Shown here piece by piece: positions 1-33,208 of a stretch of DNA of 33,208 bases. Position numbers and translations under genes: made by a program. The stretch comes from a virus (taxonomy: Duplodnaviria > Heunggongvirae > Uroviricota > Caudoviricetes). The notes under the pieces are model-generated. The model did no database searches, was not told where the DNA came from, and worked only from the letters and a program-made list of their open reading frames with translations. The DNA is taken from the IMG/VR virus record IMGVR_UViG_2579778919_000008, one strand, 5' to 3'. How positions within the stretch are numbered: the first letter of the stretch is position 1; the number at the start of each line of letters is the position of its first letter.

Positions 1-645
1 TTGACGAAGAGCTTCGCTGACATTAAAAATCTCAATCCACAAAAGGTTCGTTTAGAAAGAATCCAGCAAACAGCCAATGACACAGCAATTTTCTCACCCG
101 ACAAATCGAAATATATTTTCGTCGGGAATGATGGCTGGGGGGCATTTGTTCAGGGGGGCGGGAGACTGGCGTTATCAGTAGAGGGGGGAGGAACAGGGGC
201 CGGAACGCCAGAGAAGGCACGCGATAACTTGGGTATTACAACCCTGCTTGATGGCAAACAGACTAAAGATAATACCCTGACGAATCTCAGCGGAAAAACC
301 GTCAGTCAGCTACTGGATTATCTGGGCGTTGGATATACCTGTACAGGGGTTAACACTCCTGAAATGATTTACACCCTGCCGGGAGGGGTGAAAATACAGA
401 TTTTCACTCGTTCACTTGGGCATTCTCAGTCTGAAGGCGTGATAACCACTACTCCATTGACATTCCCCCAGGCGTTTCCAGGTGGCGTCTGGGGTGTATT
501 CGCATCGAAAAAAACATTCGTACAGGTTGCCACATCATGCGAAGTGTGGACCCGAACGGGATTTAACGCCATTACCGCGAAACTGGCAAATACATCGTCT
601 CCGGAAACAACATCAGAAACCGTATTTATCGCTATAGGATGGTAA
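1..645 (+). CDS. Alternative tail-fibre distal (receptor-binding) segment S'v, 5'-partial
   Basis: ORF open to the window edge; translation carries a GGTG...EKARDNLG tail-fibre shaft motif homologous to the S protein and ends in ...IAIGW; followed by a Tfa-type chaperone. Confidence 0.6.
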   Translation: MTKSFADIKNLNPQKVRLERIQQTANDTAIFSPDKSKYIFVGNDGWGAFVQGGGRLALSVEGGGTGAGTPEKARDNLGITTLLDGKQTKDNTLTNLSGKTVSQLLDYLGVGYTCTGVNTPEMIYTLPGGVKIQIFTRSLGHSQSEGVITTTPLTFPQAFPGGVWGVFASKKTFVQVATSCEVWTRTGFNAITAKLANTSSPETTSETVFIAIGW

Positions 646-1088
646 AAATGAATTACGCATTCAGCCCAACAGAAAATACTTTTTATTGTTACGACTGGAA
701 ATCTGATTTTGATGCTGCCGGAACATGGCCGGCAGATGCAGTTGATATCAGCGATGAGGTTTATCTTGAATATTCCGGGAATCCGCCAGTGGGTAAAACA
801 CGAGTTGCCGGAGATGACGGATTGCCCGAATGGGCAGATATTCCTCCTCTTACAAAAGAGGATTTAATTGCCGCCACCGAATACGAGCGCCAGCGACGAA
901 TAGATGTCGCCAACGATTTTATGAACAGCAAACAATGGCCCGGTAAGGCGGCAATTGGTCGGCTGAAAGGTGACGAACTGACGCAGTACAACTTGTGGCT
1001 GGATTATCTGGATGCACTGGAAGCGGTAGACACCTCCAGTGCGCCGGATATCAAATGGCCTACGCCTCCGGGAGAACAGGCCAGTTAA
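639..1088 (+). CDS. Tail fibre assembly chaperone U' (Tfa family)
   Basis: 149 aa; C-terminal region ...LTQYNLWLDYLDALEAVDTSSAPDIKWPTPP matches the conserved Tfa C-terminal pattern; start overlaps the S'v stop. Confidence 0.7.
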   Translation: MVKMNYAFSPTENTFYCYDWKSDFDAAGTWPADAVDISDEVYLEYSGNPPVGKTRVAGDDGLPEWADIPPLTKEDLIAATEYERQRRIDVANDFMNSKQWPGKAAIGRLKGDELTQYNLWLDYLDALEAVDTSSAPDIKWPTPPGEQAS

Positions 1089-1458
1089 CATGTTCAGGGT
1101 CGGTTGTCACGTCAGCCGACTTAACCTCATTTTTATAGGCCAGCCACGCCGACAATTTAGCCTTGTTGACGTCGCTGATTTCACCCAACATCAATTCCGT
1201 GCGCCAGTCCTGCATAACAGCGTCAGCATGGGCCAGTAGTTGCCGGCGCTCATTTTCAGCAGCCTGTATAAGCTCTTCACGTGATTTTTGTGGAAGTGGT
1301 GGTGGATTAAATGCTTTACCATCATATCGCCATCCAATGCTGACCATGCCATCCGTTAAAATAGCGATGCCTGCATCGGGCTTCCATGTGGATTTTCCAT
1401 CCCACACGACAACATTGATGACCATACCATCTTCAACAACTGCATAAATTTGTGTCAT
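1060..1458 (-). CDS. Tail fibre assembly chaperone U (Tfa family)
   Basis: Start taken at internal Met ([11 protein letters not shown]...), whose ATG overlaps the S stop codon as TAATG; C-terminus ...DWRTELMLGEISDVNKAKLSAWLAYKNEV...VNWPVLPEA is Tfa-like. The 3' end overlaps U' convergently. Confidence 0.7.
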   Translation of the reverse strand: MTQIYAVVEDGMVINVVVWDGKSTWKPDAGIAILTDGMVSIGWRYDGKAFNPPPLPQKSREELIQAAENERRQLLAHADAVMQDWRTELMLGEISDVNKAKLSAWLAYKNEVKSADVTTDPEHVNWPVLPEA

Positions 1459-2606
1459 TACGCGTACTCCCACACAATAACAATACCTGCCATACCTGCT
1501 CCGCCAGCGCGTTGTTGTGTTGCGCCGCCATACATGCACGCACCACTTCCGCCACCTCCAGGACCATTGGCATTGATTCCCTCGCCAACAATAGCCTGCG
1601 CACCTGCGCCAGCACCCAGCACTGAACTGCCTCCGGGACCGCCTATAGCTAAAGAACCGGAAATCCTGAAACCTGGTGAACTGTATCCACAACCGCTGCC
1701 GTAAATATTTGCGCCAGTGAAACCAGGCACGAAATATGACCCATAAGGCCCCACAATGCCTAGCGATGTACCCTCCGAGAGAAGGTTTCCTCCCAGCCCG
1801 CCCAGAGCAACAATATCTGCTCCGAATGAGGTAGCGCCGCCATGTTGGCCAACAGCCGCACTTGTACCAATACCACCCGCGCCGATAGTGACAGTGGTCG
1901 CTACAGGATTATCAACGCGCGCCTTGACATATTCACCTGACATCCCACCGCCGCCGCAAGCCGCATTACTGTTTGTTCCGACCTGGCATCCACCACCGGC
2001 CCCGCCGCCACCAACCATCTCGACAATTGAAAATGTCGTACCAGGTGTTGGGGTGTAGGTTCCTGACGTTTTGAAAACCTGGCATTTCACCAGGCGACCA
2101 GTGCCATCACCGAGTCCAAGGTTTTTAAGGGATTCAGCCTTGTTCCTGCCTCCTGTACCTCCGCGACTCACAGGAAGCGGAATAACCTCACCAGACTCGA
2201 CGACCTCCGCTCCCCATTGCCCGTTTTCACGGATTACCAGACAATTTTTTTTGACAGGATCGTATACAACCGTCTGCCCATTAGTGGTGGGATTGATGAT
2301 GTCGTATAAACGAAGATTTTCGAGAGCCGTTTTCACGGTGCCATCCGATTTGATATCGCCAAACGGATTTGAGCGACTCAGTAACAGCGCTTTTAATGCT
2401 GTTAATAACTGGTTTTGTTTAGAAGGATCAACATTAATACCGGCAGCGTTCAGGACAGTAATAAGCTCCGACTGCGCATCTCTGACAGCTCCCTGCACGT
2501 TATTCAGATGCTCAGCATCAACAATGGTCCCCAGCTCACCTGTGAGCGGATTACCATCATGGAAAAGATTATCCGGCGTCTGCACCGGTGGCATTAAGGG
2601 CCGCAT
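1458..2606 (-). CDS. Tail fibre protein S (constant N-terminus plus glycine-rich distal domain)
   Basis: 382 aa; position after baseplate genes; shaft motif [22 protein letters not shown]; long Gly-rich C-terminal half; immediately followed by a Tfa chaperone. Confidence 0.75.
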
Positions 2607-3178
2607 TATTCATTCTCCTGATATGCGAAGTAGCAAAATGTATGGGCTGGTTTGAGATCACGGAAGACGTCTTCAATAATCGGATCACCAAACGTTGTCA
2701 GGCGCTCACCTGCAGCTGAACTGCCTGAGCGAAAGCGATAGGATTGAGTTCCTGAGTTCTGAATATTGACGCGCCAGACCCAGATAATGTCTTCAACCCA
2801 GAGGCGATCACCGGCGCGGCCAACTCCCGCCCTGAAAGGTTGCGGTTCATCAATTGTGATGATGTAGCCAAGGTTGCTTGCCAACTGAGTAAAGTACGGA
2901 ATACTGAGACCACCGACTTCAGCCAGTTTAGCCAGTACACGCTGCTGGCGTTGCTGGTATGTCGCACCTTCAGCAGGAGTAAGGTCCAGGACGCGTTCCC
3001 AGTCATACAAAAGGCTGCGTGCATAAAATGGAGTAACTCCACCTTCAACAAGCCCTGCAGACGCATCGAGAGTCTCAAAAACACCTGATTCAGATCGCAA
3101 TGATGCATCAAGCAGAGGCTGGCCCGGGCTGTACGAAACAAGTGGCAGCAGACGATTTAACAGCGTGAAGTAGCTCAT
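2606..3178 (-). CDS. Baseplate/tail protein, Mu gp48-like (P2 gpI-like)
   Basis: 190 aa ORF between the baseplate J-like gene and the tail fibre gene, with start/stop overlaps to both neighbours; assignment by synteny and recollection. Confidence 0.6.
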
Positions 3179-4242
3179 AGCAGCTCTACCTCAACGTTTC
3201 CTAATCTGAGCCATTCGACTTTCGTGGCATCGATTATCGGTTGAATATTTGCCGATGGTGTAACGATGTCATAGTCGGTAATACCCGGAATTAGAGAAAT
3301 CAATGTCCCCGCCTGGCTGCGAATAAAAGCCACTCCAGGCTCTCGGCGCGAGTCATCGTCCTCCAGCGTTCCGGCGACAGCCTGTTTGGCTGCTGCGAGG
3401 GTGATGCCCTCCAGTGATACCTTCACGAGGACGTCAAATGTACGGATGACAGGCATGAGCACCAGCGTGTTTTTTGCTGTAACAGGCCGGACATCGTCAA
3501 TGTGAGCCTGCACCCTGTCGATCACATCCTGAGATGGCAGCCCACCTGTAGACGTGATCACAACATCAACGGTACCCGGCCCCCGCCGCAAAGGGTAAAC
3601 ATATGCGGCGGATACGCCTGATACCTCAAGCGCCCAGCGTTTGTAATCATATTTATTGCCGCCTGCAGGAGGTCGGCGGATGATTTCAAGCAGACGAGCA
3701 AGCAGCTCTGCATCCGTTTCCTCATCTGTTCCGCCAGTCATCAGGCCTACTGTCACTGTGCTGTCAAACCCATCAGGTGTTGTGGTCAGTGTGGCCGATG
3801 TGACGGAAGTGGTGTTACCAGTGGTTCCGGCCAGAGAAGATACTGCGTTTACCGATGATTTTCCATCTGACCCGACAATAATATCTTCGGTTGTTGTCCA
3901 CGAAACACTGTCGCGTTTGAACACAAGACCGGCAGCGGCCACCGCTCCTGGTTCGCCGGTAAACGTGGCAGGCCCGGAGGCGCTATTGGCTGCTTTTTTG
4001 CTTAAACCACGTAAACGGGCGTGCAGATAGAGGAATTCCGAATCAGCAGTATCCGGAAAGATCTGACGGACTATCCATCCCTGATTCTGATAAAGCCCCT
4101 CGGCAACACTGGCTACACTCGATGCCCGGATGTACCAGTCGCTGTCCGGGCCCAGCGTATCATCTGACAACTGCAGGAGATTTTTGATATCCCGCAGAAT
4201 GTCAGTGCGTATTTGCGCGGCATTTTTGGTAATGAATGGCAT
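3175..4242 (-). CDS. Baseplate J-like protein (Mu gp47-like)
   Basis: 355 aa; position and size; N-terminus MPFITKNAAQIRTDILRDIK typical of baseplate J family by recollection. Confidence 0.7.
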   Translation of the reverse strand: MPFITKNAAQIRTDILRDIKNLLQLSDDTLGPDSDWYIRASSVASVAEGLYQNQGWIVRQIFPDTADSEFLYLHARLRGLSKKAANSASGPATFTGEPGAVAAAGLVFKRDSVSWTTTEDIIVGSDGKSSVNAVSSLAGTTGNTTSVTSATLTTTPDGFDSTVTVGLMTGGTDEETDAELLARLLEIIRRPPAGGNKYDYKRWALEVSGVSAAYVYPLRRGPGTVDVVITSTGGLPSQDVIDRVQAHIDDVRPVTAKNTLVLMPVIRTFDVLVKVSLEGITLAAAKQAVAGTLEDDDSRREPGVAFIRSQAGTLISLIPGITDYDIVTPSANIQPIIDATKVEWLRLGNVEVELL

Positions 4243-4592
4243 CAGCTGACCTTAACCGGATATTTCCAGGTCTGCGGCGTTCCGCTCGCAGACGTGACGG
4301 TGATATGAAGCAGCATCCAGCCTTTTTGCCAGTGCTCTGCAGTAACGGAAATGGACTGGGCGCGACCGTCGTCAATAATCGGTTGCAGGGCCTGCCGCGA
4401 ATACTGCACTGCGAGTTGTTGAACGCGAGACACATCCTTTTCGCGGCGGAGTGTATGCAAAAGAGAGCCCAGAGTTGGATCAGCCCACCATGAGCCAAGG
4501 GGCGTCATCAGCCGTAAGTAGACGGCATTCGCTAAAGAGTCTGAGCTGTCGCCGGTATAATCGCCGGTCGTTGGATCAATCAACATTTCCAT
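4242..4592 (-). CDS. Small baseplate protein (Mu gp46-like, gpW/gp25-type)
   Basis: 116 aa ORF preceding baseplate J; 1-nt stop/start overlap (TGATG) with the downstream gene; first gene after the only sizeable intergenic gap in the tail module. Confidence 0.6.
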   Translation of the reverse strand: MEMLIDPTTGDYTGDSSDSLANAVYLRLMTPLGSWWADPTLGSLLHTLRREKDVSRVQQLAVQYSRQALQPIIDDGRAQSISVTAEHWQKGWMLLHITVTSASGTPQTWKYPVKVS

Positions 4593-4627
4593 GCCGTAAT
4601 ACTACCGGCATGGAAATTTAAATTATC

Positions 4628-4645
4628 GGTGAAGGGGTTCAGTGG
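4628..4645 (-). promoter_or_regulatory. Copy of conserved 18-bp motif (plus strand GGTGAAGGGGTTCAGTGG), candidate late-promoter activator site upstream of the gp46-like gene
   Basis: Identical 18-mer also at 24630..24647 upstream of lys and 16/18 match at 16473..16490 upstream of I; on the transcribed strand it is followed directly by GATAAT. Confidence 0.45.
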
Positions 4646-4681
4646 GTATTGCTTTTGAAGGAGAACTTACGTTACCACAAA

Positions 4682-5287
4682 TTACATTTGCTGATTAGGT
4701 TTCTGCGTTGTGCCTGCATCACCGCCGTGGTCGTGGTCGTGACCGTCATAAGTTTCACGCATGGTGTTCAGCGTAGAATTGCCGTCAGCGACTTCATTAC
4801 TGCCTTTCAGCAATGGTGTATCAAAATCTGCCCGCTCTGAGGCTGTGGTTTTATACGTTTTGGTATTAACAATATGTTGTTCGGTATTCACCGTGTGCTT
4901 TTTAGTATTAACGATATATTCATCGCAGTTTACTTCAATTATTTTTCCGCGCTTCAGAATAATGTTGCTTCCTTCAGCCGAATAAATGGCAAGCTCACCA
5001 CTTTTCAGGCTCTTTAGCCTGTATGCAGCGTGTTCCGTGGCAATCACCACGCTATGACTGGTGCGCCCGTTAAGCGGGAGCACAATGGCTTTAGTCCCCC
5101 TGGGCGGGTTGGATGTAAAACCGTACTGCTGAAACATCTCCACATCCTGCAGAGACTCAGTGGCCAGACCTTTACCCTGAATGGTCTGAATATCACCGCC
5201 GCTGTTAACCCTTATTAAAACGCCCCTGAAGGCCTTTCTGATACGGTTTAACGCCGTGTTAATACGAGAGTCAATTTTGTTCCACAT
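4682..5287 (-). CDS. Baseplate central spike / assembly protein V-like (Mu gp45-like)
   Basis: 201 aa; position between P-like and gp46-like genes; C-terminal repeats (YIVNTKKHTVNTEQHIVNTKTY) and His/Asp-rich tip DGHDHDHGGD. Confidence 0.65.
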   Translation of the reverse strand: MWNKIDSRINTALNRIRKAFRGVLIRVNSGGDIQTIQGKGLATESLQDVEMFQQYGFTSNPPRGTKAIVLPLNGRTSHSVVIATEHAAYRLKSLKSGELAIYSAEGSNIILKRGKIIEVNCDEYIVNTKKHTVNTEQHIVNTKTYKTTASERADFDTPLLKGSNEVADGNSTLNTMRETYDGHDHDHGGDAGTTQKPNQQM

Positions 5288-6488
5288 CGATAATCTCCAG
5301 CTCTTTATTTACTTTGGCGCGACGCTTACGTGATTTGCGTTTTTTCGGATAAGCATCCGGTATCCATATTCCATCCTCTTTGAGCCGCAGGGTGGTAATG
5401 GTGTTGTCTGGACGACCACCTGAAAACTCTCTTCCCATGAGGAAGTAAATGTCATCAATGCCATGCGGCTCGCTTCGGACACGAATACGCTGGCCCGGTT
5501 GCCATAACTGACCGTTCTCCATGCGATGGCCTTTAACAATTACTGTCAGATCAAACCCGTTCAGACGGGCGTCAGCCATGGCCTTTCTCGCGCGATAATC
5601 AACCTGCGCCTGATTATCAGCATCACCAGCAACCATAATCTGCGGACGATAGAAAGGTACGGTACTGTCGCGAACGGTACTACGTAAGCCATGAAAGCCA
5701 TTCTCTGCAGAGCCGGTGCTGTCATAAATTGCGTCGGCATCATCATCGTCTTCAGCCTCAGCGCTCTGATCATCAACGTCAATAACTTCCAGTCTTCCTG
5801 ACTTTTTCCCCTGGCCGTGTCCCTGTGCCAGCATTGTCAGTTCAGAGAACGCACCGGTAATGGATGACCGGTCACTGAGATCGAGGACATTATTTCCCCG
5901 ACCGTCACGATTCAGAACAAGCGTGGCTACAGGGTCTTTTGTGTAATCCGGCCCTCCAATTACCAGCGTGCCATCTGGCTCAAACCATGGCCATAACCCG
6001 CGTGCAGCAGCTGCACGCTCAAGGGTATCCCACGCACGTTCTCCGGGCTCCACGCTGACCTTGTCATTACGCAGGGATGATTCAGCCTCGATGCGGATGT
6101 TCGTTATCCCCAGCGGTCTGACAACCTGGGCGATCACCTCTTCAAGACTGAGCTGGCGGGAGGTAAAAACGGGTGAAGCGCAGTCAACAAGCACGGCTGC
6201 ACCATCGCGACCGGAAAGAGATAAAGAAACCTGCTGACGGGATACCCGGCGCTGAACCACATCCACCCGACCGGACATGACAACATCATTACCCACCCTG
6301 ACCAGCACCGGCACACCACGTTTAATGGCCGGAGGGAAAATACCATCAGGCAGCCCAAGCGTTACGCTCCATGCATCGGCGGGGATTAGAAAGTCGGAGT
6401 CAATCTGATAGCGGCTCCATGCACTATGGATTTTGCCATCAATAACAAGGCTCACTGTATTCTGCGAATTTTTATCTTGAGTAGGCAT
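5271..6488 (-). CDS. Tail/baseplate protein P (Mu gp44-like, P2 gpD-like)
   Basis: 405 aa ORF between N-like and spike genes; overlapping start/stop with both neighbours. Confidence 0.65.
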   Translation of the reverse strand: MPTQDKNSQNTVSLVIDGKIHSAWSRYQIDSDFLIPADAWSVTLGLPDGIFPPAIKRGVPVLVRVGNDVVMSGRVDVVQRRVSRQQVSLSLSGRDGAAVLVDCASPVFTSRQLSLEEVIAQVVRPLGITNIRIEAESSLRNDKVSVEPGERAWDTLERAAAARGLWPWFEPDGTLVIGGPDYTKDPVATLVLNRDGRGNNVLDLSDRSSITGAFSELTMLAQGHGQGKKSGRLEVIDVDDQSAEAEDDDDADAIYDSTGSAENGFHGLRSTVRDSTVPFYRPQIMVAGDADNQAQVDYRARKAMADARLNGFDLTVIVKGHRMENGQLWQPGQRIRVRSEPHGIDDIYFLMGREFSGGRPDNTITTLRLKEDGIWIPDAYPKKRKSRKRRAKVNKELEIIDVEQN

Positions 6489-7803
6489 TCAGAACGTCAC
6501 CGGCTTTGATATTGTTAGGATTACGTAGTGTCGGATTGAGACGCAGCAACTCGGCGGCGCGCGTGTAGTCCTCATACCACAGGTGGGCCAGCAAATGCAG
6601 GTTAGTGTCGGACAATACCACTCGCGTAGTCAGTGGTGGTCTGCTGGTAATAACCGCTGCGCCCAGCTCCTGAACGGTCAGGGCGATATCCTTGAGACCT
6701 TCAACCACGGGTTGCCAGGTCACGCCACCAGGTGTTTCACCGGCACTCAGGTTTTGCGTATCAGCAGCAAAGGTGTCCCGCGTCTGGTCGATTGCCTCCT
6801 GAATGGCCGTCCTGGTGTCGTTGGTGATCTGCTCAATATCAACGGGAGACAGAATATCGCTGATGCTGCTGTCACTGAGTATGTCGGAAGCATCAAGTGC
6901 CAGCTGGATTGCAACCTGAGTTTTTACCGCCGTTACCAGCTCGGTAATATCCGAGGTTGATGAGCCTGCCGGAATGGCAACAGCAACCGTTTTTTGCCCG
7001 GTCACTATCTGCTGAGGTAATGCGGCCACATCCTGCAGATTGTTACGGCCATTCTTCCAGTCGGCCATCACGATGCCTGCTGTGCCGGAAACGTCTGAGG
7101 ACTGTGAATAGCTTCCTGGATTATTACTGACACTTGATTTGGACTGAAACGACGTCAGACTCAGCGCACTCTGCAGGTCATTCATGAACGATTTTGGGTA
7201 ATTAACAAAATCCGAGGTGGTACTGACAAATCCCGTCAGTTCCCCCTTAAGCACGGTCACCATATTCAGCGTCGTGGTTGCCAGCGATTTCGCTTTTTTC
7301 ATCCACTTTTTCGCTGTACGCAGAGGCGAGAGAATATTGTCGATGGCCGTCTGGGCTTTCTCCAGAGCGGATTGCGCCTGGTTGAAAACGATATCAGCTT
7401 TCGACAGCGGGAAATCGCTGCCAAAGAAAGGCAGATTAAGTCCCCCCTGGATAAAGACCACTTCGACAACGCAGTAATCAACGTTCTCCGCTTCATGCGA
7501 TGCCTGATACTCAATGCACTGCATGCCCGTCATGGAGCCGAAAACGGGATGAATTAATTCTGCGCTACCGCGAGTATCCAGTGCGGCCAGAAACGCCTGC
7601 AGCCGCACATCATAATCATCACCCCAGAAAAGGACTGTCATCCGCAGGTTACGAGGCTTGCGGCCAAGATCATCAACATCACCACCGTCGACATAGGGAT
7701 ACTCATACGTCGCAATGTCGCGACTGGCGCTGTCACGGGTATTAACCACATCAAAGCGGACGCCCCTGAATGAGGCATCCTGTAATGAATCTTCCCAGCT
7801 CAC
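6472..7803 (-). CDS. DNA circularisation protein N-like (Mu gp43-like)
   Basis: 443 aa immediately downstream of the tape measure gene with ATGA overlap; N-terminus MSWEDSLQDASFRGVRFDV consistent with Mu N family by recollection. Confidence 0.7.
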   Translation of the reverse strand: MSWEDSLQDASFRGVRFDVVNTRDSASRDIATYEYPYVDGGDVDDLGRKPRNLRMTVLFWGDDYDVRLQAFLAALDTRGSAELIHPVFGSMTGMQCIEYQASHEAENVDYCVVEVVFIQGGLNLPFFGSDFPLSKADIVFNQAQSALEKAQTAIDNILSPLRTAKKWMKKAKSLATTTLNMVTVLKGELTGFVSTTSDFVNYPKSFMNDLQSALSLTSFQSKSSVSNNPGSYSQSSDVSGTAGIVMADWKNGRNNLQDVAALPQQIVTGQKTVAVAIPAGSSTSDITELVTAVKTQVAIQLALDASDILSDSSISDILSPVDIEQITNDTRTAIQEAIDQTRDTFAADTQNLSAGETPGGVTWQPVVEGLKDIALTVQELGAAVITSRPPLTTRVVLSDTNLHLLAHLWYEDYTRAAELLRLNPTLRNPNNIKAGDVLNAYSR

Positions 7804-17347: not shown

Positions 17348-18630
17348 GATTTCAGCTCCAGCAGCTGCGTCGCGCGTTCAGATAACACATCACCAGGAGT
17401 GACGGTGGCACCGGCGTTCATCAGCGACAGACGCCAGCCATTGTCAGACTGCACACCACGCACCGCGCGGATACCGTTCTGCCCGGAGAGGAGCCACACC
17501 AGAGCATCATCATCAAGCCAGACACCCGCTGGCTGACGTAGCAGAACGGGAAGCTCTGACCACATCGGGCCTGGAGCCAGCCGGACATCCTCTTCGTGAA
17601 TGCTTAATGTGATCGCACCGTTAACACCACGCTCTTCGAGGCGATTCAGCAGCTCAGGCTGGATACCGCCAACGCGCCTCAGGTCGCCACGGGTCTTCTG
17701 CCGCACGCTGACGGTGTCGACCCAGCGACGCACATCATCGCTGACGGCATCCAGCACTGCAGGTTCAGACAGTGTTTCATGGATGGCCTGAGAGGCAATC
17801 CGGGGCGTGGTGGTTGCAGATTTATTCATAAGGCGCTGTCCGAGAGAAGAGAGCCAGCCCTGACCCGGATTGTGCCCGAATCCGGCATCAGGCGTGTAAA
17901 GCTCGCCGTTGAAGCGTAACGCCTTAACGTCACGGGTTTCTTTTGGTCCCCATGCCTGTTGTACCGTGACAATGTCCTGCTCCCACGATTTGACCTCAAT
18001 CCCCATGCGGTCAGCATCCGCCTGGGTTCTGGCGCGAATGCGGCACCGGCAGTGGTATCCGTCAGGCGGGTACATGAACTGCCACACAGGATCGTCATAG
18101 CGGGCAGTGAAACCATTGAGCCTAGCGTGGAGTGGCCGGGTGTGCATATCCATGACGGCCACGCGTTCCCATATGGGGCGAAACTCCGCGTTGGCCATCT
18201 GCTCCGCATAGCGACCAGCACCATACGCCGCCTGCATATTGGTTTCAAAGATGGTGTGCAGACGGCGTGGCGTAAGTTGTTTACCCTCCAGTACACCATC
18301 TTCATCGGCGACCAGCCTGGCACGGTCGGCAAGCCAGCCCTTACGGATCAACGTTGGGGTAATCTGCCGTTCGAAGTCCCGGAGCGTGCCGCCGTTAACA
18401 ATATGCTCGCGCAGCGATTGATGAATATCCTCAAGCACATCCTGTTTAAGGACGCCCGCCACGGTGAAACTGGTGGCGTGGGCGCGGGCTTCAACATCGT
18501 GCCAGTTAAAGCCGGTGGTGTAGCCCTTCGACTCAAAGTAGGCTATCGCTTCTTCGGGCTTTAACCCGATGGCGTACCCCAGATCAACATCAGCTTTCGG
18601 CATTGAGTCGCCCCCAGACCTCGCTGACAA
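17344..18630 (-). CDS. Head morphogenesis protein, Mu F-like (gp30-like)
   Basis: 428 aa; contains YPPDGYHCRCRIRA motif typical of Mu F-like proteins; follows the portal gene. Confidence 0.8.
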   Translation of the reverse strand: MSARSGGDSMPKADVDLGYAIGLKPEEAIAYFESKGYTTGFNWHDVEARAHATSFTVAGVLKQDVLEDIHQSLREHIVNGGTLRDFERQITPTLIRKGWLADRARLVADEDGVLEGKQLTPRRLHTIFETNMQAAYGAGRYAEQMANAEFRPIWERVAVMDMHTRPLHARLNGFTARYDDPVWQFMYPPDGYHCRCRIRARTQADADRMGIEVKSWEQDIVTVQQAWGPKETRDVKALRFNGELYTPDAGFGHNPGQGWLSSLGQRLMNKSATTTPRIASQAIHETLSEPAVLDAVSDDVRRWVDTVSVRQKTRGDLRRVGGIQPELLNRLEERGVNGAITLSIHEEDVRLAPGPMWSELPVLLRQPAGVWLDDDALVWLLSGQNGIRAVRGVQSDNGWRLSLMNAGATVTPGDVLSERATQLLELKS

Positions 18631-20164
18631 ACAGCGCCTGCTTTATCAGCTGTTGCAGCTGCGCATCATCCAGCTGAGGATAACTCGCAGCAATGATATC
18701 CAGTGCCTCATCAGGGCTTTGCCCCTTGCTCAGAGCCGAGACCAGCGGCGCAATCAGCTTATCCATGGCCACCGCGATGCTCTCCCCTGGCGATGTGGCA
18801 CTGTCCAGCGCATCCTGCGCAGAGTCAATAACCTCACCCGTGGTGCTGAGTGCCGTGAAATGGCGGAATACCGGCGTGGTGCTCAGCCCCACCGGAGAGG
18901 GTGCAGCAGGCGGCGTCAGCACAGCTTCGTTATCTTTTGGTACCGGAATTCCGACCTTTTTGTGTATCCATGAGGTCGGAATAGTGTCCATCCCGGCGCG
19001 TACCAGTGCGGAAACACCATTGGCAAAGGTTTCAATGCTCTCCAGCTCGCGGGTATCAAATACCAGACGCGGCTGACGGCGCGGGCTGACGTTATAACCA
19101 TTAATGGCCAGTAACATACGAATGAAGCCTCGATAAAACCCTTCCAGCTGTCGGGCATCAGCGGTCAGGAGATCGTGACGGACTTCGTTATGCACATTAC
19201 CAAGGGCGTTTGTTGAGGACTTACCGTCCGCCTGTGACGTCAGCGTGCCGCCGAGAATGACCTTTGATTCGGTACGCTCGCACCAGTTAATCATCGCCAT
19301 GAAAGGATCAGACTGCCCCTCGGCGGCATCCTTAAATTCGATTTTGGTGTTGTCAGGAATAATCCCCGATGCGTTATGACCGATACTGACCAGCGCTTCC
19401 ATGAGTTTATCCTGCTCATCCTGGCTGGCCCCGGACATATACGACCCGATACGCGGCGGCAGTCCGTAGATTTCAAGGAACTCAGCGAGATCTCGCACGC
19501 TGTAGTTTTTAAACAGATACGGCCAGACCAGCACGCGGTATAACCCTGACTGCGCGATATAACCTGACTTGGCGTTGTGCGTATGCACCAGCCAGCCAAA
19601 CGGCCAGAGCTCTTCTCCACCCAGCGTGCCGGTGTTAAGACGCACCTCGTCCCCGGCTTCCGGCGTGGTACAGAACCAGCGATGCGGACGCAGTTTGATT
19701 TTGACGGGCAACCACAGATTGCCGTCAAGTTCCCACTTTTCAATCTCCTGAGCAGAAAAACCATGCCCGATAGCTTCCGCCGCGTTCAGGGTAATATCTT
19801 CCATTTCCTGAAGGTCAGCGAACCAGCTGGCCACCATCGCGGCGATCTGCTTTTCTTCCGCCGTCGCGTTCGGCGGTGGCTCGATGCTCCAGTCCAGAGT
19901 AAGCAGCGCATTCTTGCGCTTGGCCATTTCGGAAAAAATATGCCCGTCCCGCTCAACCATATCTTCGAAGAGGTCAGCCTGAGCCGCCAGATCGCCGCGC
20001 TCAGCCGCTTCAAGCAAACGAGGAAGACGGGCAATGGTCATACCCCGCGAGGGGTGAGTTGGCCAGTCGCGCTGAAGCTCGAACGTGCGGGAGGTCTGGG
20101 GGGCTTTAAGCACCTCTTTATTAAGCGGGCGACCATACTGGTCAAGAATCTGAACCATTATCAA
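18590..20164 (-). CDS. Portal protein (Mu gp29-like)
   Basis: 524 aa directly downstream of the terminase large subunit with ATGA overlap. Confidence 0.8.
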   Translation of the reverse strand: MIMVQILDQYGRPLNKEVLKAPQTSRTFELQRDWPTHPSRGMTIARLPRLLEAAERGDLAAQADLFEDMVERDGHIFSEMAKRKNALLTLDWSIEPPPNATAEEKQIAAMVASWFADLQEMEDITLNAAEAIGHGFSAQEIEKWELDGNLWLPVKIKLRPHRWFCTTPEAGDEVRLNTGTLGGEELWPFGWLVHTHNAKSGYIAQSGLYRVLVWPYLFKNYSVRDLAEFLEIYGLPPRIGSYMSGASQDEQDKLMEALVSIGHNASGIIPDNTKIEFKDAAEGQSDPFMAMINWCERTESKVILGGTLTSQADGKSSTNALGNVHNEVRHDLLTADARQLEGFYRGFIRMLLAINGYNVSPRRQPRLVFDTRELESIETFANGVSALVRAGMDTIPTSWIHKKVGIPVPKDNEAVLTPPAAPSPVGLSTTPVFRHFTALSTTGEVIDSAQDALDSATSPGESIAVAMDKLIAPLVSALSKGQSPDEALDIIAASYPQLDDAQLQQLIKQALFVSEVWGRLNAES

Positions 20165-21810
20165 AATCCTCCTGAAGGACCGAACCTGTCTCCGCTATGG
20201 CCACGACGGGGAACAGCTTTAAATTCAAAATTACCAGCGCCGGAAACGGCCAGCATCCAGAGCATATGCAGGGCATCTGGCCCGTCATCATGGTCAGCTT
20301 TGGGGAAATGCCGGAGCTGGTCGATAAGTGTTGTCTGGGAAGGGTGCAGTCGTATCAGGCCGTTGGCCATATGTGGCTGCAGTGACTCAATGCGCAGAAG
20401 CTTATCAACCGAAGGCGTGACGGCCCTGGCAGGAACGGGGATACCCATCGCAGCGGAGCGCTTCACCAGTTCGGTGCGCAGGAACTCCTGGAACTGGACG
20501 GACTCGACCGCCCAGACCAGACAGTTATATTCCCGCTGCAGCTCGATAACGTCAGAGATAATTTTGTCCGGCACACGCTTACGGATACGCGCTTCGACCA
20601 CATCCAGAATGCCGGTGAAGCGGTTGAAGCCACCGACCAGTAATGCGGAAGGGTCGCGGCTGTTACCGTGTTTACCCAGGCTGGGGTCACATGCGCCATA
20701 GAAGCGCCACTCGTTAAGGCGGTTGACCCAGAAGTTAATGCAGCCGGTAAATGGCGCATCTTCGCCGCTGACGGGATCGTTCTGATATTCCGCATCAAAG
20801 GTACTGTGGCCATCACGGGCGCGGATGAGCATCAATGCATAAAGCGGACGCGCAGCCCATGAAACAACAGCTCCTTCATCCATCTCAGCCTGATGCTCAC
20901 GGTAATATGCCTGCGCCAGAACCTGACCATCTTCATCGTTGTTGCGCAGGATCTCTTCCCATTTATCCCACAGCGACATATTGTGCGGCCAGCTGATGAG
21001 CGCTTTGAACCGGGCCCGCGTCCATAGCGGATTTTTAAGGGTGCGGGAAAGCACGGAATCGTAGTGCAGGATTGTCCCGATATACACCACATCGAACTTG
21101 GCCCCCGCACCACCGAGCGGCAGGACGGTTTTTTTGAGCCAGTTATCGAGCTTGTCACGCTGCTCAGGGTTACGCACCAGCTCGTCGTTCTCGATATCAT
21201 CGAGCACAGCCAGGTCAGGACGATACGGGCCATGGCGCAGGCCACGCAACTTTTTACCACTACCGGCGACCTGCACCTTAATGTCGTTGCGGGTGAGAAT
21301 TGTCCCGGCCTGCCAGACGCGGCCACCGCCCGTCGCTTCAGGAAAGTCCATCAGCAGACGGGGGTTAAACTGCAGTTCCGCCTTTATCGCCTCCAGCATC
21401 GGATAGGCCTGGTCGATGGAGTCCATAATGATGACCGGGTAATGCTTGAGCGCCAGCACAATGCACCAGATGACAAAAAGCTGACTCACGATGGTGGATT
21501 TGGCTTCACCACGGGGAGCCGCTATTGCATCGTTCTGGCTCCCCGTGGCCTGGATGATTTCAGGCAGGCGCTTGTAGAGATAGTTATGCAGTTCGCTGCG
21601 GGCAGCATGGCGGACATAGTGCGGAAAATAATGCTGCACAAAGTACTCAAACCCCGTTACAGGGTCAGCGACAAGGCCACGACGCGCAGCGACAGCAGCA
21701 GCAGAGGGGTCAAAGCCCACATCTTCCGCTTCAATGGTGCGACGAAGACTGGCGGAAAGTTCCGCAAGTTCGGCAAGAAAATCTTTGCTGGATAACTTAG
21801 TTCTGGCCAT
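20161..21810 (-). CDS. Terminase large subunit (Mu gp28-like)
   Basis: 549 aa; N-terminal ATPase-like motif (PRGEAKST) and position before portal. Confidence 0.85.
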   Translation of the reverse strand: MARTKLSSKDFLAELAELSASLRRTIEAEDVGFDPSAAAVAARRGLVADPVTGFEYFVQHYFPHYVRHAARSELHNYLYKRLPEIIQATGSQNDAIAAPRGEAKSTIVSQLFVIWCIVLALKHYPVIIMDSIDQAYPMLEAIKAELQFNPRLLMDFPEATGGGRVWQAGTILTRNDIKVQVAGSGKKLRGLRHGPYRPDLAVLDDIENDELVRNPEQRDKLDNWLKKTVLPLGGAGAKFDVVYIGTILHYDSVLSRTLKNPLWTRARFKALISWPHNMSLWDKWEEILRNNDEDGQVLAQAYYREHQAEMDEGAVVSWAARPLYALMLIRARDGHSTFDAEYQNDPVSGEDAPFTGCINFWVNRLNEWRFYGACDPSLGKHGNSRDPSALLVGGFNRFTGILDVVEARIRKRVPDKIISDVIELQREYNCLVWAVESVQFQEFLRTELVKRSAAMGIPVPARAVTPSVDKLLRIESLQPHMANGLIRLHPSQTTLIDQLRHFPKADHDDGPDALHMLWMLAVSGAGNFEFKAVPRRGHSGDRFGPSGGF

Positions 21811-21834
21811 GATTAATTTGCCCTTAACAGCCTG

Positions 21835-22041
21835 TTAATGGTGATTACGGAGGGCTTTATTAACCTCGCTGATAAAGCGGTTCATCGACTCGATGCCGGT
21901 TTTATCTCGTTCAACGTCGAGGCTGTAGCAGCCTGTCGACGTCGCGACGGTTACGTTTCTACCGCCCGCGAACCGGATCCCCAGCACGTCACTGGCCATC
22001 ACAAAAATTTCACTGTTAACCCGGATTAACTGGTCAGCCAT
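21835..22041 (-). CDS. Small hypothetical protein between gp27-like and terminase genes
   Basis: 68 aa from internal Met whose ATG overlaps the upstream stop (ATGGCTGA); function unknown. Confidence 0.35.
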   Translation of the reverse strand: MADQLIRVNSEIFVMASDVLGIRFAGGRNVTVATSTGCYSLDVERDKTGIESMNRFISEVNKALRNHH

Positions 22042-22534
22042 AGTGTTGTTCCATTTCCTTGCCGAATGGTTCAAGGATCTCAACGAATGCCGCCAGGTGC
22101 TTCGGATAGTGCTCTGCAACAAACGCGCTGAGCTTCTGGATAACATCCAACGCTACCGCCAGCTGACTCACCTCCGGCAGTATTTTCTTGTTGGCTGCGA
22201 CGGCTTTGTTAAATGCATCGGCAAGGCTTGCCAGAAGCTCGACGCGCTCTCCCGGAGGGAGCTGAGACTCGGTTGTGAGCAGTTCCAGCGTGGTCTGATA
22301 CTGGGTCATTAACCCGGTGAGAATGGCGCGGCCAATCTCTTCAAGCCCATTCCCGGCCATAAGGTGAGCGGCGCGTAACTTATCCCAGTCATCGCCTGCG
22401 TCCTGGGCTTCCTTCTTCCAGCGGCGAGCTGTCGCAAATGCCACGCCAGCCTGAGCGGAGGCGATTTCAAGCGACATCTGGCCGAAGATATAAGATCGTC
22501 GCAGTTTTTCCCGTGTTTCCTGCGGATGCGCCAT
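22034..22534 (-). CDS. Mu gp27-like DNA-binding protein (putative terminase small subunit)
   Basis: 166 aa from internal Met with GGAG RBS; N-terminal helix-turn-helix-like segment; located immediately upstream of terminase large subunit. Confidence 0.55.
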   Translation of the reverse strand: MAHPQETREKLRRSYIFGQMSLEIASAQAGVAFATARRWKKEAQDAGDDWDKLRAAHLMAGNGLEEIGRAILTGLMTQYQTTLELLTTESQLPPGERVELLASLADAFNKAVAANKKILPEVSQLAVALDVIQKLSAFVAEHYPKHLAAFVEILEPFGKEMEQHYG

Positions 22535-22535
22535 A

Positions 22536-22820
22536 TCACAGCTCCAGTTTTGCGCGAATGAGCAGAATCGCCACAGTGATGACACCGCCTGCAATTCCAC
22601 CCGTAATCGCACCGGCAGACGCACCACGGCTAGCCGCATCGTCGCTGATGGTCGTGAGGCGAACATCAATTCGGCTCAGCTTGTCATTAATCCCGCCCAG
22701 AATGTCCGGGCTGACGGGGGTCTGCAGGCGTTCGAGCTGAGCGGAAATCCGGCTCAGCGTTTCCTGCTCGCTCTGGCTGATTGTCGCGCGGCGGGTTCTG
22801 CGCTTATGTCTGGCTTTCAT
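22536..22820 (-). CDS. Hypothetical protein with C-terminal transmembrane segment
   Basis: 94 aa; basic N-terminus, Gly/Ala-rich hydrophobic C-terminus; ATGA overlap with upstream ORF. Confidence 0.4.
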   Translation of the reverse strand: MKARHKRRTRRATISQSEQETLSRISAQLERLQTPVSPDILGGINDKLSRIDVRLTTISDDAASRGASAGAITGGIAGGVITVAILLIRAKLEL

Positions 22821-23071
22821 TTGTCCTGTTTCCTGTCCAGTTTGTTATCAATGCGCTCGATAGCCGCTCGCAGCTCCCTCATCGCATCCATCATTGCGGT
22901 GTAGTTACTTTTCGCATCCTCACGGCGCTGGTATTCATCCCGGATGCGATCAACCGCCTTTTCCAGGTCGGTAATGTCTTTTTGCAGACGGCGTATCCAG
23001 ATGGTGCCGAAGGTTGCAGCCAGCGCCAGCGCAATCTGAAAGGCCATATCAAGAGTCATGATGTTGTTCAC
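22817..23071 (-). CDS. Hypothetical membrane-anchored coiled-coil protein
   Basis: 84 aa; N-terminal hydrophobic helix then charged helical region; ATGA overlap with spanin gene. Confidence 0.4.
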   Translation of the reverse strand: MNNIMTLDMAFQIALALAATFGTIWIRRLQKDITDLEKAVDRIRDEYQRREDAKSNYTAMMDAMRELRAAIERIDNKLDRKQDK

Positions 23072-23700
23072 TTCCTGTAATACTCATTTATTGCCTGCAG
23101 CCTGCCCTCAATGAGCTGGCACCATGCGCCGTATTCCGCTGAAAACGACACTATTCCAGTGGGGGAGAGTCCGCCACCGGTGCCTGTGGTCTGGCCGGTA
23201 TGACCAGGAGCGCCGCTGGCGGTGGCTGGCAGATGCTGACCAGCGGGGAGGCTTTCGGATCCTGAGTAGCCAAAGGCTTCACGGAAGAGCTGCAGGCCGC
23301 CAGGGCCAATGCCGGTATAACCAGGACCATCTTTATCAAGTGCATCTTTAAGCCTCTTTTTAAGATCGCGAACAGTCTCGTCATGTGCCTTTTGCTTTTC
23401 AGCCAGCTCGCGGGTCAGCGCATCCGCTTTCTGCTGCCAGGCGTTCTGCTTATCAAGTGCAGCCTTCAGGTTAGCTGCATACTGATTTGCAGCGCCGAGC
23501 CTCTCCTGATCCCACTGCCGTTCTTTTTCACTGAAACCATCAGTCAGGCTTTGCTTCTCATTGCTGAAGGCCAGCGCCTGAGCGTCCAGCTTGTTGCCTG
23601 TGATGAAGGTGCCGAACCATATTCCGCAGCCTGTCAGTACCACGACGACGAGCAGCGGTTTCCAGCTAACCTTCAGGATTTTCAGGGCTGCTTCCCACAT
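23068..23700 (-). CDS. i-spanin (Rz-like inner-membrane spanin subunit)
   Basis: Start at internal Met; N-terminal TM helix (LLVVVVLTGCGIWFGTFITG) followed by coiled-coil region; contains an embedded lipoprotein ORF in another frame. Confidence 0.55.
   Translation of the reverse strand: MWEAALKILKVSWKPLLVVVVLTGCGIWFGTFITGNKLDAQALAFSNEKQSLTDGFSEKERQWDQERLGAANQYAANLKAALDKQNAWQQKADALTRELAEKQKAHDETVRDLKKRLKDALDKDGPGYTGIGPGGLQLFREAFGYSGSESLPAGQHLPATASGAPGHTGQTTGTGGGLSPTGIVSFSAEYGAWCQLIEGRLQAINEYYRK
23151..23345 (-). CDS. o-spanin (Rz1-like outer-membrane lipoprotein), embedded in the i-spanin gene
   Basis: Signal peptide with lipobox ALALAAC followed by short proline-rich mature part; fully nested in a different frame of the i-spanin ORF. 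Confidence 0.5.
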   Translation of the reverse strand: MHLIKMVLVIPALALAACSSSVKPLATQDPKASPLVSICQPPPAALLVIPARPQAPVADSPPLE

Positions 23701-23929
23701 CGCGCACCTCTCTGGCTCGTTTGATGGACATGTGTTTTGATGCCTGGCTCTGTGCCACCCATGCGCCCAGATAAGTGAAATACAGCTCACCCGGTGTTTC
23801 GGGACGGGTTACGGTGATCCAGACCAGCACGAAGGAACTGACCAGGAAGGCCAGAAAAACGATGGTATCTGACGTTGAGAGACGACCTGTGGCCGGGTTC
23901 GTCACCAGATCGCGCAGAGAGATCGTCAT
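23666..23929 (-). CDS. Holin-like small membrane protein
   Basis: 87 aa with one hydrophobic helix; start overlaps the endolysin stop (ATGA); position in lysis cassette. Confidence 0.4.
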   Translation of the reverse strand: MTISLRDLVTNPATGRLSTSDTIVFLAFLVSSFVLVWITVTRPETPGELYFTYLGAWVAQSQASKHMSIKRAREVRDVGSSPENPEG

Positions 23930-24570
23930 AGCGCCGCCTTAGCGACATTCAGCCGCGCCACACGGTCGGCCTGACCTTCAGCCGGAGGGTTGATACGGCG
24001 GGTGACAGCCAGAAAATCGCCTTTGTCCGCCAGCTCGTTGCAGCCATTTGCCTTCCAGTACCAGGCAGCGCTGCGGGCTGCGTTGAGATATTCCAGTAAC
24101 AAATCGGGATTAGCGATGAGATCGAGGCCCAGCGCCTTACCGCAAAGGAGGTAATTATTGCGCAGAGTAATCTGAATCAGGCCACGCCCGCGAAAGCGCC
24201 AGCCATCGCCTGACGCTTCATTACCGTTACCACCCTGATTTGCGTAAACATAATTCGCCATTTTTTCAGAGTTACGGGTATAGCGGCGGGCAAATTCAAT
24301 CTCACTGGGCTCGATAATACGATTCTTATTGAGATCGAAGTCGCTGCGGAAAATACGCGCCACGCGCTCAGCATCTGAATAATAGAGATTTTCACTGAGC
24401 CGACTGAAACCCGCGCTCTCATGGCCGGTTTGAGCAATAAAGGCGGCAAGCCGGGCGGGCGTATTAATCTGGAATTCAGCGGTGGCTTTACTGAATGGTT
24501 CAAACCAGCGTTGCGCCATCACTGGCGAAAGGCCTGCTGCTCGCTGAAATTGTGGGAGTGTTAAAAGCAT
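23926..24570 (-). CDS. Endolysin, glycoside hydrolase family 19-like
   Basis: 214 aa; motifs FIAQTGHESAGFSRLSENLYYS and GDGWRFRGRGLIQIT match GH19-type phage endolysins by recollection. Confidence 0.8.
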   Translation of the reverse strand: MLLTLPQFQRAAGLSPVMAQRWFEPFSKATAEFQINTPARLAAFIAQTGHESAGFSRLSENLYYSDAERVARIFRSDFDLNKNRIIEPSEIEFARRYTRNSEKMANYVYANQGGNGNEASGDGWRFRGRGLIQITLRNNYLLCGKALGLDLIANPDLLLEYLNAARSAAWYWKANGCNELADKGDFLAVTRRINPPAEGQADRVARLNVAKAAL

Positions 24571-24629
24571 AACGCCATCCGGTTAAAAAGGGATGGCGTC
24601 AGTATTTCATCGAGTTAGGTGAATAATCA

Positions 24630-24647
24630 GGTGAAGGGGTTCAGTGG
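24630..24647 (-). promoter_or_regulatory. Copy of conserved 18-bp motif (plus strand GGTGAAGGGGTTCAGTGG), candidate late promoter upstream of lys
   Basis: Identical to the 4628..4645 copy; on the transcribed strand followed directly by TGATTAT; a 9-bp-stem hairpin lies between it and the lys ATG. Confidence 0.45.
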
Positions 24648-24648
24648 T

Positions 24649-25155
24649 TTATTGAGTAACATCAATTATCTCTACATCGTCACTTTCTTCAATATGCGAG
24701 GGAGGTGGGTTGTTAATTGCAAATTTACATTCCTTACCCTGTTTTATGTATGATTCACCCTGCGCATTCACAGTCTTAACATTATCAGTTTTTAATGAAG
24801 ATAGCCTTGCCATCCAATATGAGTAAGCAGTTGCTGGTAACGTAGCACAAGAGCTAAAAGGTGTAGGGTTTAAAAGAAGATTCTCCCCATACAATTTTTT
24901 CGCATCCTCATCAAGGAGGAGGAAATGACGACTCACTGCAACAACTTCAGGTGTAAGATATCCTAGGTTCTTGTACATATCAAAAACAGCAGTTGCACCC
25001 ATTAAAGTGCTCTGCGTTTCATTAAATATTCTTTTGGTTTCCTCAAGTTGATTTTTATAAGTTTCAACTGCTTTTGTATTGGGTACTGTTTTTGCTACTG
25101 CAGTAGTACTAAATACCACCAAGAAAAATGCCATATATCTCATTGCATTACACAT
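24649..25155 (-). CDS. AT-rich moron encoding a secreted/periplasmic protein of unknown function
   Basis: 168 aa with N-terminal signal peptide (FFLVVFSTTAVA-KT); markedly lower GC than flanking phage genes; start overlaps the mor stop (TAATG). Confidence 0.55.
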   Translation of the reverse strand: MCNAMRYMAFFLVVFSTTAVAKTVPNTKAVETYKNQLEETKRIFNETQSTLMGATAVFDMYKNLGYLTPEVVAVSRHFLLLDEDAKKLYGENLLLNPTPFSSCATLPATAYSYWMARLSSLKTDNVKTVNAQGESYIKQGKECKFAINNPPPSHIEESDDVEIIDVTQ

Positions 25156-25589
25156 TAGAATAATTTTCCTTGACTGTTACAACCTTTGTTTTTCTGCTGT
25201 GCAAGAAGTTCCCACGCAAAGCGATCACTGAATCCATACTTAGGGCAAAGAAAGGTCATGGCCATAAGAGAGGACGAACCCTGCTCACGCACCTCGGCGA
25301 ACTCGGCGAGAAAGCGACGATTACGTAATTCTCGAAGGGCACGATCACAGCGGGGTAAATAGAGGACTTCGCCGCCAAAATTCTTGATGAGTAATTGGGT
25401 TTTCTCATCGCCGATAGTATCGCGCAGGAGGGCTGCGCGGCTGGCCCCCATAGCGCGGAGGCCTTTACCTATCGGGAACGTGGTGCCACCAAAAGCAGAA
25501 AGAAGCTGCTCGGTCGCCGGGAAGCCTATCAGGTCAGCTATTTGTATCACTGCTGACGGCAGCAGCTCTGTTACCTGTTCCAGATTCAT
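25155..25589 (-). CDS. mor: Mor/C-family transcriptional activator
   Basis: Start at internal Met with GGGAG RBS; C-terminal signature GGEVLYLPR...RNRRFLAEF resembles the Mor/C GGxQVYIP motif. Confidence 0.65.
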   Translation of the reverse strand: MNLEQVTELLPSAVIQIADLIGFPATEQLLSAFGGTTFPIGKGLRAMGASRAALLRDTIGDEKTQLLIKNFGGEVLYLPRCDRALRELRNRRFLAEFAEVREQGSSSLMAMTFLCPKYGFSDRFAWELLAQQKNKGCNSQGKLF

Positions 25590-26010
25590 TATTACGCTCC
25601 CGTTTTTTTCGCCGACTCGCATCAATGCTGAGAGCCTGCATGAGTTTGGTTAACTGTTCTGTCGTCAACCACTCTATGTATTTGACGTGGAACATATGAT
25701 CGCACATTTTCTCGGCATAATTCCACGGACGTTTTGCATCTGCAAGTAATGCATGAATTTTAGCAAGAATTGATTCACGTGTTTTAGCAACTTTTGGACG
25801 TCGACCATGTTTTGCTGAGTAGCGAGGAAAACCCTTATCGTGCATATATTCCCTGACAGCCTGAAGCTCGTCGAGGGTGCATTTAGCGGATGATGTTTTA
25901 CCGTTGCATAAGCGAGACAACACGCTGCGGTAGGTAACATCATCCCATCCTAAATATGCCTGACCCGCTTTAATAGCCCCGATAAGGCCTCGTTTTGCTG
26001 GCGTGGACAT
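25534..26010 (-). CDS. GemA-like early regulatory protein (Mu gp16-like)
   Basis: 158 aa from internal Met with AGGAG RBS; segment KRGLIGAIKAGQAYLGWDDVTYRSVL...GKTSSAKCTLDEL resembles the GemA family by recollection; position just upstream of mor. Confidence 0.55.
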   Translation of the reverse strand: MSTPAKRGLIGAIKAGQAYLGWDDVTYRSVLSRLCNGKTSSAKCTLDELQAVREYMHDKGFPRYSAKHGRRPKVAKTRESILAKIHALLADAKRPWNYAEKMCDHMFHVKYIEWLTTEQLTKLMQALSIDASRRKKRERNNESGTGNRAAAVSSDTNS

Positions 26011-26071
26011 AATATTTCTCCTGTTGGTTGCCATTATCGCAGGCACTTTGTGAAGTGCCTGCTGTAATGAC

Positions 26072-26287
26072 TTACTTTAAAGGTTCCATTTTGCTGACGG
26101 ATATGCCACCGATTTTCCCTTCGACCCTGACAACCAGACGACCATTGCGCATATGCCAAGCTTCTGAGCGGGTTATTACGGTCTCCCGTTCGGGCATACC
26201 TGGTGTCGGGTGATACAGGAAACTGGAGCCGACAGGAAAACGCTGGTTAAATGTCTTCGCCGTCAGGTTTCTGAGCAGACTTTTCAT
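26072..26287 (-). CDS. Small protein, paralogue of 28424..28615
   Basis: 72 aa from internal Met with GGAGGA RBS; shares FNQRFPVGSSFLY motif with the other copy. Confidence 0.45.
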   Translation of the reverse strand: MKSLLRNLTAKTFNQRFPVGSSFLYHPTPGMPERETVITRSEAWHMRNGRLVVRVEGKIGGISVSKMEPLK

Positions 26288-26468
26288 CGTTCTCCTCCAT
26301 ATGTGCATCAGTTGCAATAATGCTTAATGGCCATAAGAGAAATGCGACCCAGCAATTCTGGCGGGATAAATTAGCTAATCCCACTAATCGGACCAGGATG
26401 CATGCCCAACACCAGCCAAGAGTTAAATACATCGCCAGAAATATGAGGACCAAAGCTATATCCATCAC
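26247..26468 (-). CDS. Small hydrophobic membrane protein
   Basis: 73 aa with two predicted hydrophobic helices; ATGA overlap with upstream ORF. Confidence 0.35.
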   Translation of the reverse strand: MMDIALVLIFLAMYLTLGWCWACILVRLVGLANLSRQNCWVAFLLWPLSIIATDAHMEENDEKSAQKPDGEDI

Positions 26469-26680
26469 TGAATACCCCTAAGTTTCTTGAAAGACTCAAT
26501 CGCCTTTCTCATATCAGCCTGAGTCCCCTTGTTACGAACGTTGCGGTTACTCGCATCGTAATAGTTGAATCGCAGCTTAAGAGGCACCGACAACAACTCA
26601 ACAACCTGGCTGTTATCGCGGAAGAACCAGACTCGGCGGTTTCCGTTATCCTGAAACTGGCAGCCCGTTACGCTATGCAT
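26465..26680 (-). CDS. Hypothetical small protein
   Basis: 71 aa; start overlaps the upstream NDT-like gene by 8 nt. Confidence 0.4.
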   Translation of the reverse strand: MHSVTGCQFQDNGNRRVWFFRDNSQVVELLSVPLKLRFNYYDASNRNVRNKGTQADMRKAIESFKKLRGIQ

Positions 26681-27038
26681 AACTCACCTCCGCTAATGGG
26701 TGAAGCTTACGGTGGATCGCAATCGACACACTTTCCCAGCTCTGGTAAAGGAACAGCAGGCCCAGCTCACAGGCGCGATCAAACTCTCTGGTAGCGCCGG
26801 TACTCTTTTCCCACCCGTTCAGGAGGAAAACAGCATCAGCCTGCTCAAGCATGGACAATGTAATTTGCAGGTACTGCTCATGCTGCAAGCCGTCAGGAAG
26901 AATGGCCGGATTGAGAACGGTAAAGCCGCGTTCTTCCAAGATGCGAGCCTCAGCGTTGAATTCATCACGGTTAAAGTTGTGATAACCGGTCATCGGCCCC
27001 GCTATGAAAACGACAGGTTTAAGCGGTAGTTCGCTCAT
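26673..27038 (-). CDS. Nucleoside 2-deoxyribosyltransferase-like protein (DUF4406-type)
   Basis: 121 aa; N-terminal VVFIAGPMTG followed by VLNP and ADAVFLLNGWEKSTGATRE, the pattern of NDT-like/DUF4406 proteins by recollection; GAGGAAGG RBS. Confidence 0.6.
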   Translation of the reverse strand: MSELPLKPVVFIAGPMTGYHNFNRDEFNAEARILEERGFTVLNPAILPDGLQHEQYLQITLSMLEQADAVFLLNGWEKSTGATREFDRACELGLLFLYQSWESVSIAIHRKLHPLAEVSYA

Positions 27039-27165
27039 GCTGCCTTCCTCAGCTCTACGTAAGACATTACGAATACATCGGCAGTGTAGATATCAGATCG
27101 AATATCATCGCCAGTCGCCATGAAATAGATGGCCAGCACTAATGCCATGGCATAAAACAGATATT

Positions 27166-27627
27166 TCACTTGTCTTCTCCTGTATTGCCTTTCACCAATT
27201 CCAGCAGTTCAAAATGCTCCGGGCGCATACCGTTGATACTGACCTGCACGCCACAGCACCGACACGGGTTACTAACAAACTCCAGGCCCCGTCTAGAACC
27301 TTTCAACGTTTTGATTGTTCCCTCCGTGCCAGCGGGCAATTTAGCCCAGCCATTTGCTGTTTCTCGCTTAAGAACAACGGTTGCTCCGTGCCACTCATAA
27401 AGGCGTTTGGGGTGCTTGATGGCGATTGCACGCCCTCCACCATACGGCAATGGTTTAACCAGCGCGTTTGCCCGAGCGAGCTGGACATCAAGCTCTGTAG
27501 CCAGTCGGCTGACCAGCTTTGCGATCTCGATTAAGGGGGTATCAGCATCCATTGCTGCTGCGAGTTCGTGGCCAGCTCGCACCAGTTCTCTGACTGGTGA
27601 TGTTTCCAGTTGAGGCGAGGTTTTCAT
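27166..27627 (-). CDS. Hypothetical early protein with C-terminal cysteine cluster
   Basis: 154 aa from internal Met with GGAG RBS; ATGA overlap with upstream gene; C-terminal CRCCG cluster. Confidence 0.45.
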   Translation of the reverse strand: MKTSPQLETSPVRELVRAGHELAAAMDADTPLIEIAKLVSRLATELDVQLARANALVKPLPYGGGRAIAIKHPKRLYEWHGATVVLKRETANGWAKLPAGTEGTIKTLKGSRRGLEFVSNPCRCCGVQVSINGMRPEHFELLELVKGNTGEDK

Positions 27628-28343
27628 TTTGTTACTCCGATCTGTTCGCATTTATTAGCTGAACTGCTTACCGCGTGATGCAGCTGCGCATTGCGGCCAG
27701 CCAGATACCCCTCGTTTTCCGCCTTATCCGTTCCCCTGGCTTTGCCGGGTTTACGCGGCTCCAGCTTTTTCATTCCTTCACTTAATTTCCTGCTGCGGTA
27801 GCACTCCATCAGAGTTGTCTCCGCCTCCGTGACGGCGAAATCACTGACAACGGCATAAGCACCGTTGACCCAGGCGGAGCAGAAGGTATCGGCGCGGGCA
27901 ACTTTAGTGACCTGTTTGATGTTCTTGCGTAACGTGGAGAGGTATTCACGACGGGCTTTCGCCAGTTGTTTACCCAGAACTTCGAATGAATATGCGGCGA
28001 TTTGTGGCCGTTCGTCCGGACCGTAGAACGTGATGGTCATTCTGGCCGGAGCATCCCAGTTATCCCGGCCATAACTGCTGTAAAACTTCACGCCAAATAC
28101 CCGCGATACCATCTCAGCAAGAAACGCCATGTATTCAGGCATTTTCTTTGCGTGAGATGGCGCTTTCTGGGTCGATGCTTCATTGATATCCATCAAATCA
28201 GTATCAGCCTCAGTCAGCTTGTGGGTTTCCATCAGGCGCTGGGCGCGGCTCAGCGCGAGTGCTGCTTCTTCAGCGCTGGAGTTATTACGCGCCATTGCCA
28301 GCAGTTTTTTAATACGCTGGAGATATTTCTCTTTATTTTCCAT
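27624..28343 (-). CDS. Hypothetical early protein, possibly DUF2786-like
   Basis: 239 aa; N-terminus KYLQRIKKLLAMARNNSSAEEAALALSRAQRLMETHKL resembles the DUF2786 N-terminal helix pattern by recollection; AAGGAG RBS. Confidence 0.5.
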   Translation of the reverse strand: MENKEKYLQRIKKLLAMARNNSSAEEAALALSRAQRLMETHKLTEADTDLMDINEASTQKAPSHAKKMPEYMAFLAEMVSRVFGVKFYSSYGRDNWDAPARMTITFYGPDERPQIAAYSFEVLGKQLAKARREYLSTLRKNIKQVTKVARADTFCSAWVNGAYAVVSDFAVTEAETTLMECYRSRKLSEGMKKLEPRKPGKARGTDKAENEGYLAGRNAQLHHAVSSSANKCEQIGVTK

Positions 28344-28423
28344 TACAGAACTCCTTAATTAAGGCGTAAGCCAGCCCCGACGGGTTTACGCCATATTTAA
28401 AACAGGTTTAATTAAAAGTTATT

Positions 28424-28615
28424 TCAGCCAGCAGGAATCAGCGATTTAATATTGGCGAAATAAGGTTCCTGGTTTATTTCAACTACCGATACATCGCGGC
28501 AGTCACGAGCCTGGTCAACGGTGCTGACGACCTTACCGCCACGTAAAACCGGATTTGGCTGATAAATAAAGACGCTGCCAACCGGGTATCGCTGATTGAA
28601 CTCTTTAGCTTTCAT
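28424..28615 (-). CDS. Small protein, paralogue of 26072..26287
   Basis: 63 aa from internal Met; shares FNQRYPVGSVFIY motif with the other copy. Confidence 0.45.
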   Translation of the reverse strand: MKAKEFNQRYPVGSVFIYQPNPVLRGGKVVSTVDQARDCRDVSVVEINQEPYFANIKSLIPAG

Positions 28616-28838
28616 CCGGAATCCCCCAACCACGATTCGCCGCATGAAGACAGAACTCCATTCGCGATATTGCCCAGATAGAATTGACCTCTGTTTTCGC
28701 CAGGCTGAATGCAGTTTTCCAGGCTGTTGCAGCGTTATGGAAATTGCCAACTTGCTCAGCAAGTACAGCGCTGACTGCATAAGACATAAATGGACTGCAT
28801 GGTTTACGGGCATGGGCGCGATCTACCAGAACATACAT
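28605..28838 (-). CDS. Possible small gene filling the 224-bp gap (hypothetical)
   Basis: 77-codon open frame whose ATG lies 1 nt after the upstream stop (TGATATG); no clear RBS, so uncertain. Confidence 0.3.
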   Translation of the reverse strand: MYVLVDRAHARKPCSPFMSYAVSAVLAEQVGNFHNAATAWKTAFSLAKTEVNSIWAISRMEFCLHAANRGWGIPDES

Positions 28839-28839
28839 A

Positions 28840-29490
28840 TCACACCCCCGCACCGGCAATATCGAGAGCAATCGGACGATATTCATCCGAGTCACCAACA
28901 CGTTCATACACGCGGATATAAGAACGGCTACCGACGACCTGCACCGCTTCACCGATTGCCTGCATGGCTTGCTGCCAGCGTTCATCATCAATTTCCAGGC
29001 GACGAAGTGCCAGAACGCGCCCGGTATTGATATTGCCTTCTTTGTCAGTATCAAACGCCTCATTGACCAGCGCCTTCAGCTCCGGGCGGGCACCTTCTGT
29101 CCAGTCAGCAAGACAGGTATCAATAAGCGCCTTTGCAGTCTGTATACGCTCGTCCAGGGCAATTCTGTCCTGCATGGCTCGCTGGATTTTGAAACGGCCA
29201 TCAAAGCTGTAGAGCGTGACATTACCTTTTTTACCGCCTTTGGTGGCCCCGTATTTTTCAGCCGAAAGGTCGATAAACGCCTGAATATCAGCAAAGGCGC
29301 GTGATTTCAGCTCACTCAGAGCAGAGGAAACGACAATCGCCTGCTCAACAAGTTCGCCAACGAGCTGGTCGCGATCGCGGTCGATTTCTTTAATCAGACT
29401 GACTGGCGTCAGAACGCCGCGAGCATCAGTCCAGTATCCCTCTGGAGCCTGGGTGGTAGTGTATTGTTTGATGGTGTTTTCAGTGGACAT
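28840..29490 (-). CDS. Conserved early-region protein of unknown function
   Basis: 217 aa from internal Met with GGGGAAG RBS; charged helical protein; family not recognised with certainty. Confidence 0.5.
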   Translation of the reverse strand: MSTENTIKQYTTTQAPEGYWTDARGVLTPVSLIKEIDRDRDQLVGELVEQAIVVSSALSELKSRAFADIQAFIDLSAEKYGATKGGKKGNVTLYSFDGRFKIQRAMQDRIALDERIQTAKALIDTCLADWTEGARPELKALVNEAFDTDKEGNINTGRVLALRRLEIDDERWQQAMQAIGEAVQVVGSRSYIRVYERVGDSDEYRPIALDIAGAGV

Positions 29491-29671
29491 TGGACTTCCC
29501 CTTTTTCTGGATTGCATTACGGATTTTTTCGTTAACATGGCCAGCCAGGCCATACCCCACAGTGGCTGCGACCTTCTGGGTCAGTTCACTGTCTTTTTCA
29601 TCTGGAAAAACCTGGCACTCCACACTGATGCCGCGCGGTGCATCGGTTATGCTGATTACGACTTTTGCCAC
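29480..29671 (-). CDS. Hypothetical small protein
   Basis: 63 aa with AAGGAG RBS; tightly packed after the preceding gene. Confidence 0.45.
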   Translation of the reverse strand: MAKVVISITDAPRGISVECQVFPDEKDSELTQKVAATVGYGLAGHVNEKIRNAIQKKGKSNVH

Positions 29672-29683
29672 TTATTTTCTCCT

Positions 29684-29962
29684 TCAATGAATAGATTCTG
29701 ACCAGACGACACGACAGCCGTCCTGGATGAAAAGGCCCTGGCGGTATTTACCCGATTTCCCCTGGCCATATTCGATGTAGCTGGCTTTACCGCTGGTGAG
29801 CAGGTAATCACACATGGCATGGCGCTGAATACGAATGACCGGCTGACCTTCCCGAACCACGATGCCTTTCACTTCCACGCCACGAGCCTGGAGGGAAACG
29901 ACAACAGCTTCGGTACGATACAGCGCTGAAACCAGCGTGTTATCTGATGTTAAAGTCAGCAT
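29684..29962 (-). CDS. Hypothetical early protein immediately downstream of B (kil-position)
   Basis: 92 aa; first gene after B as in Mu, but no sequence-level recognition. Confidence 0.45.
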   Translation of the reverse strand: MLTLTSDNTLVSALYRTEAVVVSLQARGVEVKGIVVREGQPVIRIQRHAMCDYLLTSGKASYIEYGQGKSGKYRQGLFIQDGCRVVWSESIH

Positions 29963-29982
29963 AAAACCCCCTTAAATCCGGA

Positions 29983-30876
29983 TTAATGGATCAGCATTTC
30001 GGCTATCTGATTGACGATATGACCGCTGACCGGAACATCATTCATTGCACTGGTACGAACTGCACCGCGCAGTAGCTTGAACAGTCGGCGGGCATTACCT
30101 TTTGATGCGTTGAACAGCGCTTTGCTCAGGTCTTCATTCAGGCCATCCGGGAGAACGCTGCTGGCGATGACGTCAATATCAGCACCCGGCAGGCTATGCC
30201 CGAGGTTGAGGGCGAAACCGACACGGCTATAGAGCTGTACGAGCTCACCGCGTTTGCCCTTGAGGTTCAGAATCAGGCGAGGCATACCAACCAGGACGAT
30301 GCCGATCCCCGTTTTGTCATGAATGCGGCGGATAGATTCCAGCGCACGCAGAGGGAGGTTCTCAGCTTCATCAATAATCAGCACGCGCCCAGAGTCGCGC
30401 AGCTTGTTGATGCAGGCTTCGCTAAGTTCATGCATATTGCCGCGGGTACTGAGCCCCAGCAGGTTGCAGAGTTCTTCCAGGATTACGCGTGCGGTGTAGC
30501 CAGGGTCGGCCTCAATCAGCAACGCATCCCGGTATTTAGAGACGTAGGCTTTGCAAATCATCGTCTTGCCCAGACCGGCTTCGCCGTAAAGCACGTTGAT
30601 ATCACCTTCGACGTGCGCCATGCGTATAACATCAACGGCTTTGCGCGTTGTTGGGGTATCAACAAATTTGACGCTGATACGTGCCGAGCGCTCTTTTTCA
30701 TGCTGACGATCGATAAAGCTACGAATATCGTTTTCCAGCGATGCAATATCGCCGTCGTATTTATTATTCAGGTACTGGCTGATTACGGCAGAGCTCTTAC
30801 CAATAGCGCGGGCGACCTGCGTCTGGTTAAGACCTTTTGCTTTCATCAGTTCGACAAGTTCATTTTTAGCTGACAT
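29983..30876 (-). CDS. B: Transposition ATPase B (MuB-like AAA+ protein)
   Basis: 297 aa; N-terminal HTH-like segment and Walker A GEAGLGKT; directly downstream of the transposase with GAGGAAG RBS. Confidence 0.85.
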   Translation of the reverse strand: MSAKNELVELMKAKGLNQTQVARAIGKSSAVISQYLNNKYDGDIASLENDIRSFIDRQHEKERSARISVKFVDTPTTRKAVDVIRMAHVEGDINVLYGEAGLGKTMICKAYVSKYRDALLIEADPGYTARVILEELCNLLGLSTRGNMHELSEACINKLRDSGRVLIIDEAENLPLRALESIRRIHDKTGIGIVLVGMPRLILNLKGKRGELVQLYSRVGFALNLGHSLPGADIDVIASSVLPDGLNEDLSKALFNASKGNARRLFKLLRGAVRTSAMNDVPVSGHIVNQIAEMLIH

Positions 30877-30921
30877 AATTACTTCCTCTGTTTTAGTAAA
30901 TCAGCGGCCTGTGATGTCCAG

Positions 30922-32979
30922 TCAGAAGGCCGCTTTTTTATTGCCCTGACTTTTCAGCCACTCTTCTCGCTCTGACTCGAACAGGAACACGTGTTCCCGG
31001 TCATCATTAATACGCTCGGCATCTGATGGTATTAATGCGCCGAAATCAGGGTACATATCGCTTTCTGGCAGCAGTCCTCGCGCCTCTGCTTCAATCTCTT
31101 CTCGCTGTTCGTCAATGCGCTTCAGACGACGTTGGCGGCGTTTCTCAACGGCGATATCCATCATGCTGGTTGGCAGCGCGGCACGCTTGTTGCCGTTCCA
31201 GATGGCGGTGCAGACATAAGTACCGTCCATACGGCGAACGATGACGGCGGCAGGGTCGTGAATGTCATAGGCAACACGAACCTCTTCACCATCGACCTGT
31301 ATCAGGTCAGCGCTGAAATACTGGTTGTTCATCAGGTCAATCCAGCCTCTCTGGGCCGTACGGCACATTTCCGGCATGAAGGCTTCACGAAGTTCGATAT
31401 CCGTCAGATATTCAATCTCGTCCCCCTCAGTGGCCAGGACCTCGCGACGGTACTGTGCTGGCGTCATATGAACACCATTACGCTTCGGTAACTCGCTGTG
31501 CTCATGCAGGTTGTTGTATTTGTCGACTTCCTCGGCAATGGTATCCAGCAGCATCTGCCATGACGGCAGTTTACGCAGCGCATTACGCTGTACGCTCGTG
31601 AGCTCGCGGCCATTCTCCTGAGCCTTAATCGCTGACTGGATGGCGCGACCGGTCATCCGGACATGCTCACGGTCGGCCCCGAATCCGTTGTAAGTATCAA
31701 ATTTGTTGGCGATCGCTCTCGGTATTACGGCGTTCAGGCGTTCGATAATCCCGCGAGACTGAGGTCGGCCAGGAATACTGGTCGGGTGATCAATCCCCAT
31801 GCGGGTGAAAATACCGGTGATATCAGCATCCAGCGTTTTGTTCGTTTCGCCGCCACCGTTATCCGAATAAACAAAAAGAGGTTTCCCGTGGAATTTCATG
31901 GCGTAGCGATAGGCATCCGCTACGGCGATGACGTTCTCCGAGAGCGCCAGGCTCCAGCCCACCAGGAAGCGGGTTCGTCCATCAATCACCAGCGTCAGTT
32001 CGGGCGTGAATGGGCGACCATGGACCGGATGAGCAACTTTCATATCCAGCGATTTACCATCCGCAATCCAGCAACCATTTACGGGCATCTGTGACCAGTC
32101 ACGTTTCTGGTAAACCTCAAAGGCCAGAGCCGCTGAACCGCTGATACGGCCGCGAGCGCGTTCACGTTTGGGCAATTTTTCCATCGCACGGCGAACGGCA
32201 TCATAAGACGGACAGACGGCGAGCATCGCTGGCTGTCCCGCATAAATAGCCTGCCATTCAGTCTTGAATGAACGCCACGCATCCACCAGGGAAGGGCCTG
32301 AGAGTTTCCGCCAGTGGGCGAGAAAATCAGGGAGCCACTTAATCTGTTCAGGCTTACGCGCTTTAAGATGGCCAGGGGCCAGTAAAGCAAGACGTTCGAT
32401 ACCTGGACGGGTTGAAAGGTAAACAGACAACCATTCCTGGAGTGTTCTTTCACCCACGCCACGGCGGCTGGAGCCTTTACGGGCATTCGCAATATCAGCC
32501 GCAGCCTGGATGTTCTCCGGCAGCGAACCCTTGCGCGACTCTTTGGCGATGAACTCAACCGCCGATGCGCGAGACATACCGATATCCCGAAGGCGCTCAA
32601 CCTCTGCGGCTAATAATGCACGCGCATCGGCGATCTGTTTCTGGCGTTCGGTAAGGTCGGAAACTTCACGCTCCAGCAATACCGGGCACTGCCGTAATAA
32701 CGCCAGCTCATCACGGGTCGTGGTGACTTCCCGCTTTGGTGCCGTTGGAGCAACTGAACAATCAGACTGTTTCAACACCTCGCGATAATGCCGGGCTTTG
32801 ACTATTTCACGCGCCTGTTCAGGCAGGCAGTCGATGTGGTACTCGAATGCTTTGCTGCCAGCACGTTTGCGAACCAGTTCAGGGGAGTTGCCTGCACTTT
32901 TTTTAAGGCTGTATCGCAGTCCTTGTTGTGTTGTTGGCAATCCAGGGACGCCAACTAATTCGTTAACAGTCACGAACAT
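30922..32979 (-). CDS. A: DDE transposase A (MuA-like)
   Basis: 685 aa; N-terminal DNA-binding domains and central catalytic core typical of MuA; start 2 nt after the ner stop. Confidence 0.9.
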   Translation of the reverse strand: MFVTVNELVGVPGLPTTQQGLRYSLKKSAGNSPELVRKRAGSKAFEYHIDCLPEQAREIVKARHYREVLKQSDCSVAPTAPKREVTTTRDELALLRQCPVLLEREVSDLTERQKQIADARALLAAEVERLRDIGMSRASAVEFIAKESRKGSLPENIQAAADIANARKGSSRRGVGERTLQEWLSVYLSTRPGIERLALLAPGHLKARKPEQIKWLPDFLAHWRKLSGPSLVDAWRSFKTEWQAIYAGQPAMLAVCPSYDAVRRAMEKLPKRERARGRISGSAALAFEVYQKRDWSQMPVNGCWIADGKSLDMKVAHPVHGRPFTPELTLVIDGRTRFLVGWSLALSENVIAVADAYRYAMKFHGKPLFVYSDNGGGETNKTLDADITGIFTRMGIDHPTSIPGRPQSRGIIERLNAVIPRAIANKFDTYNGFGADREHVRMTGRAIQSAIKAQENGRELTSVQRNALRKLPSWQMLLDTIAEEVDKYNNLHEHSELPKRNGVHMTPAQYRREVLATEGDEIEYLTDIELREAFMPEMCRTAQRGWIDLMNNQYFSADLIQVDGEEVRVAYDIHDPAAVIVRRMDGTYVCTAIWNGNKRAALPTSMMDIAVEKRRQRRLKRIDEQREEIEAEARGLLPESDMYPDFGALIPSDAERINDDREHVFLFESEREEWLKSQGNKKAAF

Positions 32980-32980
32980 G

Positions 32981-33208
32981 TCACAGGTCCTTGTTGTAAC
33001 GGCTTGGCCAGATACTGGCGGGTTCTAAATTGAGAGCATTTGCAATAATGCGCTCTCCTTTTGGATAAGAGCGTGCCAGCGCATTTTTCAGCGTGTCGGG
33101 TTTTAGTCCCGCGCTGGCGGAAAGGCCGCGCATAGTGACGCCACGCTTGTGCAGCTCGGCGACGATATCAATGCGATGCCAGTCACGCTGTACTTCATTT
33201 CTTTCCAT
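32981..33208 (-). CDS. ner: Ner-like DNA-binding regulator
   Basis: 75 aa; RDWHRIDIVAELHKRG...PKGERIIANALNLEPASIWPSRY closely resembles Mu Ner; ATG is the last three bases of the window. Confidence 0.8.
   Translation of the reverse strand: MERNEVQRDWHRIDIVAELHKRGVTMRGLSASAGLKPDTLKNALARSYPKGERIIANALNLEPASIWPSRYNKDL

Follow-up and report, generated by a model that had tools for sequence, protein, structure and literature searches.

Tail-fibre switches driven by serine invertases

DNA invertases of the Hin/Gin/Cin/Pin family are proteins of some 185-195 aa, in which a resolvase catalytic domain with its nucleophilic serine at position 9 or 10 is combined with a C-terminal helix-turn-helix, and the classical enzymes are about 60-70% identical to one another. 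Their recombinational enhancer consists of two Fis sites, spaced 48 bp from one another, within the 5' part of the invertase gene, and changes at positions 106/114 of Gin give Fis independence. The G segment of Mu presents the order S-U / U'-S' and then gin at the right end of the genome, with 34-bp perfect repeats, a TC core and a constant fibre part (Sc) of about 170 codons. In P1 and P7, the C segment associated with cin, an invertase of the same family, carries alternative Sv/U sets and has its 26-bp sites within the fibre gene; cin is transcribed towards the segment and has its 3' end overlapped by cixL. The Min system of p15B, with three or more sites, is of a similar kind. The P segment of e14, a lambdoid remnant, is arranged as ymfQ-stfP-tfaP / tfaE-stfE with pinE, and inversion by PinE has been observed with both sequencing and PCR (PMC4272514).

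The window analysed here, i.e. a whole stretch of 33,208 nucleotides filed as IMG/VR record IMGVR_UViG_2579778919_000008, begins with a locus of comparable layout. Its positions 49-2312, namely the 2264 bp between two core dinucleotides, very likely (at a probability of about 0.85) constitute the invertible segment in a tail-fibre switch of Gin/Pin type, carried by a Mu-like transposable prophage of E. coli. The host element is indeed Mu-like, with a MuA-type DDE transposase (PF09299, PF02316 and rve at 30922-32979), a MuB-like ATPase (AAA ATPase at 29983-30876) and varied insertion places: in seven loci this prophage borders on different host genes, and the prophage sequence in common ends with ...CA at position 13334 of locus L001. 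It is thus the same phage type as Mu, having transposition genes like MuA/MuB and, upstream of the fibre genes, the baseplate genes gp45-gp48 (ymfQ being the e14 counterpart), in contrast to the lambdoid e14. For the rest of the prophage genome, no close relative was found among 50,697 phage records.

Two convergent fibre and chaperone sets

Directly downstream of a baseplate wedge gene resembling Mu gp48 and YmfQ (2606-3178, minus strand; PF10076, E 1e-27), the minus strand encodes the tail fibre S (1458-2606, 382 aa) and its chaperone U (1060-1458, 132 aa; PF02413, E 2e-18), the ATG of U overlapping the stop codon of S. On the plus strand, the chaperone U' (639-1088, 149 aa; PF02413, E 3e-30; phrog_188) serves the alternative fibre S', of which only a C-terminal part, S'v, is present and silent (1-645). 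Exact look-up of the U' protein returned no match, and the database gene call for it is 146 aa long against 149 aa here. The 3' ends of U and U' overlap by exactly 29 bp (1060-1088), as do those of tfaP and tfaE in e14. Gene order and strands are identical to those of the e14 P segment, and Mu displays the same succession of S, U, U', S' and invertase. The arrangement given by the original prediction, i.e. S and U converging on U' and a fibre part devoid of its own start, with chaperone ends overlapping by about 29 bp in the geometry of Mu G, was recovered in full, the e14 P segment proving an even closer counterpart.

The S'v frame is open over 214 codons from base 1 to its stop at 643-645, with neither an ATG nor a Shine-Dalgarno sequence; since the frame stays open for 8 codons further left, the TTG at 1-3 is a coincidence. 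The probability of such a start-less open frame is about (61/64)^214 = 3.5e-5, and every ORF examined matched a tail-fibre, chaperone or baseplate family, so that a chance origin is excluded. Within the silent set, 199 codons of S'v and the entire U' are intact. Both variable parts are in frame with the constant fibre N-terminus Sc (2315-2606, minus strand, aa 1-98), which stays put and takes either of them, and whose codon 98 is completed by the core TT at 2313-2314; Sc only weakly matches Mu S (5yvq, E 0.004). The expressed variable part Sv (1458-2312, minus strand) begins with an adapter of 65 aa (2118-2312, RLYD...GGTG...KNL), followed by a TNF-like and a glycine-rich domain. Likewise, the variable part of S'v, extending from the CGT codon at 49 as far as the stop (643-645), begins with an adapter of 61 aa (49-231, RLER...GGTG...DNL) and continues as a gp53-like distal domain with IAIGW at its end. 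These extra adapters of 61-65 aa, as well as the tips, distinguish both variable parts from those of e14. A scan of the locus for promoters and terminators gave results no better than shuffles. In public records, relatives of the S fibre are mislabelled as 'carbohydrate kinase' or 'integrase'.

The two fibre tips

The C-terminus of S belongs to PF21722 (Gly_rich_2), whereas that of S'v matches PF21882 (gp53-like C) below threshold, with 20.8 bits against a cut-off of 24.9, this family being present in the closest relatives of S'v; as had been proposed, the two tips are unrelated domains. The AlphaFold model of S is mostly poor (mean pLDDT 50), namely outside residues 170-276 and 345-382, and the top fold matches alone were therefore used. 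With this low-confidence model, the best Foldseek match of the S tip is the fibre of cyanophage Pam3 (7ypx, E 7e-8, 25% identity over 241 columns), i.e. gp24 with its TNF-like domain and its glycine-rich domain, for which sequence similarity alone is insignificant (E 0.84); the gp38-type adhesins were grouped with Pam3 gp24 as a likeness of the S tip. The Pam3 gp24 domain has been described as a receptor-binding tip requiring a Tfa-like chaperone (PMC9608196). The two tips of the present locus would be expected to use different receptors.

Between S and S'v, the shared GGTG...NLG stretch reaches 30% identity over 87 aa (E 1e-5) and nothing more than a 21-nt match at 81% at the DNA level, in line with the homology restricted to the protein level put forward originally. 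Fibres of the P0043 type have the same distal domain as Sv but lack the adapter. Besides, S'v is 99.5% identical to the database protein P0001, the upstream flank of which differs, the change occurring exactly at V|RLER, and in P0007 a homologous RLER module is fused to the constant part.

The invertase next to the window

Positions 1-12606 of the window are identical to the E. coli draft contig ATJZ01000023.1, where an intact serine invertase of 186 aa starts with an ATG 62 nt left of window base 1, on the very side where an invertase had been anticipated. The gene is transcribed divergently from S'v and away from the segment, as in Mu and e14 and in contrast to cin of P1/P7, its ATG lying 109 nt from the proximal crossover site. 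Residues 1-185 align without gap to Gin (3uj3, E 6e-55); the resolvase domain PF00239 is recognised with E 1e-36 and PF02796 with 23.1 bits, slightly below its cut-off of 23.8, while Ser9, D64, R65, R68 and the motifs WKLDR.GR and GRIGGR..K...STLYK are conserved. From its catalytic domain, serine, helix-turn-helix and length, the protein is a member of the Hin/Gin/Cin/Pin family. It does not group closely in sequence with the classical enzymes, being 51-53% identical to Gin, Cin, Pin and an annotated Hin (52% for PinE), but 72% identical to PinL of phi80 and 97-99% identical to the enzymes of about 20 of the loci compared. In sequence, it forms a separate subfamily with a different helix-E region, in which residues H106 and M114 of Gin are replaced by R106 and Y114 in the PinL type.

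The closest invertases in phage records (69-72% identity) are of this PinL type, namely those of phi80 (pinL), HK225, mEp237, mEpX1 and the Citrobacter phage Omnitron. They have the subfamily region GRYNFRNILSAAQYESDLNSERT in common with the present enzyme, and related loci have the same type of proximal site (...AAAGG TT), but they belong to siphovirus side-fibre loci and the fibre fragment beside the phi80 gene is a pseudogene. No biochemical test of these lambdoid enzymes is known. Regarding the enhancer, a 15-mer resembling the proximal Fis site, GAGTATCAAGTAACC, occurs at nt 20-34 of the invertase gene according to a home-made scoring scheme, by which no G...C 15-mer was found at the distal Fis position in this gene or in a 72% relative; in cin of P1/P7, the enhancer is annotated at nt 19-86, and a matching distal Fis site is not evident here. 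Fis and an enhancer may take part in the reaction. A palindrome, TGATAACC-T-GGTTCTA, is conserved in front of the invertase gene. On account of the altered helix E, the asymmetric proximal site (...AAAGG TT), the lack of a recognisable distal Fis site and this palindrome, the PinL-type enzymes could be regarded as a mechanistically distinct branch, with enhancer-independent or self-regulated inversion and sites that might act as cassette-docking points between unrelated phages, a tentative and rather doubtful proposal.

The crossover sites

The site inside S (2301-2326, minus strand) reads CTCTCGAAAATC TT CGTTTATACGAC in gene direction, with its core at 2313-2314, and encodes ...ALENL|RLYD, so falling after codon 98. 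The invertase-proximal site (35-60, plus strand) reads ATCCACAAAAGG TT CGTTTAGAAAGA, with its core TT at 47-48, and lies at the 5' end of S'v with its outer half-site facing the invertase. The sites are in inverted orientation and their TT cores occupy codon positions 2-3 of the same frame, an organisation (26 bp, 12-2-12, inverted, same core) that is the one known for invertible fibre segments. They are imperfect, agreeing at 15 of 26 positions with an exact common core of 8 bp, TTCGTTTA. The inverted-repeat pair of the original prediction hence exists as two inverted 26-bp sites but not as a long or recognisable repeat, the best pair found being 14 nt at 86%; moreover, the site in S had been placed within 2380-2606 and is actually located just outside.

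As in Mu, the site is inside S and Sc is therefore shared by both fibres. The resemblance to e14 goes further, since crossover takes place there at the same codons (ALENL) of a homologous constant part, also with a TT core. The S site is homologous in place and sequence to e14 pixL, CTCTCGAAAACC TT GGTTTGGGAGAA, from which its outer half differs by one base. The inner halves here are CGTTTA... instead of GGTTTGGGAGAA, so that the repeat is 8 bp long against 17 bp in e14, and the proximal outer half ends in AAAAGG against AAACG in e14. CGTTTA-type inner halves also occur in other loci, at their proximal sites, as well as in the proven outer half of e14 pixR. With the AAAGG TT core as search pattern, 112 loci with invertases of 70-99% identity were found to contain NNNNNNNAAAGG TT followed by a variable inner half, at 73-110 nt upstream of the ATG.

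A half-site matrix built from the half-sites of Mu, P7, e14 and hix ranked the S site first and the proximal site third in a scan of 41.7 kb. Their scores are 14.3 and 9.2, where gix, cix and pix attain 27-29 and shuffled sequence about 12; the inner half-site at the Sv end, CGTTTATACGAC, is off consensus at a recognition-helix contact. By the classical matrix alone the sites are not significant, and their standing rests on the comparative boundaries.

Cassette boundaries in related loci

More than 100 database proteins (P0002-P0120) share residues 1-98 of S at 99-100% identity and then diverge into many different C-termini. At the nucleotide level, five sister prophages (L003-L005, L100 and L101) match L001 at 99.4-99.9% identity up to its position 10299 and again from 12554/12558, and carry other cassettes in between; the S site is the left-hand and the proximal site the right-hand boundary of the replacement, boundary and core being 0-5 bp apart on either side. 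A module of 1.06 kb comprising Sv and U ends exactly at the core and is found in opposite orientations between the same flanks in L025 and in L100, L101 and L105. In a metagenome contig (L007), a block of 2.28 kb with 99.5% identity to the cassette has a Pin-type invertase flank on each side, the two copies being inverted, so that each cassette end is joined to this one flank (...GGAAACG TT|). The same cassette stands behind two different invertases, with the cut precisely at the core. Exact scans of IMG/VR for the two cassette ends yielded no match, and a scan of species-representative genomes with the 18-mer flank yielded only 12 chance matches, in unrelated phyla.

The architecture could also be that of a former invertible segment, the sites of which have decayed so that the cassette no longer flips and S'v and U' are silent leftovers. 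The low site scores and the exact identity limited to the 8-bp core point that way, as do the same orientation of the two chromosomal copies of the cassette (L001 and L006), and the decayed fibre fragment adjoining phi80 pinL, the nearest phage-record invertase (72%). The flipped product, Sc followed by RLERIQ..., was moreover absent among the best 120 matches in a search of 5.8 billion proteins. However, the 199 silent codons and the whole U' have been kept intact, the invertase is complete and retains its catalytic motifs, L007 joins both cassette ends to one flank at exactly these cores, and the CGTTTA-type inner halves occur elsewhere, including in e14 pixR. Such a frozen state is thus unlikely, and the invertase would probably still flip this cassette in this strain.

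Within the segment, a Pin-like motif at the junction between adapter and tip (2106-2131, minus strand, KNL|GLGDG) ranked ninth with the matrix, scoring 6.0. Were it also to recombine with the proximal site, as in the Min system of p15B, a third fibre with tandem adapters would result from three sites or more. Orientation (AA on the plus strand) and frame of the motif are as required, its outer half, CCCTTAAAAACC, is good, and related fibres exhibit two or three NLGL motifs with tandem GGTG adapters. Its inner half, GGACTCGGTGAT, has nevertheless decayed by synonymous divergence from GGTTTGGGAGAT, the matching motif of S'v has TG and not TT as core in that frame, and such a junction was seen in no locus, making a multi-site system here very improbable; the motif is probably a fossil site. 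For the crossover itself, the NLG motifs (about 2106-2131 and 218-243) were considered and rejected because their cores differ in frame (TT vs. TG) and their half-sites are decayed. Finally, mere swapping of cassettes by homologous recombination in conserved flanks, the coincidence of boundaries and sites then reflecting conserved sequence, would suit the many different cassettes between identical flanks and the finding of half-cassettes only, never of a complete cassette, flipped between the same flanks, but is scarcely credible as homologous exchange cannot reverse the same module between the same flanks, the boundaries lie 0-5 bp from the core on both sides and an invertase gene always adjoins.

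Proposed switch and its significance

Under the favoured reading of an invertible segment, late transcription in the sequenced orientation would proceed from the baseplate genes through Sc into Sv and U, yielding the 382-aa fibre with its Pam3-gp24-like glycine-rich tip together with chaperone U. The 186-aa invertase would bind the sites at 2301-2326 and 35-60, cut both cores and, upon rotation and rejoining of the strands, invert the 2264 bp. This would place S'v in frame behind Sc (ALENL|RLERIQ...), giving a 296-aa S' with a gp53-like tip followed by U', with Sv and U left silent beside the invertase; the junctions expected in the inverted form are GAAAATCTT|CGTTTAGAAAGAATCC and CACAAAAGGTT|CGTTTATACGACATC.

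The observation behind the original prediction is confirmed and its interpretation as an invertible switch is supported. As an instance of a known phage switch, the locus is ordinary but well preserved, and it leaves the understanding of the mechanism unchanged. It illustrates that geometry alone, i.e. chaperones that converge, a fibre tail devoid of a start and a motif in common, predicts an invertase beyond the examined sequence, in a type of locus whose silent halves are called pseudogenes or receive stray names from annotation pipelines. Cassette boundaries exact to the base are now available for one family of Mu-like prophages in Enterobacteriaceae, which is useful for reading host-range potential from genomes as well as for fibre engineering by cassette swap at the crossover.

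Organisation of the fibre segment

The left end of the window carries two tail-fibre modules in convergent orientation. On the minus strand, the expressed fibre gene S (1458-2606, 382 aa), which has a Mu gp48/YmfQ-like gene upstream (2606-3178) and carries the glycine-rich domain PF21722, is followed by the gene of its assembly chaperone U (1060-1458, 132 aa). On the plus strand, the open frame of a silent alternative variable part, S'v, extends from base 1 to a stop at 643-645 (214 codons), upstream of the chaperone U' (639-1088, 149 aa). Both chaperones match PF02413 (tail-fibre assembly protein) and their 3' ends overlap by 29 bp; S'v matches PF21882 (gp53-like C-terminal domain) with a score slightly under threshold. 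Left of the window, as read from E. coli draft contig ATJZ01000023.1, the S'v frame is open for 8 further codons without any ATG.

This order and these strands are those of the K-12 element e14, namely ymfQ, stfP and tfaP, then tfaE and stfE on the opposite strand, then pinE, where the chaperones likewise overlap by 29 bp. Inversion in e14 fuses stfE to ycfK, as seen by sequencing and PCR (PMC4272514). In Mu, the G segment and gin occupy the same place as this switch. The far end of the window (29983-32979) also codes for a MuA-like transposase and a MuB-like ATPase; a DUF3164 protein is encoded as well, and the window as a whole represents the greater part of a Mu-like transposable prophage. 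At 99.4-99.9% identity, this prophage adjoins different host genes in seven loci (torT, BapA, LysE, BcsG, accA/dnaE and others), and no close relative was found among 50,697 phage records.

Similarity between S and S'v is confined to a stretch of some 87 residues, 30% identical (E 1e-5), that is the last 20 residues of the constant part of S (Sc, codons 1-98) against the flank of the proximal crossover site, then an adapter of 61-65 aa (GGTG...NLG) present in both variable parts. Past the adapter the two are unrelated. The original prediction was thereby accurate both for the gene arrangement (S, U, U' and a start-less S'v, with a chaperone overlap of about 29 bp), borne out by open reading frames and domain matches, and for the unrelated distal domains. 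Most relatives are devoid of the adapter, as in database protein P0043, where ENL leads directly to GLGDG and the glycine-rich domain. AlphaFold gave a model of S of low overall quality (mean pLDDT 50), with residues 170-276 and 345-382 usable; among PDB structures it matches best the Pam3 fibre (7ypx, E 7e-8) and Bxb1 tail-tip proteins, and more weakly the glycine-rich domains of ALK/LTK. Pam3 gp24 has been described as a receptor-binding tip, TNF-like plus glycine-rich, that folds with the help of a Tfa-like chaperone (PMC9608196). In public records, four relatives of S (P0029, P0043, P0045 and P0080) are named 'carbohydrate kinase' or 'integrase', evidently wrong names for fibre variants of glycine-rich or collar type.

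The invertase

An exact look-up of S retrieved contig ATJZ01000023.1 (assembly GCA_000482045.1; hereafter L001), which is 100% identical to window 1-12606. There, 61 bases beyond the left edge of the window and after the S'v frame, lies the invertase that had been expected just outside: a gene for a 186-aa serine recombinase reading away from S'v. It is followed by torT, torR and torCAD, 100% identical to E. coli chromosomes; the prophage right end is at L001 13334, where shared sequence stops at ...CGCGCTACA, 106 bp past the invertase stop. The protein comprises resolvase and HTH domains, aligns without gaps over residues 1-185 with Gin (PDB 3uj3, E 6e-55), is 52% identical to PinE, and retains Ser9, D64, R65 and R68 as well as the GRIGGR...STLYK DNA-binding elements. 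Its nearest counterparts in phage records are PinL of phi80 and relatives (72% identity), the fibre fragment beside pinL in phi80 being a pseudogene. In contrast to Gin, Cin and Pin, this subfamily has a different helix-E region. Taking as reference P7 cin, where the classical enhancer is annotated at nt 19-86, no distal Fis site was recognisable here.

Upstream of the invertase, at L001 12617-12640 (about 10-33 nt beyond the left edge of the window), lies the element CTCTGATAACCTGGTTCTAC, which includes an imperfect palindrome, TGATAACC-T-GGTTCTA, 30-50 nt before the ATG. It is kept in five loci with invertases of 77-99% identity (L029, L030, L034, L035 and L037), with a weaker version in L084. 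Since the palindrome looks like two invertase half-sites at odd spacing, it may serve the invertase as an operator to regulate its own gene. In metagenome loci L087 and L090, the invertases are chimeric, with some 60 N-terminal residues of classical Gin/Pin type and the rest identical to the PinL type, and the proximal sites have a TC core.

Crossover sites

Regarding the recombination sites, the check for an invertase and an inverted repeat matching S was answered in part: the recombinase is present, but no long inverted repeat surrounds the segment, only two short sites in inverted orientation sharing TTCGTTTA. The one in S (2301-2326, core 2313-2314) reads CTCTCGAAAATC TT CGTTTATACGAC, encodes ALENL|RLYD and is homologous in position to pixL; the proximal one, at the 5' end of S'v (35-60, core 47-48), reads ATCCACAAAAGG TT CGTTTAGAAAGA and encodes KV|RLER. 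For comparison, the e14 pix sites, read directly from sequence, are CTCTCGAAAACC TT GGTTTGGGAGAA inside stfP, encoding ALENLGLGE, and TTTTCATAAACG TT GGTTTGGGAGAA beside pinE. At both sites of the prophage the core TT falls on positions 2 and 3 of a codon, so that core exchange would yield an in-frame protein of 296 aa ending in IAIGW. With a matrix built from half-sites verified in Mu, P7 and e14 plus hix sites, the two sites ranked 1st and 3rd in the 41.7 kb scanned; as scores of 14.3 and 9.2 lie well under the 27-29 of classical sites and within reach of shuffled sequence, the matrix by itself is no proof of them.

The outer flank of the proximal site (window 1-46) encodes KSFADIKNLNPQKV, similar to 19 residues at the end of Sc. 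Because the alignment of S with S'v spans this flank and the last 20 residues of Sc, the flank is a duplicate of the end of Sc that has decayed, so the inverted repeat must formerly have been longer. Further Pin-like motifs lie at the adapter/tip junctions of both variable parts, at 2106-2131 (KNL|GLGDG) and about 218-243 (DNL|GITT), and in related fibres the NLGL motif occurs two or three times and GGTG adapters stand in tandem, which suggests that fibre modules are bounded by former crossover sites. At the 3' end of Sc, 62 bp adjoining the crossover site (2308-2369) recur at 93-95% identity in Shigella phages SfI, SfII, SfIV and SfV and some E. coli phages, the remainder of S having no DNA-level match in them.

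Exchange at the cores in related loci

The location of the sites is settled by comparison. When the predicted hybrid protein served as query, over 100 proteins were retrieved that match S at 99-100% identity over residues 1-98 and diverge beyond, with a wide variety of tails beginning with GLG, RLG, QLG, RLER, QLER, HLEE or RLYD. In five loci of the same prophage (L003-L005, L100 and L101), identity of 99.4-99.9% extends as far as L001 10299, resumes at 12554/12558 and continues across the invertase; the cassettes in between are other ones, so the breakpoints fall on both cores. The predicted type of junction occurs in expressed form in P0007, where the constant part is fused to a homologue of the RLER adapter. 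In addition, a 1.06-kb module made up of a variable part and a chaperone, with its end precisely at the core, occupies the silent position in metagenome locus L025; L100, L101 and L105 have it in reverse, at the expressed position (97-98% identity, same flanks). Upstream of the invertase ATG, by 73-110 nt, a site NNNNNNNAAAGG TT with a variable inner half was found at 112 metagenome and IMG/VR loci, whose invertases share 70-99% identity with the present one, the unusual outer half-site thus being the norm for this subfamily; AAAGG TT having served as search pattern, invariance of the core is built in and the survey informs on the frequency and regularity of the site.

As for inversion of this very cassette (49-2312), its flipped form fused to Sc was not found in the hybrid-protein search, and the two copies known from chromosomes are oriented alike. 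Contig L007 holds the cassette (99.5% identity across 2282 bp) with both ends joined to one flank of a different, PinE-like invertase (...TTATCGGAAACG TT|CGTTTAGAAAGA and ...TT|CGTTTATACGAC). Judging from these junctions, the simplest reading would be a sample containing both orientations, though the double junction could possibly be an assembler artefact. Metagenome contig L027 (OIPA01001647.1, 898-1299) appears as a deletion derivative of the same prophage, from which gp48 and the whole fibre segment are gone and where the baseplate J gene is fused, at AACCAGGTTA, to sequence 30 nt upstream of the invertase; the deletion may be genuine, or the contig may be an assembly chimera.

Altogether, the interpretation of the segment as an invertible fibre switch, as originally predicted, is supported, including by the invertase beyond the window. 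Switches of this type are already well known and this one is a further example, with minor peculiarities: short degenerate sites, adapters in both variable parts and an invertase of the PinL type.

Follow-up and report, generated by a model that had tools for sequence, protein, structure and literature searches.

A glycine-rich fibre tip related to Pam3 gp24 in a probably invertible tail-fibre segment of a Mu-like Escherichia coli prophage

Here we examine a tail-fibre tip that stands out by its composition: the glycine-rich end of the tail fibre S in a Mu-like prophage of Escherichia coli. We consider it very probable that S residues 165-382 make up the distal end of a short, trimeric fibre of the Mu type and there recognise the host, that this tip has a fold of the Pam3 gp24 type, and that it is served by a cognate chaperone, U. 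Judged from profile matches and a structure model, the glycine-rich end is a well-folded member of a known and widespread family of phage fibre tips, and in that sense real but ordinary. The window (the whole stretch of DNA analysed, 33,208 nucleotides) shows a Gin-type segment, probably invertible, in the orientation that expresses this tip. Within this reading, we infer the trimeric state, the binding of receptors by variable loops and the action of the chaperone.

The window consists of a Mu-like prophage read from the minus strand, in which we identified, besides the transposition genes A and B (Table 1), genes for the portal, protease/scaffold, major head, sheath, tape measure and a Mu gp44-48-type baseplate. 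The prophage proteins are identical to records of Escherichia coli SCD1, where S is listed as 'Prophage tail fiber protein' (ESA29120.1). S is directly preceded by a Mu gp48-like gene; it sits after Mu gp47/gp48-like baseplate genes and before a Caudo_TAP chaperone, an arrangement that recurs in the SfV-like prophages of E. coli. Its constant part, Sc, is 66% identical over residues 1-87 to the S of a sister prophage (L011). Of S, only residues 44-104 align with the Mu S structures 5YVQ and 8JU3, which bears out an earlier remark that the tip is unlike Mu fibre tips. In an independent assembly of the same region (L001), the end of the prophage beyond the invertase gene abuts an ORF of bcsG at 9262-10866, of 534 amino acids as compared with 559 in the cluster representative; this may be a Mu-type insertion into a cellulose-synthesis gene.

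Table 1. Positions of the tail-fibre, chaperone, crossover and transposition features in the window
Feature	Position	Strand	Basis or remark
S, tail fibre	1458-2606	minus	ORF, 382 aa
Sc, constant part of S, residues 1-98	2313-2606	minus	matches Mu S N-terminal region
Candidate gix core in S, AAAATCTTCGTTTA, codons E96-L100	2307-2320	minus	pattern and inverted-repeat searches
Collar, about 65 residues (99-163) starting RLYDIINP	2118-2312	minus	between crossover site and tip
S distal tip module, residues 165-382	1461-2114	minus	predicted TNF-like beta-sandwich with glycine-rich lattice, PF21722
U, tail-fibre assembly chaperone (predicted), 132 aa	1060-1458	minus	Caudo_TAP 2e-18; phrog_14370 residues 1-55
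U', alternative-tip chaperone (predicted)	639-1088	plus	Caudo_TAP 3.4e-30
S'v, silent alternative tip cassette, Gp53-like_C type	49-645	plus	PF21882 20.8 bits, below cut-off
Partner candidate gix core at S'v start, AAAAGGTTCGTTTA	41-54	plus	inverted orientation
B	29983-30876	minus-strand prophage	
Transposase A	30922-32979	minus-strand prophage	

A folded domain of the Gly_rich_2 family

The first-pass annotation described the last 200 or so residues of S as a Gly/Ala/Ser-rich stretch finishing in IVIVWEYA, and all of the tracts that it quoted are found in the translation. Gly makes up 29%, Ala 12% and Ser 8% of residues 183-382, which together with the stop codon occupy window positions 1458-2060, as compared with 11% Gly in residues 1-182; the glycine tracts are GGGGAGGG (199-206), GGPGGSS (322-328) and GPGGGGSG (348-355). 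Several details of that description need adjustment. The term 'low-complexity' is true of the composition, yet the glycine positions are highly conserved and the region is predicted to be folded rather than unstructured. The encoding DNA had been called GC-rich; its GC content (56.6%) does exceed that of the 5' part of S (49.1%) and of the window as a whole (53.1%), but the rise is only modest, and it results from the Gly (GGN) and Ala (GCN) codons. The domain start given earlier falls inside the module, yet the true boundary lies about 18 residues upstream: the module, with its first beta-strands, starts near residue 165 (window 2114), and the Pfam match begins at residue 181. On the opposite strand, two ORFs at 1450-1704 (84 aa) and 1756-2058 (100 aa), with much Pro, Ala and Thr, mirror the Gly/Ala codons of S; we rejected both as genes.

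S matches the Pfam family PF21722 (Gly_rich_2) with 33.8 bits, against a gathering threshold of 24.3 bits, over residues 181-378 and positions 3-223 of the 226-position profile, and PHROG families annotated as tail fibre also match its glycine-rich part; neither S nor U has a match in NCBIfam. An exhaustive HMMER search puts the PF21722-type family at 3877 representatives (50% clusters) at E<=1e-3, and in nearly all of the 150 representatives listed the domain is C-terminal, following N-terminal parts of very different lengths. S has features of the family, among them GGGGxGG-like motifs in both the first and the last loop and a hydrophobic strand that ends the protein. Literature searches for 'PF21722' and for phage/ALK glycine-rich domains found nothing.

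The closest structural counterpart of the tip is the fibre gp24 of phage Pam3 (7YPX, 7YFW), which has the same GGGGxGG motifs in its first and last loops and the same hydrophobic C-terminal strand. In Pam3, the strands of a TNF-like beta-sandwich extend into 12 glycine-rich motifs that form a four-layer hydrogen-bonded lattice (PMC9608196, PMC9942802). A single-sequence search of the PDB aligned the Pam3 fibre end-to-end, weakly (E=0.84), and a profile built from 83 homologues matched Pam3 gp24 by hmmsearch with E=1e-12, profile positions 41-277 aligning with chain positions 61-282 and so spanning both sub-domains. An AlphaFold2 monomer model of S residues 165-382 (pLDDT 95.3, pTM 0.91) has the fold of the Pam3 gp24-type tip by fold comparison, and Foldseek gives the same ranking. 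In this model the last strand, IVIVWEY, is integral to the sandwich (pLDDT about 98). About 12 conserved glycine clusters can be counted from the sequence alone, and DSSP assigns them neither helix nor strand. Among the viral proteins in BFVD, 231 match the model at E<=1e-3, and annotated tail-fibre proteins from the cultured phages Goslar, FoX6, eiMSLS and Mano are among them. The first-pass annotation had named, as something that would refute it, a match to a common characterised fibre domain with known function, and by way of PF21722 and Pam3 gp24 the region essentially gives such a match.

These results bear directly on two other accounts of the region, both of which we consider to have practically no chance of being correct. 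The first takes the region for a disordered linker of low complexity, or for an artefact of sequencing or assembly, as its 29% glycine and its short glycine runs might suggest. Window positions 1-8606 are 99.9% identical, without gaps, to the independent assembly L001, we found no tandem DNA repeat, and the glycine codons in the region are mixed (GGT 22, GGC 20, GGA 11, GGG 5); these observations rule out the artefact for which the first-pass annotation had allowed. Against a linker stand the conservation of the glycine positions over thousands of proteins and the agreement of a confident model with a solved structure. The second account, that the protein is an enzyme, draws on the source names of many database records: the label 'carbohydrate kinase' is found on many NCBI records of homologues (P0007-P0100; H47 in NZ_LR536431.1). 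Neither Pfam nor NCBIfam yields a kinase family match at E<=1, the fold is that of fibre tips, the gene is always in the tail-fibre position, and other records of the same cluster go under 'glycine-rich domain-containing protein' or 'tail fiber protein'. The kinase name looks like a propagated mis-annotation.

Conservation within the family fits a fibre tip in which conserved glycines probably form the structural scaffold, as we read it from the alignments. In our alignment of 83 homologues, 4 columns are invariant and about 30 more nearly so, almost all of them glycine, and the segments between the conserved glycine columns have high entropy. Compared with the nearest common E. coli tip, which is 79% identical in amino acids and about 68% identical in nucleotides, none of the 62 glycines is changed, as against 47 of the 156 other residues, and the substitutions prefer columns that are variable across the family (Mann-Whitney p=0.003). 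Third codon positions differ at 143 of 218 sites, and with the glycines fixed this indicates an old divergence under long and strong purifying selection.

Four cysteines, at residues 175, 207, 217 and 357 (window approximately 2082-2084, 1986-1988, 1956-1958 and 1536-1538), are conserved in the E. coli tip subfamily, and a fifth, Cys305, is specific to the S of the present prophage. Cys207 and Cys217 flank the first hairpin tip of S, and as a disulfide this pair might staple a receptor-binding loop.

An exchangeable tip and its predicted chaperone

The tip appears as a swappable module, because unrelated shafts carry it at one junction and sister prophages bear other tips. The identical tip type is fused at NLGLGDG(S/T)GRL to at least 4 unrelated fibre shafts; at 77-82% identity, the tip is found on the 316-aa fibre of SfV-like prophages and on fibres of 454 and 597 amino acids with unrelated N-termini. 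Sister prophages with a near-identical baseplate (their J proteins fall in the same 90% cluster) have other tips: a single one of the Gp53-like_C type, or a Gly_rich_2 tip that differs from the present one. An earlier suggestion that the tip was acquired by domain swapping finds support in both observations.

Between the crossover site and the tip, S carries a collar whose end repeats the ...NLGLGDG junction motif. The collar is missing from the 316-aa E. coli homologue, in which ALENL directly precedes GLGDG (BLASTP against the S of locus L002), and a segment similar to it is present in S'v. PHROG tail-fibre matches cover the collar area at residues 90-194 and 107-167.

Directly downstream of the tip, the ATG of U overlaps the stop codon of S (TAATG). 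U combines an N-terminal tip-specific module of about 55 residues (window 1294-1458, minus strand) with a C-terminal helical Caudo_TAP domain that other fibre chaperones also have and that matches Mu U (5yvq_B, E=0.003). By HMM, the N-terminal module lies directly 3' of the tip in 18/18 loci with a Gly_rich_2 tip and in 0/8 loci that lack a tip of this family, a count in which most loci are close relatives and 5 of the sequences also built the HMM. In two sister-prophage copies (L011, 7737-7919; L012, 7788-7970), a U-type N-terminal module forms a stand-alone 60-aa ORF without Caudo_TAP, following a distant Gly_rich_2 tip. A homologue search with the module gave one match, and a five-sequence profile of it searched against the PDB gave nothing meaningful and no Pam3 gp25. 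Its position and domain make-up suggest that U is a dedicated chaperone, cognate to the glycine-rich tip, whose action we predict from its domains. On the evidence of these alignments, tip and chaperone appear to be one cassette that is exchanged between phages at the ...NLGLGDG junction.

A separate chaperone gene also weighs on the first-pass annotation's proposal of a self-cleaving chaperone-like module, taken here as an intramolecular chaperone, a C-terminal pro-domain that would be removed after the fibre has folded. Only its C-terminal position and unusual composition speak for such a role. A Pfam search yields no match to Peptidase_S74 or to another chaperone domain at E<=1, the modelled final strand is part of the sandwich, the homologous C-terminus is kept in the fibre of intact Pam3 virions (7YFW), and a Tfa-type chaperone gene stands next to S. 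We consider a self-cleaving chaperone highly improbable, and this part of the earlier proposal falls.

Among complete E. coli genomes, megablast with the region gave no match, and sensitive blastn found homologues in 27/5426 of them at 68-70% identity, none at 85% or above. In tblastn searches of 50,697 phage records, full-length S matched only through residues 1-179 and the tip itself had no match, although the low-complexity filter may hide distant relatives; from this result, close relatives in cultured phages appear to be absent, though matches of fold exist in BFVD. A scan of species-representative genomes recovered only relatives of the N-terminal Sc, and a single-protein scan of viral contigs found 12 close loci.

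A probably invertible segment

Downstream of the constant Sc, the window contains two opposed cassettes, each a tip with a chaperone: the minus strand encodes S/U and the plus strand U'/S'v. U' resembles U in its C-terminal half only, at 26% identity. The two chaperone genes converge, and their 3' ends overlap by 29 nt (window 1060-1088). The S'v domain is of the Gp53-like_C type, with its PF21882 match below the cut-off, and the tips of sister prophages match PF21882; in this respect the first-pass annotation was right that the glycine-rich tip is unlike its alternative. The invertible segment leaves out codons 1-16 of the ORF at 1-645, its TTG start among them; these codons do not belong to S'v, for which the junction falls between V and RLERI.

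The 14-nt crossover core has 3 matches in the window, against 0.19 expected. Two of these are the candidate gix cores in S and at the start of S'v, in inverted orientation to each other (Table 1); the third, at 24871-24884 on the minus strand, has 2 mismatches and is probably due to chance. In L001, a gene for a Resolvase-family invertase starts about 100 nt past the partner gix site, outside the window.

Relatives of the prophage support the site in S as the crossover point. In three of them (L014, P0002 and P0282), the same Sv is joined to other flanks exactly at the crossover core of S: the flank of L014 at the junction reads TTTTCCAAAAACC, then TT, then CGTTTA, with an invertase gene starting on the opposite strand, and P0282 breaks at the crossover residue of S. 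L011 and L012 are two copies of one sister Mu-like prophage on one chromosome (CP096187.1, GCA_023195715.1), and their segments are in opposite orientations. Their S proteins share 130 identical residues and then part, one going on into a Gly_rich_2 tip and the other into a tip of the Gp53-like_C type. For the present segment, we infer inversion from these relatives, because the predicted fibre of the inverted state, S' (296 aa), gave no record by exact look-up.

The arrangement closely parallels the G segment of phage Mu, which likewise has an Sc, two inverted tip-chaperone cassettes (S/U and S'/U', switched by Gin) and a crossover within S; the invertase next to the Mu segment has its probable counterpart in the one that L001 shows. 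Unlike the overall layout, the tips themselves differ, and neither tip of the present segment resembles Mu Sv or S'v.

Proposed host recognition and likenesses to known systems

How the fibre may work can be outlined from its parts. We propose that Sc anchors a short trimeric fibre to the baseplate, with the collar following it, and that in the tip the strands of a TNF-like sandwich would extend into about 12 glycine-rich motifs, packed through main-chain hydrogen bonds into a layered lattice. The variable hairpin ends and inserts (around residues 207-217, 274-320 and 356-367) would then be the likely points of contact with receptors on the host surface. U may bind the tip by its N-terminal module while its helical domain drives trimerisation, and Gin-type inversion would replace tip and chaperone by S'v and U', thereby altering host range.

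Receptor binding, which the first-pass annotation had offered as one possible function of the region, finds support as a proposal for S. A conserved glycine stem with a variable, receptor-recognising distal tip is what the Pam3 papers propose, and receptor binding is the accepted reading for Pam3 gp24, proposed rather than mapped (PMC9608196, PMC9942802). In a Klebsiella phage fibre that recognises LPS, host-range mutations map to a Gly_rich_2-type tip domain (PMC12671077).

In a rival reading, the tip of S would be a 'brush', touching the cell envelope generically and with low specificity or helping to trigger ejection, and would not determine host specificity; such a role has been suggested for the glycine-rich brush domains of mycobacteriophage tail tips. 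The Bxb1 brush proteins gp33 and gp29 (9D93) share 18-24% identity with the tip, with no match seen at the level of sequence, and they are tail-tip appendages of a siphovirus, whereas S is a side fibre of a myovirus. We regard a brush function as unlikely: the tip and S'v are the two choices of an invertible host-range switch, divergence in the tip falls on variable segments and spares the scaffold, and its closest solved relative is a fibre tip and not a hub appendage. Host recognition by the variable loops remains our preferred reading.

Comparison with Pam3 shows how far this likeness of tips extends. Both phages have a simple Mu-like baseplate (for Pam3, PMC9608196, PMC9942802) and a separate chaperone gene directly downstream of the fibre gene (gp25 in Pam3, U here). 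Pam3 gp24 has a long helical bundle with disulfide anchoring, whereas S has a Mu S-type Sc and a collar, and no similarity between gp25 and U is detectable in sequence. The hosts also differ, being cyanobacterial for Pam3 and E. coli here, and of the two tips only the present one is described in an invertible segment. Nearer relatives are the PF21722 prophage proteins of E. coli and Shigella, which share a tip of 78-82% amino-acid identity, the same type of chaperone and a position after a gp48-like gene. S differs from them by its collar of about 65 residues and its candidate gix site and is probably invertible; the usual E. coli form (316 aa), found in SfV-like prophages, is fixed.

More distant proteins use glycine in comparable ways. 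In the S16/T2-type gp38 adhesin (6F45), as in the tip, glycine-rich motifs scaffold hypervariable receptor-binding loops, a concept that passages of the Pam3 papers (PMC9608196, PMC9942802) credit to Dunne et al. 2018. We rejected assignment of the tip to the gp38-type adhesins (Pfam GP38), which are separate monomeric adhesins; the family-model and fold test did not place it there. The ALK/LTK ectodomains (7LIR, 7LS0, 7NX0) also combine a TNF-like part with a glycine-rich part, and their resemblance to the tip is one of fold only: S had no match to PF12810, the ALK/LTK glycine-rich domain, in the Pfam search. ALK and LTK are metazoan cytokine receptors, and the tip of S does not belong to them.

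The value of these findings is mostly practical, and they raise no new question of principle. With them, a tip that public E. coli and Shigella entries frequently list as 'carbohydrate kinase' or 'hypothetical protein' can be named correctly and given Pam3 gp24 as its structural template. They also define the ...NLGLGDG boundary and the cognate chaperone, both of which are needed for grafting the tip onto another phage or a tailocin. A further-reaching idea, which we put forward as rather doubtful, is that the tip and the module of about 55 residues would make up a self-contained, portable receptor-binding cassette whose E. coli branch recognises a receptor unassigned in the coliphages studied. 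For the family as a whole, the present prophage adds an E. coli case in which a polyglycine-type tip forms one arm of an invertible host-range switch.

Follow-up and report, generated by a model that had tools for sequence, protein, structure and literature searches.

Gene order around the gp45-gp46 gap

Every long open reading frame of the window, by which we mean the whole stretch of 33,208 nucleotides that was analysed, lies on the - strand. These long ORFs are those of a Mu-like myovirus prophage, and the genes that could be assigned are listed in Table 1 together with the promoter features described below. The nearest isolated phages were Klebsiella phage ST405-OXA48phi1.1, Haemophilus phage SuMu, and Mannheimia phage 3927AP2; relatives of these three were found in enterics, Neisseriales, Pseudomonas, and Desulfovibrio. 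Mu gp46 was too distant to be recovered by the homologue search.

The gp45-like and gp46-like genes of the window are separated by 89 nt (4593..4681), whereas in Mu gp45 and gp46 overlap without a gap. Most related lineages also have a gp45-gp46 gap, of about 46-100 nt, and the few gap-less lineages carry a GGGAG Shine-Dalgarno sequence ahead of gp46 instead. An earlier note on this DNA had described the gap as the only sizeable one in the tail module, which turned out to be incorrect, as a second stretch of 134 nt (9969..10102) also lacks a listed major ORF; we suspect this stretch to be the tail-chaperone frameshift region. The gp45-like gene is predicted to be the last gene of the upstream operon and the gp46-like gene the first of an operon for the baseplate and tail fibre.

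Table 1. Genes and promoter features of the window (positions are those of the whole stretch; arms are given in the RNA sense)
Feature	Position	Strand	Remark
Transposase-sized ORF, 685 aa	high-coordinate end	-	assigned by size and position only
B-sized ORF, 297 aa	high-coordinate end	-	assigned by size and position only
Mor/C-family late transcriptional activator gene	25155..25589	-	Pfam Mor, E 1.4e-8; PHROG 836, E 1.4e-39
Third late promoter, upstream of endolysin	24568..24647	-	box, -10, both arms, ATG
lys box	24630-24647	-	exact copy of the 18-mer
lys -10, AATACT	24601-24606	-	predicted
lys 5' arm, GACGCCATCC	24591-24600	-	holds predicted +1 near 24594
lys 3' arm, GGATGGCGT	24572-24580	-	abuts ATG
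lys ATG	24568-24570	-	endolysin start
GH19 endolysin (lys)	23926..24570	-	Pfam and PHROG matches
Late promoter upstream of protease I	16434..16490	-	same design as gp46
I box	16473-16490	-	2 mismatches to the 18-mer
I arm, GGTGCCG	16450-16456	-	one mismatch in the window's pair
I -10, TATCGT	16444-16449	-	predicted
I arm, CGACACC	16437-16443	-	ATG adjoins
I ATG	16434-16436	-	base 45 from dyad centre
Protease I	15321..16436	-	Pfam and PHROG matches
P/gp44	5271..6488	-	Pfam and PHROG matches
gp45-like baseplate spike	4682..5287	-	Pfam Phage_Mu_Gp45
gp46 activator box, CCACTGAACCCCTTCACC	4628..4645	-	dyad TGAA-N4-TTCA, centre between 4636 and 4635, predicted -43.5
gp46 5' arm, ATTTCCATGCCG	4606..4617	-	promoter positions about -25 to -14, upstream of predicted start
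gp46 -10, TAGTAT	4599..4604	-	predicted; in hairpin loop
gp46 3' arm, CGGCATGGAAAT	4585..4596	-	discriminator, ATG and codon 2; positions about -4 to +8
gp46 ATG	4590..4592	-	A at 4592 is the predicted +1
gp46-like baseplate wedge, 116 aa	4242..4592	-	Pfam GP46, E 7e-20; PHROG 180, baseplate wedge
Baseplate J	3175..4242	-	Pfam and PHROG matches

A late-promoter-like element ahead of gp46

The 18-bp motif that had been noticed in the gap is present and is one of three copies in the same orientation, the other two being an exact copy upstream of lys and a copy with two mismatches upstream of I; 0.04 copies were expected by chance. In the window, CTGAA-N4-TTCA occurs at these three box sites only, each of them on the coding (-) strand and ahead of lys, I, or gp46, and no box was found ahead of the P homologue. 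Relatives keep the box in the corresponding gap. Klebsiella phage ST405-OXA48phi1.1 has it at the three matching positions, ahead of lys, I, and gp46, and some distant lineages have the perfect palindrome CTGAAGCTCTTCAG as their box. The Mor-family protein of the window is presumed to bind the box. We also tried to align the box to the Mu sequence ATAACCCC, which would move the dyad centre 11 nt further upstream, and rejected this alignment because distant lineages keep TGAA as well as TTCA, the two half-sites.

A consensus scan detected no sigma-70 -35/-10 pair in the gp45-gp46 gap. At bases 32-37 from the dyad centre, -10-like hexamers are present at all three sites, TAGTAT at gp46, TATCGT at I, and AATACT at lys. 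The hexamers are weak, with 3-5 of 6 consensus positions matched. We scored the best hexamer in 26 independent lineages in which the dyad was recognisable, and found that its last base was 37 nt from the dyad centre in 18 of them and 38 nt in 7. This spacing puts the dyad centre at -43.5 or -44.5, a geometry that is measured from the predicted -10, so that every position hangs on that hexamer. In 52 of 57 lineages a hexamer of the form nAnnnT ends about 7-9 nt ahead of the start codon, as against 0-9 for other offsets. Another hexamer, GATAAT at 4620-4625, was rejected as the -10, as it is not conserved and the dyad would then sit at about -20.

For Mu C, a 16-bp dyad centred at -43.5 overlaps the -35 region of promoters that have a -10 and no -35 element (PMC2582627). 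The element ahead of gp46 resembles the late promoters that depend on Mu C (Plys, PI, PP, and Pmom) in both the position of its dyad and its -10 without a -35, and the window is further like Mu in having a Mor/C-family activator and several copies of the box at the heads of the lysis, head, and tail operons. The box itself is unlike that of Mu C: it reads TGAA-N4-TTCA (CACTGAACCCCTTCA) here, whereas the Mu oligonucleotides contain ...CATAACCCC... and CATAA(C/T)CCC, and the activator of the window, a distant relative, could barely be aligned with Mu C. As far as these sequences tell, the specificity of the box is different from that of Mu C while the architecture is alike.

The place of the tail promoter also differs. 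The earlier note had stated that the Mu late promoter lies upstream of P, and this agrees with the PP oligonucleotide, which falls within gene N at a point about 330 nt upstream of P. Because the window has no box before P and Mu PP is inside N, the operon boundary is shifted relative to Mu, with the late-promoter-like element standing in the gap ahead of gp46, as the earlier note had anticipated for a promoter at this site. We consider that 4585-4645 (-) is very probably the core of a Mor/C-type activator-dependent late promoter.

The inverted repeat over the gp46 start codon

The hairpin had been said to follow the motif immediately, but 11 nt separate the two. Read on the + strand, the repeat consists of TTTCCATGCCG (4586-4596), the loop TAATACTAC (4597-4605), and CGGCATGGAAA (4606-4616). 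The sequence is thus the 11-bp perfect repeat with a 9-nt loop that was originally described, and A4585:T4617 forms a 12th pair, giving a perfect 12-bp repeat at 4585-4617; the arms grow to 19 nt once two mismatches are allowed. The gp46 ATG was correctly placed inside one arm, the 3' arm, where it appears as CAT at 4590-4592, and a further in-frame ATG of gp46 is found at 4586-4584. With loops of 3-12 nt allowed, the 33-kb window holds no further perfect inverted repeat of 11 bp or more. In dinucleotide shuffles the mean number of repeats of at least 11 bp was 0.06, and 4 of 100 shuffles contained at least one.

We then considered the kinds of element that had been proposed for this hairpin. 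No U tract follows the stem, which is followed by AUGUUGAUUGAU, and a terminator scan of the gp45-gp46 gap called nothing and did not list the stem, which argues against the terminator element that had been suggested. A classical terminator was rejected for either strand, as the sense strand has no U tract and relatives do not keep the T-rich run that the window has on its + strand. Rfam 15 covariance models gave no match in 4300-4900 on both strands at E values up to 1, and a known RNA family was rejected for the hairpin on this basis. As for RNA processing, the stems were judged by eye to be short for an RNase III or RNase P site, with no supporting feature seen, and no processing signal could be shown at the hairpin.

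The predicted start of gp46 and I mRNA

The gp46 start codon has its A at a distance of 44-47 nt from the dyad centre, and the spacing of the -10 to the start codon was seen in about 50 related lineages. The start codon is ATG in 56 of 57 lineages, the exception being Klebsiella phage L002 with GTG, and in the relative L001 PGAP annotates the same gp46 start. C occupies -1 in 44 of the 57 lineages and A occupies +1 in 56. This is the pyrimidine-purine pattern that RNA polymerase favours at transcription starts. Neither gp46 nor I has a Shine-Dalgarno sequence ahead of it, and their anti-Shine-Dalgarno pairing is among the weakest in the window, with duplex energies of -3.2 kcal/mol for gp46 and -2.8 kcal/mol for I, whereas most other genes of the window reach -6 to -11 kcal/mol. 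RNA that begins at the gp46 AUG folds no better than shuffled sequences (z +0.52), and its 5' A is unpaired with a probability of 0.99.

Given the spacing, the C at -1 and A at +1, the weak anti-Shine-Dalgarno pairing, the GGGAG of lineages that have no gap, and the unstructured 5' end, we predict that gp46 and I each head a leaderless late mRNA. As gp46 has no Shine-Dalgarno sequence, its mRNA is, in our estimate, probably leaderless. A similar case is lambda cI transcribed from PRM, which likewise has a 5' AUG, no Shine-Dalgarno sequence, near-exclusive use of AUG, and an unstructured 5' end; it differs in that the start here is predicted and that the promoter is activator-dependent, with long late operons behind it where PRM has a repressor gene.

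Two observations speak against a leaderless mRNA. One is the GTG start of L002, as GTG performs poorly on leaderless mRNA in E. coli. The other is that gene I of Mu has a leader with a Shine-Dalgarno sequence: the Mu PI oligonucleotide and the genome put the start about 24 nt upstream of the I ATG, with AGGA between them, a position that is approximate because the 3' end of the published oligonucleotide does not match the reference genome exactly. Here the predicted +1 falls on the start codon at both I and gp46, whereas the leaders of Mu I and lys are about 20-25 nt long and carry a Shine-Dalgarno-like sequence, and leaderless late genes are not a general Mu trait, given the leader and AGGA of Mu I.

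Conservation and covariation of the stem

In 63 non-redundant upstream regions we tried every symmetry centre and recorded perfect stems of at least 6 bp. In 23 of the 63 lineages such stems had their centre 9-10 nt upstream of the ATG's A; this centre falls on the -10 hexamer, and hardly any other centre gives such stems. The arms diverge while the pairing stays, as in TTTCCATGCCG/CGGCATGGAAA, CCATGCCCCGC/GCGGGGCATGG, and ATCCATGCAGC/GCTGCATGGAT. In L002 the arms are GTCCAC../..GTGGAC, so that CAC of the 5' arm pairs with the GTG start codon.

RNAalifold, applied to an ungapped alignment of 18 sequences, returned 9 pairs, 6 of which were changed on both sides. When we counted the 12 pairs of the stem, 86.6% of the cells were paired, compared with 31-42% for slid partners, and double changes were present in 8 of 12 pairs; none of 500 shuffles reached the observed values. 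The sequences of the alignment and of the pair count were picked for having the stem, and the unselected evidence is the centre scan. The compensatory changes indicate that pairing in the gp46 stem is under selection.

Internal mismatches, scored symmetrically, comprised 7 G.T on the sense strand (G.U in RNA), 2 C.A, and 2 others; with the I set added, G.U against A.C was 9:3 (p about 0.07). The excess of G.U hints at a structure in sense-strand RNA. The repeat was absent or weak in about half of the lineages that keep the promoter spacing, and is therefore not essential. In some lineages alternating (CG)n palindromes stand beside the -10 instead.

Predicted folding of read-through RNA and of RNA starting at the AUG

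We compared predicted folding of RNA that enters from gp45 with that of RNA that starts at the gp46 AUG. In the RNA from gp45, the stem dominates the ensemble and is present in the centroid structure. The probability that the gp46 AUG of the window is unpaired was 0.00 in the read-through RNA, which holds both arms, and 0.68 in the RNA from the predicted start. The earlier note had proposed folding of the 5' leader as a check; the AUG is indeed buried when both arms are present, but not in the RNA that the promoter is predicted to make. The relatives showed the same tendency: over 57 lineages the median probability was 0.14 in read-through RNA, 0.64 in RNA from the AUG onward, and 0.37 with a shuffled upstream sequence, and the read-through value was below 0.1 in 27 of the 57.

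Because the 5' arm lies upstream of the predicted +1, RNA made from the promoter itself would lack the stem, and only read-through RNA would fold. The start-codon sequestration that had been proposed as translational control is thus upheld in one respect, as the AUG is buried and the pairing appears selected, but it would not operate in the promoter's own leader, since the loop holds the -10 and transcription is predicted to start on the A of the ATG. That the stem masks the AUG only in read-through RNA is suggested by this modelling, and we judge the case for it to be evenly balanced.

The protease I and endolysin promoters

In relatives, the I promoter has perfect GGTGCCG/CGGCACC arms around the hexamer followed by the ATG, and compensated variants were GGTGCTG/CAGCACC, GCTGA/TCAGC, and TGCTGC/GCAGCA. 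At lys the 5' arm coincides with the discriminator/+1 region, for example in GACGCCATCC..GGATGGCGT, CTGACACCAC..GTGGTGTCAG, and GACACCA..TGGTGTC, and this design is kept in relatives with compensatory changes. The region upstream of the lys ATG was less accessible in read-through RNA. Predicted masking was modest both at the window's own I promoter and at lys.

The window and its relatives agree in where the predicted +1 is found at gp46, I, and lys: it is either flanked by the two arms or part of the 5' arm. With this placement in all three classes, masking of read-through RNA would cover every one of them, whereas a model in which the -10 sits in a DNA loop fails at lys. Masking makes plain sense at lys, since the activator operon enters the lys box without a terminator and premature translation of endolysin would be harmful. 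For gp46, what is gained by shielding a late operon against read-through from another late operon is less obvious.

Other explanations of the repeat

The hairpin might instead form the 3' boundary of the upstream operon, an explanation that we regard as unlikely. It would act as a non-canonical terminator, or as an exonuclease block after Rho-dependent termination in the untranslated gp46 region, and would stabilise the I-to-gp45 transcript, with masking of the AUG being secondary. Relatives from Neisseria and Desulfovibrio piger carry canonical terminators (hairpin and T run) in the same gap, so that the gp46 stem may also, or instead, mark the upstream 3' end, and the lineages with these terminators have a weak -10-centred repeat or none. 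In addition, the terminator scan gave only weak, short-stemmed - strand candidates from the I promoter to the gap, and the stem is stable in the read-through RNA, in whose centroid structure it is found. However, none of the enteric or Chromobacterium lineages has a U tract, and the scan did not call the stem. A boundary function would also leave unexplained why the pairing tracks the start codon (GTG with CAC) and why at lys the hairpin comes downstream of the promoter's own -10, with the ATG adjoining it. The boundary function is partly compatible with masking of read-through RNA and does not exclude it.

We think it quite improbable that the repeat acts in DNA, through melting of the -10 or supercoil sensitivity, through cruciform-like extrusion, or as the operator of a dimeric protein. 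In favour of a DNA element, the repeats of gp46 and I have the -10 at their centre, which is 9 to 10.5 nt upstream of the ATG's A, and the (CG)n palindromes seen in some lineages lie next to the -10. PMC4461284 reports that Mu C acts partly by unwinding promoter DNA, which would also be in keeping with such a role. On the other hand, the lys repeat is off-centre from its -10 and spans +1 to the ATG, and most mismatches are G.T when read in the sense strand and would turn into A.C in the opposite strand of a cruciform. Moreover, arms of 7-12 bp with loops of 6-9 nt are poor cruciform formers. An operator is further disfavoured because arm sequences vary from phage to phage and also within one phage, whose three promoters have unlike arms; for the latter reason an operator for a shared protein was rejected.

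In a special form of this explanation, to which we assign only a slight chance, an extruded hairpin or cruciform would present the -10 in single-stranded form to sigma-70, making these Mor-type late promoters dependent on supercoiling or replication. Dependence on replication would be in line with a recent report on Mu C, according to which the protein requires the beta sliding clamp (PMC12867686). If true, an extruded -10 would represent a new class of structured promoter for the host polymerase.

It is very unlikely that transcription starts upstream of the hairpin and that the stem, lying in the gp46 5' leader, controls translation of the gene or serves as an RNA processing site: GATAAT does follow the box directly, and the AUG is fully sequestered in any RNA holding both arms, but such a start would have to be upstream of 4617, where no conserved -10 exists, GATAAT is not conserved in relatives, the dyad would lie at about -20, where PMC2582627 reports no Mor/C activator, the loop holds the conserved nAnnnT, whose distance of 37-38 nt to the dyad is constant, no Shine-Dalgarno sequence is present to be unmasked, and Rfam gave no match.

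A proposed mechanism and its relation to known systems

We favour masking of read-through RNA. From the repeat, the copies of the box and their geometry, the conservation and compensatory changes, and the predicted folding, we infer how the activator would bind, where exactly transcription would start, and how a leaderless mRNA and a masking hairpin would act together. The Mor-family activator of the phage would bind the dyad TGAA-N4-TTCA, centred at about -43.5, and sigma-70 RNA polymerase would use the weak -10 TAGTAT in the hairpin loop. Transcription would begin at, or 1-2 nt from, the A of the gp46 ATG, producing a leaderless mRNA with a free 5' AUG. As the 5' arm of the repeat (-25..-14) precedes this start, RNA from the promoter itself could not form the hairpin, which would form only in RNA reading through from the upstream late operon. 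There it would pair the AUG, which has no Shine-Dalgarno sequence, and codon 2, and gp46 would not be translated from such RNA. Expression of gp46 and the genes coupled to it would then depend on initiation at their own promoter, and the arrangement would work as a filter for the origin of the transcript. For this account as a whole, including the late promoter, the leaderless start, and the hairpin masking the read-through AUG, we see about equal chances of its being right or wrong.

The closest parallel is in insertion sequences. The promoter of IS10 starts transcription between the arms of an inverted repeat, and outside transcripts alone hold both arms, which sequesters the translation start. 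This fold-back inhibition of IS10/Tn10 (and IS50) is attributed to Davis, Simons & Kleckner (1985, Cell 43:379), as cited in PMC13181058. The gp46 promoter is like IS10 in that the predicted start lies between the arms and the 3' arm covers the translation initiation region. It is unlike IS10 in that the protected genes are late structural and lysis genes of a phage rather than a transposase, the outside RNA would come from the phage's own upstream operons, the gp46 and I mRNAs are predicted to be leaderless, and at these two promoters the -10 forms the loop; moreover, the arrangement is here deduced from sequence.

Mu itself offers a second comparison. In the com/mom operon, a stem in mom's own mRNA sequesters the start codon, and the Com protein opens it. 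The stem at gp46 is similar in sequestering a start codon in a Mu-type late mRNA, but it is predicted to be absent from the gene's own mRNA. A full-text literature search found no account of late-promoter architecture or of leaderless late genes in SuMu-like phages, nor a description of the hairpin-promoter arrangement.

Should the prediction prove right, leaderless mRNAs would serve two of the three late operons in a widespread clade of Mu-like myoviruses. If true, hairpins placed across the promoters would allow only the RNA made from the activator-dependent promoter to be translated, which would account for the silence of lysis and structural genes on RNA reading through from early and middle operons in the absence of terminators, and a trick of insertion sequences would be extended to the control of phage late genes. 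Annotation of genomes in this clade would also gain rules for the activator box, for where the promoters lie, and for the true start codons.

Features adjoining the activator boxes in the window

Each of the three activator boxes in the window, the predicted Mor/C-type late-promoter sites (TGAA-N4-TTCA) that lie before lys, I and gp46, is directly preceded on its own strand by an A/T-rich, ATAA-like element. An element of this kind also occurs in relatives. The individual elements are listed in the table below; they could represent an extended activator contact or a UP-like contact. The second box (16473-16490) is overlapped by the final codons of an ORF resembling the P21 holin S family, which is situated between the G-like gene and the protease gene I and is distant from the endolysin gene. 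The region between the lys promoter box and the Mor-family activator gene contains a function-unknown ORF, for which a Pfam search gave no match. The stop codon of this ORF lies 2 nt from the lys box, leaving no terminator between the activator operon and lys.

In the tail module, we also noticed 134 nt without a listed major ORF between a 130-aa ORF (10103..10495) and the tape-measure gene, and we suspect that this stretch is where the tail assembly chaperone is extended by a frameshift.

Coordinates and strands of features in the window, in L015 and in phage Mu (L136)
Feature	Coordinates	Strand	Remark
ATAA-like element CAATAC	window 4646-4652	-	before gp46 box
Stretch without major ORF	window 9969-10102	-
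P21 holin S-like ORF, 72 aa	window 16470-16688	-	Pfam E 2e-8
ATAA-like element GATAAT	window 16491-16496	-	before I box
ATAA-like element AATAAA	window 24648-24654	-	before lys box
Function-unknown ORF, 168 aa	window 24649-25155	-	PHROG 29261
Dyad within terminator	L015 9950-10000
Mu PI inverted repeat	L136 9027-9050

The gp45-gp46 gap in related lineages, and the PI promoter of Mu

In L015 (Desulfovibrio piger), and also in L102 and L104, the activator dyad CTGAACAGCTTCCACC lies inside a terminator of canonical form (GGTGGAAGC..GCTTCCACC, then T8), and a single sequence seems to act both as an activator site for the next operon and as a terminator for the one upstream. The Neisseria lineages (L016, L024 and L109-L113) carry a canonical terminator about 65 nt upstream of the gp46 ATG. 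Their promoter region, about 20-35 nt upstream of gp46, contains GCCGTCTGAA, the Neisseria DNA uptake sequence; it forms one arm of a small hairpin that lies immediately upstream of CAAAAT, the predicted -10. In L017, L031, L033 and L034, palindromic and Z-DNA-prone tracts of alternating (CG)5-6, for example ACGCGCGCGCGCGT, were found about 13-26 nt upstream of gp46, where they adjoin the predicted -10 on its upstream side and stand in the place of the flanking inverted repeat.

The Snodgrassella lineages (L018, L020-L022, L027 and L115) have a perfectly palindromic box, CTGAAGCTCTTCAG, in the same gap, and gp46 is preceded by a leader of the conventional type, about 20 nt long, which carries a GGAG Shine-Dalgarno sequence, showing that the leaderless layout is not universal across the clade.

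The PI promoter of phage Mu contains a 7-bp inverted repeat, CTGCTCA..TGAGCAG, whose 5' arm extends approximately to the published start of transcription and whose 3' arm stands immediately ahead of the AGGA Shine-Dalgarno sequence of gene I. From these positions, the rule placing the start between the arms may extend to Mu.

Follow-up and report, generated by a model that had tools for sequence, protein, structure and literature searches.

Two genes, one nested inside the other, occupy positions 23068 to 23700 of the window, the whole stretch of 33,208 nucleotides that was analysed; these genes, and all other features described here, lie on the minus strand. The outer gene (23068..23700), a predicted i-spanin, codes for 210 amino acids, from an ATG at 23700 to a TGA at 23070-23068; a Shine-Dalgarno sequence, GAGG (23707..23710), may be read in the sequence 6 nt 5' of the ATG. 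An earlier note on this DNA had held the start of the outer gene to be uncertain, but the start is settled at ATG 23700: the frame is open from 23790, and this is the sole start candidate near the stop of the upstream gene; Met1 is invariant, and Trp2 nearly so, in an alignment of 25 homologues; in several relatives a stop codon is found directly 5' of the start; and PGAP places the start identically in the closest E. coli genome (L001).

The i-spanin begins with a transmembrane helix at about residues 13-33 (23602..23664), indicated by AF2 and by hydropathy, with Kyte-Doolittle 19-residue windows at or above 1.6 across residues 4-35. Its N-terminal flank carries K7, K10 and K14, and the positive-inside rule would give the protein an N-in/C-out topology. 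A long alpha-helix, predicted to be periplasmic, follows at residues 36-124, approximately (23329..23595), where AF2 is accompanied by an ordinary, single-frame codon periodicity (third-position value 0.40). Conserved columns mark the hinge motif, DGPGYTGIGPGGLQLFREAFGY, at residues 124-145 (23266..23331): D124, G125, Y128-G130, G132, P133, Q137, L138 and G144 are invariant in the alignment. The next region, residues 146-179 (23164..23265), is a Gly/Ser/Thr/Pro-rich, disordered linker, recognized by AF2, by its codon periodicity and by its amino acid divergence, which at 0.407 is the highest of the protein. The chain ends in a C-terminal helix, residues 180-210 (23071..23163), with the pattern S.EYG.WC..L...LQAI..YY, in which Cys194 is invariant; the helix is indicated by invariant columns, by hhalign and by AF2, where its support (residues 180-209) is low. 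As a monomer, the i-spanin is modelled by AF2 as a continuous helix at 2-124, a helix at 133-142, disorder at 143-179 and a helix at 180-209; pLDDT is 67-84 over the helix at 13-124, and less than 50 for residues 148-194. The model as a whole is of low confidence (pLDDT 62.7, pTM 0.28), and therefore only secondary structure was taken from it.

The nested gene (23151..23345), a predicted o-spanin, is read in the +1 frame and codes for 64 amino acids, from an ATG at 23345 to a TAG at 23153-23151. It corresponds to nucleotides 356-550 of the 633 nt of the outer gene, or to 0.56-0.87 of its length, and is thus entirely embedded, as the earlier note had described. The same note had reported a lipobox ALALAAC and a proline-rich mature region, and both are present: the lipobox, L-A-A-C at residues 15-18 (23292..23303), passes a self-coded rule in the style of PROSITE PS51257, and the mature part counts 11 prolines in 47 residues. 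The signal is MHLIKMVLVIPALALAAC, and the mature part begins SSS. Cys18 is invariant in 15 aligned o-spanins and would be the lipid-modified residue. The mature part contains one cysteine besides that of the lipobox, Cys39 (23229..23231), invariant in the o-spanin alignment (A2) and a candidate for an intermolecular disulfide, a role in which it may resemble lambda Rz1 Cys29 (PMC6139136). The frame is open over 23384..23151, so that alternative starts are found at ATG 23330 and at ATG 23384, the first ATG, which would give 77 amino acids. ATG 23345 is favoured over both: a Shine-Dalgarno sequence, AAGAGG (23353..23358), is read 7 nt 5' of it, and in one relative (L014) the +1 ORF has no Met 5' of its counterpart. 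The DNA of the hinge motif (23266..23331), read in the +1 frame, is that of the o-spanin signal peptide, while the DNA of the linker (23164..23265) also codes for the proline-rich o-spanin body.

The pair belongs to the lysis block of a Mu-like (transposable) prophage, where the gene order is Mor, GH19 endolysin, DUF2644 protein, spanin pair, two small membrane proteins, DUF1804 and TerL. The endolysin (23926..24570, 214 aa) is identified by PF00182 (E 8e-13) and by phrog_181, endolysin (E 1e-81); none of its Kyte-Doolittle windows reaches 1.6, so it has no hydrophobic N-terminal segment. Between it and the spanins lies an 87 aa membrane protein (23666..23929), with a match to DUF2644 above the cut-off (PF10841, E 1.6e-5) and one to phrog_1322, "membrane protein"; no mention of DUF2644 was found in the literature searched. 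Residues 17-43 make up its one strongly hydrophobic segment; when the sequence is read by eye, a weak second segment and a basic tail follow. Its position and one hydrophobic segment make it holin-like, that is, a candidate holin. Its stop, TAG 23668-23666, lies within the i-spanin gene: the two ORFs overlap by exactly 35 nt, where the earlier note had estimated about 35. A short overlap of similar kind is found in Pseudomonas phage VW-6B and in a Photorhabdus-type relative (L073). The regular expression used for DUF2644 located the upstream gene in only 3 of 13 loci, so that the short overlap is shown to be conserved for the window, L073 and VW-6B only.

On the other side of the pair, a small membrane protein of 80 aa (22817..23059, phrog_462) starts at ATG 23059, as backed by gene 21 of VW-6B and by PGAP in the closest E. 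coli genome; a GTG at 23071 overlaps the i-spanin stop. An N-terminal hydrophobic stretch, RR and a coiled coil may be read in its sequence, and no Kyte-Doolittle window reaches 1.6. The protein was considered as a releasin of the Mu gp25 type and rejected: no match to DUF2730 (PF10805) is found at E <= 10. It is followed by a protein of 94 aa (22536..22820, phrog_1103) with a C-terminal membrane helix (hydrophobic residues 67-94), a homologue of which lies at the equivalent position in VW-6B.

The evidence from protein families comes from PHROG. The i-spanin matches phrog_1403, "Rz-like spanin", end to end (E 2.5e-29, positions 8-209 of 212), and the o-spanin matches phrog_4719, also "Rz-like spanin" (E 4.6e-6, positions 8-59 of 101); the protein lacks the last 40 positions of the profile, so that this second match is partial. 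The PHROG families compared were phrog_1403, phrog_4719, phrog_3450 and phrog_5369. In Pfam and NCBIfam, no model is matched by either spanin above its curated cut-off: for the i-spanin, the single Pfam match at E <= 0.01 is DUF2514 (19.5 bits, below the cut-off of 26), while the o-spanin has no Pfam match even at E <= 1. The Pfam models of lambda Rz/Rz1 are not matched above the gathering score by either protein, and the models of P2 LysB/LysC (NCBIfam NF038368, Pfam PF23793) are not matched by the proteins of the window. Searched with megablast and tblastn at default thresholds, 50,697 deposited phage records gave no match to the locus; at E <= 1, VW-6B is the single, weak match. Judged from these searches, the family appears to be known essentially from prophages only.

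Taken together, the two genes very probably code for a two-component spanin, the final component of the prophage's lysis machinery. The outer protein has an N-terminal transmembrane domain and a mainly alpha-helical periplasmic domain; the inner one has a lipobox of the SPII type, no Asp at position +2 and a small mature peptide; its gene lies wholly inside that of the i-spanin, in another frame; a periplasmic cysteine is present on each (Cys194 and Cys39), a candidate for intermolecular disulfides; and the endolysin gene lies one gene upstream, in an order shared with the closest E. coli genome and with VW-6B. The i-spanin would be anchored N-in/C-out by its membrane helix, and would extend through a periplasmic helix of about 90 residues, the hinge and the flexible linker to the C-terminal helix with its invariant cysteine. 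The o-spanin signal would be cut at Cys18; the residue at +2 is a serine, and the lipoprotein should therefore be sorted to the outer membrane. If they act as lambda Rz/Rz1 do, the subunits would bind each other in the periplasm, bridging both membranes through the mesh of the cell wall; once the GH19 endolysin had destroyed the wall, the spanins would disrupt the outer membrane or bring about its fusion, releasing the virions. In this scheme the lipid modification, the complex, the disulfide-linked dimers, the membrane fusion and the i-spanin topology are all predictions.

The window being a prophage, the pair might be a decaying remnant, no longer working in this genome, and degenerate, frame-broken copies of the locus do occur in Sodalis MAGs (L018, L020, L022-L024). 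This is very unlikely here. The two frames are unbroken, each with its intact ribosome-binding site, and no invariant residue has been lost; the prophage around them carries genes of full length from transposase through tail, and purifying selection is seen among close relatives, at 90-97% identity.

It is even harder to believe that the nested ORF stays open by chance, as a by-product of the amino acid sequence of the outer protein, and is left untranslated. The o-spanin is mostly uncalled in public records, and is missing from the PGAP annotation of the closest E. coli genome. Moreover, when the outer gene was shuffled among synonymous codons, 42% of the shuffles gave an ATG-ORF of at least 64 aa, and 11% gave an alternative-frame ORF with a lipoprotein-type signal. 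As a null model the shuffle was rejected as too permissive, because the outer protein already bears the imprint of the nested gene, and comparative tests on codon positions were used instead. Of the 459 ATG-ORFs in all six frames of the window, only 3 pass the lipobox rule, two of them in the spanin locus. From the single sequence, the case for the nested ORF is moderate.

Comparison among relatives decides that the nested frame is real. Loss of the frame in relatives was looked for: an ORF in the +1 frame, bearing a lipobox-like motif, is retained in 62 of 62 distinct related loci, and the frame, the lipobox cysteine and the second cysteine persist down to about 30% identity of the outer protein. 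Third positions of the outer frame are variable at 35 of 64 codons inside the overlap, against 127 of 144 outside (Fisher p = 3e-7); their diversity is 0.38 and 0.35 in the two flanks, and 0.20 in the overlap. At codons 146-183, which include the linker, the periodicity is that of the nested frame, whose wobble position is the most variable (0.339, against 0.114 and 0.184). The pattern of variation thus indicates that selection acts on both frames. That the nested product matches a PHROG o-spanin family also argues against a chance frame.

Just as improbable is that the outer protein, rather than an inner-membrane spanin subunit, is a lipoprotein or an OmpH/Skp-like periplasmic chaperone: public records do call it "hypothetical", "OmpH family" or "Lipoprotein", proteins in its cluster at 90% identity bear the names "OmpH family outer membrane protein" and "Lipoprotein", and its residues 22-25, LTGC, pass the lipobox rule, but Cys25 is not conserved (homologues have S, A or, most often, G), the hydrophobic stretch runs on beyond it as GIWFGTFI, no OmpH Pfam match is found at E <= 0.01, and the gene lies in a phage lysis block, with an i-spanin PHROG match at 2.5e-29.

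The pair may then be regarded as a new example of an already known type, the embedded two-component spanin, a function assigned by likeness. This type is reportedly recognized as a functional class since the work of Summer in 2007. As in lambda Rz/Rz1, the prototype among embedded pairs, a helical type II inner-membrane protein contains, in the +1 frame, a proline-rich outer-membrane lipoprotein, periplasmic cysteines are found on both subunits, and the genes lie in a lysis cassette. The window's i-spanin differs from lambda Rz by its greater length (210 aa against 153), by its hinge motif, by a disordered linker of about 35 residues and by a single C-terminal helix; the gene order, too, differs from that of lambda, being endolysin, membrane protein and then spanins. 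The Rz/Rz1 architecture proposed in the earlier note is thus upheld by the transmembrane domain, the lipoprotein, the embedding, the lysis context and the "Rz-like spanin" matches in PHROGs; the label is supported for architecture and function, without a match to the lambda models. Embedded two-component spanins are treated as a functional class also by Kongari (2018). In about 70% of the embedded pairs of a 2018 survey, the nested gene starts at 0.4-0.5 and ends at 0.9-1.0 of the outer length (PMC6139136).

The gp23/gp23.1 pair of Mu, the tested spanins of the prototype among transposable phages (PMC9239132), falls in the same functional class and occupies the same place in its genome, between the late activator and endolysin genes on one side and those for small and large terminase on the other. 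BLASTP finds no similarity between the spanins of the window and those of Mu (best E-values 1.1 and 8.6), and the Mu pair is overlapped, with the o-spanin extending 202 nt beyond the i-spanin stop, whereas that of the window is embedded. Mu lyses with a SAR endolysin and a DUF2730 releasin, without a holin (PMC9239132); in the window, in contrast, the endolysin lacks a hydrophobic N-terminal segment and the scanned small proteins of the lysis block have no match to DUF2730. The one relative among the deposited phages is VW-6B, whose gene 20, "Rz protein" (MF975721), is 42.6% identical to the i-spanin over residues 87-208 (E 3e-3): module order, embedded +1-frame lipoprotein and C-terminal helix on the outer protein are shared, while the host belongs to another order and the nested ORF is about 8 codons longer. 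The nested lipoprotein of VW-6B is present, though unannotated.

Overlapped pairs occur in other Mu-like prophages, with the gene arrangement of P2 LysB/LysC, the prototype of overlapped spanins; no match to the LysC models is significant, the only ones being those of one Serratia-type o-spanin (PF23793, E 0.057; NF038368, E 0.1). The o-spanins of the overlapped type carry a C-terminal helix, which the window's o-spanin lacks, and match phrog_4719 over nearly its full length, helix included. The helix itself is homologous to the C-terminal helix of the i-spanin (hhalign 95.4%, E 2e-8), and matches positions 179-211 of the i-spanin family, phrog_1403. A second hhalign comparison, of alignment A2 with A3, was set aside as not independent, four sequences being in common.

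Three forms may be described. In the first, a short i-spanin of about 125 aa ends at the hinge motif, and an o-spanin of about 90 aa carries the helix; in the second, the i-spanin has an unconserved tail of variable length, and the helix remains on the o-spanin; in the third, that of the window, the genes are embedded, the helix is on the i-spanin, and the o-spanin ends a few codons after the point where the frame is switched. The embedded pair and the overlapped pairs probably, if with some reserve, form one homologous family, linked by a shift of frame close to where the nested gene ends. The helix, ..LL.HA..YG.(W/Y)C..LE..L.., would belong to the i-spanin frame where the genes are embedded, and to the o-spanin frame, fused behind the proline-rich lipoprotein, where they overlap; it would thus sit on the inner subunit in some relatives, and on the outer one in others, through a change in the frame in which the same DNA is read. 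In the 2018 survey no family had both embedded and overlapped members, and parallel, unrelated origins were proposed. A neighbour-joining tree of the N-terminal domain neither supports nor rejects the overlapped lineages as one clade.

Alternatively, a programmed frameshift might restore a full-length i-spanin in the overlapped relatives. No obvious slippery site is seen by eye in one such locus (L021), and the outer-frame tail has premature stops in L074/75 and in L019/L069, so that the tail appears dispensable. If both the embedded and the overlapped states work, the helix would sit at the subunit interface, where it could be attached covalently to either subunit, and a single step could turn overlapped spanin genes into embedded ones, or embedded into overlapped. 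The family would then offer a natural experiment, with a conserved helix on either the inner- or the outer-membrane subunit, and the occurrence of this final helix on either protein suggests how nested genes may arise. Two questions become testable, the origin of embedded phage genes and the identity of the spanin parts that form the subunit junction: one engineered insertion or deletion should turn one arrangement into the other.

For annotation, the assignment means that a complete lysis block may be named in this Mu-like prophage. The 64 aa product of the nested gene is already called, occasionally, in Enterobacter genomes, as "hypothetical protein".

A Mu-like prophage, nearly complete, makes up the window. 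Among complete genomes, the closest is that of E. coli FDAARGOS_1303 (95.7% identity), where the same block is surrounded by genes for Mor, gp16, DUF3164, an AAA ATPase, a DUF935 protein and the morphogenesis of phage head and virion. On the minus strand, where all window features described here lie, the order is GH19 endolysin, DUF2644 protein, spanin pair, two small membrane proteins, DUF1804 protein and large terminase. The endolysin (24570..23926; PF00182; phrog_181, E 1e-81) has no hydrophobic N-terminal segment, and a holin should therefore be required. By its position, the DUF2644 membrane protein (23929..23666), which contains one strong hydrophobic segment, is a candidate for this role; no mention of DUF2644 was found in the literature searched.

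The outer gene of the pair, encoding the i-spanin (23700..23068, 210 aa), occupies a frame open from 23790 and ends at TGA 23070-23068. ATG 23700 is the only start codon close to the end of the upstream gene, and has GAGG ahead of it at a spacing of 6 nt. Among 25 i-spanin homologues (43–94% identity, almost all of 208–218 aa) Met1 is invariant and Trp2 nearly so; a stop one codon ahead of the ATG is seen in Trabulsiella, Citrobacter and a number of viral contigs, and PGAP calls the start at the same position. The start that the earlier note had considered uncertain is thus fixed at ATG 23700, and the uncertainty itself no longer holds. The overlap with the holin-like ORF, put there at about 35 nt, is exactly 35 nt, as measured from the DUF2644 stop (TAG 23668-23666).

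The i-spanin features a basic N-terminus (K7, K10, K14), a hydrophobic helix (residues ~13–33), a long helix up to residue 124, a strongly conserved hinge (residues 124–145, DGPGYTGIGPGGLQLFREAFGY), a disordered linker rich in Gly, Ser, Thr and Pro (146–179) and a C-terminal helix with an invariant Cys194 (180–209). An identical protein is recorded in E. coli SCD1 as hypothetical; other public names include "OmpH family outer membrane protein" and "Lipoprotein". The latter may stem from an LTGC in the membrane helix (residues 22–25, window 23626-23637), which passes a PROSITE-style lipobox rule. Relatives have S, G or A instead of its Cys, which makes true lipidation there most unlikely.

The nested gene, encoding the o-spanin (23345..23151, 64 aa), is read in the +1 frame, open over 23384..23151. 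From ATG 23345, with AAGAGG 7 nt upstream, the product is MHLIKMVLVIPALALAAC followed by SSSVKPLATQDPKASPLVSICQPPPAALLVIPARPQAPVADSPPLE. It passes a lipoprotein rule coded by us in the style of PROSITE PS51257, with Ser at +2; the mature protein (47 residues) contains 11 Pro and one additional Cys. The gene spans nt 356–550 of the 633-nt outer gene: the hinge DNA encodes the signal peptide, while the linker DNA encodes the Pro-rich body. The lipobox, the proline-rich mature region and the complete nesting in a different frame are therefore all present, as anticipated from the sequence alone. Among the possible starts, the best ribosome-binding site belongs to ATG 23345, which also places a basic Lys5 in the N-terminal region of the signal and gives the 64-aa product already called in two Enterobacter genomes. 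ATG 23330, an invariant Met, is an alternative. ATG 23384 has no counterpart in one related locus (L014), where the +1 ORF has no Met upstream of the equivalent of 23345.

Such a frame might arise by chance: when the codons of the outer gene are shuffled synonymously, 11% of the shuffles still produce a lipoprotein signal on an ORF in another frame. When all six frames of the window were scanned, the signal was found in only 3 of 459 ATG-ORFs, two of them at the spanin locus; the third (6134-6346, 70 aa), of odd Cys- and Trp-rich sequence, is probably a chance match. The case made by the single sequence is only moderate, and it is the relatives that decide. The comparison set, drawn from viral contigs, genomes and a single phage record, includes 62 distinct related loci, with outer-protein identity down to ~30%; host names given for the genomic and phage loci are, among others, Kosakonia, Trabulsiella, Citrobacter, Sodalis, Serratia, Photorhabdus and Pseudomonas phage VW-6B. 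All 62 retain an ORF in the +1 frame that carries a lipobox-like motif, and loss of the nested frame is not seen. Lipobox Cys18, a second Cys39, Pro50 and Pro53 are invariant in 15 aligned o-spanins.

Pairwise nucleotide diversity by codon position was determined in 21 non-identical embedded-type genes. At outer third positions it is 0.381 upstream of the overlap, 0.199 inside and 0.350 downstream; variable third-position sites are 35 of 64 inside the overlap and 127 of 144 outside (Fisher p = 3e-7). In codons 146–183, where outer amino-acid conservation is lowest, outer position 1, corresponding to the wobble position of the nested frame, is the most variable (0.339, vs 0.114 and 0.184). Reduced outer third-position diversity, together with this wobble pattern, indicates that the nested frame is under purifying selection, and that it is the main constraint acting on the linker region.

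The anatomy of the pair is that of a two-component spanin, and the Rz/Rz1 architecture proposed in the earlier note is correct: the proteins match PHROGs "Rz-like spanin" families (i-spanin, phrog_1403, E 2.5e-29; o-spanin, phrog_4719, E 4.6e-6), while no Pfam or NCBIfam model scores above cut-off for either. Lambda Rz/Rz1 is alike in architecture and probable function, but not in sequence. The experimentally tested phage Mu pair, gp23/gp23.1, has the same genomic position, but is overlapped rather than embedded, and no similarity to the window proteins was found. By analogy with lambda (PMC6139136, PMC5295617), the inner-membrane subunit and the outer-membrane lipoprotein would meet in the periplasm, probably as disulfide-linked dimers, would be separated by the cell wall for as long as the endolysin has not removed it, and would then fuse both membranes. 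Of 50,697 deposited phage records, just one, that of Pseudomonas phage VW-6B, contains a relative; its outer gene is labelled "Rz protein", and its nested lipoprotein is present but unannotated. The window pair is an ordinary, poorly annotated embedded spanin of a known class.

Across the 62 loci, the arrangement of the two genes correlates perfectly with the frame in which the C-terminal helix is read. Embedded lipoprotein genes occur at 46 loci, the window and VW-6B among them, and here the outer frame contains the helix motif. At another 14, from Serratia fonticola, Photorhabdus tasmaniensis, a number of viral contigs and a single degenerate Sodalis copy, the lipoprotein ORF extends 4 to 172 nt beyond the outer stop, and the motif is in the lipoprotein frame; it was not found in two other degenerate Sodalis copies. 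Overlapped loci (L019, L021, L066, L067, L069–L079) and loci with a short i-spanin (L082–L085, L087) were compared with window 23071-23163. In every overlapped case, the embedded-type i-spanin profile matches the outer frame over positions 1 to ~170 and the +1 frame over 180–207, with a switch point at about window 23160-23175, a few codons ahead of the o-spanin stop. Alignment of embedded i-spanin and overlapped o-spanin profiles by hhalign gives 95.4% probability (E 2e-8, 36 columns). As independent evidence from PHROGs, overlapped-type o-spanins match almost the entire length of phrog_4719, and of three that were scanned, two have a C-terminus that matches phrog_1403 positions 179–211 as well. 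In the helix region of eight Photorhabdus-type loci, the third codon position of the lipoprotein frame is the most diverse (0.192, vs 0.071 and 0.107), and this is the frame on which selection acts in these loci. The outer-frame tail of overlapped loci ends variably, at 149, 159 or ~200 aa.

An exhaustive profile search yielded 159 cluster representatives. By an approximate hand count of listed lengths and matched ranges, ~58 are full-length with the helix, ~58 are short (121–145 aa), ending just past the hinge, and ~14 are long without the helix; intermediate forms feature an i-spanin with an unconserved tail of variable length. The o-spanin was located in five of six short-i-spanin loci looked up: all five are overlapped, with a lipobox, a Pro-rich stretch and the helix, in that order, and three carry Mu-like marker genes (Mor, Mu gp27, DUF2644 or DUF2730). 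Homologous spanin pairs thus appear to exist in both embedded and overlapped form, the helix being read in the i- or o-spanin frame. Kongari et al. 2018 (PMC6139136) report no spanin family with embedded plus overlapped or separated members, and infer parallel, unrelated origins for the architectures; no description of a family mixing embedded and overlapped pairs was found in later literature. This family-level observation, suggested by sequence comparison, is the part that might be of use to lysis specialists.

Several degenerate spanin loci occur in Sodalis MAGs (L018, L020, L022–L024): outer genes are truncated, frames are broken and the second o-spanin Cys is lost, consistent with prophage decay. 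In L024 the frame has switched spontaneously, the same kind of change by which the embedded and overlapped forms differ.

Downstream of the pair, the first small membrane protein (23059..22817) features a hydrophobic N-terminal stretch, RR and a cytoplasmic coiled coil, a layout like that of the Mu gp25 releasin, yet DUF2730 is not matched; a GTG start option for its ORF overlaps the i-spanin stop (GTGA). The second (22820..22536) has a C-terminal membrane helix. Both are conserved at the same position in VW-6B (MF975721), where 2363-2611, which follows the Rz gene, bears the label "type I site-specific deoxyribonuclease, HsdR family": being a homologue of ORF 22817-23059, it looks mis-annotated. 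Just upstream of the endolysin gene, a 168-aa ORF (24649-25155) with a signal-peptide-like hydrophobic N-terminus has a G+C content of 0.36–0.40, vs ~0.55 in adjacent genes, and looks like an acquired cargo gene ("moron").

Follow-up and report, generated by a model that had tools for sequence, protein, structure and literature searches.

A conserved 18-bp motif predicted to mark three activator-dependent late promoters of a Mu-like prophage, with hairpins at the start codons of the genes downstream

The stretch of DNA analysed here (the window, 33,208 nucleotides) contains most of a Mu-like prophage, the genes of which lie on the minus strand. The genes that matter for the present analysis, in descending coordinates, are the following.

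High-coordinate end of the gene order, minus strand: transposase genes A and B
26046-25534, minus strand: gemA, which closes the early region together with the Mor-family gene
25155..25589, minus strand: gene for a Mor/C-family activator (Pfam PF08765, PHROG 836), the candidate binder of the 18-mer described below
24649..25155, minus strand: AT-rich open reading frame (ORF) of 168 amino acids; it encodes a signal peptide and occupies the cargo-gene (moron) slot that separates mor from Plys
23926..24570, minus strand: endolysin gene lys, glycoside hydrolase family 19 (Pfam PF00182 and the annotation of locus L001)
15321..16436, minus strand: gene I, Mu-like prohead protease/scaffold (Pfam PF10123, E = 3.5e-92)
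4242..4592, minus strand: baseplate gene gp46 (Pfam PF07409)

The lys gene is the first of a lysis and head operon that continues with the spanin, terminase and portal genes, F and G, gene I is followed by head and tail genes, gp45 and gp46, and gp46 opens the baseplate and tail-fibre operon. The true start of gp46 is the first ATG at 4592 (MEMLID) and not the second, the start ATGGA being kept in all relatives. A 95%-identical prophage is inserted in ydbL of Escherichia coli FDAARGOS_1303 (locus L001), and the Klebsiella phage ST405-OXA48phi1.1 (L002) is ∼76% identical to the window. The cargo ORF ends 1 nt from the motif at Plys, the endolysin gene is the next gene, and a terminator scan predicted none between the cargo ORF and the Plys motif or lys. 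The cargo ORF is thus positioned as a likely source of transcripts that read through into lys.

An earlier note on this DNA had reported an 18-mer that is identical at 24630-24647 and 4628-4645 and recurs with 16/18 identity at 16473-16490, and had called for an exhaustive scan of both strands. Re-scanning confirmed these positions, the third copy having two mismatches, and the exhaustive scan returned these three copies only, all in non-coding gaps. The motif reads CCACTGAACCCCTTCACC on the gene strand (minus) and GGTGAAGGGGTTCAGTGG on the plus strand, and its copies are listed below with the number of distinct related sites in each class.

24630..24647, minus strand: predicted activator site of Plys, CCACTGAACCCCTTCACC, exact copy (29 distinct lys-class sites)
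16473..16490, minus strand: predicted activator site of PI, CCACTGAACCTCTTCATC, two mismatches (25 distinct I-class sites)
4628..4645, minus strand: predicted activator site of Pgp46, CCACTGAACCCCTTCACC, exact copy (26 distinct gp46-class sites)

No further match with up to three mismatches was present on either strand of the window, the chance expectation being 0.04 matches, and three matches were reached in none of 100 shuffles. A position weight matrix derived from 62 distinct related sites gave the three window sites scores of 43.6, 37.7 and 32.5 bits against a shuffle maximum of 10.6 bits, and nothing else in the window exceeded 8 bits. A fourth site, for instance at a mom-type promoter, was not found when up to five mismatches were allowed or when the matrix was applied. 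The late region has few non-coding gaps, and all three copies fall in such gaps, on the gene strand and upstream of the ATG codons of lys (24570), I (16436) and gp46 (4592). The view that they head the late units known from Mu holds for lys and I; the third copy precedes gp46, whereas the corresponding promoter of Mu precedes P (gp44). The 18-mer itself is an imperfect dyad with the core TGA-N6-TCA and an invariant CCAC flank at its left.

Relatives were gathered by protein searches with Mor and gp46, which yielded 164 related loci. The motif occupies the same three places in more than 50 loci whose Mor proteins are 59-99% identical to that of the window, including the Klebsiella phage, and some 80 distinct related sites from other Mu-like prophages carry it at the corresponding places. 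Positions A3-A8 and T14-A16 are invariant among the aligned sites, further relatives have TTCC instead of TTCA in the right half, and one relative carries the perfect palindrome ACTGAAGTACTTCAGT. Plys and PI sites differed at 1.67 positions on average within a genome and at 3.11 between genomes (permutation p < 1e-4, a value that, like the other p-values given here, overstates independence as the sequences are phylogenetically linked). Such likeness within a genome is expected if one genome-encoded protein reads all the sites.

The candidate for this protein is the product of the gene at 25155..25589, which matched Pfam PF08765 with 35.3 bits (cut-off 24.9) and PHROG 836, ‘late transcriptional activator’, with E = 1.5e-39; a phmmer search of the window revealed no second Mor/C paralogue. 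The protein is 23-26% identical to Mor and C of Mu and matched no Protein Data Bank sequence at E ≤ 1, so that the Pfam and PHROG profiles and the alignment are what places it in the family. In the alignment, the linker GG..Y.P is common to the window Mor, Mu Mor and Mu C, and the Y/S positions of the helix-turn-helix are also kept. Y77 and P79 of the window protein fall opposite Y75 and P77 of Mu C, two residues that touch DNA in the C transcription complex. The recognition helix is unlike that of the Mu proteins, which fits the different half-site. We infer that this single Mor/C-family activator of the prophage binds the 18-mer.

Comparison of the related sites also revealed where the corresponding promoter elements are likely to lie. 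All 80 distinct sites share a hexamer that follows the motif at a distance of 23 nt (24 nt in one lineage) and in which A2 and T6 are invariant. The predicted elements in the window are as follows.

24601..24606, minus strand: predicted −10 hexamer of Plys, AATACT; [AG]A[TC]ACT stands 23-24 nt past the motif in 29/29 distinct relatives
16444..16449, minus strand: predicted −10 hexamer of PI, TATCGT; TAnnnT in 25/25 sites, followed by 6-7 nt and the ATG
4599..4604, minus strand: predicted −10 hexamer of Pgp46, TAGTAT; nAnn[AG]T in 26/26 sites
24625..24630, minus strand: weak −35-like CTGATT (cTGAnn), 18 bp from the −10 hexamer of Plys; includes bases that the earlier note had assigned to a −10
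24594, minus strand: predicted transcription start of Plys, an A 7 nt past the hexamer; CCA is conserved here

With the hexamer set at −12 to −7, its constant distance downstream of the motif places the latter at −53 to −36 relative to the predicted start, and not near −20; the dyad centre thereby falls at −43.5, 31.5 bp upstream of where the conserved hexamer begins. This is the geometry of Mu, in which C binds a 16-bp imperfect dyad centred at −43.5 in promoters that have a −10 but no −35 element, and in which the bases just 3′ of the dyad matter (PMC2582627). In the Mu sequence, the C site of Pmom, TTATGCC|CCAATAA, is likewise centred 31.5 bp ahead of the hexamer TAAGAT (31 nt between the two, as counted from site to TAAGAT). 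The mapped Mu late starts lie 7-8 nt past the hexamer, as deduced from oligonucleotides carrying 20 nt beyond the start (PMC4461284). The statement that a good −35 is lacking stood insofar as no −35 hexamer is present and a σ70 consensus scan called none of the three promoters; it needs the qualification that a partial cTGAnn occupies the −35 position, which matches TTGACA by its TGA only, and that the lys and I classes keep its T19 and A21, whereas the gp46 class does not. Conservation and the Mu-like geometry together support the earlier proposal of an activator-dependent late promoter served by the Mor/C-family protein, and most likely the 18-mer marks three such promoters in this prophage.

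The position of the hexamers relative to the start codons has a consequence for two of the three genes. At gp46, the motif stands at a constant 53 nt from the ATG, and exactly 6 nt separate the hexamer from the ATG at 4592; at gene I, the hexamer lies 7 nt ahead of the ATG at 16436 in the window and 6-7 nt ahead of it across the relatives. Under the rule deduced for Mu, the transcripts of I and gp46 would have their 5′ end at the first base of the ATG or 1 nt ahead of it, and PI is therefore predicted to yield a leaderless or 1-nt-leader mRNA and Pgp46 a leaderless mRNA. In the window, both genes have an ATG start and no Shine-Dalgarno sequence, and among 30 genes tested they showed nearly the weakest pairing to the 3′ end of the 16S rRNA, with anti-Shine-Dalgarno duplex energies of −2.8 (I) and −3.2 kcal/mol (gp46) where most genes ranged from −4 to −11. 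The exception is the gp46 of the Klebsiella phage, which has a GTG at the predicted leaderless start. In a wider set, 43 non-redundant gp46 loci of diverse Mu-like phages were compared, among them many whose upstream motifs are unrelated: 36 had an nAnnnT hexamer 6-7 nt before the ATG (12% expected by chance), the median anti-Shine-Dalgarno energy was −1.7 kcal/mol, and both loci with a GGAG Shine-Dalgarno sequence were without the hexamer. Judged by this distribution, the hexamer-near-ATG layout at gp46 is much older than the clade of the window. It counts against the leaderless reading that Enterobacteria have few such mRNAs and often translate them poorly.

Each of the three promoters is overlapped by an inverted repeat that would form a hairpin in RNA.

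24570..24601, minus strand: lys hairpin, 5′ arm 24601-24591 and 3′ arm 24580-24570
16435..16458, minus strand: PI hairpin; its loop holds the −10, and the first two bases of the ATG (A and T) belong to the 3′ arm
4586..4616, minus strand: gp46 hairpin of 11 bp, with the −10 in the loop and the start codon (ATG 4592) in the 3′ arm

A 9-bp stem ending 2 nt before the lys start codon had been described before. The stem is present, its core being ACGCCATCC/GGATGGCGT at 24599-24591 and 24580-24572; separated from the ATG by 1 nt rather than 2 nt, it extends to 11 pairs including the A of the ATG, with a folding energy of −17.9 kcal/mol and z = −5.2. Its 5′ arm overlaps the last base of the −10 hexamer and the predicted start A24594, and its 3′ arm takes in a Shine-Dalgarno-like GGAUGG together with the A of the ATG. 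As MAFFT misregistered the 3′ arms of the lys leaders, a covariance-model alignment, which leans towards the modelled structure, was used; across 30 distinct sequences 89.6% of the cells were paired against 87.7% in a column-shuffle control, compensatory changes were seen in three of nine pairs, and the covariation is modest. The 5′ arm sequence TGACRCCA is nearly invariant, which could have promoter reasons. Covariation is strong for the gp46 hairpin, in which both sides change in 7 of 12 pairs among 23 distinct sequences, 77.5% of the cells are paired against 30-41% with slid partners, and none of 500 shuffles reached the observed covariation. The 3′ arm of the PI hairpin is formed by the 6-7 nt before the ATG plus AT, and its 5′ arm is placed differently from lineage to lineage; this ruled out one consensus structure for the class, which was folded sequence by sequence. 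A G-to-A change at 16441 weakens the PI hairpin of the window (z = −1.4, against −3.9 in L001). The class medians of z were −4.9 for gp46, −4.8 for lys and −2.3 for I. No Rfam family was matched in a search of the window.

Modelling of the RNAs indicated what these structures might do. In read-through RNA, the probability of the gp46 AUG being unpaired was 0.00 and that of the A and U of the gene I start codon 0.14-0.16, and in the modelled leaderless RNAs of I and gp46 the AUG was free; for the lys translation initiation region, the predicted gain in accessibility was small, from 0.36 to 0.50. Across distant loci, AUG pairing was 0.77 as compared with 0.56 in shuffled controls (p = 5e-6). The tolerance of G-U pairs in the stems and the pairing of the start codon or Shine-Dalgarno region, which is common to all three hairpins, point to a function at the RNA rather than the DNA level. 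That the lys hairpin affects translation, as the earlier note had suggested, is plausible; the mechanism probably differs from the one envisaged, as the predicted start falls inside the 5′ arm and the hairpin would form only in read-through RNA.

These observations can be brought together in one model, to which we assign a probability of roughly 60% and which is drawn from sequence comparison and folding. The early operon would make Mor, which would recruit RNA polymerase to Plys, PI and Pgp46, three predicted σ70 promoters with a −10 but no −35 element, at the −43.5 geometry, and so switch on the lysis, head, and baseplate and tail-fibre genes in a two-tier cascade without the separate middle step of Mu. 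Transcription from PI and Pgp46 would begin with the first base of the ATG or one nucleotide upstream of it and give leaderless mRNAs, and that from Plys at A24594, within the 5′ arm of its hairpin. Since the predicted starts lie in or past the 5′ arms, the complete hairpins could form only in RNA that comes from upstream, be it from the early/cargo-gene operon or from the preceding late operon. In such read-through RNA, the hairpin would pair the start codon at I and gp46 and, at lys, the A of the ATG along with the Shine-Dalgarno-like stretch. It would thereby confine translation of the leading late genes, and of the endolysin gene in particular, to transcripts from the Mor promoters. In some relatives, the lys hairpin may also terminate read-through. 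A need for such masking is plausible because the cargo ORF ends so close to the motif, with no predicted terminator in between and the endolysin gene next.

Several other readings of the same features were weighed. The earlier note had taken the −10 to be the TGATTAT or GATAAT that adjoins the motif, which would put the site centre near −20 and give leaders of 35-60 nt that contain the whole hairpin, where it would modulate translation or stabilize the 5′ end. The window itself suggests this, as GATTAT and GATAAT directly follow its lys and gp46 copies, but the element proved lineage-specific: an nAnnnT adjoins the motif in only 22 of the 80 distinct sites, which is near chance, while the downstream hexamer is invariant at a fixed distance. 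Moreover, the window PI copy has TGAACC at this place and its relatives GCGAAT, ACGCTA or GGGAAC, and a centre near −20 matches no described Mor/C promoter, which makes this assignment very improbable. Less probable still is binding of the 18-mer by a host regulator of the CRP/FNR family instead of the phage Mor. CRP recognizes TGTGA-N6-TCACA and FNR TTGAT-N4-ATCAA, and class II CRP promoters do without a −35 and have the site centred at −41.5. The core TGA-N6-TCA is indeed shared, and 7 of 10 CRP core positions match at the lys and gp46 copies. However, the invariant CCAC flank places a C where CRP needs G5, the C18 of the right half is unconserved (TCAAC, TCAAT, TCATA, TCCAC), and the centre at −43.5 is that of Mu C and departs from the class II position. 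The variable positions also change in concert within a genome, pointing to a phage-encoded partner, and the sites occur only ahead of late operons in phages with this Mor clade.

As regards the hairpins, it is conceivable, though we consider it unlikely, that they serve mainly as terminators or 3′-end stabilizers of the upstream unit, so that only transcripts initiated inside them escape and masking is secondary or absent. TTTTTT follows the lys hairpin in the Serratia-type relatives L010, L060, L062 and L064, the lys hairpin of the window is followed by TATGCTTTT, and no other terminator is predicted between the cargo ORF and lys. (A count of U-tracts past this hairpin was confounded by outer fold pairs, and the tails were judged by reading the sequences.) Yet most relatives have no U-tract past the lys hairpin (TTCATGAA, TGTATGAC), and termination therefore cannot be its general role; the PI hairpins are followed by AUGAAAAA, and a simple terminator scan called none of the three hairpins of the window, that of lys included. 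What is constant across the three classes is the pairing of the start codon or Shine-Dalgarno region. The least probable of the alternatives is that the inverted repeats act on DNA, a cruciform or melted structure exposing the −10 in its loop and so helping or gating open complex formation on phage DNA that is supercoiled or replicating. The −10 hexamer lies exactly in the loop at PI and Pgp46, and a coupling of late transcription to replication has been reported for Mu (PMC12867686). Against this, the −10 of Plys lies outside the loop, so that this geometry is not common to all three promoters, the 3′ arms cover the start codon or Shine-Dalgarno region, which is relevant to RNA only, and the tolerated G-U pairs are RNA-specific. 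The terminator-only reading and the DNA-level reading thus each account for some of the sites and not for all of them.

The predicted promoters resemble the late promoters of Mu (Plys, PI, PP and Pmom) and Pm in that a Mor/C-family activator would act at an imperfect dyad with a C-rich centre at −43.5, together with a −10 and no −35, and in that several copies head late operons, two of them before lys and I; as in Mu PI, the sequence past the −10 reads ACTGAC. They differ from Mu in the half-sites, which are TGA...TCA with a CCAC flank here and TTAT...ATAA in Mu, in the presence of one activator in place of the Mor-then-C relay, and in the third promoter, which lies before gp46 and not before P, no mom promoter being found here. 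The leaders of Mu Plys and PI measure ∼20-27 nt and contain a Shine-Dalgarno sequence, whereas two of the three promoters of the window are predicted to be leaderless. Inspection of the Mu sequence revealed pairing of CTGCCATCA with TGATGGCGG at Plys, the former stretching from the CT of TAGACT to about +1 and the latter covering the lys ATG; at PI, the 5′ arm of an inverted repeat (z = −4.2) begins at the CT of CAAACT and likewise extends to about +1. Plys and PI of Mu thus have an arrangement comparable to the nested hairpins of the window.

Natural leaderless mRNAs with a −10 placed 6-7 nt before the ATG, no Shine-Dalgarno sequence and a requirement for a 5′-terminal AUG include those of lambda cI (transcribed from PRM) and of tetR of Tn1721. 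These are single regulatory genes, whereas here a leaderless start is predicted for two structural late operons, in a layout that is kept across many Mu-like phages. For the hairpins, the closest parallel is phage T4, in which a hairpin sequesters the ribosome-binding site of genes e (lysozyme), soc, 49 and I-TevI in early read-through transcripts, while a late promoter inside the structure gives rise to translatable RNA (PMC3014915). As in T4 gene e, the hairpin is predicted to mask the Shine-Dalgarno sequence or AUG in transcripts from upstream, and the prime case is a lysis enzyme. In contrast to the gp55-dependent late promoters of T4 (TATAAATA), those of the window would be of the σ70 type with a Mor-family activator; further, the −10 lies in the loop at two of them, and the late mRNAs of these two are predicted to have no leader. 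In the Com-mom system of Mu, a hairpin masks the translation start of a late gene and is opened by the Com protein (PMC6483171). Neither a com nor a mom gene was seen in the window, and under the proposed model no opening factor would be needed, since the choice of promoter removes the 5′ arm. A literature search, in which the older Mu literature was incompletely covered so that a prior mention is possible, returned nothing relevant on the motif sequence, on leaderless late genes in Mu-like phages or on a stem-loop at Plys, Mu included. Predicted leaderless late operons and promoters nested in translation-masking hairpins would together be a new variant that combines two known principles.

The analysis provides a testable regulatory map, with one activator, one 18-bp site and three late promoters, for widespread and unstudied Mu-like prophages of Enterobacterales, and the 18-bp site points to a specificity that differs from that of Mu C. 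If the predicted starts hold, these phages contain a family of naturally leaderless structural operons in enterobacterial phages, and the principle known from T4 lysozyme would extend to σ70/Mor-dependent promoters. The model, if true, would also explain in a simple way how accidental lysis is avoided by a prophage that inserts at random and has a cargo gene directly upstream of its endolysin gene, read-through being a risk peculiar to phages whose random insertion takes them into transcribed host genes. As a tentative extension, which we regard as possible and not as probable, Mu-like transposable phages might generally gate late protein synthesis by start position, with promoters at or near the start codon and nested in masking hairpins insulating the lysis and virion genes from cargo-gene, early and host read-through; were this general, the nested repeats at Plys and PI of Mu would be a feature unnoticed in the model phage.

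The signature of motif plus hexamer can be used to correct gene starts and to mark late operon boundaries in Mu-like prophages. PGAP and other annotation pipelines disagree on these starts, and in MK388859 the Mor gene is unannotated.

The slot that separates mor, the single Mor/C-family activator gene, from the 18-bp motif of Plys, the predicted late promoter of the lys gene, is filled by one open reading frame (ORF):

24649-25155, minus strand: 168-aa ORF encoding a signal peptide, in the slot from mor to the Plys motif.

The ORF matches PHROG 29261 (function unknown), overlaps the mor stop with its start and ends 1 nt from the Plys motif, and is AT-rich, with a GC content of 0.32-0.42 versus 0.5-0.6 in its flanks. 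Among 74 related loci, the slot measures 300-550 bp, and the small ORFs that occupy it, secreted or membrane, fall into at least five unrelated families; this variety across the loci marks it as a cargo-gene (moron) cassette slot.

A small ORF is also found upstream of PI, the predicted late promoter of gene I:

16470-16688, minus strand: 72-aa ORF in the G-I intergenic gap; its product has a single transmembrane segment and a basic tail.

Its match to the PHROG 'holin' annotation is weak (E = 1.4e-5), and it is kept in relatives with identity down to 45% (related locus L073). In the window the 3' end of this ORF (final codons and stop) overlaps the PI motif, whereas in other relatives the stop lies earlier. 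In the 95%-identical prophage of E. coli FDAARGOS_1303 (L001), the PGAP annotation of the gap gives an opposite-strand ORF instead.

Just upstream of the two motifs, and oriented towards them, lie sites resembling the sigma-70 consensus, each with 9/12 matches:

24665-24692, minus strand: TTGAAG-16-GATAAT, upstream of the Plys motif.
16491-16520, minus strand: CCGACA-18-GATAAT, upstream of the PI motif.

Across the region scanned, sites of this kind were in total no more numerous than in shuffles. Most relatives carry an A/T-rich, ATAA-like flank before the 18-bp motif.

Relative to L001 and most close relatives, the window shows a G-to-A change at 16441 that costs one base pair in the stem of the PI hairpin, whose folding-energy z-score is -1.4 as against -3.9 in L001. 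Sequence and folding revealed inverted repeats in phage Mu itself:

L003 (phage Mu), 10439-10492 and 18016-18068: inverted repeats at Plys and PI.

Both have a 5' arm that begins at the CT of the -10 hexamer and reaches approximately the mapped start. At Plys (-13.9 kcal/mol, z = -1.7) the start codon falls within the 3' arm, and at PI (z = -4.2) that arm lies before the Shine-Dalgarno region, partly overlapping it. A literature search found no paper on nested repeats at Mu Plys/PI.

Before the baseplate gene gp46, distant Mu-like phages (L088-L167, loci from viral contigs) retain the hexamer followed after 6-7 nt by ATGGA. Since this layout is kept while the upstream motifs differ widely, e.g. 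CTTAAACC-N4-5-CTGAAATACA, the comparison suggests that different Mor specificities serve one conserved promoter position. Some of these loci contain GCCGTCTGAA, the Neisseria DNA uptake sequence.

In Klebsiella phage ST405-OXA48phi1.1 (L002), the Mor gene (8395-8785) lies inside a stretch that the GenBank record leaves unannotated, and gp46 has GTG (29800) in place of the ATG that is the predicted leaderless start in relatives.

What the first reader, a model, noticed from the sequence alone, without database searches (positions are those of the whole stretch)
24649..25155. AT-rich moron encoding a secreted protein inserted between the activator gene and the lysis cassette
This ~500-bp gene is conspicuously AT-rich compared with the flanking phage genes and encodes a 168-aa protein with a clear N-terminal signal peptide and no resemblance to virion or lysis proteins. 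It is translationally coupled to the mor stop and sits in the slot where Mu carries its second activator gene C. Composition and location mark it as horizontally acquired cargo, possibly a lysogenic-conversion, superinfection-exclusion or periplasmic defence factor.
Basis: partly seen in the sequence, partly recalled or inferred. Interest (0 to 1): 0.6.

Follow-up and report, generated by a model that had tools for sequence, protein, structure and literature searches.

The report
Exported cargo gene in Mu-like prophage
This AT-rich gene is a real, swappable accessory gene of a Mu-like prophage; it encodes a secreted helical protein of unknown function, one of at least six unrelated envelope proteins that related phages carry at this exact position.

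Summary
On the minus strand, 24649-25155 encodes a 168-aa protein. Its GC is 36.7% (GC3 27%) against a window mean of 53.1%, the lowest stretch of that length in the window. It lies between a Mor-family activator gene and a GH19 endolysin gene.

The protein has a Sec-type signal peptide, a confidently modelled four-helix bundle with two invariant cysteines, and a disordered acidic tail ending in IIDVTQ. It matches only phrog_29261, a family of unknown function.

Across 78 related Mu-like loci this slot is a hotspot. It holds at least six unrelated low-GC cassettes (GC 0.32-0.43), all exported or membrane proteins, exchanged almost ORF-for-ORF between conserved flanks. Two unrelated cores share the same C-terminal tail, which is conserved at the protein level.

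Two bases after the stop codon lies a Mor/C-type late promoter, followed by a covarying hairpin. The gene is therefore most likely the last gene of the early gemA-mor operon, not an autonomous moron.

It is not a core lysis gene. It is replaced in 41 of 78 loci and is independent of endolysin type.

My best guess for function is a periplasmic superinfection-exclusion or envelope-competition factor that acts through the tail. This is unproven. The interest is moderate.

The parts
24649..25155 (-). Gene X: 168-aa exported accessory protein (phrog_29261). Stop codon TAA at 24649-24651. An alternative start (M5) lies at 25141-25143.
   Evidence: ORF list. PHROG hit E 2e-41. Homologues at 34-99% identity are always found after mor. 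dN/dS 0.18-0.40. GC 36.7%.
25093..25155 (-). Signal peptide coding region (residues 1-21, MCNAMRYMAFFLVVFSTTAVA). Predicted SPase I cleavage is after AVA. There is no lipobox.
   Evidence: Sequence. The N-terminal hydrophobic 10-mer has a Kyte-Doolittle mean of 2.3-3.4, preceded by K/R, in all 30 distinct family members. AF2 models a low-confidence N-terminal helix separate from the bundle. No dedicated signal-peptide predictor was available.
24712..25092 (-). Mature core (residues 22-148): a four-helix bundle with the invariant cysteines Cys103 and Cys143.
24652..24711 (-). Disordered C-terminal linker and tail (residues 149-168, NPPPSHIEESDDVEIIDVTQ; 6 acidic and 0 basic residues). The conserved IIDV motif lies at 24658-24669.
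   Evidence: pLDDT is 40-56 over the last 20 residues. The tail is present in 36/37 type-A loci and 11/11 type-B-long loci. It is the only region aligned between the two families by hhalign, E 1.4e-4. The IIDV codons vary at synonymous positions.
25155..25625 (-). The mor gene (Mor/C-family late activator). The probable ATG start gives 25158-25589. Its stop codon TAA (25155-25157) overlaps the first ATG of X.
   Evidence: Pfam PF08765 E 1.4e-8 and phrog_836 E 1.4e-39. Junction sequence. It is the only Mor-like gene found in the window by tblastn.
24601..24646 (-). Predicted Mor-dependent late promoter for the lysis operon (Plys analogue). The dyad TGAA-CCCC-TTCA is at 24632-24643. The -10-like hexamer AATACT is at 24601-24606. 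The predicted transcription start is near 24594, which places the dyad centre at -43.5.
   Evidence: The motif CACTGAACCCCTTCA occurs three times on the minus strand: before lys, before the head protease gene and before the baseplate gene. Each copy is followed at exactly 25 nt by a -10-like hexamer. The element is conserved in 46 distinct loci regardless of cassette type. The geometry matches the published Mor and C sites, 16-bp dyads centred at -43.5 (PMC4390567, PMC2582627).
24571..24601 (-). Conserved RNA hairpin (UGACGCCAUCC-loop-GGAUGGCGUU) ending just before the lys ATG at 24568-24570. It covers the only Shine-Dalgarno-like sequence (GGAUGG). In some relatives it is followed by a T-run.
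   Evidence: MFE -18.1 kcal/mol, z -5.9 against shuffles. Five of 9 pairs show compensatory changes across 18 loci. L067, L087 and L086 have terminator-like T-runs after it.
23926..24570 (-). GH19 endolysin gene, the first gene of the late lysis operon. It is context, not part of the cassette.
   Evidence: Pfam PF00182 E 8e-13 and phrog_181 E 1e-81.

Best explanation
Gene X is an accessory cargo gene in a hypervariable slot of enterobacterial Mu-like prophages. The slot lies between the late activator gene mor and the Mor-dependent promoter of the lysis operon.

Expression (inferred). X has no transcription signals of its own. It is read as the last gene of the early gemA-mor transcript when the phage enters lytic growth. 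The hairpin downstream then stops early transcripts, or silences their translation, before they reach the endolysin gene.

The protein (inferred from sequence and model). It is exported by the Sec pathway and its signal peptide is cut after Ala21. In the periplasm it folds into a four-helix bundle, probably stapled by a Cys103-Cys143 disulfide. It carries a flexible acidic tail ending in IIDV.

Function (my commitment, untested). The tail docks as an added beta-strand onto a conserved envelope protein, and the variable bundle interferes with an envelope step. The most likely effect is to block entry of competing or re-adsorbing phages, i.e. superinfection exclusion of the kind made early by T4 (Sp, Imm) and T5 (Llp).

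Shown here: the gene, its composition, its family, its synteny, the hotspot, the shared tail, and the promoter/hairpin architecture.
Inferred: export, the disulfide, and co-transcription with mor.
Guessed: the target and the exclusion phenotype.
For: Composition and reality of the gene.

Export signals. There are exactly two conserved cysteines in the mature part of the A, B and D cassettes.

Fold: the AF2 model has pLDDT 82 and shows a four-helix bundle plus a disordered tail.

Fixed synteny gemA-mor-X-endolysin: seen in Klebsiella, Citrobacter, Cedecea, Raoultella and Yersinia, and in metagenomic contigs.

Hotspot: of 78 loci with Mor at least 60% identical, 37 are type A, 11 B-long, 7 B-short, 11 D, 5 E, 6 F and 1 other. 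All have GC 0.32-0.43 against flanks of 0.51, and all have a signal peptide or transmembrane segments.

Swapping on one backbone: the window and E. coli FDAARGOS_1303 share lys at 98% and the DUF2644 gene at 99% protein identity, but carry unrelated slot genes. Every endolysin sublineage carries several cassette types.

Faster evolution than its neighbours: omega is 0.18-0.40, against 0.03-0.05 for mor and 0.07-0.09 for lys.

Shared tail on unrelated cores, under protein-level constraint.

No room for private promoter or terminator. A late promoter and hairpin lie directly downstream. In distant relatives a canonical terminator follows X.

Precedent: envelope exclusion proteins made early in infection, one of which needs a disulfide (bioRxiv 10.64898/2026.03.26.714494).
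Against: - No homology, by sequence or by fold, to any known exclusion, defence or immunity protein.
- The four-helix bundle is a generic fold and says nothing about function.
- Expression timing is inferred from architecture only. An internal promoter inside mor cannot be excluded. By eye there is a weak TTGTAA-17-TCTAAT at the mor/X junction; it lacks the conserved A at -11 and is not conserved in other loci.
- The family is always adjacent to the endolysin gene, which could point to a lysis-related role instead.
- Cassettes D, E, F and B-short lack the IIDV tail, so a single shared partner cannot explain the whole slot.
- The signal peptide was judged by rule of thumb, not by a trained predictor.
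Confidence: 0.45

Rival explanations
1. Lysogenic-conversion moron. X is transcribed from its own promoter in the repressed prophage and changes the envelope of the lysogen, for example by exclusion, serum or stress resistance, or colonisation.
For: - Low GC, an exported product and presence/absence among related phages are the classic moron signature.
- The prophage occurs in clinical Enterobacteriaceae and on plasmids.
- A weak promoter-like TTGTAA-17-TCTAAT can be read at the mor/X junction (sequence).
Against: - The variable segment is essentially the ORF alone. It starts -3..+29 nt after the mor stop and ends 0-17 nt before the conserved late promoter. In some loci the stop codon lies inside the activator site.
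- The sigma-70 scan found no site upstream of X.
- The only hairpin downstream belongs to the conserved backbone, not to the cassette.
- AT-rich genes in enterobacteria are typically silenced by H-NS (general knowledge).
Confidence: 0.2
2. Lysis regulator. X is a periplasmic factor that sets lysis timing or prevents premature lysis, as an antiholin-like protein or as an inhibitor of the spanin or endolysin. It is made before the late lysis genes.
For: - The family always lies immediately upstream of the endolysin gene, across very divergent Mu-like phages.
- It is periplasmic, like T4 RI (general knowledge).
- It is expressed before the late operon (inferred from architecture).
Against: - It is replaced by unrelated cassettes in 41/78 loci whose lysis cassettes are identical or near-identical.
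- It is truncated in L059 and absent from Mu and the Neisseria Mu-like phages.
- It precedes four unrelated endolysin types: GH19, GH108, Amidase_2 and a 177-aa lambda-R-like enzyme. A specific enzyme inhibitor is therefore unlikely.
- It is separated from the lysis genes by a promoter and a hairpin.
- The lysis cassette already looks complete without it: endolysin, DUF2644 membrane protein, i-/o-spanin, and a small N-terminally anchored membrane protein that I read as releasin-like (that last reading is mine from the sequence; phrog_462 labels it 'lipoprotein').
Confidence: 0.12
3. TonB-box-like decoy, a specific version of the exclusion model. The tail (E-I-I-D-V-T) mimics the beta-strand TonB box of TonB-dependent receptors and colicins. 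It occupies the TonB C-terminal domain and so blocks TonB-dependent phages and colicins.
For: - The tail is disordered, acidic, and sits after a PPP linker.
- It is conserved at the protein level on unrelated cores.
- From memory only: it resembles TonB boxes such as DTITVTA (FhuA) and EIMAV (colicin Ia).
Against: - The conservation pattern differs. In X the invariant residues are I-I-D-V and the preceding residue varies (E, Q, A, G, T, I, V). TonB boxes conserve the first acidic residue and the following Thr (general knowledge).
- The motif is short and beta-strand-like, so chance resemblance is likely.
Confidence: 0.06

Closest known systems
Phage morons (HK97/lambda type, e.g. bor, lom, cor)
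   Same: Accessory status, lower GC than the backbone, presence or absence among close relatives, and products that are often envelope proteins.
   Different: Classic morons are autonomous units with their own promoter and terminator, expressed from the prophage. Here the exchanged unit is a bare ORF embedded at the end of the early operon, with backbone signals on both sides.
Early-expressed envelope superinfection-exclusion proteins: T5 Llp, Cor, T4 Sp (spackle) and Imm
   Same: Small exported or membrane proteins made early in lytic development that act in the envelope. Llp needs a disulfide (bioRxiv 10.64898/2026.03.26.714494). X is exported, has two invariant cysteines, and is predicted to be made with the early genes.
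   Different: No sequence or fold similarity. X is a soluble four-helix bundle with a C-terminal peptide, not a lipoprotein. No exclusion phenotype is known.
Phage Mu middle-operon interval (Pm-gp18-gp19-gp20-C) between mor and Plys
   Same: The same genomic interval. In Mu it also holds small membrane proteins of unknown function (gp19 with 4 TM segments, gp20 with 1 TM segment) and ends with a terminator next to Plys.
   Different: The window phage has no second activator and no middle promoter. Its single Mor-family protein appears to serve three late promoters directly. X is unrelated to gp18-20.
Hypervariable accessory hotspots in temperate phages (P2 old/tin and Z/fun loci; anti-CRISPR loci of Pseudomonas Mu-like phages)
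   Same: A fixed position between conserved genes where unrelated, AT-rich cargo is exchanged among close relatives (general knowledge; hotspots are reviewed in bioRxiv 10.1101/2024.10.15.618418).
   Different: The cargo here is uniformly a single exported or membrane protein rather than cytoplasmic defence or anti-defence systems. None matches PADLOC. Two unrelated cargo families share one C-terminal peptide.
Periplasmic four-helix-bundle sensor domains (4HB_MCP type) of chemoreceptors and histidine kinases
   Different: Identity is 5-7%, no profile hit was found, there is no transmembrane or signalling module, and the fold is generic. I treat this as a resemblance in shape only.

Membership tests
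phrog_29261 (phage protein family, function unknown) | Significant full-length match to the family profile | tested here: met
   E 2.2e-41, residues 5-168 against profile positions 1-159 of 161.
Moron (autonomous accessory transcription unit) | Present in some but not all closely related phages | tested here: met
   37 of 78 related loci carry this family and the rest carry unrelated genes. E. coli FDAARGOS_1303 has 96%-identical flanks but a different gene in the slot.
Moron (autonomous accessory transcription unit) | Nucleotide composition different from the phage backbone | tested here: met
   36.7% against 53.1% GC, the lowest in the window. The same holds in all related loci.
Moron (autonomous accessory transcription unit) | Own promoter upstream and own terminator downstream | tested here: not met
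   No sigma-70-like site was found upstream. The gap to mor is -3..+29 nt, and the gap to the conserved late promoter is 0-17 nt. The downstream hairpin is part of the backbone. This test is by sequence only; transcription was not measured.
Core Mu-like lysis gene (holin, antiholin, spanin, releasin) | Conserved in all phages that share the lysis cassette | tested here: not met
   Replaced in 41/78 loci, truncated in L059, and absent from Mu.
Core Mu-like lysis gene (holin, antiholin, spanin, releasin) | Sequence membership in a known lysis family | tested here: not met
   No Pfam or PHROG lysis family was hit. In the same searches the neighbouring genes hit endolysin and Rz-like spanin families; DUF2644 hit only a 'membrane protein' PHROG in the moron/host-takeover category.
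Mor/C family activator (the gene Mu carries in this interval) | Mor domain (PF08765) with helix-turn-helix | tested here: not met
   No Pfam hit at E <= 0.1. No tblastn similarity to Mu C or Mor. The protein carries a signal peptide.
Known anti-phage defence or superinfection-exclusion proteins | Homology to a described defence or exclusion protein | tested here: not met
   PADLOC gave 0 families at E <= 1. The NCBIfam hits are far below threshold. BFVD and PDB gave no specific structural match.
Known anti-phage defence or superinfection-exclusion proteins | Envelope location | tested here: inconclusive
   A Sec-type signal peptide was judged by rule and two invariant cysteines are present. 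No trained predictor or experiment was available.
Known anti-phage defence or superinfection-exclusion proteins | Blocks infection by other phages | not testable with these tools
   Needs plating and adsorption assays.
4HB_MCP-type periplasmic sensor domain | Profile match and linkage to transmembrane and signalling modules | tested here: not met
TonB box | Conserved acidic residue and Thr, then hydrophobic-x-Val, in an extended segment that binds TonB | tested here: inconclusive
   The tail reads x-I-I-D-V, with the first position variable. The TonB-box consensus was recalled from memory, and binding is not testable here.

The most novel reading that the evidence does not exclude
The mor-lys slot of enterobacterial Mu-like phages encodes a modular set of periplasmic effectors. 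Unrelated folded heads (the four-helix bundle of type A and the Sel1-like type B) are fused to one conserved C-terminal docking peptide (acidic linker plus IIDV). The peptide would deliver them to a single conserved envelope partner, and the heads would diversify under phage-phage or phage-host conflict. This would be a previously undescribed architecture for an early-expressed, envelope-level exclusion or host-manipulation system.
Probability: 0.2. Interest if true: 0.7.

Novelty: new variant of a known kind. Interest (0 to 1): 0.4.

Why it matters
Temperate-phage hotspots have been productive places to find defence and counter-defence genes. This one appears not to have been described (two full-text literature searches found nothing on it). 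It is easy to locate, because it is flanked by mor and a recognisable late promoter. Its cargo is uniformly envelope-targeted.

If the shared tail is a docking peptide, it identifies a common periplasmic target that transposable phages manipulate early in lytic growth. It would also give a handle (tail deletion, tail pull-down) for assigning function to several protein families that are currently annotated only as hypothetical.

For annotation, the practical lesson is that this AT-rich gene is neither a lysis gene nor a second activator. It should not be assumed to be expressed in the lysogen.

Tried and rejected
Searches that found nothing useful:
- Megablast of the 1.8-kb region against the phage collection found nothing. 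Only a protein search found the Klebsiella relative.
- Pfam, NCBIfam and PADLOC gave no usable hit.
- A PDB profile search gave only noise.
- The afdb50 library was unavailable.
- Rfam found no RNA family around the gene.
- There are no flanking direct repeats or insertion scars.
- Two literature searches for a described mor-lys hotspot, or for a function for this family, found nothing specific.

Ideas considered and rejected:
- Chance ORF. Rejected by purifying selection and a conserved family.
- Inhibitor specific for the GH19 endolysin. Rejected because the same family precedes GH108, Amidase_2 and lambda-R-like endolysins, and because identical endolysins sit behind different cassettes.
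- The tail is conserved only because it overlaps promoter DNA or a recombination arm. Rejected because the IIDV codons differ at synonymous sites. The tail DNA is also less similar than the flank between the window and the E. coli relative: 17 of 21 nt match, against about 96-100% in the flank.
- Type A and type B are divergent homologues. Rejected because hhalign aligns only the 12-residue tail.
- Lipoprotein. Rejected because there is no lipobox cysteine at the cleavage site.

Full report
**What is there**

The window is an almost complete Mu-like prophage whose genes all lie on the minus strand. It includes a transposase, B ATPase, gemA, mor, a lysis cassette, and head and tail genes.

The finding's coordinates, 24649-25155, match a minus-strand ORF of 168 aa exactly. 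Its GC is 36.7% against a window mean of 53.1% (sd 4.3% for windows of the same length). It is the lowest-GC stretch in the window, and third codon positions are 27% GC.

Upstream is a Mor-family activator gene (25155-25625; PF08765, phrog_836). Its stop codon overlaps the first ATG of the ORF as TAATG. Downstream, after 78 nt, is a GH19 endolysin gene. It is followed by a DUF2644 membrane protein gene and an i-spanin gene with an embedded lipoprotein o-spanin. The one caveat is the start codon: homologues and the PHROG profile begin at the second Met (M5), so the start, and hence the coupling to mor, is uncertain.

**The protein**

The N-terminus (MCNAMRYMAFFLVVFSTTAVA|KTV) has a basic residue, a 15-residue hydrophobic core and an A-x-A cleavage motif. 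It has no lipobox. All 30 distinct family members collected show the same layout.

The AlphaFold2 model, built on 8 homologues, has mean pLDDT 81.7. It shows a four-helix bundle at high confidence, followed by about 20 disordered residues, NPPPSHIEESDDVEIIDVTQ. Two cysteines (Cys103 and Cys143 in full-length numbering) are invariant, which fits a periplasmic disulfide.

Nothing identifies a function:
- There is no Pfam, NCBIfam or PADLOC family. The only hit is phrog_29261, function unknown.
- The viral structure library and the PDB sequence profiles give nothing specific.

The family is small. There are 8 clusters among 5.8 billion proteins and 27 representatives among 1.84 billion.

The gene is under purifying selection but evolves several times faster than its neighbours. 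Among 96%-identical relatives, omega is 0.18-0.40, against 0.03-0.05 for mor and 0.07-0.09 for lys.

**Where the family occurs**

Nearly every homologue whose context could be read lies directly after a Mor gene and before the endolysin gene of a Mu-like prophage:
- Klebsiella phage ST405-OXA48phi1.1 (42% identity).
- Enterobacteriaceae and Cedecea chromosomes.
- Metagenomic contigs at about 35% identity.
- Prophages sitting in Citrobacter, Raoultella, Klebsiella and Yersinia plasmids.
- A longer subfamily with an extra cysteine-containing C-terminal extension.

The exceptions are one long-subfamily member (P0022) and possibly P0032, which sit in what looks like ordinary chromosomal context.

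The endolysin that follows differs between these phages. It can be GH19, GH108 (Yersinia), Amidase_2, or a 177-aa enzyme that I read from its sequence as lambda-R-like. The protein is therefore not tied to one lytic enzyme.

In hosts of about 60% GC the gene is 49-59% GC. That is still below its flanks, but much higher than in the enterics. The family is thus an old resident of this position, not a recent import.

**The slot is a hotspot**

Using a Mor alignment I collected 7 genomic and 79 viral loci. Among the 78 loci whose Mor is at least 60% identical to the window's, the gene after mor falls into these types:

| Type | Loci | Description |
|---|---|---|
| A (this family) | 37 | four-helix bundle, IIDV tail |
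| B-long | 11 | Sel1-like, motif DGYQxQRNLAF...CAWRKILL; phrog_5882; IIDV tail |
| B-short | 7 | 117 aa, no tail |
| D | 11 | about 175 aa, AVDGYKGVKFG...; phrog_36303 |
| E | 5 | 165-aa membrane protein |
| F | 6 | 92-96-aa membrane protein |
| other | 1 | zinc-ribbon membrane protein |

All of these genes have GC 0.32-0.43, against 0.51 for the flanks. All have a signal peptide or transmembrane segments, and none has a known function.

Cassette type does not follow the backbone. The window and E. coli FDAARGOS_1303 share lys at 98% and the DUF2644 gene at 99% protein identity, yet they carry type A and type B respectively. Each endolysin sublineage carries most of the cassette types. One locus (L059) has a truncated type-A gene.

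Mu itself holds Pm, gp18, two small membrane proteins (gp19, gp20) and C in this interval. The Neisseria Mu-like phages hold nothing there. This refutes the idea of a core lysis gene and supports the idea of accessory cargo.

**How it is probably expressed**

The exchanged segment is almost exactly the ORF. It begins -3 to +29 nt after the mor stop and ends 0-17 nt before a sequence that is conserved in all loci whatever the cassette:

CCACTGAACCCCTTCA - 25 nt - (A/G/T)ATACT - hairpin - ATG of the endolysin

In the window the 15-mer CACTGAACCCCTTCA occurs three times, all on the minus strand: before lys, before the head maturation protease gene, and before a baseplate gene. Each copy is followed at exactly 25 nt by a -10-like hexamer. 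With a transcription start 7 nt after the hexamer, the TGAA-CCCC-TTCA dyad is centred at -43.5. That is the published position of the Mor and C binding dyads in Mu promoters, which have -10 hexamers but lack -35 hexamers (PMC4390567 and PMC2582627). These three sites are therefore the analogues of Mu Plys, PI and PP.

The hairpin between the -10 hexamer and the lys start codon is strong (-18.1 kcal/mol, z -5.9). It keeps its pairing through compensatory changes at 5 of 9 positions, and in some relatives it is followed by a T-run. In two distant relatives a canonical terminator follows the X homologue.

The promoter scan finds no sigma-70-like site upstream of X. I could see only a weak, non-conserved one by eye.

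My inference is that X is the last gene of the early gemA-mor transcript, that it is made when the phage goes lytic, and that the hairpin insulates the endolysin gene from early transcription. The predicted late start falls inside the 5' arm of the hairpin, so late transcripts would not form it. None of this was measured.

**The shared tail**

Type-A proteins (36 of 37 loci) and type-B-long proteins (11 of 11 loci) end in an acidic stretch followed by (L/I)-x-I-I-D-(V/I) and one to four more residues. Profile-profile comparison of the two families aligns only these 12 residues (E 1.4e-4) and nothing in the cores.

The IIDV codons vary freely at synonymous positions (ATA/ATC/ATT, GAT/GAC, GTT/GTA/GTG/GTC). 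Between the window and its E. coli relative, the tail DNA is more diverged than the adjacent flank. The constraint therefore acts on the peptide, not on promoter DNA or a recombination arm.

A disordered, acidic, proline-preceded tail that ends in a beta-strand-like motif and sits on unrelated periplasmic domains looks like a docking peptide for a common partner. Its resemblance to TonB boxes is a lead from memory only. The conservation pattern differs, so I rate that specific idea low.

**Interpretation**

The well-supported part (about 0.85) is this: the gene is a genuine accessory gene for an exported protein, in a previously undescribed hypervariable slot at the end of the early operon of enterobacterial Mu-like prophages.

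The less certain part concerns what it does. The evidence is an envelope location, rapid evolution, ORF-for-ORF replacement by other envelope proteins, no dependence on endolysin type, and predicted early expression. On that basis I commit to superinfection exclusion or envelope-level competition acting through the C-terminal peptide. The precedents are T5 Llp, Cor, and T4 Sp and Imm.

Rival explanations:
- A lysogen-expressed conversion factor (0.2).
- A lysis-timing factor (0.12).
- A TonB-box decoy as a special case of the exclusion model (0.06).

The terms 'moron' and 'lysogenic conversion' are not supported by the architecture. 'Horizontally acquired' is better stated as 'one allele of a frequently exchanged slot'.

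**Verdict**

The gene is an ordinary kind of thing, phage hotspot cargo. It has two features worth following up: the strict restriction of the slot to envelope proteins, and a common C-terminal peptide on unrelated cores. Interest is 0.4.

Noticed in passing
window 24632-24646, 16475-16489, 4630-4644 (all minus strand): The 15-mer CACTGAACC(C/T)CTTCA occurs three times. Each copy is followed at exactly 25 nt by a -10-like hexamer (AATACT, TATCGT, TAGTAT). The copies lie in front of the endolysin, head-protease and baseplate-wedge genes. They look like the Plys/PI/PP late promoters of this phage, served by a single Mor-family activator and with no separate C gene.
   Followed up: yes
window 24571-24601 (minus strand): A strong conserved hairpin lies immediately before the endolysin start codon and covers the only SD-like sequence. 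It has z -5.9, and 5 of 9 pairs show compensatory changes among relatives. In some relatives it is followed by a T-run. The predicted late transcription start (about 24594) lies inside its 5' arm, so only read-through early RNA could form it. It may act as an insulator against premature endolysin expression.
   Followed up: partly
window 8350-9250, inside the tape-measure gene 7800-9968 (minus strand): This is the second low-GC island of the window, 38-45% GC against about 55% around it. It lies within the tail tape-measure ORF (phrog_794) and may be a mosaic or recombinant segment.
   Followed up: partly
L005 4592-5203 (Logan SRR19242968 contig): A related prophage is truncated just after the X homologue. 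The endolysin start is fused to a PfkB-family host gene, and host sugar-metabolism genes follow. It is a defective remnant that keeps the early region through X.
   Followed up: no
L059 (IMG/VR contig), slot gene and the 173 nt after it: The type-A gene is truncated at 119 aa, and the remainder, including the IIDIDAPH tail, is left out of frame. It is a natural pseudogene of this family in an otherwise intact region.
   Followed up: no
L058, L062, L068, L085: In these loci the stop codon of the slot gene (...APH-TGA) lies inside the conserved CACTGAA activator-site motif. The coding sequence therefore runs into the late promoter.
   Followed up: no
window 23151-23384 within 23068-23790 (minus strand): A lipoprotein ORF (LAAC lipobox) is embedded out of frame in the Rz-like i-spanin gene. 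This is the usual embedded o-spanin arrangement.
   Followed up: no
protein cluster of P0001: The 90% cluster that holds the X homologues also lists 144-aa Mor proteins as members. This is presumably a clustering artefact from the overlapping or adjacent genes, so cluster size (336) overstates the family.
   Followed up: no
plasmids NZ_CP056853.1 (Citrobacter freundii), NZ_CP048351.1, OW968035.1, Yersinia ruckeri pYR4: Mu-like prophages carrying this gene family sit inside conjugative or mobilizable plasmids. The C. freundii copy is 99.4% identical to the window protein, so the window may come from Citrobacter or a close relative.
   Followed up: partly

What the first reader, a model, noticed from the sequence alone, without database searches (positions are those of the whole stretch)
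26072..26287. Two paralogous small proteins sharing an FNQR(Y/F)PVGS motif
The ~70-aa ORFs at 26072..26287 and 28424..28615 share the motif (K/T)xFNQR(Y/F)PVGSxF(I/L)Y and a similar length but are otherwise diverged, indicating an old duplication or independent acquisition of two family members within one early operon. Duplicated small early proteins are often host-interaction factors. The family is not recognised from memory.
Basis: seen in the sequence. Interest (0 to 1): 0.4.

Follow-up and report, generated by a model that had tools for sequence, protein, structure and literature searches.

The report
Two small beta-barrel phage paralogs
Two small genes in the early region of a Mu-like prophage are real, diverged members of one widespread but uncharacterised family of about 60-residue SH3-like beta-barrel proteins; this is a tidy but fairly ordinary result, and their function is still untested.

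Summary
ORFs 26072-26287(-) ("A", 71 aa) and 28424-28615(-) ("B", 63 aa) share the FNQR(Y/F)PVGS motif. They also align over their whole length (BLASTP E=4e-12; 33% identity). A family profile finds only these two among 596 window ORFs. Both have Shine-Dalgarno sites and evolve under purifying selection (dN/dS 0.05-0.25), so both are real genes.

The window is an Enterobacterales Mu-like transposable prophage. In about 40 related prophages B always sits directly after DUF3164, sometimes with an ANR-family gene in between. In the prophages recovered through their A homologue, A sits about 60 nt upstream of gemA-mor, with one exception. Six relatives carry a third copy.

AlphaFold models (pLDDT 92-94) give an N-terminal helix plus a five-strand SH3/Tudor-like barrel. 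Pfam and NCBIfam have no model for it. PHROGs lists the two as phrog_19503 and phrog_5591, both of unknown function. An exhaustive profile search finds 322 clusters, many fused to varied partners.

The family is also homologous (hhalign 97%) to a non-catalytic C-terminal domain of acyltransferases in trans-AT polyketide clusters (PDB 3G87). B is translationally coupled to the ANR gene and is fused to ANR in Serratia and Erwinia.

Most likely these are protein-binding adaptor modules of accessory early proteins, but this is an inference. Interest is modest.

The parts
26072..26287 (-). Paralogue A. A 71-aa SH3-like beta-barrel protein of the phrog_19503 type, which is the typical form of the family (TRSEAW...VV.VEG..GG.S). 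It is strongly basic (net charge +7).
   Evidence: ORF and RBS. phrog_19503 E=2e-35. dN/dS 0.05-0.25. AF2 pLDDT 92.5. It lies about 60 nt upstream of gemA in all but one (L042) of the related loci where both were aligned.
28424..28615 (-). Paralogue B. A 63-aa protein of the same fold, phrog_5591 type, a derived subfamily (VVEIN.EPYFANI.SL.P).
   Evidence: ORF and RBS. phrog_5591 E=2e-28. dN/dS 0.06-0.20. AF2 pLDDT 93.5. It always lies directly after DUF3164, or after ANR where that gene is present.
28605..28838 (-). ANR-family (AraC negative regulator-like) small gene immediately upstream of B. An alternative start is at 28787. Its stop overlaps B's ATG by 11 nt, and its ATG lies 1 nt after the DUF3164 stop.
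   Evidence: NCBIfam NF033650 E=2e-18, 65.8 bits against a cutoff of 32. RefSeq annotation in L001. Overlap of 4, 11 or 20 nt in all ANR-containing relatives. ANR fused to a B-type domain in P0173 and P0085.
28840..29553 (-). DUF3164 gene. It is the conserved upstream neighbour of the B slot.
   Evidence: Pfam PF11363 E=3e-83. In ANR-less relatives B starts 1 nt after its stop.
28363..28392 (-). Conserved hairpin (GGCGTAA...TTACGCC) in the 80-nt gap downstream of B. In six relatives a third family copy is inserted just after it.
   Evidence: Sequence. Conserved in 15 distinct versions, and the stem is kept while the interior differs in L042. Third copy.
26039..26062 (-). Conserved inverted repeat or hairpin (GCAGGCACTT-loop-AAGTGCCTGC) between A and gemA. 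It is followed by TGCGATAAT, which resembles an extended -10 element.
   Evidence: Sequence. The stem is conserved with variable loops in 21 versions. Its function is not tested.
25534..26046 (-). gemA (gp16 family) gene, the conserved downstream neighbour of A. The likely real start is the ATG at 26010.
   Evidence: RefSeq 'gp16 family protein' in L001. PF06252 GemA on homologues.

Best explanation
A and B are two expressed members of a single, previously uncharacterised family of about 60-residue domains: one N-terminal helix followed by a five-strand SH3/Tudor-like barrel. They occupy two fixed slots in the accessory ('semi-essential') early operon of an Enterobacterales Mu-like transposable prophage.

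Shown here: homology, fold, purifying selection, conserved positions, and the modular use of the domain elsewhere.

Inferred: the domain is a compact protein-binding adaptor with no catalytic activity. It works alone or tethered to a partner module. B most likely acts together with the product of the gene translated just before it. That gene is the ANR-type anti-activator where present, and DUF3164 otherwise. ANR proteins work by binding AraC/XylS regulators and H-NS, so B would help the phage re-tune host or prophage transcription early after induction. A is a second, independently specialised adaptor made just before gemA-mor.
For: - Real genes: RBS present and dN/dS 0.05-0.25.
- One family: BLASTP E=4e-12, reciprocal PHROG hits, and the same predicted fold at pLDDT 92-94.
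- Modular adaptor behaviour: 322 clusters were found in the exhaustive search. Of the best 150, 89 are stand-alone, 43 carry the domain at the N-terminus and 13 at the C-terminus of otherwise unrelated extensions. Partners include coiled coils, zinc ribbons and a PF04447 dNTP pyrophosphohydrolase. The same partner module occurs on either side of the domain (P0133 versus P0145). One protein, P0082, has two domains in tandem.
- Link to polyketide synthesis: the family is homologous (hhalign 97.2%, E=3e-11) to a domain attached by an Ala/Pro linker to the C-terminus of acyltransferases in trans-AT PKS clusters.
- Charge: net charge across the family is not conserved (mean about 0, range -5 to +8). 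This fits protein binding better than general nucleic-acid binding.
- B-ANR link: stop/start overlap in every ANR-containing locus. Single-polypeptide ANR-B fusions occupy the same genomic slot in a Serratia Mu-like prophage (12 contigs) and in Erwinia.
- ANR mechanism by protein-protein contact: PMC4038620, PMC4983702, PMC5570504.
Against: - No experiment or complex prediction supports any particular partner.
- Many Mu-like prophages (the Klebsiella type and Yersinia) have B without ANR, so ANR cannot be an obligatory partner.
- Tight coupling of adjacent genes is the rule throughout this operon, so on its own it is weak evidence.
- The Erwinia fusion is C-terminally truncated and may be a pseudogene.
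- SH3-like barrels also bind nucleic acids, and A is very basic (pI about 11).
- The conserved residues (FN..YPVG, T39, A43, VV) may be purely structural.
Confidence: 0.45

Rival explanations
1. They are nucleic-acid-binding small barrels, like PAZ, KOW, Tudor or Sm-type domains. They would bind RNA or DNA ends, for example transposition or replication intermediates or the early transcript.
Confidence: 0.2
2. They are anti-defence or superinfection-related accessory proteins. Small early proteins would each neutralise a different host immunity or competitor-phage component, which would explain several diverged copies per genome and cassette-like presence or absence.
For: There are two to three diverged copies per prophage, and the third copy behaves as a presence/absence cassette at a conserved hairpin. 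The genes lie in the variable accessory early region. In other phages family members sit in arrays of small hypothetical early genes.
Against: The A and B slots are strongly conserved rather than variable. Purifying selection is strong, with no sign of diversifying selection. There is no similarity to any catalogued defence-related protein (PADLOC). The homologous domain in PKS acyltransferases has no obvious link to immunity.
Confidence: 0.15
3. They are ligand-sensing or regulatory appendages for nucleotide or acyl-group metabolism, binding a small molecule or carrier protein.
For: One family member is fused to a PF04447 dATP/dGTP pyrophosphohydrolase (P0099). A weak BFVD structural match falls in a Gordonia phage protein carrying that same domain name. 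The family is homologous to the C-terminal domain of malonyl-CoA:ACP-type acyltransferases. Nucleotide-metabolism genes are neighbours: DUF4406 in the window and an HD hydrolase in the Klebsiella phage.
Against: P0099 is a single cluster from a 1.3-kb contig. Most fusion partners are not enzymes. No conserved polar pocket residues are evident from the sequence.
Confidence: 0.1
4. They are chance ORFs or a chance motif with no function.
For: None beyond their small size and the lack of annotation.
Against: E=4e-12. dN/dS well below 1 in dozens of orthologues. Confident, matching folds. Hundreds of homologue clusters.
Confidence: 0.01

Closest known systems
PHROGs phrog_19503 and phrog_5591 (phage orthologous groups of unknown function)
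   Same: A matches phrog_19503 over its whole length (E=2e-35) and B matches phrog_5591 (E=2e-28). Each also cross-hits the other group.
   Different: PHROGs keeps them as two separate groups with no annotation. Here they are shown to be one domain family with one fold. phrog_19503's 158-position profile also includes a C-terminal extension that A lacks.
C-terminal domain of acyltransferases from trans-AT polyketide synthase clusters (PDB entry 3G87, B. pseudomallei 'malonyl CoA-ACP transacylase', residues 339-393)
   Same: Profile-profile homology at 97.2% probability, E=3.4e-11 over 56 columns. Shared features are WN..YP(V/I)GT, TR..A and the terminal L.E..P. It has the same size and is also an appended, non-catalytic module.
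   Different: It is a distinct subfamily (VLFGHRAAVYM.GYNGYFDL). It is fused after an Ala/Pro linker to an Acyl_transf_1 enzyme in biosynthetic clusters of cellular genomes, not in phages. Its own function is undescribed: the trans-AT paper checked, PMC11775670, does not mention it.
SH3-like small beta-barrels (Tudor/BAH/PWWP 'royal' domains, PAZ, KOW of uL24/NusG, phage 812 neck protein)
   Different: There is no sequence relationship (no Pfam hit; 5-18% identity in structural alignments). The extra N-terminal helix with the FN..YPVG motif is specific to this family. Aromatic-cage or RNA-binding residues could not be checked.
Other small products of the Mu 'semi-essential' early region (Kil, GemA and similar)
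   Same: They share the same operon and the same class: small, non-essential early proteins thought to modulate the host. This rests on established knowledge of phage Mu.
   Different: There is no homology. tblastn of A and B against 50,697 phage records did not return phage Mu itself.

Membership tests
FN-x-x-YPVG small beta-barrel family (phrog_19503 + phrog_5591) | Significant full-length match to the family profile | tested here: met
   PHROG E=2e-35 and 2e-28. Own profile A4: E=5e-27 and 2e-23.
FN-x-x-YPVG small beta-barrel family (phrog_19503 + phrog_5591) | Conserved core residues: (F/W)N, G of YPVG, T39, A43, VV52-53 | tested here: met
   All are present in both A and B. N14 and G20 are invariant across 73 diverse members.
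FN-x-x-YPVG small beta-barrel family (phrog_19503 + phrog_5591) | N-terminal helix plus five-strand barrel | tested here: met
   AF2 models md3e737255b91 and m1860f047e406, pLDDT 92.5 and 93.5. These are predictions, not solved structures.
Malonyl-CoA:ACP transacylase (FabD), the label given to the A homologue in Klebsiella phage ST405-OXA48phi1.1 | Acyl_transf_1 catalytic domain (about 300 aa) | tested here: not met
   A is 71 aa with no Pfam hit. The similarity is only to the non-catalytic C-terminal appendage of 3G87. The label is an annotation artefact.
ANR (AraC negative regulator) family | Match to NF033650 above the cutoff | tested here: not met
   A and B have no NCBIfam hit. Only the upstream neighbour at 28605-28838 matches (65.8 bits against a cutoff of 32).
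Tudor / 'royal family' domains | Sequence-profile membership | tested here: not met
Tudor / 'royal family' domains | Aromatic cage that binds methyl-lysine or methyl-arginine | not testable with these tools
Conserved aromatics (F/W13, Y17, Y25, W44) exist but their geometry is unknown.
KOW / PAZ nucleic-acid-binding barrels | Profile match and nucleic-acid binding | tested here: not met
   No Pfam KOW or PAZ hit. Family charge is not conserved. Binding itself was not tested.

The most novel reading that the evidence does not exclude
The FN..YPVG barrel may be a new, portable docking domain shared by phage early proteins and trans-AT polyketide acyltransferases. In Mu-like phages the B-type copy would be the partner subunit of a phage-encoded ANR anti-activator, as a separate protein here and as a fused one in Serratia. 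Together they would capture host AraC/XylS-type regulators or H-NS and so control prophage silencing or host gene expression. The A and C copies would redirect the same scaffold to other targets.
Probability: 0.15. Interest if true: 0.55.

Novelty: new member of a known kind. Interest (0 to 1): 0.3.

Why it matters
As it stands, the finding adds two clean members to a catalogued family of small phage early proteins whose function is unknown.

Three results here are useful beyond the window:

- Two PHROG groups and an unannotated C-terminal appendage of trans-AT PKS acyltransferases are one domain family with a confidently predicted SH3-like fold and no Pfam entry. A new domain family could be defined from these alignments.
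- The recurrent misannotation of phage homologues as 'malonyl CoA-ACP transacylase' is explained and can be corrected.
- The conserved DUF3164-(ANR)-B arrangement, together with the natural ANR-B fusions, gives a concrete and cheap interaction hypothesis for a member of the poorly understood accessory early region of Mu-like phages.

None of this would greatly surprise a specialist.

Tried and rejected
- **Pfam, NCBIfam and PADLOC scans of A and B.** No hits.
- **Function from fusion partners.** Pfam, NCBIfam and PHROG scans of about 30 fused proteins gave one PF04447 pyrophosphohydrolase, some weak zinc ribbons, and otherwise PHROGs of unknown function. A PDB sequence search with the recurrent C-terminal module of P0113 found nothing.
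- **Window protein 27166-27651 as the separate-gene equivalent of the phrog_492 segment fused in P0121.** Rejected; BLASTP E=53.
- **The search for related loci with the mixed A+B alignment.** This failed because no conserved stretch was long enough. The genome-contig scan with the A alignment gave only 3 loci.
- **FabD-like function.** Considered and rejected, because only the non-catalytic appendage is homologous.
- **Recent tandem duplication.** Rejected, because A ranks 113th of 145 in similarity to B.
- **Additional family copies in the window.** None found.
- **Promoter and terminator scan between the two genes.** Nothing above shuffle expectation.
- **Literature.** Searches on Mu-like early regions and on trans-AT docking found no description of this domain.

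Full report
**1. What is at the coordinates**

On the minus strand, 26072-26287 encodes a 71-aa protein, called A here (MKSLLRNLTAKTFNQRFPVGSSFLYHPTPGMPERETVITRSEAWHMRNGRLVVRVEGKIGGISVSKMEPLK). 28424-28615 encodes a 63-aa protein, called B (MKAKEFNQRYPVGSVFIYQPNPVLRGGKVVSTVDQARDCRDVSVVEINQEPYFANIKSLIPAG). A has a GGAGGAG Shine-Dalgarno sequence 4 nt before its ATG. B has GGGGGA 6 nt before its ATG.

**2. Is the similarity real?**

BLASTP of A against B gives 42% identity over 45 residues, E=4e-12. With homologues added, the two align over their whole length at 33% identity. The invariant positions are A10, F13, N14, G20, F23, T39, A43 and V52-V53, in A's numbering. So the resemblance is not confined to the FNQR(Y/F)PVGS motif.

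A family HMM was run with all filters off over the 596 stop-to-stop ORFs of at least 30 aa in the window. It finds only these two (E=5e-27 and 2e-23), and the next best hit scores 0.16. The window therefore holds exactly two copies.

**3. Are they genes?**

I collected 41 related loci: an E. coli prophage, three species-representative genomes and 38 IMG/VR contigs. Nei-Gojobori dN/dS against the window is 0.05-0.25 for A (36 distinct DNA versions) and 0.06-0.20 for B (15 versions), with dS up to saturation. Both are under clear purifying selection at the protein level. RefSeq already annotates both as 'hypothetical protein' in E. coli FDAARGOS_1303.

**4. Genomic setting**

The window is nearly a whole Mu-like transposable prophage read on the minus strand. 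The early region runs as follows:

| Coordinates | Gene or product |
|---|---|
| 30922-32979 | Mu-type transposase |
| 29983-30876 | MuB-like AAA ATPase |
| (between) | two small ORFs |
| 28840-29553 | DUF3164 |
| 28605-28838 | ANR-family small regulator |
| 28424-28615 | B |
| 27624-28343 | DUF2786/DUF7168 |
| 27166-27651 | 161-aa protein |
| 26673-27038 | DUF4406 |
| 26465-26680 | 71-aa protein |
| 26247-26468 | 73-aa membrane-like ORF |
| 26072-26287 | A |
| 25534-26046 | gemA (gp16) |
| 25155-25625 | mor |
| (downstream) | lysis and late genes |

A consensus scan finds no promoter or terminator signal above shuffle expectation between MuB and mor. This is consistent with one early operon.

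**5. Conserved positions**

Mapping the window's proteins onto all loci gives a consistent picture.

- B always directly follows DUF3164. Its ATG is 1 nt after the DUF3164 stop when no ANR gene is present. When ANR is present, B's start overlaps the ANR stop by 4, 11 or 20 nt.
- This holds across prophages whose MuB is only 61-66% identical, including the published Klebsiella phages ST405-OXA48phi1.1 and Kp4852-3 and 'Pseudomonas' phage VW-6B. It also holds in a Yersinia prophage.
- A lies about 60 nt upstream of the gemA start in the loci retrieved with A, apart from L042 (about 1.1 kb upstream). In the Yersinia prophage, which was retrieved a different way, the A-type gene is elsewhere in the accessory region.
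- Six loci carry a third copy ('C', 71 aa; 149 aa with an extension in L019). It is inserted between B's downstream hairpin and DUF2786.

**6. Age of the split**

In consistent BLASTP bit scores against 145 family representatives, B ranks only 113th for A, and A ranks 32nd for B. C is nearer to A (rank 21) and far from B. A belongs to the main 'typical' clade, with TRSEAW.LGHG..VVK(I/V)EGR.GGVS. It is not a recent local duplication.

**7. The family at large**

- Pfam and NCBIfam have no model for the family.
- PHROGs holds A as phrog_19503 and B as phrog_5591, both of unknown function, and each protein cross-hits the other group.
- The word-index search found only close Enterobacterales homologues, all labelled 'hypothetical'.
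- An exhaustive HMMER search of 1.84 billion representatives with a joint profile found 322 clusters at E<=1e-3 and 41 at E<=1e-10.
- Members outside Mu-like phages include Vibrio phage D93, Erwinia phages PEp14, Stean and Pavtok, Arthrobacter phage Mufasa8 and EBPR siphovirus 4. In every case inspected they sit in runs of small hypothetical early genes.
- The family consensus is M(T/S)A.E(F/W)N..YP(V/I)G(T/S).(F/V).Y.P..G.....T(R)S(E)AW.LG.G..VV.(I/V).G..GGVS...L.P.

**8. Fold**

AlphaFold2 with the family alignment gives confident models for A (pLDDT 92.5, pTM 0.78) and B (pLDDT 93.5). Both have the same architecture: a short N-terminal helix carrying the A..FN motif, the YPVG turn, then five strands.

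- Foldseek against the PDB finds nothing below 1e-3.
- BFVD finds uncharacterised family members, namely PEp14 H2DE69 and a Mufasa8 protein.

The fold class is clear. No specific functional relative emerges from it.

**9. An unexpected relative**

A profile of 73 diverse members, searched against PDB sequences, matched residues 339-393 of 3G87. This is a 394-residue B. pseudomallei 'malonyl CoA-acyl carrier protein transacylase'. The match is borderline at E=0.023.

Searching with that segment recovered a subfamily with the pattern WN..YP(V/I)GT.V.S...TRT.A.VLFGHRAAVYM.GYNGYFDL.E. Profile-profile comparison with the phage family gives 97.2% probability, E=3.4e-11, over 56 columns.

Genomic context shows what this segment is. 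It is the C-terminal domain of an acyltransferase, attached through an Ala/Pro-rich linker, in trans-AT polyketide clusters.

- In B. pseudomallei it is followed by an HMG-CoA synthase, two enoyl-CoA hydratases, an ACP and a ketosynthase.
- On a wastewater contig it is followed by a second acyltransferase, a thioesterase, an enoyl reductase and a megasynthase.

This explains the odd label 'malonyl CoA-acyl carrier protein transacylase' on the A homologue of Klebsiella phage ST405-OXA48phi1.1. That label is an annotation artefact. A recent structural paper on trans-AT acyl hydrolases does not describe this domain.

**10. Clues to mechanism**

*Modularity.* Of the best 150 representatives, 89 are stand-alone. 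In 43 the domain is N-terminal to an extension, and in 13 it is C-terminal. The extensions are heterogeneous. They include coiled-coil proteins, zinc ribbons, one PF04447 dATP/dGTP pyrophosphohydrolase, and several PHROG modules of unknown function. The same module (phrog_12368-like) occurs after the domain in P0133 and L019-C and before it in P0145. P0082 has two domains in tandem.

*Charge.* Net charge is not conserved across the family. For the A type the mean is 0.1 with a range of -5 to +8, and 37% have pI below 6. The window's A is unusually basic (+7).

*Linkage to ANR.* The gene before B is an ANR-family regulator (NF033650, 65.8 bits against a cutoff of 32). Its stop overlaps B's start. 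In a Serratia liquefaciens/compost Mu-like prophage, one 136-aa polypeptide (P0173, seen on 12 contigs) consists of an ANR domain followed by a complete B-type domain, and it occupies exactly the DUF3164-to-DUF2786 slot. Erwinia tracheiphila has a second such fusion, P0085, which is C-terminally truncated. ANR proteins act by direct protein-protein contact with AraC/XylS activators and H-NS (PMC4038620, PMC4983702, PMC5570504, PMC10148876).

Together these points favour a non-catalytic protein-binding adaptor, with B functionally tied to its upstream neighbour. They do not prove it. Many prophages have B without ANR, and tight gene coupling is general in this operon.

**11. Rivals**

- A nucleic-acid-binding role remains possible, especially for the basic A, given the PAZ/KOW-like fold.
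- An anti-defence role fits the multi-copy, cassette-like behaviour. It does not fit the strong positional and sequence conservation.
- A ligand-binding or enzyme-accessory role rests on a few fusions.
- The 'not a gene' reading is excluded.

**12. Verdict**

The paralogy and early-operon setting are supported, and the function remains unknown.

The new points are modest:
- two PHROGs and a PKS acyltransferase appendage are unified into one SH3-like domain family that lacks a Pfam entry;
- the two-to-three-slot arrangement is conserved in Enterobacterales Mu-like prophages;
- a Rosetta-stone link connects the B type to ANR anti-activators;
- a recurring misannotation is explained.

Interest is 0.3. 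Novelty is rated as a new member of a known kind: small, uncharacterised phage early accessory proteins that are already catalogued as PHROGs.

Noticed in passing
window 28605-28838 (-), alternative start 28787: An ANR-family (AraC negative regulator-like) gene sits inside a Mu-like prophage early operon. Its ATG is 1 nt after the DUF3164 stop and its stop overlaps B's ATG by 11 nt. ANR proteins are usually discussed as virulence anti-activators of enteric pathogens, so a phage-borne copy chained to DUF3164 and B is worth a look in its own right.
   Followed up: partly
L051 6001-6411 (Serratia/compost Mu-like prophage, P0173); also P0085 (Erwinia tracheiphila): A single polypeptide joins an ANR domain to a B-type barrel domain, at the same slot that holds separate ANR and B genes in the window. 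It is seen on 12 contigs, so it is not a one-off sequencing error.
   Followed up: partly
window 26039-26062 (-), between A and gemA: A perfect inverted repeat, GCAGGCACTT-CACA-AAGTGCCTGC. Across 21 sequence versions in relatives the stem is conserved and the loop varies. It is followed by TGCGATAAT, which resembles an extended -10 element, just upstream of the gemA RBS. It could be an RNA hairpin, a protein-binding palindrome, or part of a gem-type internal promoter.
   Followed up: partly
window 28363-28392 (-), between B and DUF2786: A conserved hairpin, GGCGTAA...TTACGCC, with no T-run after it. In the most divergent relative (L042) the stem is kept while the interior differs. It marks the point where a third family copy is inserted in six relatives.
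   Followed up: partly
L005 4174-4389, L013 1193-1408, L014 4719-4934, L019 4580-5029, L020 3892-4107, L021 3990-4205: A third paralogue of the same family ('C', MSGFIKKMTAEQFNA...TRSEAW.LGHGAVVVSVTGVSGGVDITHLKP) is present in some related prophages and absent from the window. In L019 it carries a C-terminal phrog_12368-like extension.
   Followed up: yes
window 26247-26468 (-): A 73-aa hydrophobic, membrane-like ORF whose 3' end overlaps the first 41 nt of A. Its product is 74-96% identical in close relatives (40-52% in four more distant loci) and hits phrog_6436 weakly (1e-5). The corresponding stretch is not annotated in the RefSeq E. coli relative L001.
   Followed up: no
L002 7644-7859 (Klebsiella phage ST405-OXA48phi1.1, QBA84957.1); PDB 3G87 residues 339-393: The A homologue is annotated 'malonyl CoA-acyl carrier protein transacylase'. 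The label traces to homology with a non-catalytic C-terminal domain of a B. pseudomallei trans-AT PKS acyltransferase. Small stand-alone fragments in several metagenomes carry the same misleading name.
   Followed up: yes
window 25155-30876 compared with L006, L022 and L024: The early region is mosaic. MuB through B is 97-100% identical at protein level to L024 (L022 nearly so, though its ANR is only 47%). A through the GH19 endolysin is 94-100% identical to L006, which matches the left part at only about 66-74%. A recombination junction must lie between B and A.
   Followed up: no
window 27166-27651 (-): A 161-aa protein with no Pfam family above threshold. Its N-terminal 50 residues weakly match phrog_492 (2e-6), and it contains a CRCCG motif. 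It is present in only some relatives, so it is another variable cassette in the accessory region.
   Followed up: no

What the first reader, a model, noticed from the sequence alone, without database searches (positions are those of the whole stretch)
26673..27038. Nucleoside 2-deoxyribosyltransferase-like (DUF4406-type) protein in the early accessory region
The 121-aa protein has the VFIAGPMTG…VLNP…AVFLLNGWEKSTGA pattern of NDT-like/DUF4406 proteins, a fold that binds or hydrolyses nucleotides. It sits in a tightly coupled early operon with several unknown small proteins (26247..28343). An early-expressed nucleotide-binding or nucleotide-processing protein is a plausible host-takeover or anti-defence factor (for example sequestering or degrading nucleotide signals), or it may act in nucleotide salvage or DNA modification. 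Its function is not established.
Basis: partly seen in the sequence, partly recalled or inferred. Interest (0 to 1): 0.55.

Follow-up and report, generated by a model that had tools for sequence, protein, structure and literature searches.

The report
DUF4406 nucleotide-site protein, Mu-like prophage
This is a real, conserved early gene of a Mu-like prophage encoding a small protein of the uncharacterised but very common phage family DUF4406, whose conserved residues suggest it binds, and probably cleaves the base from, a nucleoside 5'-monophosphate rather than acting as the "nucleoside deoxyribosyltransferase" it is usually annotated as; its biological role is still unknown.

Summary

Residue mapping refines the reading. 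The nucleophile Glu (E85) and all 5'-phosphate-binding elements of DNPH1/MilB are kept (G14-P-M-T-G18, S79, G81). True NDTs have Asp where this family has Ser. The other two triad residues are missing: F11 replaces Tyr, as in ribo-specific MilB, and T60 replaces Asp.

My best reading (about 0.45) is a stand-alone nucleotide N-glycosidase that edits the nucleotide pool. The rivals are a non-catalytic nucleotide binder, an enzyme acting on NMN/NAD+/ADP-ribose-type substrates, and a classical NDT.

No conserved partner gene, defence-library match or publication establishes a function. The anti-defence idea is neither supported nor excluded. This is an ordinary member of a known, uncharacterised family, of moderate-to-low interest.

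The parts
26673..27038 (-). DUF4406 gene: 121 aa, ATG start, TAG stop. Identical to E. coli SCD1 ESA29148.1.
   Evidence: purifying selection
27043..27050 (-). Shine-Dalgarno-like GAGGAAGG, 4 nt upstream of the ATG
   Evidence: read directly from the sequence
26985..26999 (-). Codons for G14-P-M-T-G18, the Gly-rich loop. It aligns with the DNPH1 loop G27-S-I-R-G31, whose backbone amides bind the 5'-phosphate.
   Evidence: conservation; alignment; DNPH1 contacts from PMC3834327
27006..27008 (-). Codon for F11, at the position of the triad Tyr (hDNPH1 Y24, LlNDT Y7, DmtZ Y6) and of MilB F17. The family has Y in 64 and F in 26 of 93 sequences.
26904..26912 (-). Codons for N43-P44-A45, an invariant or near-invariant family motif at the end of strand 2. 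P44 aligns with DmtZ P57 (the transferase-type Pro) and with the DNPH1 general base E55.
26859..26861 (-). Codon for T60, at the position of the triad Asp/Asn (hDNPH1 D80, MilB D78, DmtZ N77, LlNDT D72). The position is variable in the family (C 47, T 15, D 13, G 9 of 93).
26784..26804 (-). Codons for S79-T-G81-A82-T-R-E85. S79 and G81 align with the phosphate ligands of DNPH1 (S98/G100) and MilB (S97/G99). E85 aligns with the covalent nucleophile Glu.
26673..26741 (-). Codons for the C-terminal tail (about residues 100-121). It has low model confidence (pLDDT 56-61) and is conserved only within the enterobacterial clade. Its end overlaps the start of the next gene.
27035..27169 (-). Context: upstream 44-aa hydrophobic ORF, coupled at both ends (GTGA and ATGA overlaps). 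It is not annotated in the E. coli relative.
27166..27627 (-). Context: 153-aa unknown protein (weak match to phrog_492; contains a CxCC motif). ATGA overlap with the DUF2786 gene.
27624..28343 (-). Context: DUF2786/DUF7168 protein (phrog_421), the first gene of the overlapping chain
26465..26680 (-). Context: downstream 71-aa unknown protein (phrog_9400). Its start overlaps the DUF4406 stop by 8 nt.
26072..26287 (-). Context: 71-aa unknown protein (phrog_19503), the last gene before GemA. It is a paralogue of the small protein at 28424..28615.

Best explanation
The ORF encodes a genuine DUF4406 protein, a four-stranded minimal version of the nucleoside 2-deoxyribosyltransferase (NDT) superfamily fold. 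It is expressed from the Mu-type early transcript as a stand-alone accessory gene. SHOWN: family membership, the fold, purifying selection, translational coupling and the position in the early region. SHOWN BY ALIGNMENT: it keeps the covalent-nucleophile Glu (E85) and the full 5'-phosphate-binding apparatus of the nucleotide N-glycosidases DNPH1/Rcl and MilB (the G14..G18 loop, S79 and G81). True nucleoside transferases have Asp where this family has Ser. INFERRED: it binds a nucleoside 5'-monophosphate-type ligand and cleaves the N-glycosidic bond through a glycosyl-E85 intermediate, releasing free base and (deoxy)ribose 5-phosphate. That would irreversibly remove one nucleotide species from the pool during lytic growth. 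FURTHER INFERRED: because F11 occupies the position where MilB F17 allows ribonucleotides (F17Y switches MilB from CMP to dCMP), this F11/T60 subtype may accept 2'-OH-bearing (ribo) substrates. The identity of the base and the biological purpose (pool sanitising, pool remodelling or counter-defence) are not determined.
Against: Two of the three canonical triad residues are absent here. F11 replaces Tyr, and Y6A abolishes DmtZ activity. T60 replaces Asp/Asn, and that position is not conserved in the family. P44 replaces the water-activating E55 of DNPH1. The domain has only four strands and lacks the C-terminal segment that completes the site across the dimer in NDT and DNPH1. Glu and the phosphate ligands would also be conserved in a protein that only binds its ligand. 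Coupling to NTP pyrophosphatases is a minority pattern: 0 of 52 neighbour clusters among the closest 80 viral loci, and none in this window. No biochemical or genetic data exist for any DUF4406 protein.
Confidence: 0.45

Rival explanations
1. A non-catalytic nucleotide-binding protein ('sponge' or sensor). It uses the retained phosphate and ribose site to sequester a nucleotide or nucleotide-derived signal without cleaving it.
For: The triad is incomplete in this clade (F11, T60). The protein is small, has a single domain and is an early-expressed accessory gene with no partner. In DNPH1 the same Glu hydrogen-bonds the ribose hydroxyls, so Glu conservation is compatible with binding alone.
Against: The top 50-60 hits of both PDB searches are NDT-superfamily enzymes, TIR domains and other flavodoxin-like folds, and no phage sponge protein is among them. 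Near-invariance of the nucleophile Glu in its exact motif register is typical of the enzymes. MilB is active with Phe at the Tyr position. Sequestration needs stoichiometric abundance, which was not assessed.
Confidence: 0.2
2. An N-glycohydrolase acting on a phosphoribosyl compound other than a plain NMP, such as NMN, NAD+, ADP-ribose or cADPR-type signals. This would parallel the NADase chemistry of TIR domains and the retron Ec86 NDT effector, which share this fold.
Against: Sequence profiles link the family to NDT, MilB and BlsM, not to TIR. There was no Pfam TIR or SLOG hit and no PADLOC hit. Depleting NAD+ would harm the phage's own replication. No neighbourhood link to NAD+ metabolism was seen.
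Confidence: 0.12
3. A classical nucleoside 2-deoxyribosyltransferase (EC 2.4.2.6) used for deoxynucleoside salvage, as many phage genome annotations state.
For: Database labels on homologues. The invariant P44 matches the Pro described as conserved in transferases. The nearest PDB sequence hit is TbNDRT.
Against: PF05014 scores 13.4 bits against a cut-off of 28.8, and PF15891 19.7 against 30. Ser replaces the Asp that binds the 5'-OH. The triad Tyr and Asp are absent. The alignment to LlNDT ends at residue 116, before Asn123 and the C-terminal Tyr157, and the model has only four strands.
Confidence: 0.08
4. A decoy subunit. A truncated NDT/TIR-like domain co-assembles with host NDT- or TIR-type immune effectors, whose active sites form across subunits, and poisons them.
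For: This is inference only. The domain is truncated to four strands, it resembles oligomerising TIR and NDT effectors in fold, and it is an early accessory gene.
Against: The strong conservation of the small-molecule-binding residues (S79, G81, E85 and the Gly loop) would not be needed for a decoy. No co-variation with any host system was examined or seen.
Confidence: 0.03

Closest known systems
Pfam DUF4406 (PF14359), e.g. Mycobacterium phage Gaia gp125 and Vibrio phage 1.093.O gp58
   Same: Full-length HMM match. All family-invariant positions are present. Same length of about 90-100 aa for the core, and the same habit of sitting among early accessory genes of temperate phages.
   Different: It belongs to the F11/T60 active-site subtype, whereas the family majority is Y/C. 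It has a clade-specific tail of about 22 aa. No member has a known function.
DNPH1/Rcl (2'-deoxynucleoside 5'-phosphate N-hydrolase)
   Different: Y24 becomes F11, D80 becomes T60, and the general base E55 becomes P44. There are four strands rather than five. The dimer-partner loop (Ser117'/Met119' in the rat enzyme) has no counterpart. hhalign gives only E = 2e-4 and probability 46%.
MilB/BcmB/BlsM (CMP or hydroxymethyl-CMP N-glycosidases)
   Different: MilB Asp78, Phe22 and Arg23 correspond to T60, M16 and T17. There is no link to a MilA/ThyA-like hydroxymethylase gene. Sequence similarity is marginal (E 0.14-0.78).
DmtZ of Gordonia phage Ghobes / Arthrobacter phage Wayne (dAMP N-glycosidase and deoxyribose-5-phosphate transferase, NAR 2026)
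   Same: A phage-encoded small NDT-superfamily protein with a phosphate pocket built from uncharged residues plus the transferase-type Pro. The Glu nucleophile aligns.
   Different: It is a different family. DmtZ has no DUF4406 Pfam hit, hhalign gives E = 0.03 and it ranks 50th in BFVD. DmtZ has a Y6-N77-E103 triad and is tied to PurZ0/DutZ in Z-genome phages. Neither is present here. The two families are found in different sets of phage records.
Nucleoside 2-deoxyribosyltransferases (L. leichmannii NDT, T. brucei NDRT)
   Same: Same fold and the same AGP-type N-terminal motif. TbNDRT is the best sequence-profile hit in the PDB, and the nucleophile Glu aligns.
   Different: Ser replaces the Asp that binds the 5'-OH. 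The triad Tyr and Asp are lacking. The C-terminal elements are lacking. The match is below the Pfam gathering threshold.
PDB 1T1J (structural-genomics target APC5043, 'hypothetical protein'; Pfam DUF1937)
   Different: Only 15% identity, and it is itself uncharacterised, so it adds no functional information.

Membership tests
Pfam DUF4406 (PF14359) | Score above the curated gathering threshold over the full model | tested here: met
   95.9 bits against a cut-off of 22, E = 1.9e-27, profile positions 2-89 of 91
Pfam DUF4406 (PF14359) | Family-invariant residues present (G14, M16, G18, F27, N43-P44-A45, P48, Y56, M63, W76, S79, G81, A82, E85, A89) | tested here: met
   All are present in the window protein
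NDT superfamily (fold level) | Flavodoxin-like alpha/beta fold that superposes on NDT, DNPH1 and MilB | tested here: met
NDT superfamily (fold level) | Nucleophile Glu in the [D/S/T]-x-G-x-x-x-E motif | tested here: met
   E85 aligns with the catalytic Glu in four alignments
NDT superfamily (fold level) | Tyr-Asp/Asn-Glu catalytic triad | tested here: not met
   F11 and T60 occupy the Tyr and Asp positions. Phe at the Tyr position is tolerated in MilB.
Nucleoside 2-deoxyribosyltransferase sensu stricto (PF05014, EC 2.4.2.6) | Pfam gathering score | tested here: not met
   13.4 bits against 28.8; PF15891 19.7 against 30
Nucleoside 2-deoxyribosyltransferase sensu stricto (PF05014, EC 2.4.2.6) | Asp at the 5'-OH site (LlNDT D92) | tested here: not met
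   S79 aligns with D92 and with the Asp of TbNDRT and LmPDT. Ser is found in 91 of 93 family members.
Nucleoside 2-deoxyribosyltransferase sensu stricto (PF05014, EC 2.4.2.6) | C-terminal segment that completes the neighbouring subunit's site (LlNDT Asn123, Tyr157) | tested here: not met
   The alignment ends at LlNDT residue 116. The model has four strands and a low-confidence tail.
Nucleoside 2-deoxyribosyltransferase sensu stricto (PF05014, EC 2.4.2.6) | Deoxyribosyl transfer between bases | not testable with these tools
   Needs an enzyme assay
DNPH1/MilB-type nucleotide N-glycosidases | 5'-phosphate ligands: Ser/Thr-x-Gly before the Glu, plus a Gly-rich N-terminal loop | tested here: met
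   S79/G81 and G14..G18 align with S98/G100 and G27..G31 of hDNPH1 and with S97/G99 of MilB
DNPH1/MilB-type nucleotide N-glycosidases | General-acid Asp (D80 in hDNPH1, D78 in MilB) | tested here: not met
   T60 at this position; the family has C, T, D or G
DNPH1/MilB-type nucleotide N-glycosidases | Significant sequence similarity to the family | tested here: inconclusive
   hhalign to hDNPH1 gives E = 2e-4 but probability 46%. The profile search gives E = 0.14 for BcmB and 0.78 for BlsM.
DNPH1/MilB-type nucleotide N-glycosidases | Hydrolysis of NMP or dNMP to base plus (deoxy)ribose 5-phosphate | not testable with these tools
   Needs an enzyme assay
DmtZ (Z-genome phage dAMP hydrolase/transferase) | Sequence membership, and genomic linkage to PurZ0/DutZ | tested here: not met
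   hhalign E = 0.03. DmtZ has no DUF4406 hit. No PurA-like or Dut gene is annotated in the 89%-identical E. coli prophage.
Known anti-phage-defence or counter-defence families | Match to a curated defence model, or to a known sponge or nuclease fold | tested here: not met
   PADLOC gave no hit and NCBIfam gave no hit. No sponge or ring-nuclease structure is among the top PDB hits.
TIR domain | Pfam TIR match and TIR-type catalytic Glu context | tested here: inconclusive

The most novel reading that the evidence does not exclude
DUF4406 proteins are a widespread class of phage counter-defence enzymes that destroy nucleoside-monophosphate-type alarm molecules or their precursors by cutting off the base. 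Candidate targets are dAMP/dIMP, which feed Kongming dITP signalling (T5 Dmp is already known to defeat Kongming by removing dAMP), m6-dAMP, which triggers PUA-Cal-HAD filaments, or a ribo-type signal for the F11/T60 subtype. This would be a new chemical route of immune evasion: N-glycosidic cleavage rather than phosphodiester cleavage, dephosphorylation or sequestration.
Probability: 0.12. Interest if true: 0.75.

Novelty: new member of a known kind. Interest (0 to 1): 0.35.

Why it matters
DUF4406 is one of the more common uncharacterised small domains in phage genomes. It matches 8,289 clusters at 50% identity and 477 of 50,697 deposited phage records. It is routinely annotated as 'nucleoside 2-deoxyribosyltransferase'. 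The residue analysis here suggests that label is probably wrong, because the family has a phosphate pocket rather than a 5'-OH pocket and lacks two of the three canonical triad residues. It also gives concrete hypotheses that are cheap to test: the substrate is an NMP or dNMP, the Tyr/Phe at position 11 sets sugar specificity, and E85 is the nucleophile. Nucleotide pools and nucleotide-derived signals are now central to phage-host conflict, so an abundant early phage enzyme that removes a specific nucleotide irreversibly would be relevant. For this particular window, however, the finding is a routine member of a known family, already annotated as DUF4406 in close relatives.

Tried and rejected
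1. Single-sequence search of the PDB found only a chance hit to TYK2. A profile was needed.
2. NCBIfam and PADLOC gave no hits for the protein or its neighbours.
3. Literature: only 3 papers mention DUF4406, none functional, and none mention PF14359. No overexpression or phenotype data were found. One search was wasted on an ambiguous term. Two wanted papers were not held.
4. Association with DNA methyltransferases looked promising from individual loci. It was rejected as a general rule: only 2 of 52 de-duplicated neighbour clusters are methyltransferases, and no methyltransferase is annotated in the close E. coli relative of this prophage.
5. Local coupling to an NTP pyrophosphatase is absent in the window and in the 80 closest viral loci. 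It exists only in more distant members.
6. DUF6378, which is fused to DUF4406 in P0050/P0051, could not be shown to be a MazG- or DUF5664-type pyrophosphatase. It has no PDB hit, its PHROG label 'phosphofructokinase' is unconvincing, and BLASTP against the DUF5664 protein of phage DrRobert gives E = 0.064.
7. DmtZ was tested as a possible characterised member of the family and rejected.
8. P0107, a 2,134-aa protein with 21 matching stretches, is a low-complexity repeat artefact.
9. The model coordinates are not exposed, so pocket geometry, dimer prediction and ligand docking could not be done.
10. The first residue-mapping script was wrong because of trimming and was redone.

Full report
**1. 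The observation**

The coordinates 26673..27038 hold an ORF on the minus strand. The plus-strand frame is interrupted by stops. The ORF encodes 121 aa, from ATG to TAG, and contains the quoted strings VFIAGPMTG, VLNP and AVFLLNGWEKSTGA.

A GAGGAAGG ribosome-binding site lies just upstream of the ATG. The gene is part of a chain of overlapping genes:
- The DUF2786/DUF7168 gene (28343..27624) overlaps a 153-aa ORF by ATGA.
- That ORF overlaps a 44-aa hydrophobic ORF by GTGA.
- The 44-aa ORF overlaps the DUF4406 ATG by ATGA.
- The DUF4406 stop overlaps the next 71-aa ORF by 8 nt.
- That ORF overlaps a 73-aa ORF by GTGA.

Promoter-like and terminator-like sites are no more frequent here than in shuffled sequence.

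The ORF is a real gene. dN/dS is 0.12 (dS 0.80) and 0.25 against two orthologous loci. The exact protein is on record as ESA29148.1 of E. coli SCD1, in a 246-member cluster at 90% identity spread over Escherichia, Citrobacter, Enterobacter and Salmonella.

**2. Context**

The window is a Mu-like prophage read on the minus strand. The gene order is:
- Ner-like protein (32981..33208)
- MuA transposase (30922..32979)
- MuB-like AAA ATPase (29983..30876)
- DUF3164 (28840..29553)
- the overlapping gene chain described above
- GemA (25534..26046) and Mor (25155..25625)
- GH19 endolysin (23926..24570)
- head and tail genes, including the gpT major head protein (13995..14903)

An 89%-identical prophage in E. 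coli FDAARGOS_1303 has the same order, and PGAP already labels its orthologue 'DUF4406 domain-containing protein'. By synteny with Mu (established knowledge), the region between B and gemA is the semi-essential early region. That supports the word 'early'.

**3. Family and fold**

- Pfam DUF4406 matches at E = 1.9e-27. The true NDT models fall below their thresholds (PF15891 19.7 bits against 30; PF05014 13.4 against 28.8).
- PHROG 355, labelled 'nucleoside 2-deoxyribosyltransferase', matches at 1.1e-33.
- The exhaustive search found 8,289 representatives at 50% identity.
- tblastn found the family in 477 phage records across Vibrio, Gordonia, Arthrobacter, Mycobacterium, Pseudomonas and enterobacterial phages.
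- An AF2 model built from a 93-sequence alignment has pLDDT above 95 for residues 9-100. It shows four strands and four helices, followed by a low-confidence tail.
- Foldseek ranks TbNDRT, CtNDT, DNPH1 and MilB/BcmB.
- The family profile reaches TbNDRT at E = 2.8e-5 in the PDB.

The NDT-like fold is therefore supported.

**4. Catalytic-residue check**

I aligned the family profile to TbNDRT, LmPDT and BcmB, to human DNPH1, to L. leichmannii NDT and to phage DmtZ. I accept them because they place the published residues at the published numbers: Y24, R30, E55, H56, D80, S98 and E104 for DNPH1 (and the mutant names); Y7, D72, D92, E98, N123 and Y157 for LlNDT.

All four alignments give the same map:

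| Window residue | Equivalent in characterised enzymes | Family conservation |
|---|---|---|
| E85 | Covalent nucleophile: E104 (DNPH1), E103 (MilB, DmtZ), E98 (LlNDT) | 90/93 |
| S79, G81 | Phosphate ligands: S98/G100 (DNPH1), S97/G99 (MilB), T97/G99 (DmtZ). The nucleoside enzymes LlNDT, TbNDRT and LmPDT have Asp at the first position | 91/93 each |
| G14-P-M-T-G18 | The Gly-rich loop whose backbone amides hold the phosphate in DNPH1 | G14 92/93, G18 90/93 |
| P44 | DmtZ P57, described as conserved in transferases and shielding the site from water. DNPH1 has the general base E55 here | 93/93 |
| F11 | Triad Tyr: Y24 (DNPH1), Y7 (LlNDT), Y6 (DmtZ) | Y 64, F 26 |
| T60 | Triad Asp/Asn: D80 (DNPH1), D78 (MilB), N77 (DmtZ) | C 47, T 15, D 13, G 9 |

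The phosphate-binding roles come from PMC3834327, PMC4081090 and PMC12884076.

The enterobacterial Mu-like clade is fixed for the F11/T60 pair. Among distant representatives, F pairs with T in 10 of 34 cases and Y pairs with T in 2 of 100. These sequences are not phylogenetically independent.

MilB naturally has Phe at the Tyr position (F17), and the F17Y mutation reverses its preference from CMP to dCMP.

**5. Interpretation**

The family keeps what is needed to hold a 5'-phosphorylated (deoxy)ribose next to a nucleophilic Glu. It lacks what defines a nucleoside transferase. It also lacks two of the three triad residues that tune catalysis in DNPH1, NDT and DmtZ.

I therefore favour a nucleotide N-glycosidase of the DNPH1/MilB type in mechanism, though not a member of those families, with Phe-type members possibly tolerating ribose. 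I give this a confidence of about 0.45. A binding-only role (0.2), a different phosphoribosyl substrate such as NMN, NAD+ or ADPR-type molecules (0.12), and a classical NDT (0.08) remain open.

Supporting context:
- A distant phage cousin, DmtZ, is an experimentally proven dAMP N-glycosidase and transferase.
- Bona fide DUF4406 genes overlap a MazG gene in phage Gaia and a dUTPase gene in Vibrio phage 1.093.O.
- phrog_12019, labelled 'MazG-like pyrophosphatase', contains a DUF4406 segment.
- BFVD contains proteins with this fold that are named after the DUF5664 dNTP diphosphohydrolase domain.
- All of these partners produce (d)NMPs.

**6. What the neighbourhood does not show**

I took 80 viral loci encoding the closest relatives and reduced the flanking ORFs to 52 clusters. 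These were dominated by lambdoid and Mu early accessory genes (Ead/Ea22, DUF1627, DUF977, HTH proteins). There was one Dam methylase, one C5 methylase and no NTP pyrophosphatase.

A Brenneria Mu-like prophage keeps DUF4406 in the same region but with different neighbours. The gene therefore behaves as a stand-alone, mobile accessory gene.

The methyltransferase association suggested by individual loci does not hold up.

**7. Comparison with known systems and novelty**

The protein is a clear member of DUF4406, a known but uncharacterised family, and close relatives are already annotated as such. It is not a member of PF05014 NDTs, DNPH1/MilB or DmtZ, because defining features were tested and not met.

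Nothing links it to a known defence or counter-defence family. Recent work makes NMP-level signalling and precursor removal plausible targets: T5 Dmp removes dAMP to defeat Kongming, and m6-dAMP is the trigger for PUA-Cal-HAD. That connection is inference only.

**8. Verdict**

The finding is a new member of a known kind, and I score its interest at 0.35. The useful outputs are a probable correction to the common 'nucleoside 2-deoxyribosyltransferase' label and a set of specific, cheap biochemical tests.

Noticed in passing
window 27035..27169 (-): A 44-aa ORF with a hydrophobic N-terminus (MKYLFYAMALVLAIYFMATG...). It overlaps the upstream gene by GTGA and the DUF4406 gene by ATGA. It is not annotated in the 89%-identical E. 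coli prophage, where a 128-nt gap sits at this place. It may be a small membrane protein that annotation has missed.
   Followed up: partly
window 28424..28615 (-) and 26072..26287 (-): Two small paralogous proteins flank the gene block (42% identity over 45 aa, E = 6e-11; shared motif FNQR[FY]PVGSxFxYxPxP; phrog_5591/phrog_19503). The mechanically listed 129-aa ORF at 28424..28813 probably starts at its Met67 (ATG at 28615). The E. coli relative annotates a 63-aa gene at the corresponding place.
   Followed up: partly
window 25200..28950 compared with L001: Similarity to the E. coli FDAARGOS_1303 prophage is a mosaic. The DUF4406 gene lies in a 99.3%-identical island (26700..26999; dS 0.012), while flanking segments fall to 68-86% identity. 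This suggests recent recombination, or strong conservation of this gene relative to its neighbours.
   Followed up: partly
family-wide (alignment A1, position 60 of the window protein): In most DUF4406 proteins the position equivalent to the catalytic Asp of NDT/DNPH1 is Cys, usually paired with Tyr at position 11 (61 of 137 distant representatives). The window's clade has Thr paired with Phe. This co-varying pair next to the nucleophile Glu is unexplained and may define functional subtypes.
   Followed up: partly
window 27166..27627 (-): A 153-aa unknown protein immediately upstream contains a Cys cluster (NPCRCCGV). It has only sub-threshold zinc-finger and phrog_492 matches. Its function is unknown.
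   Followed up: no
window 1..2606: The left end has tail-fibre-related genes on opposite strands: an ORF at 1..645 and a Caudo_TAP tail-fibre assembly gene at 639..1088 on the plus strand, against a Gly-rich tail-fibre-like gene at 1458..2606 on the minus strand. The E. coli relative has a recombinase at this end of the prophage. This resembles a Mu G-segment-type invertible host-range region.
   Followed up: no
L009 5381..5827: In a Brenneria Mu-like prophage, a protein with a weak ASCH (PUA-like) domain match, a domain type that binds modified nucleotides, lies three genes downstream of DUF4406 and just before GemA.
   Followed up: no
L007 1489..1857 (Arthrobacter phage Kepler gp54); similar case in phage Brynnie: The gene under the DUF4406 tblastn match is annotated 'deoxycytidylate deaminase', although it is only 122 aa and the match covers most of it. 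This is probably a mis-annotation that has propagated in the Arthrobacter phage records.
   Followed up: no
P0107 (from the representative search): A 2,134-aa 'protein' gave 21 matching stretches. It is a low-complexity tandem-repeat translation and a spurious hit.
   Followed up: yes
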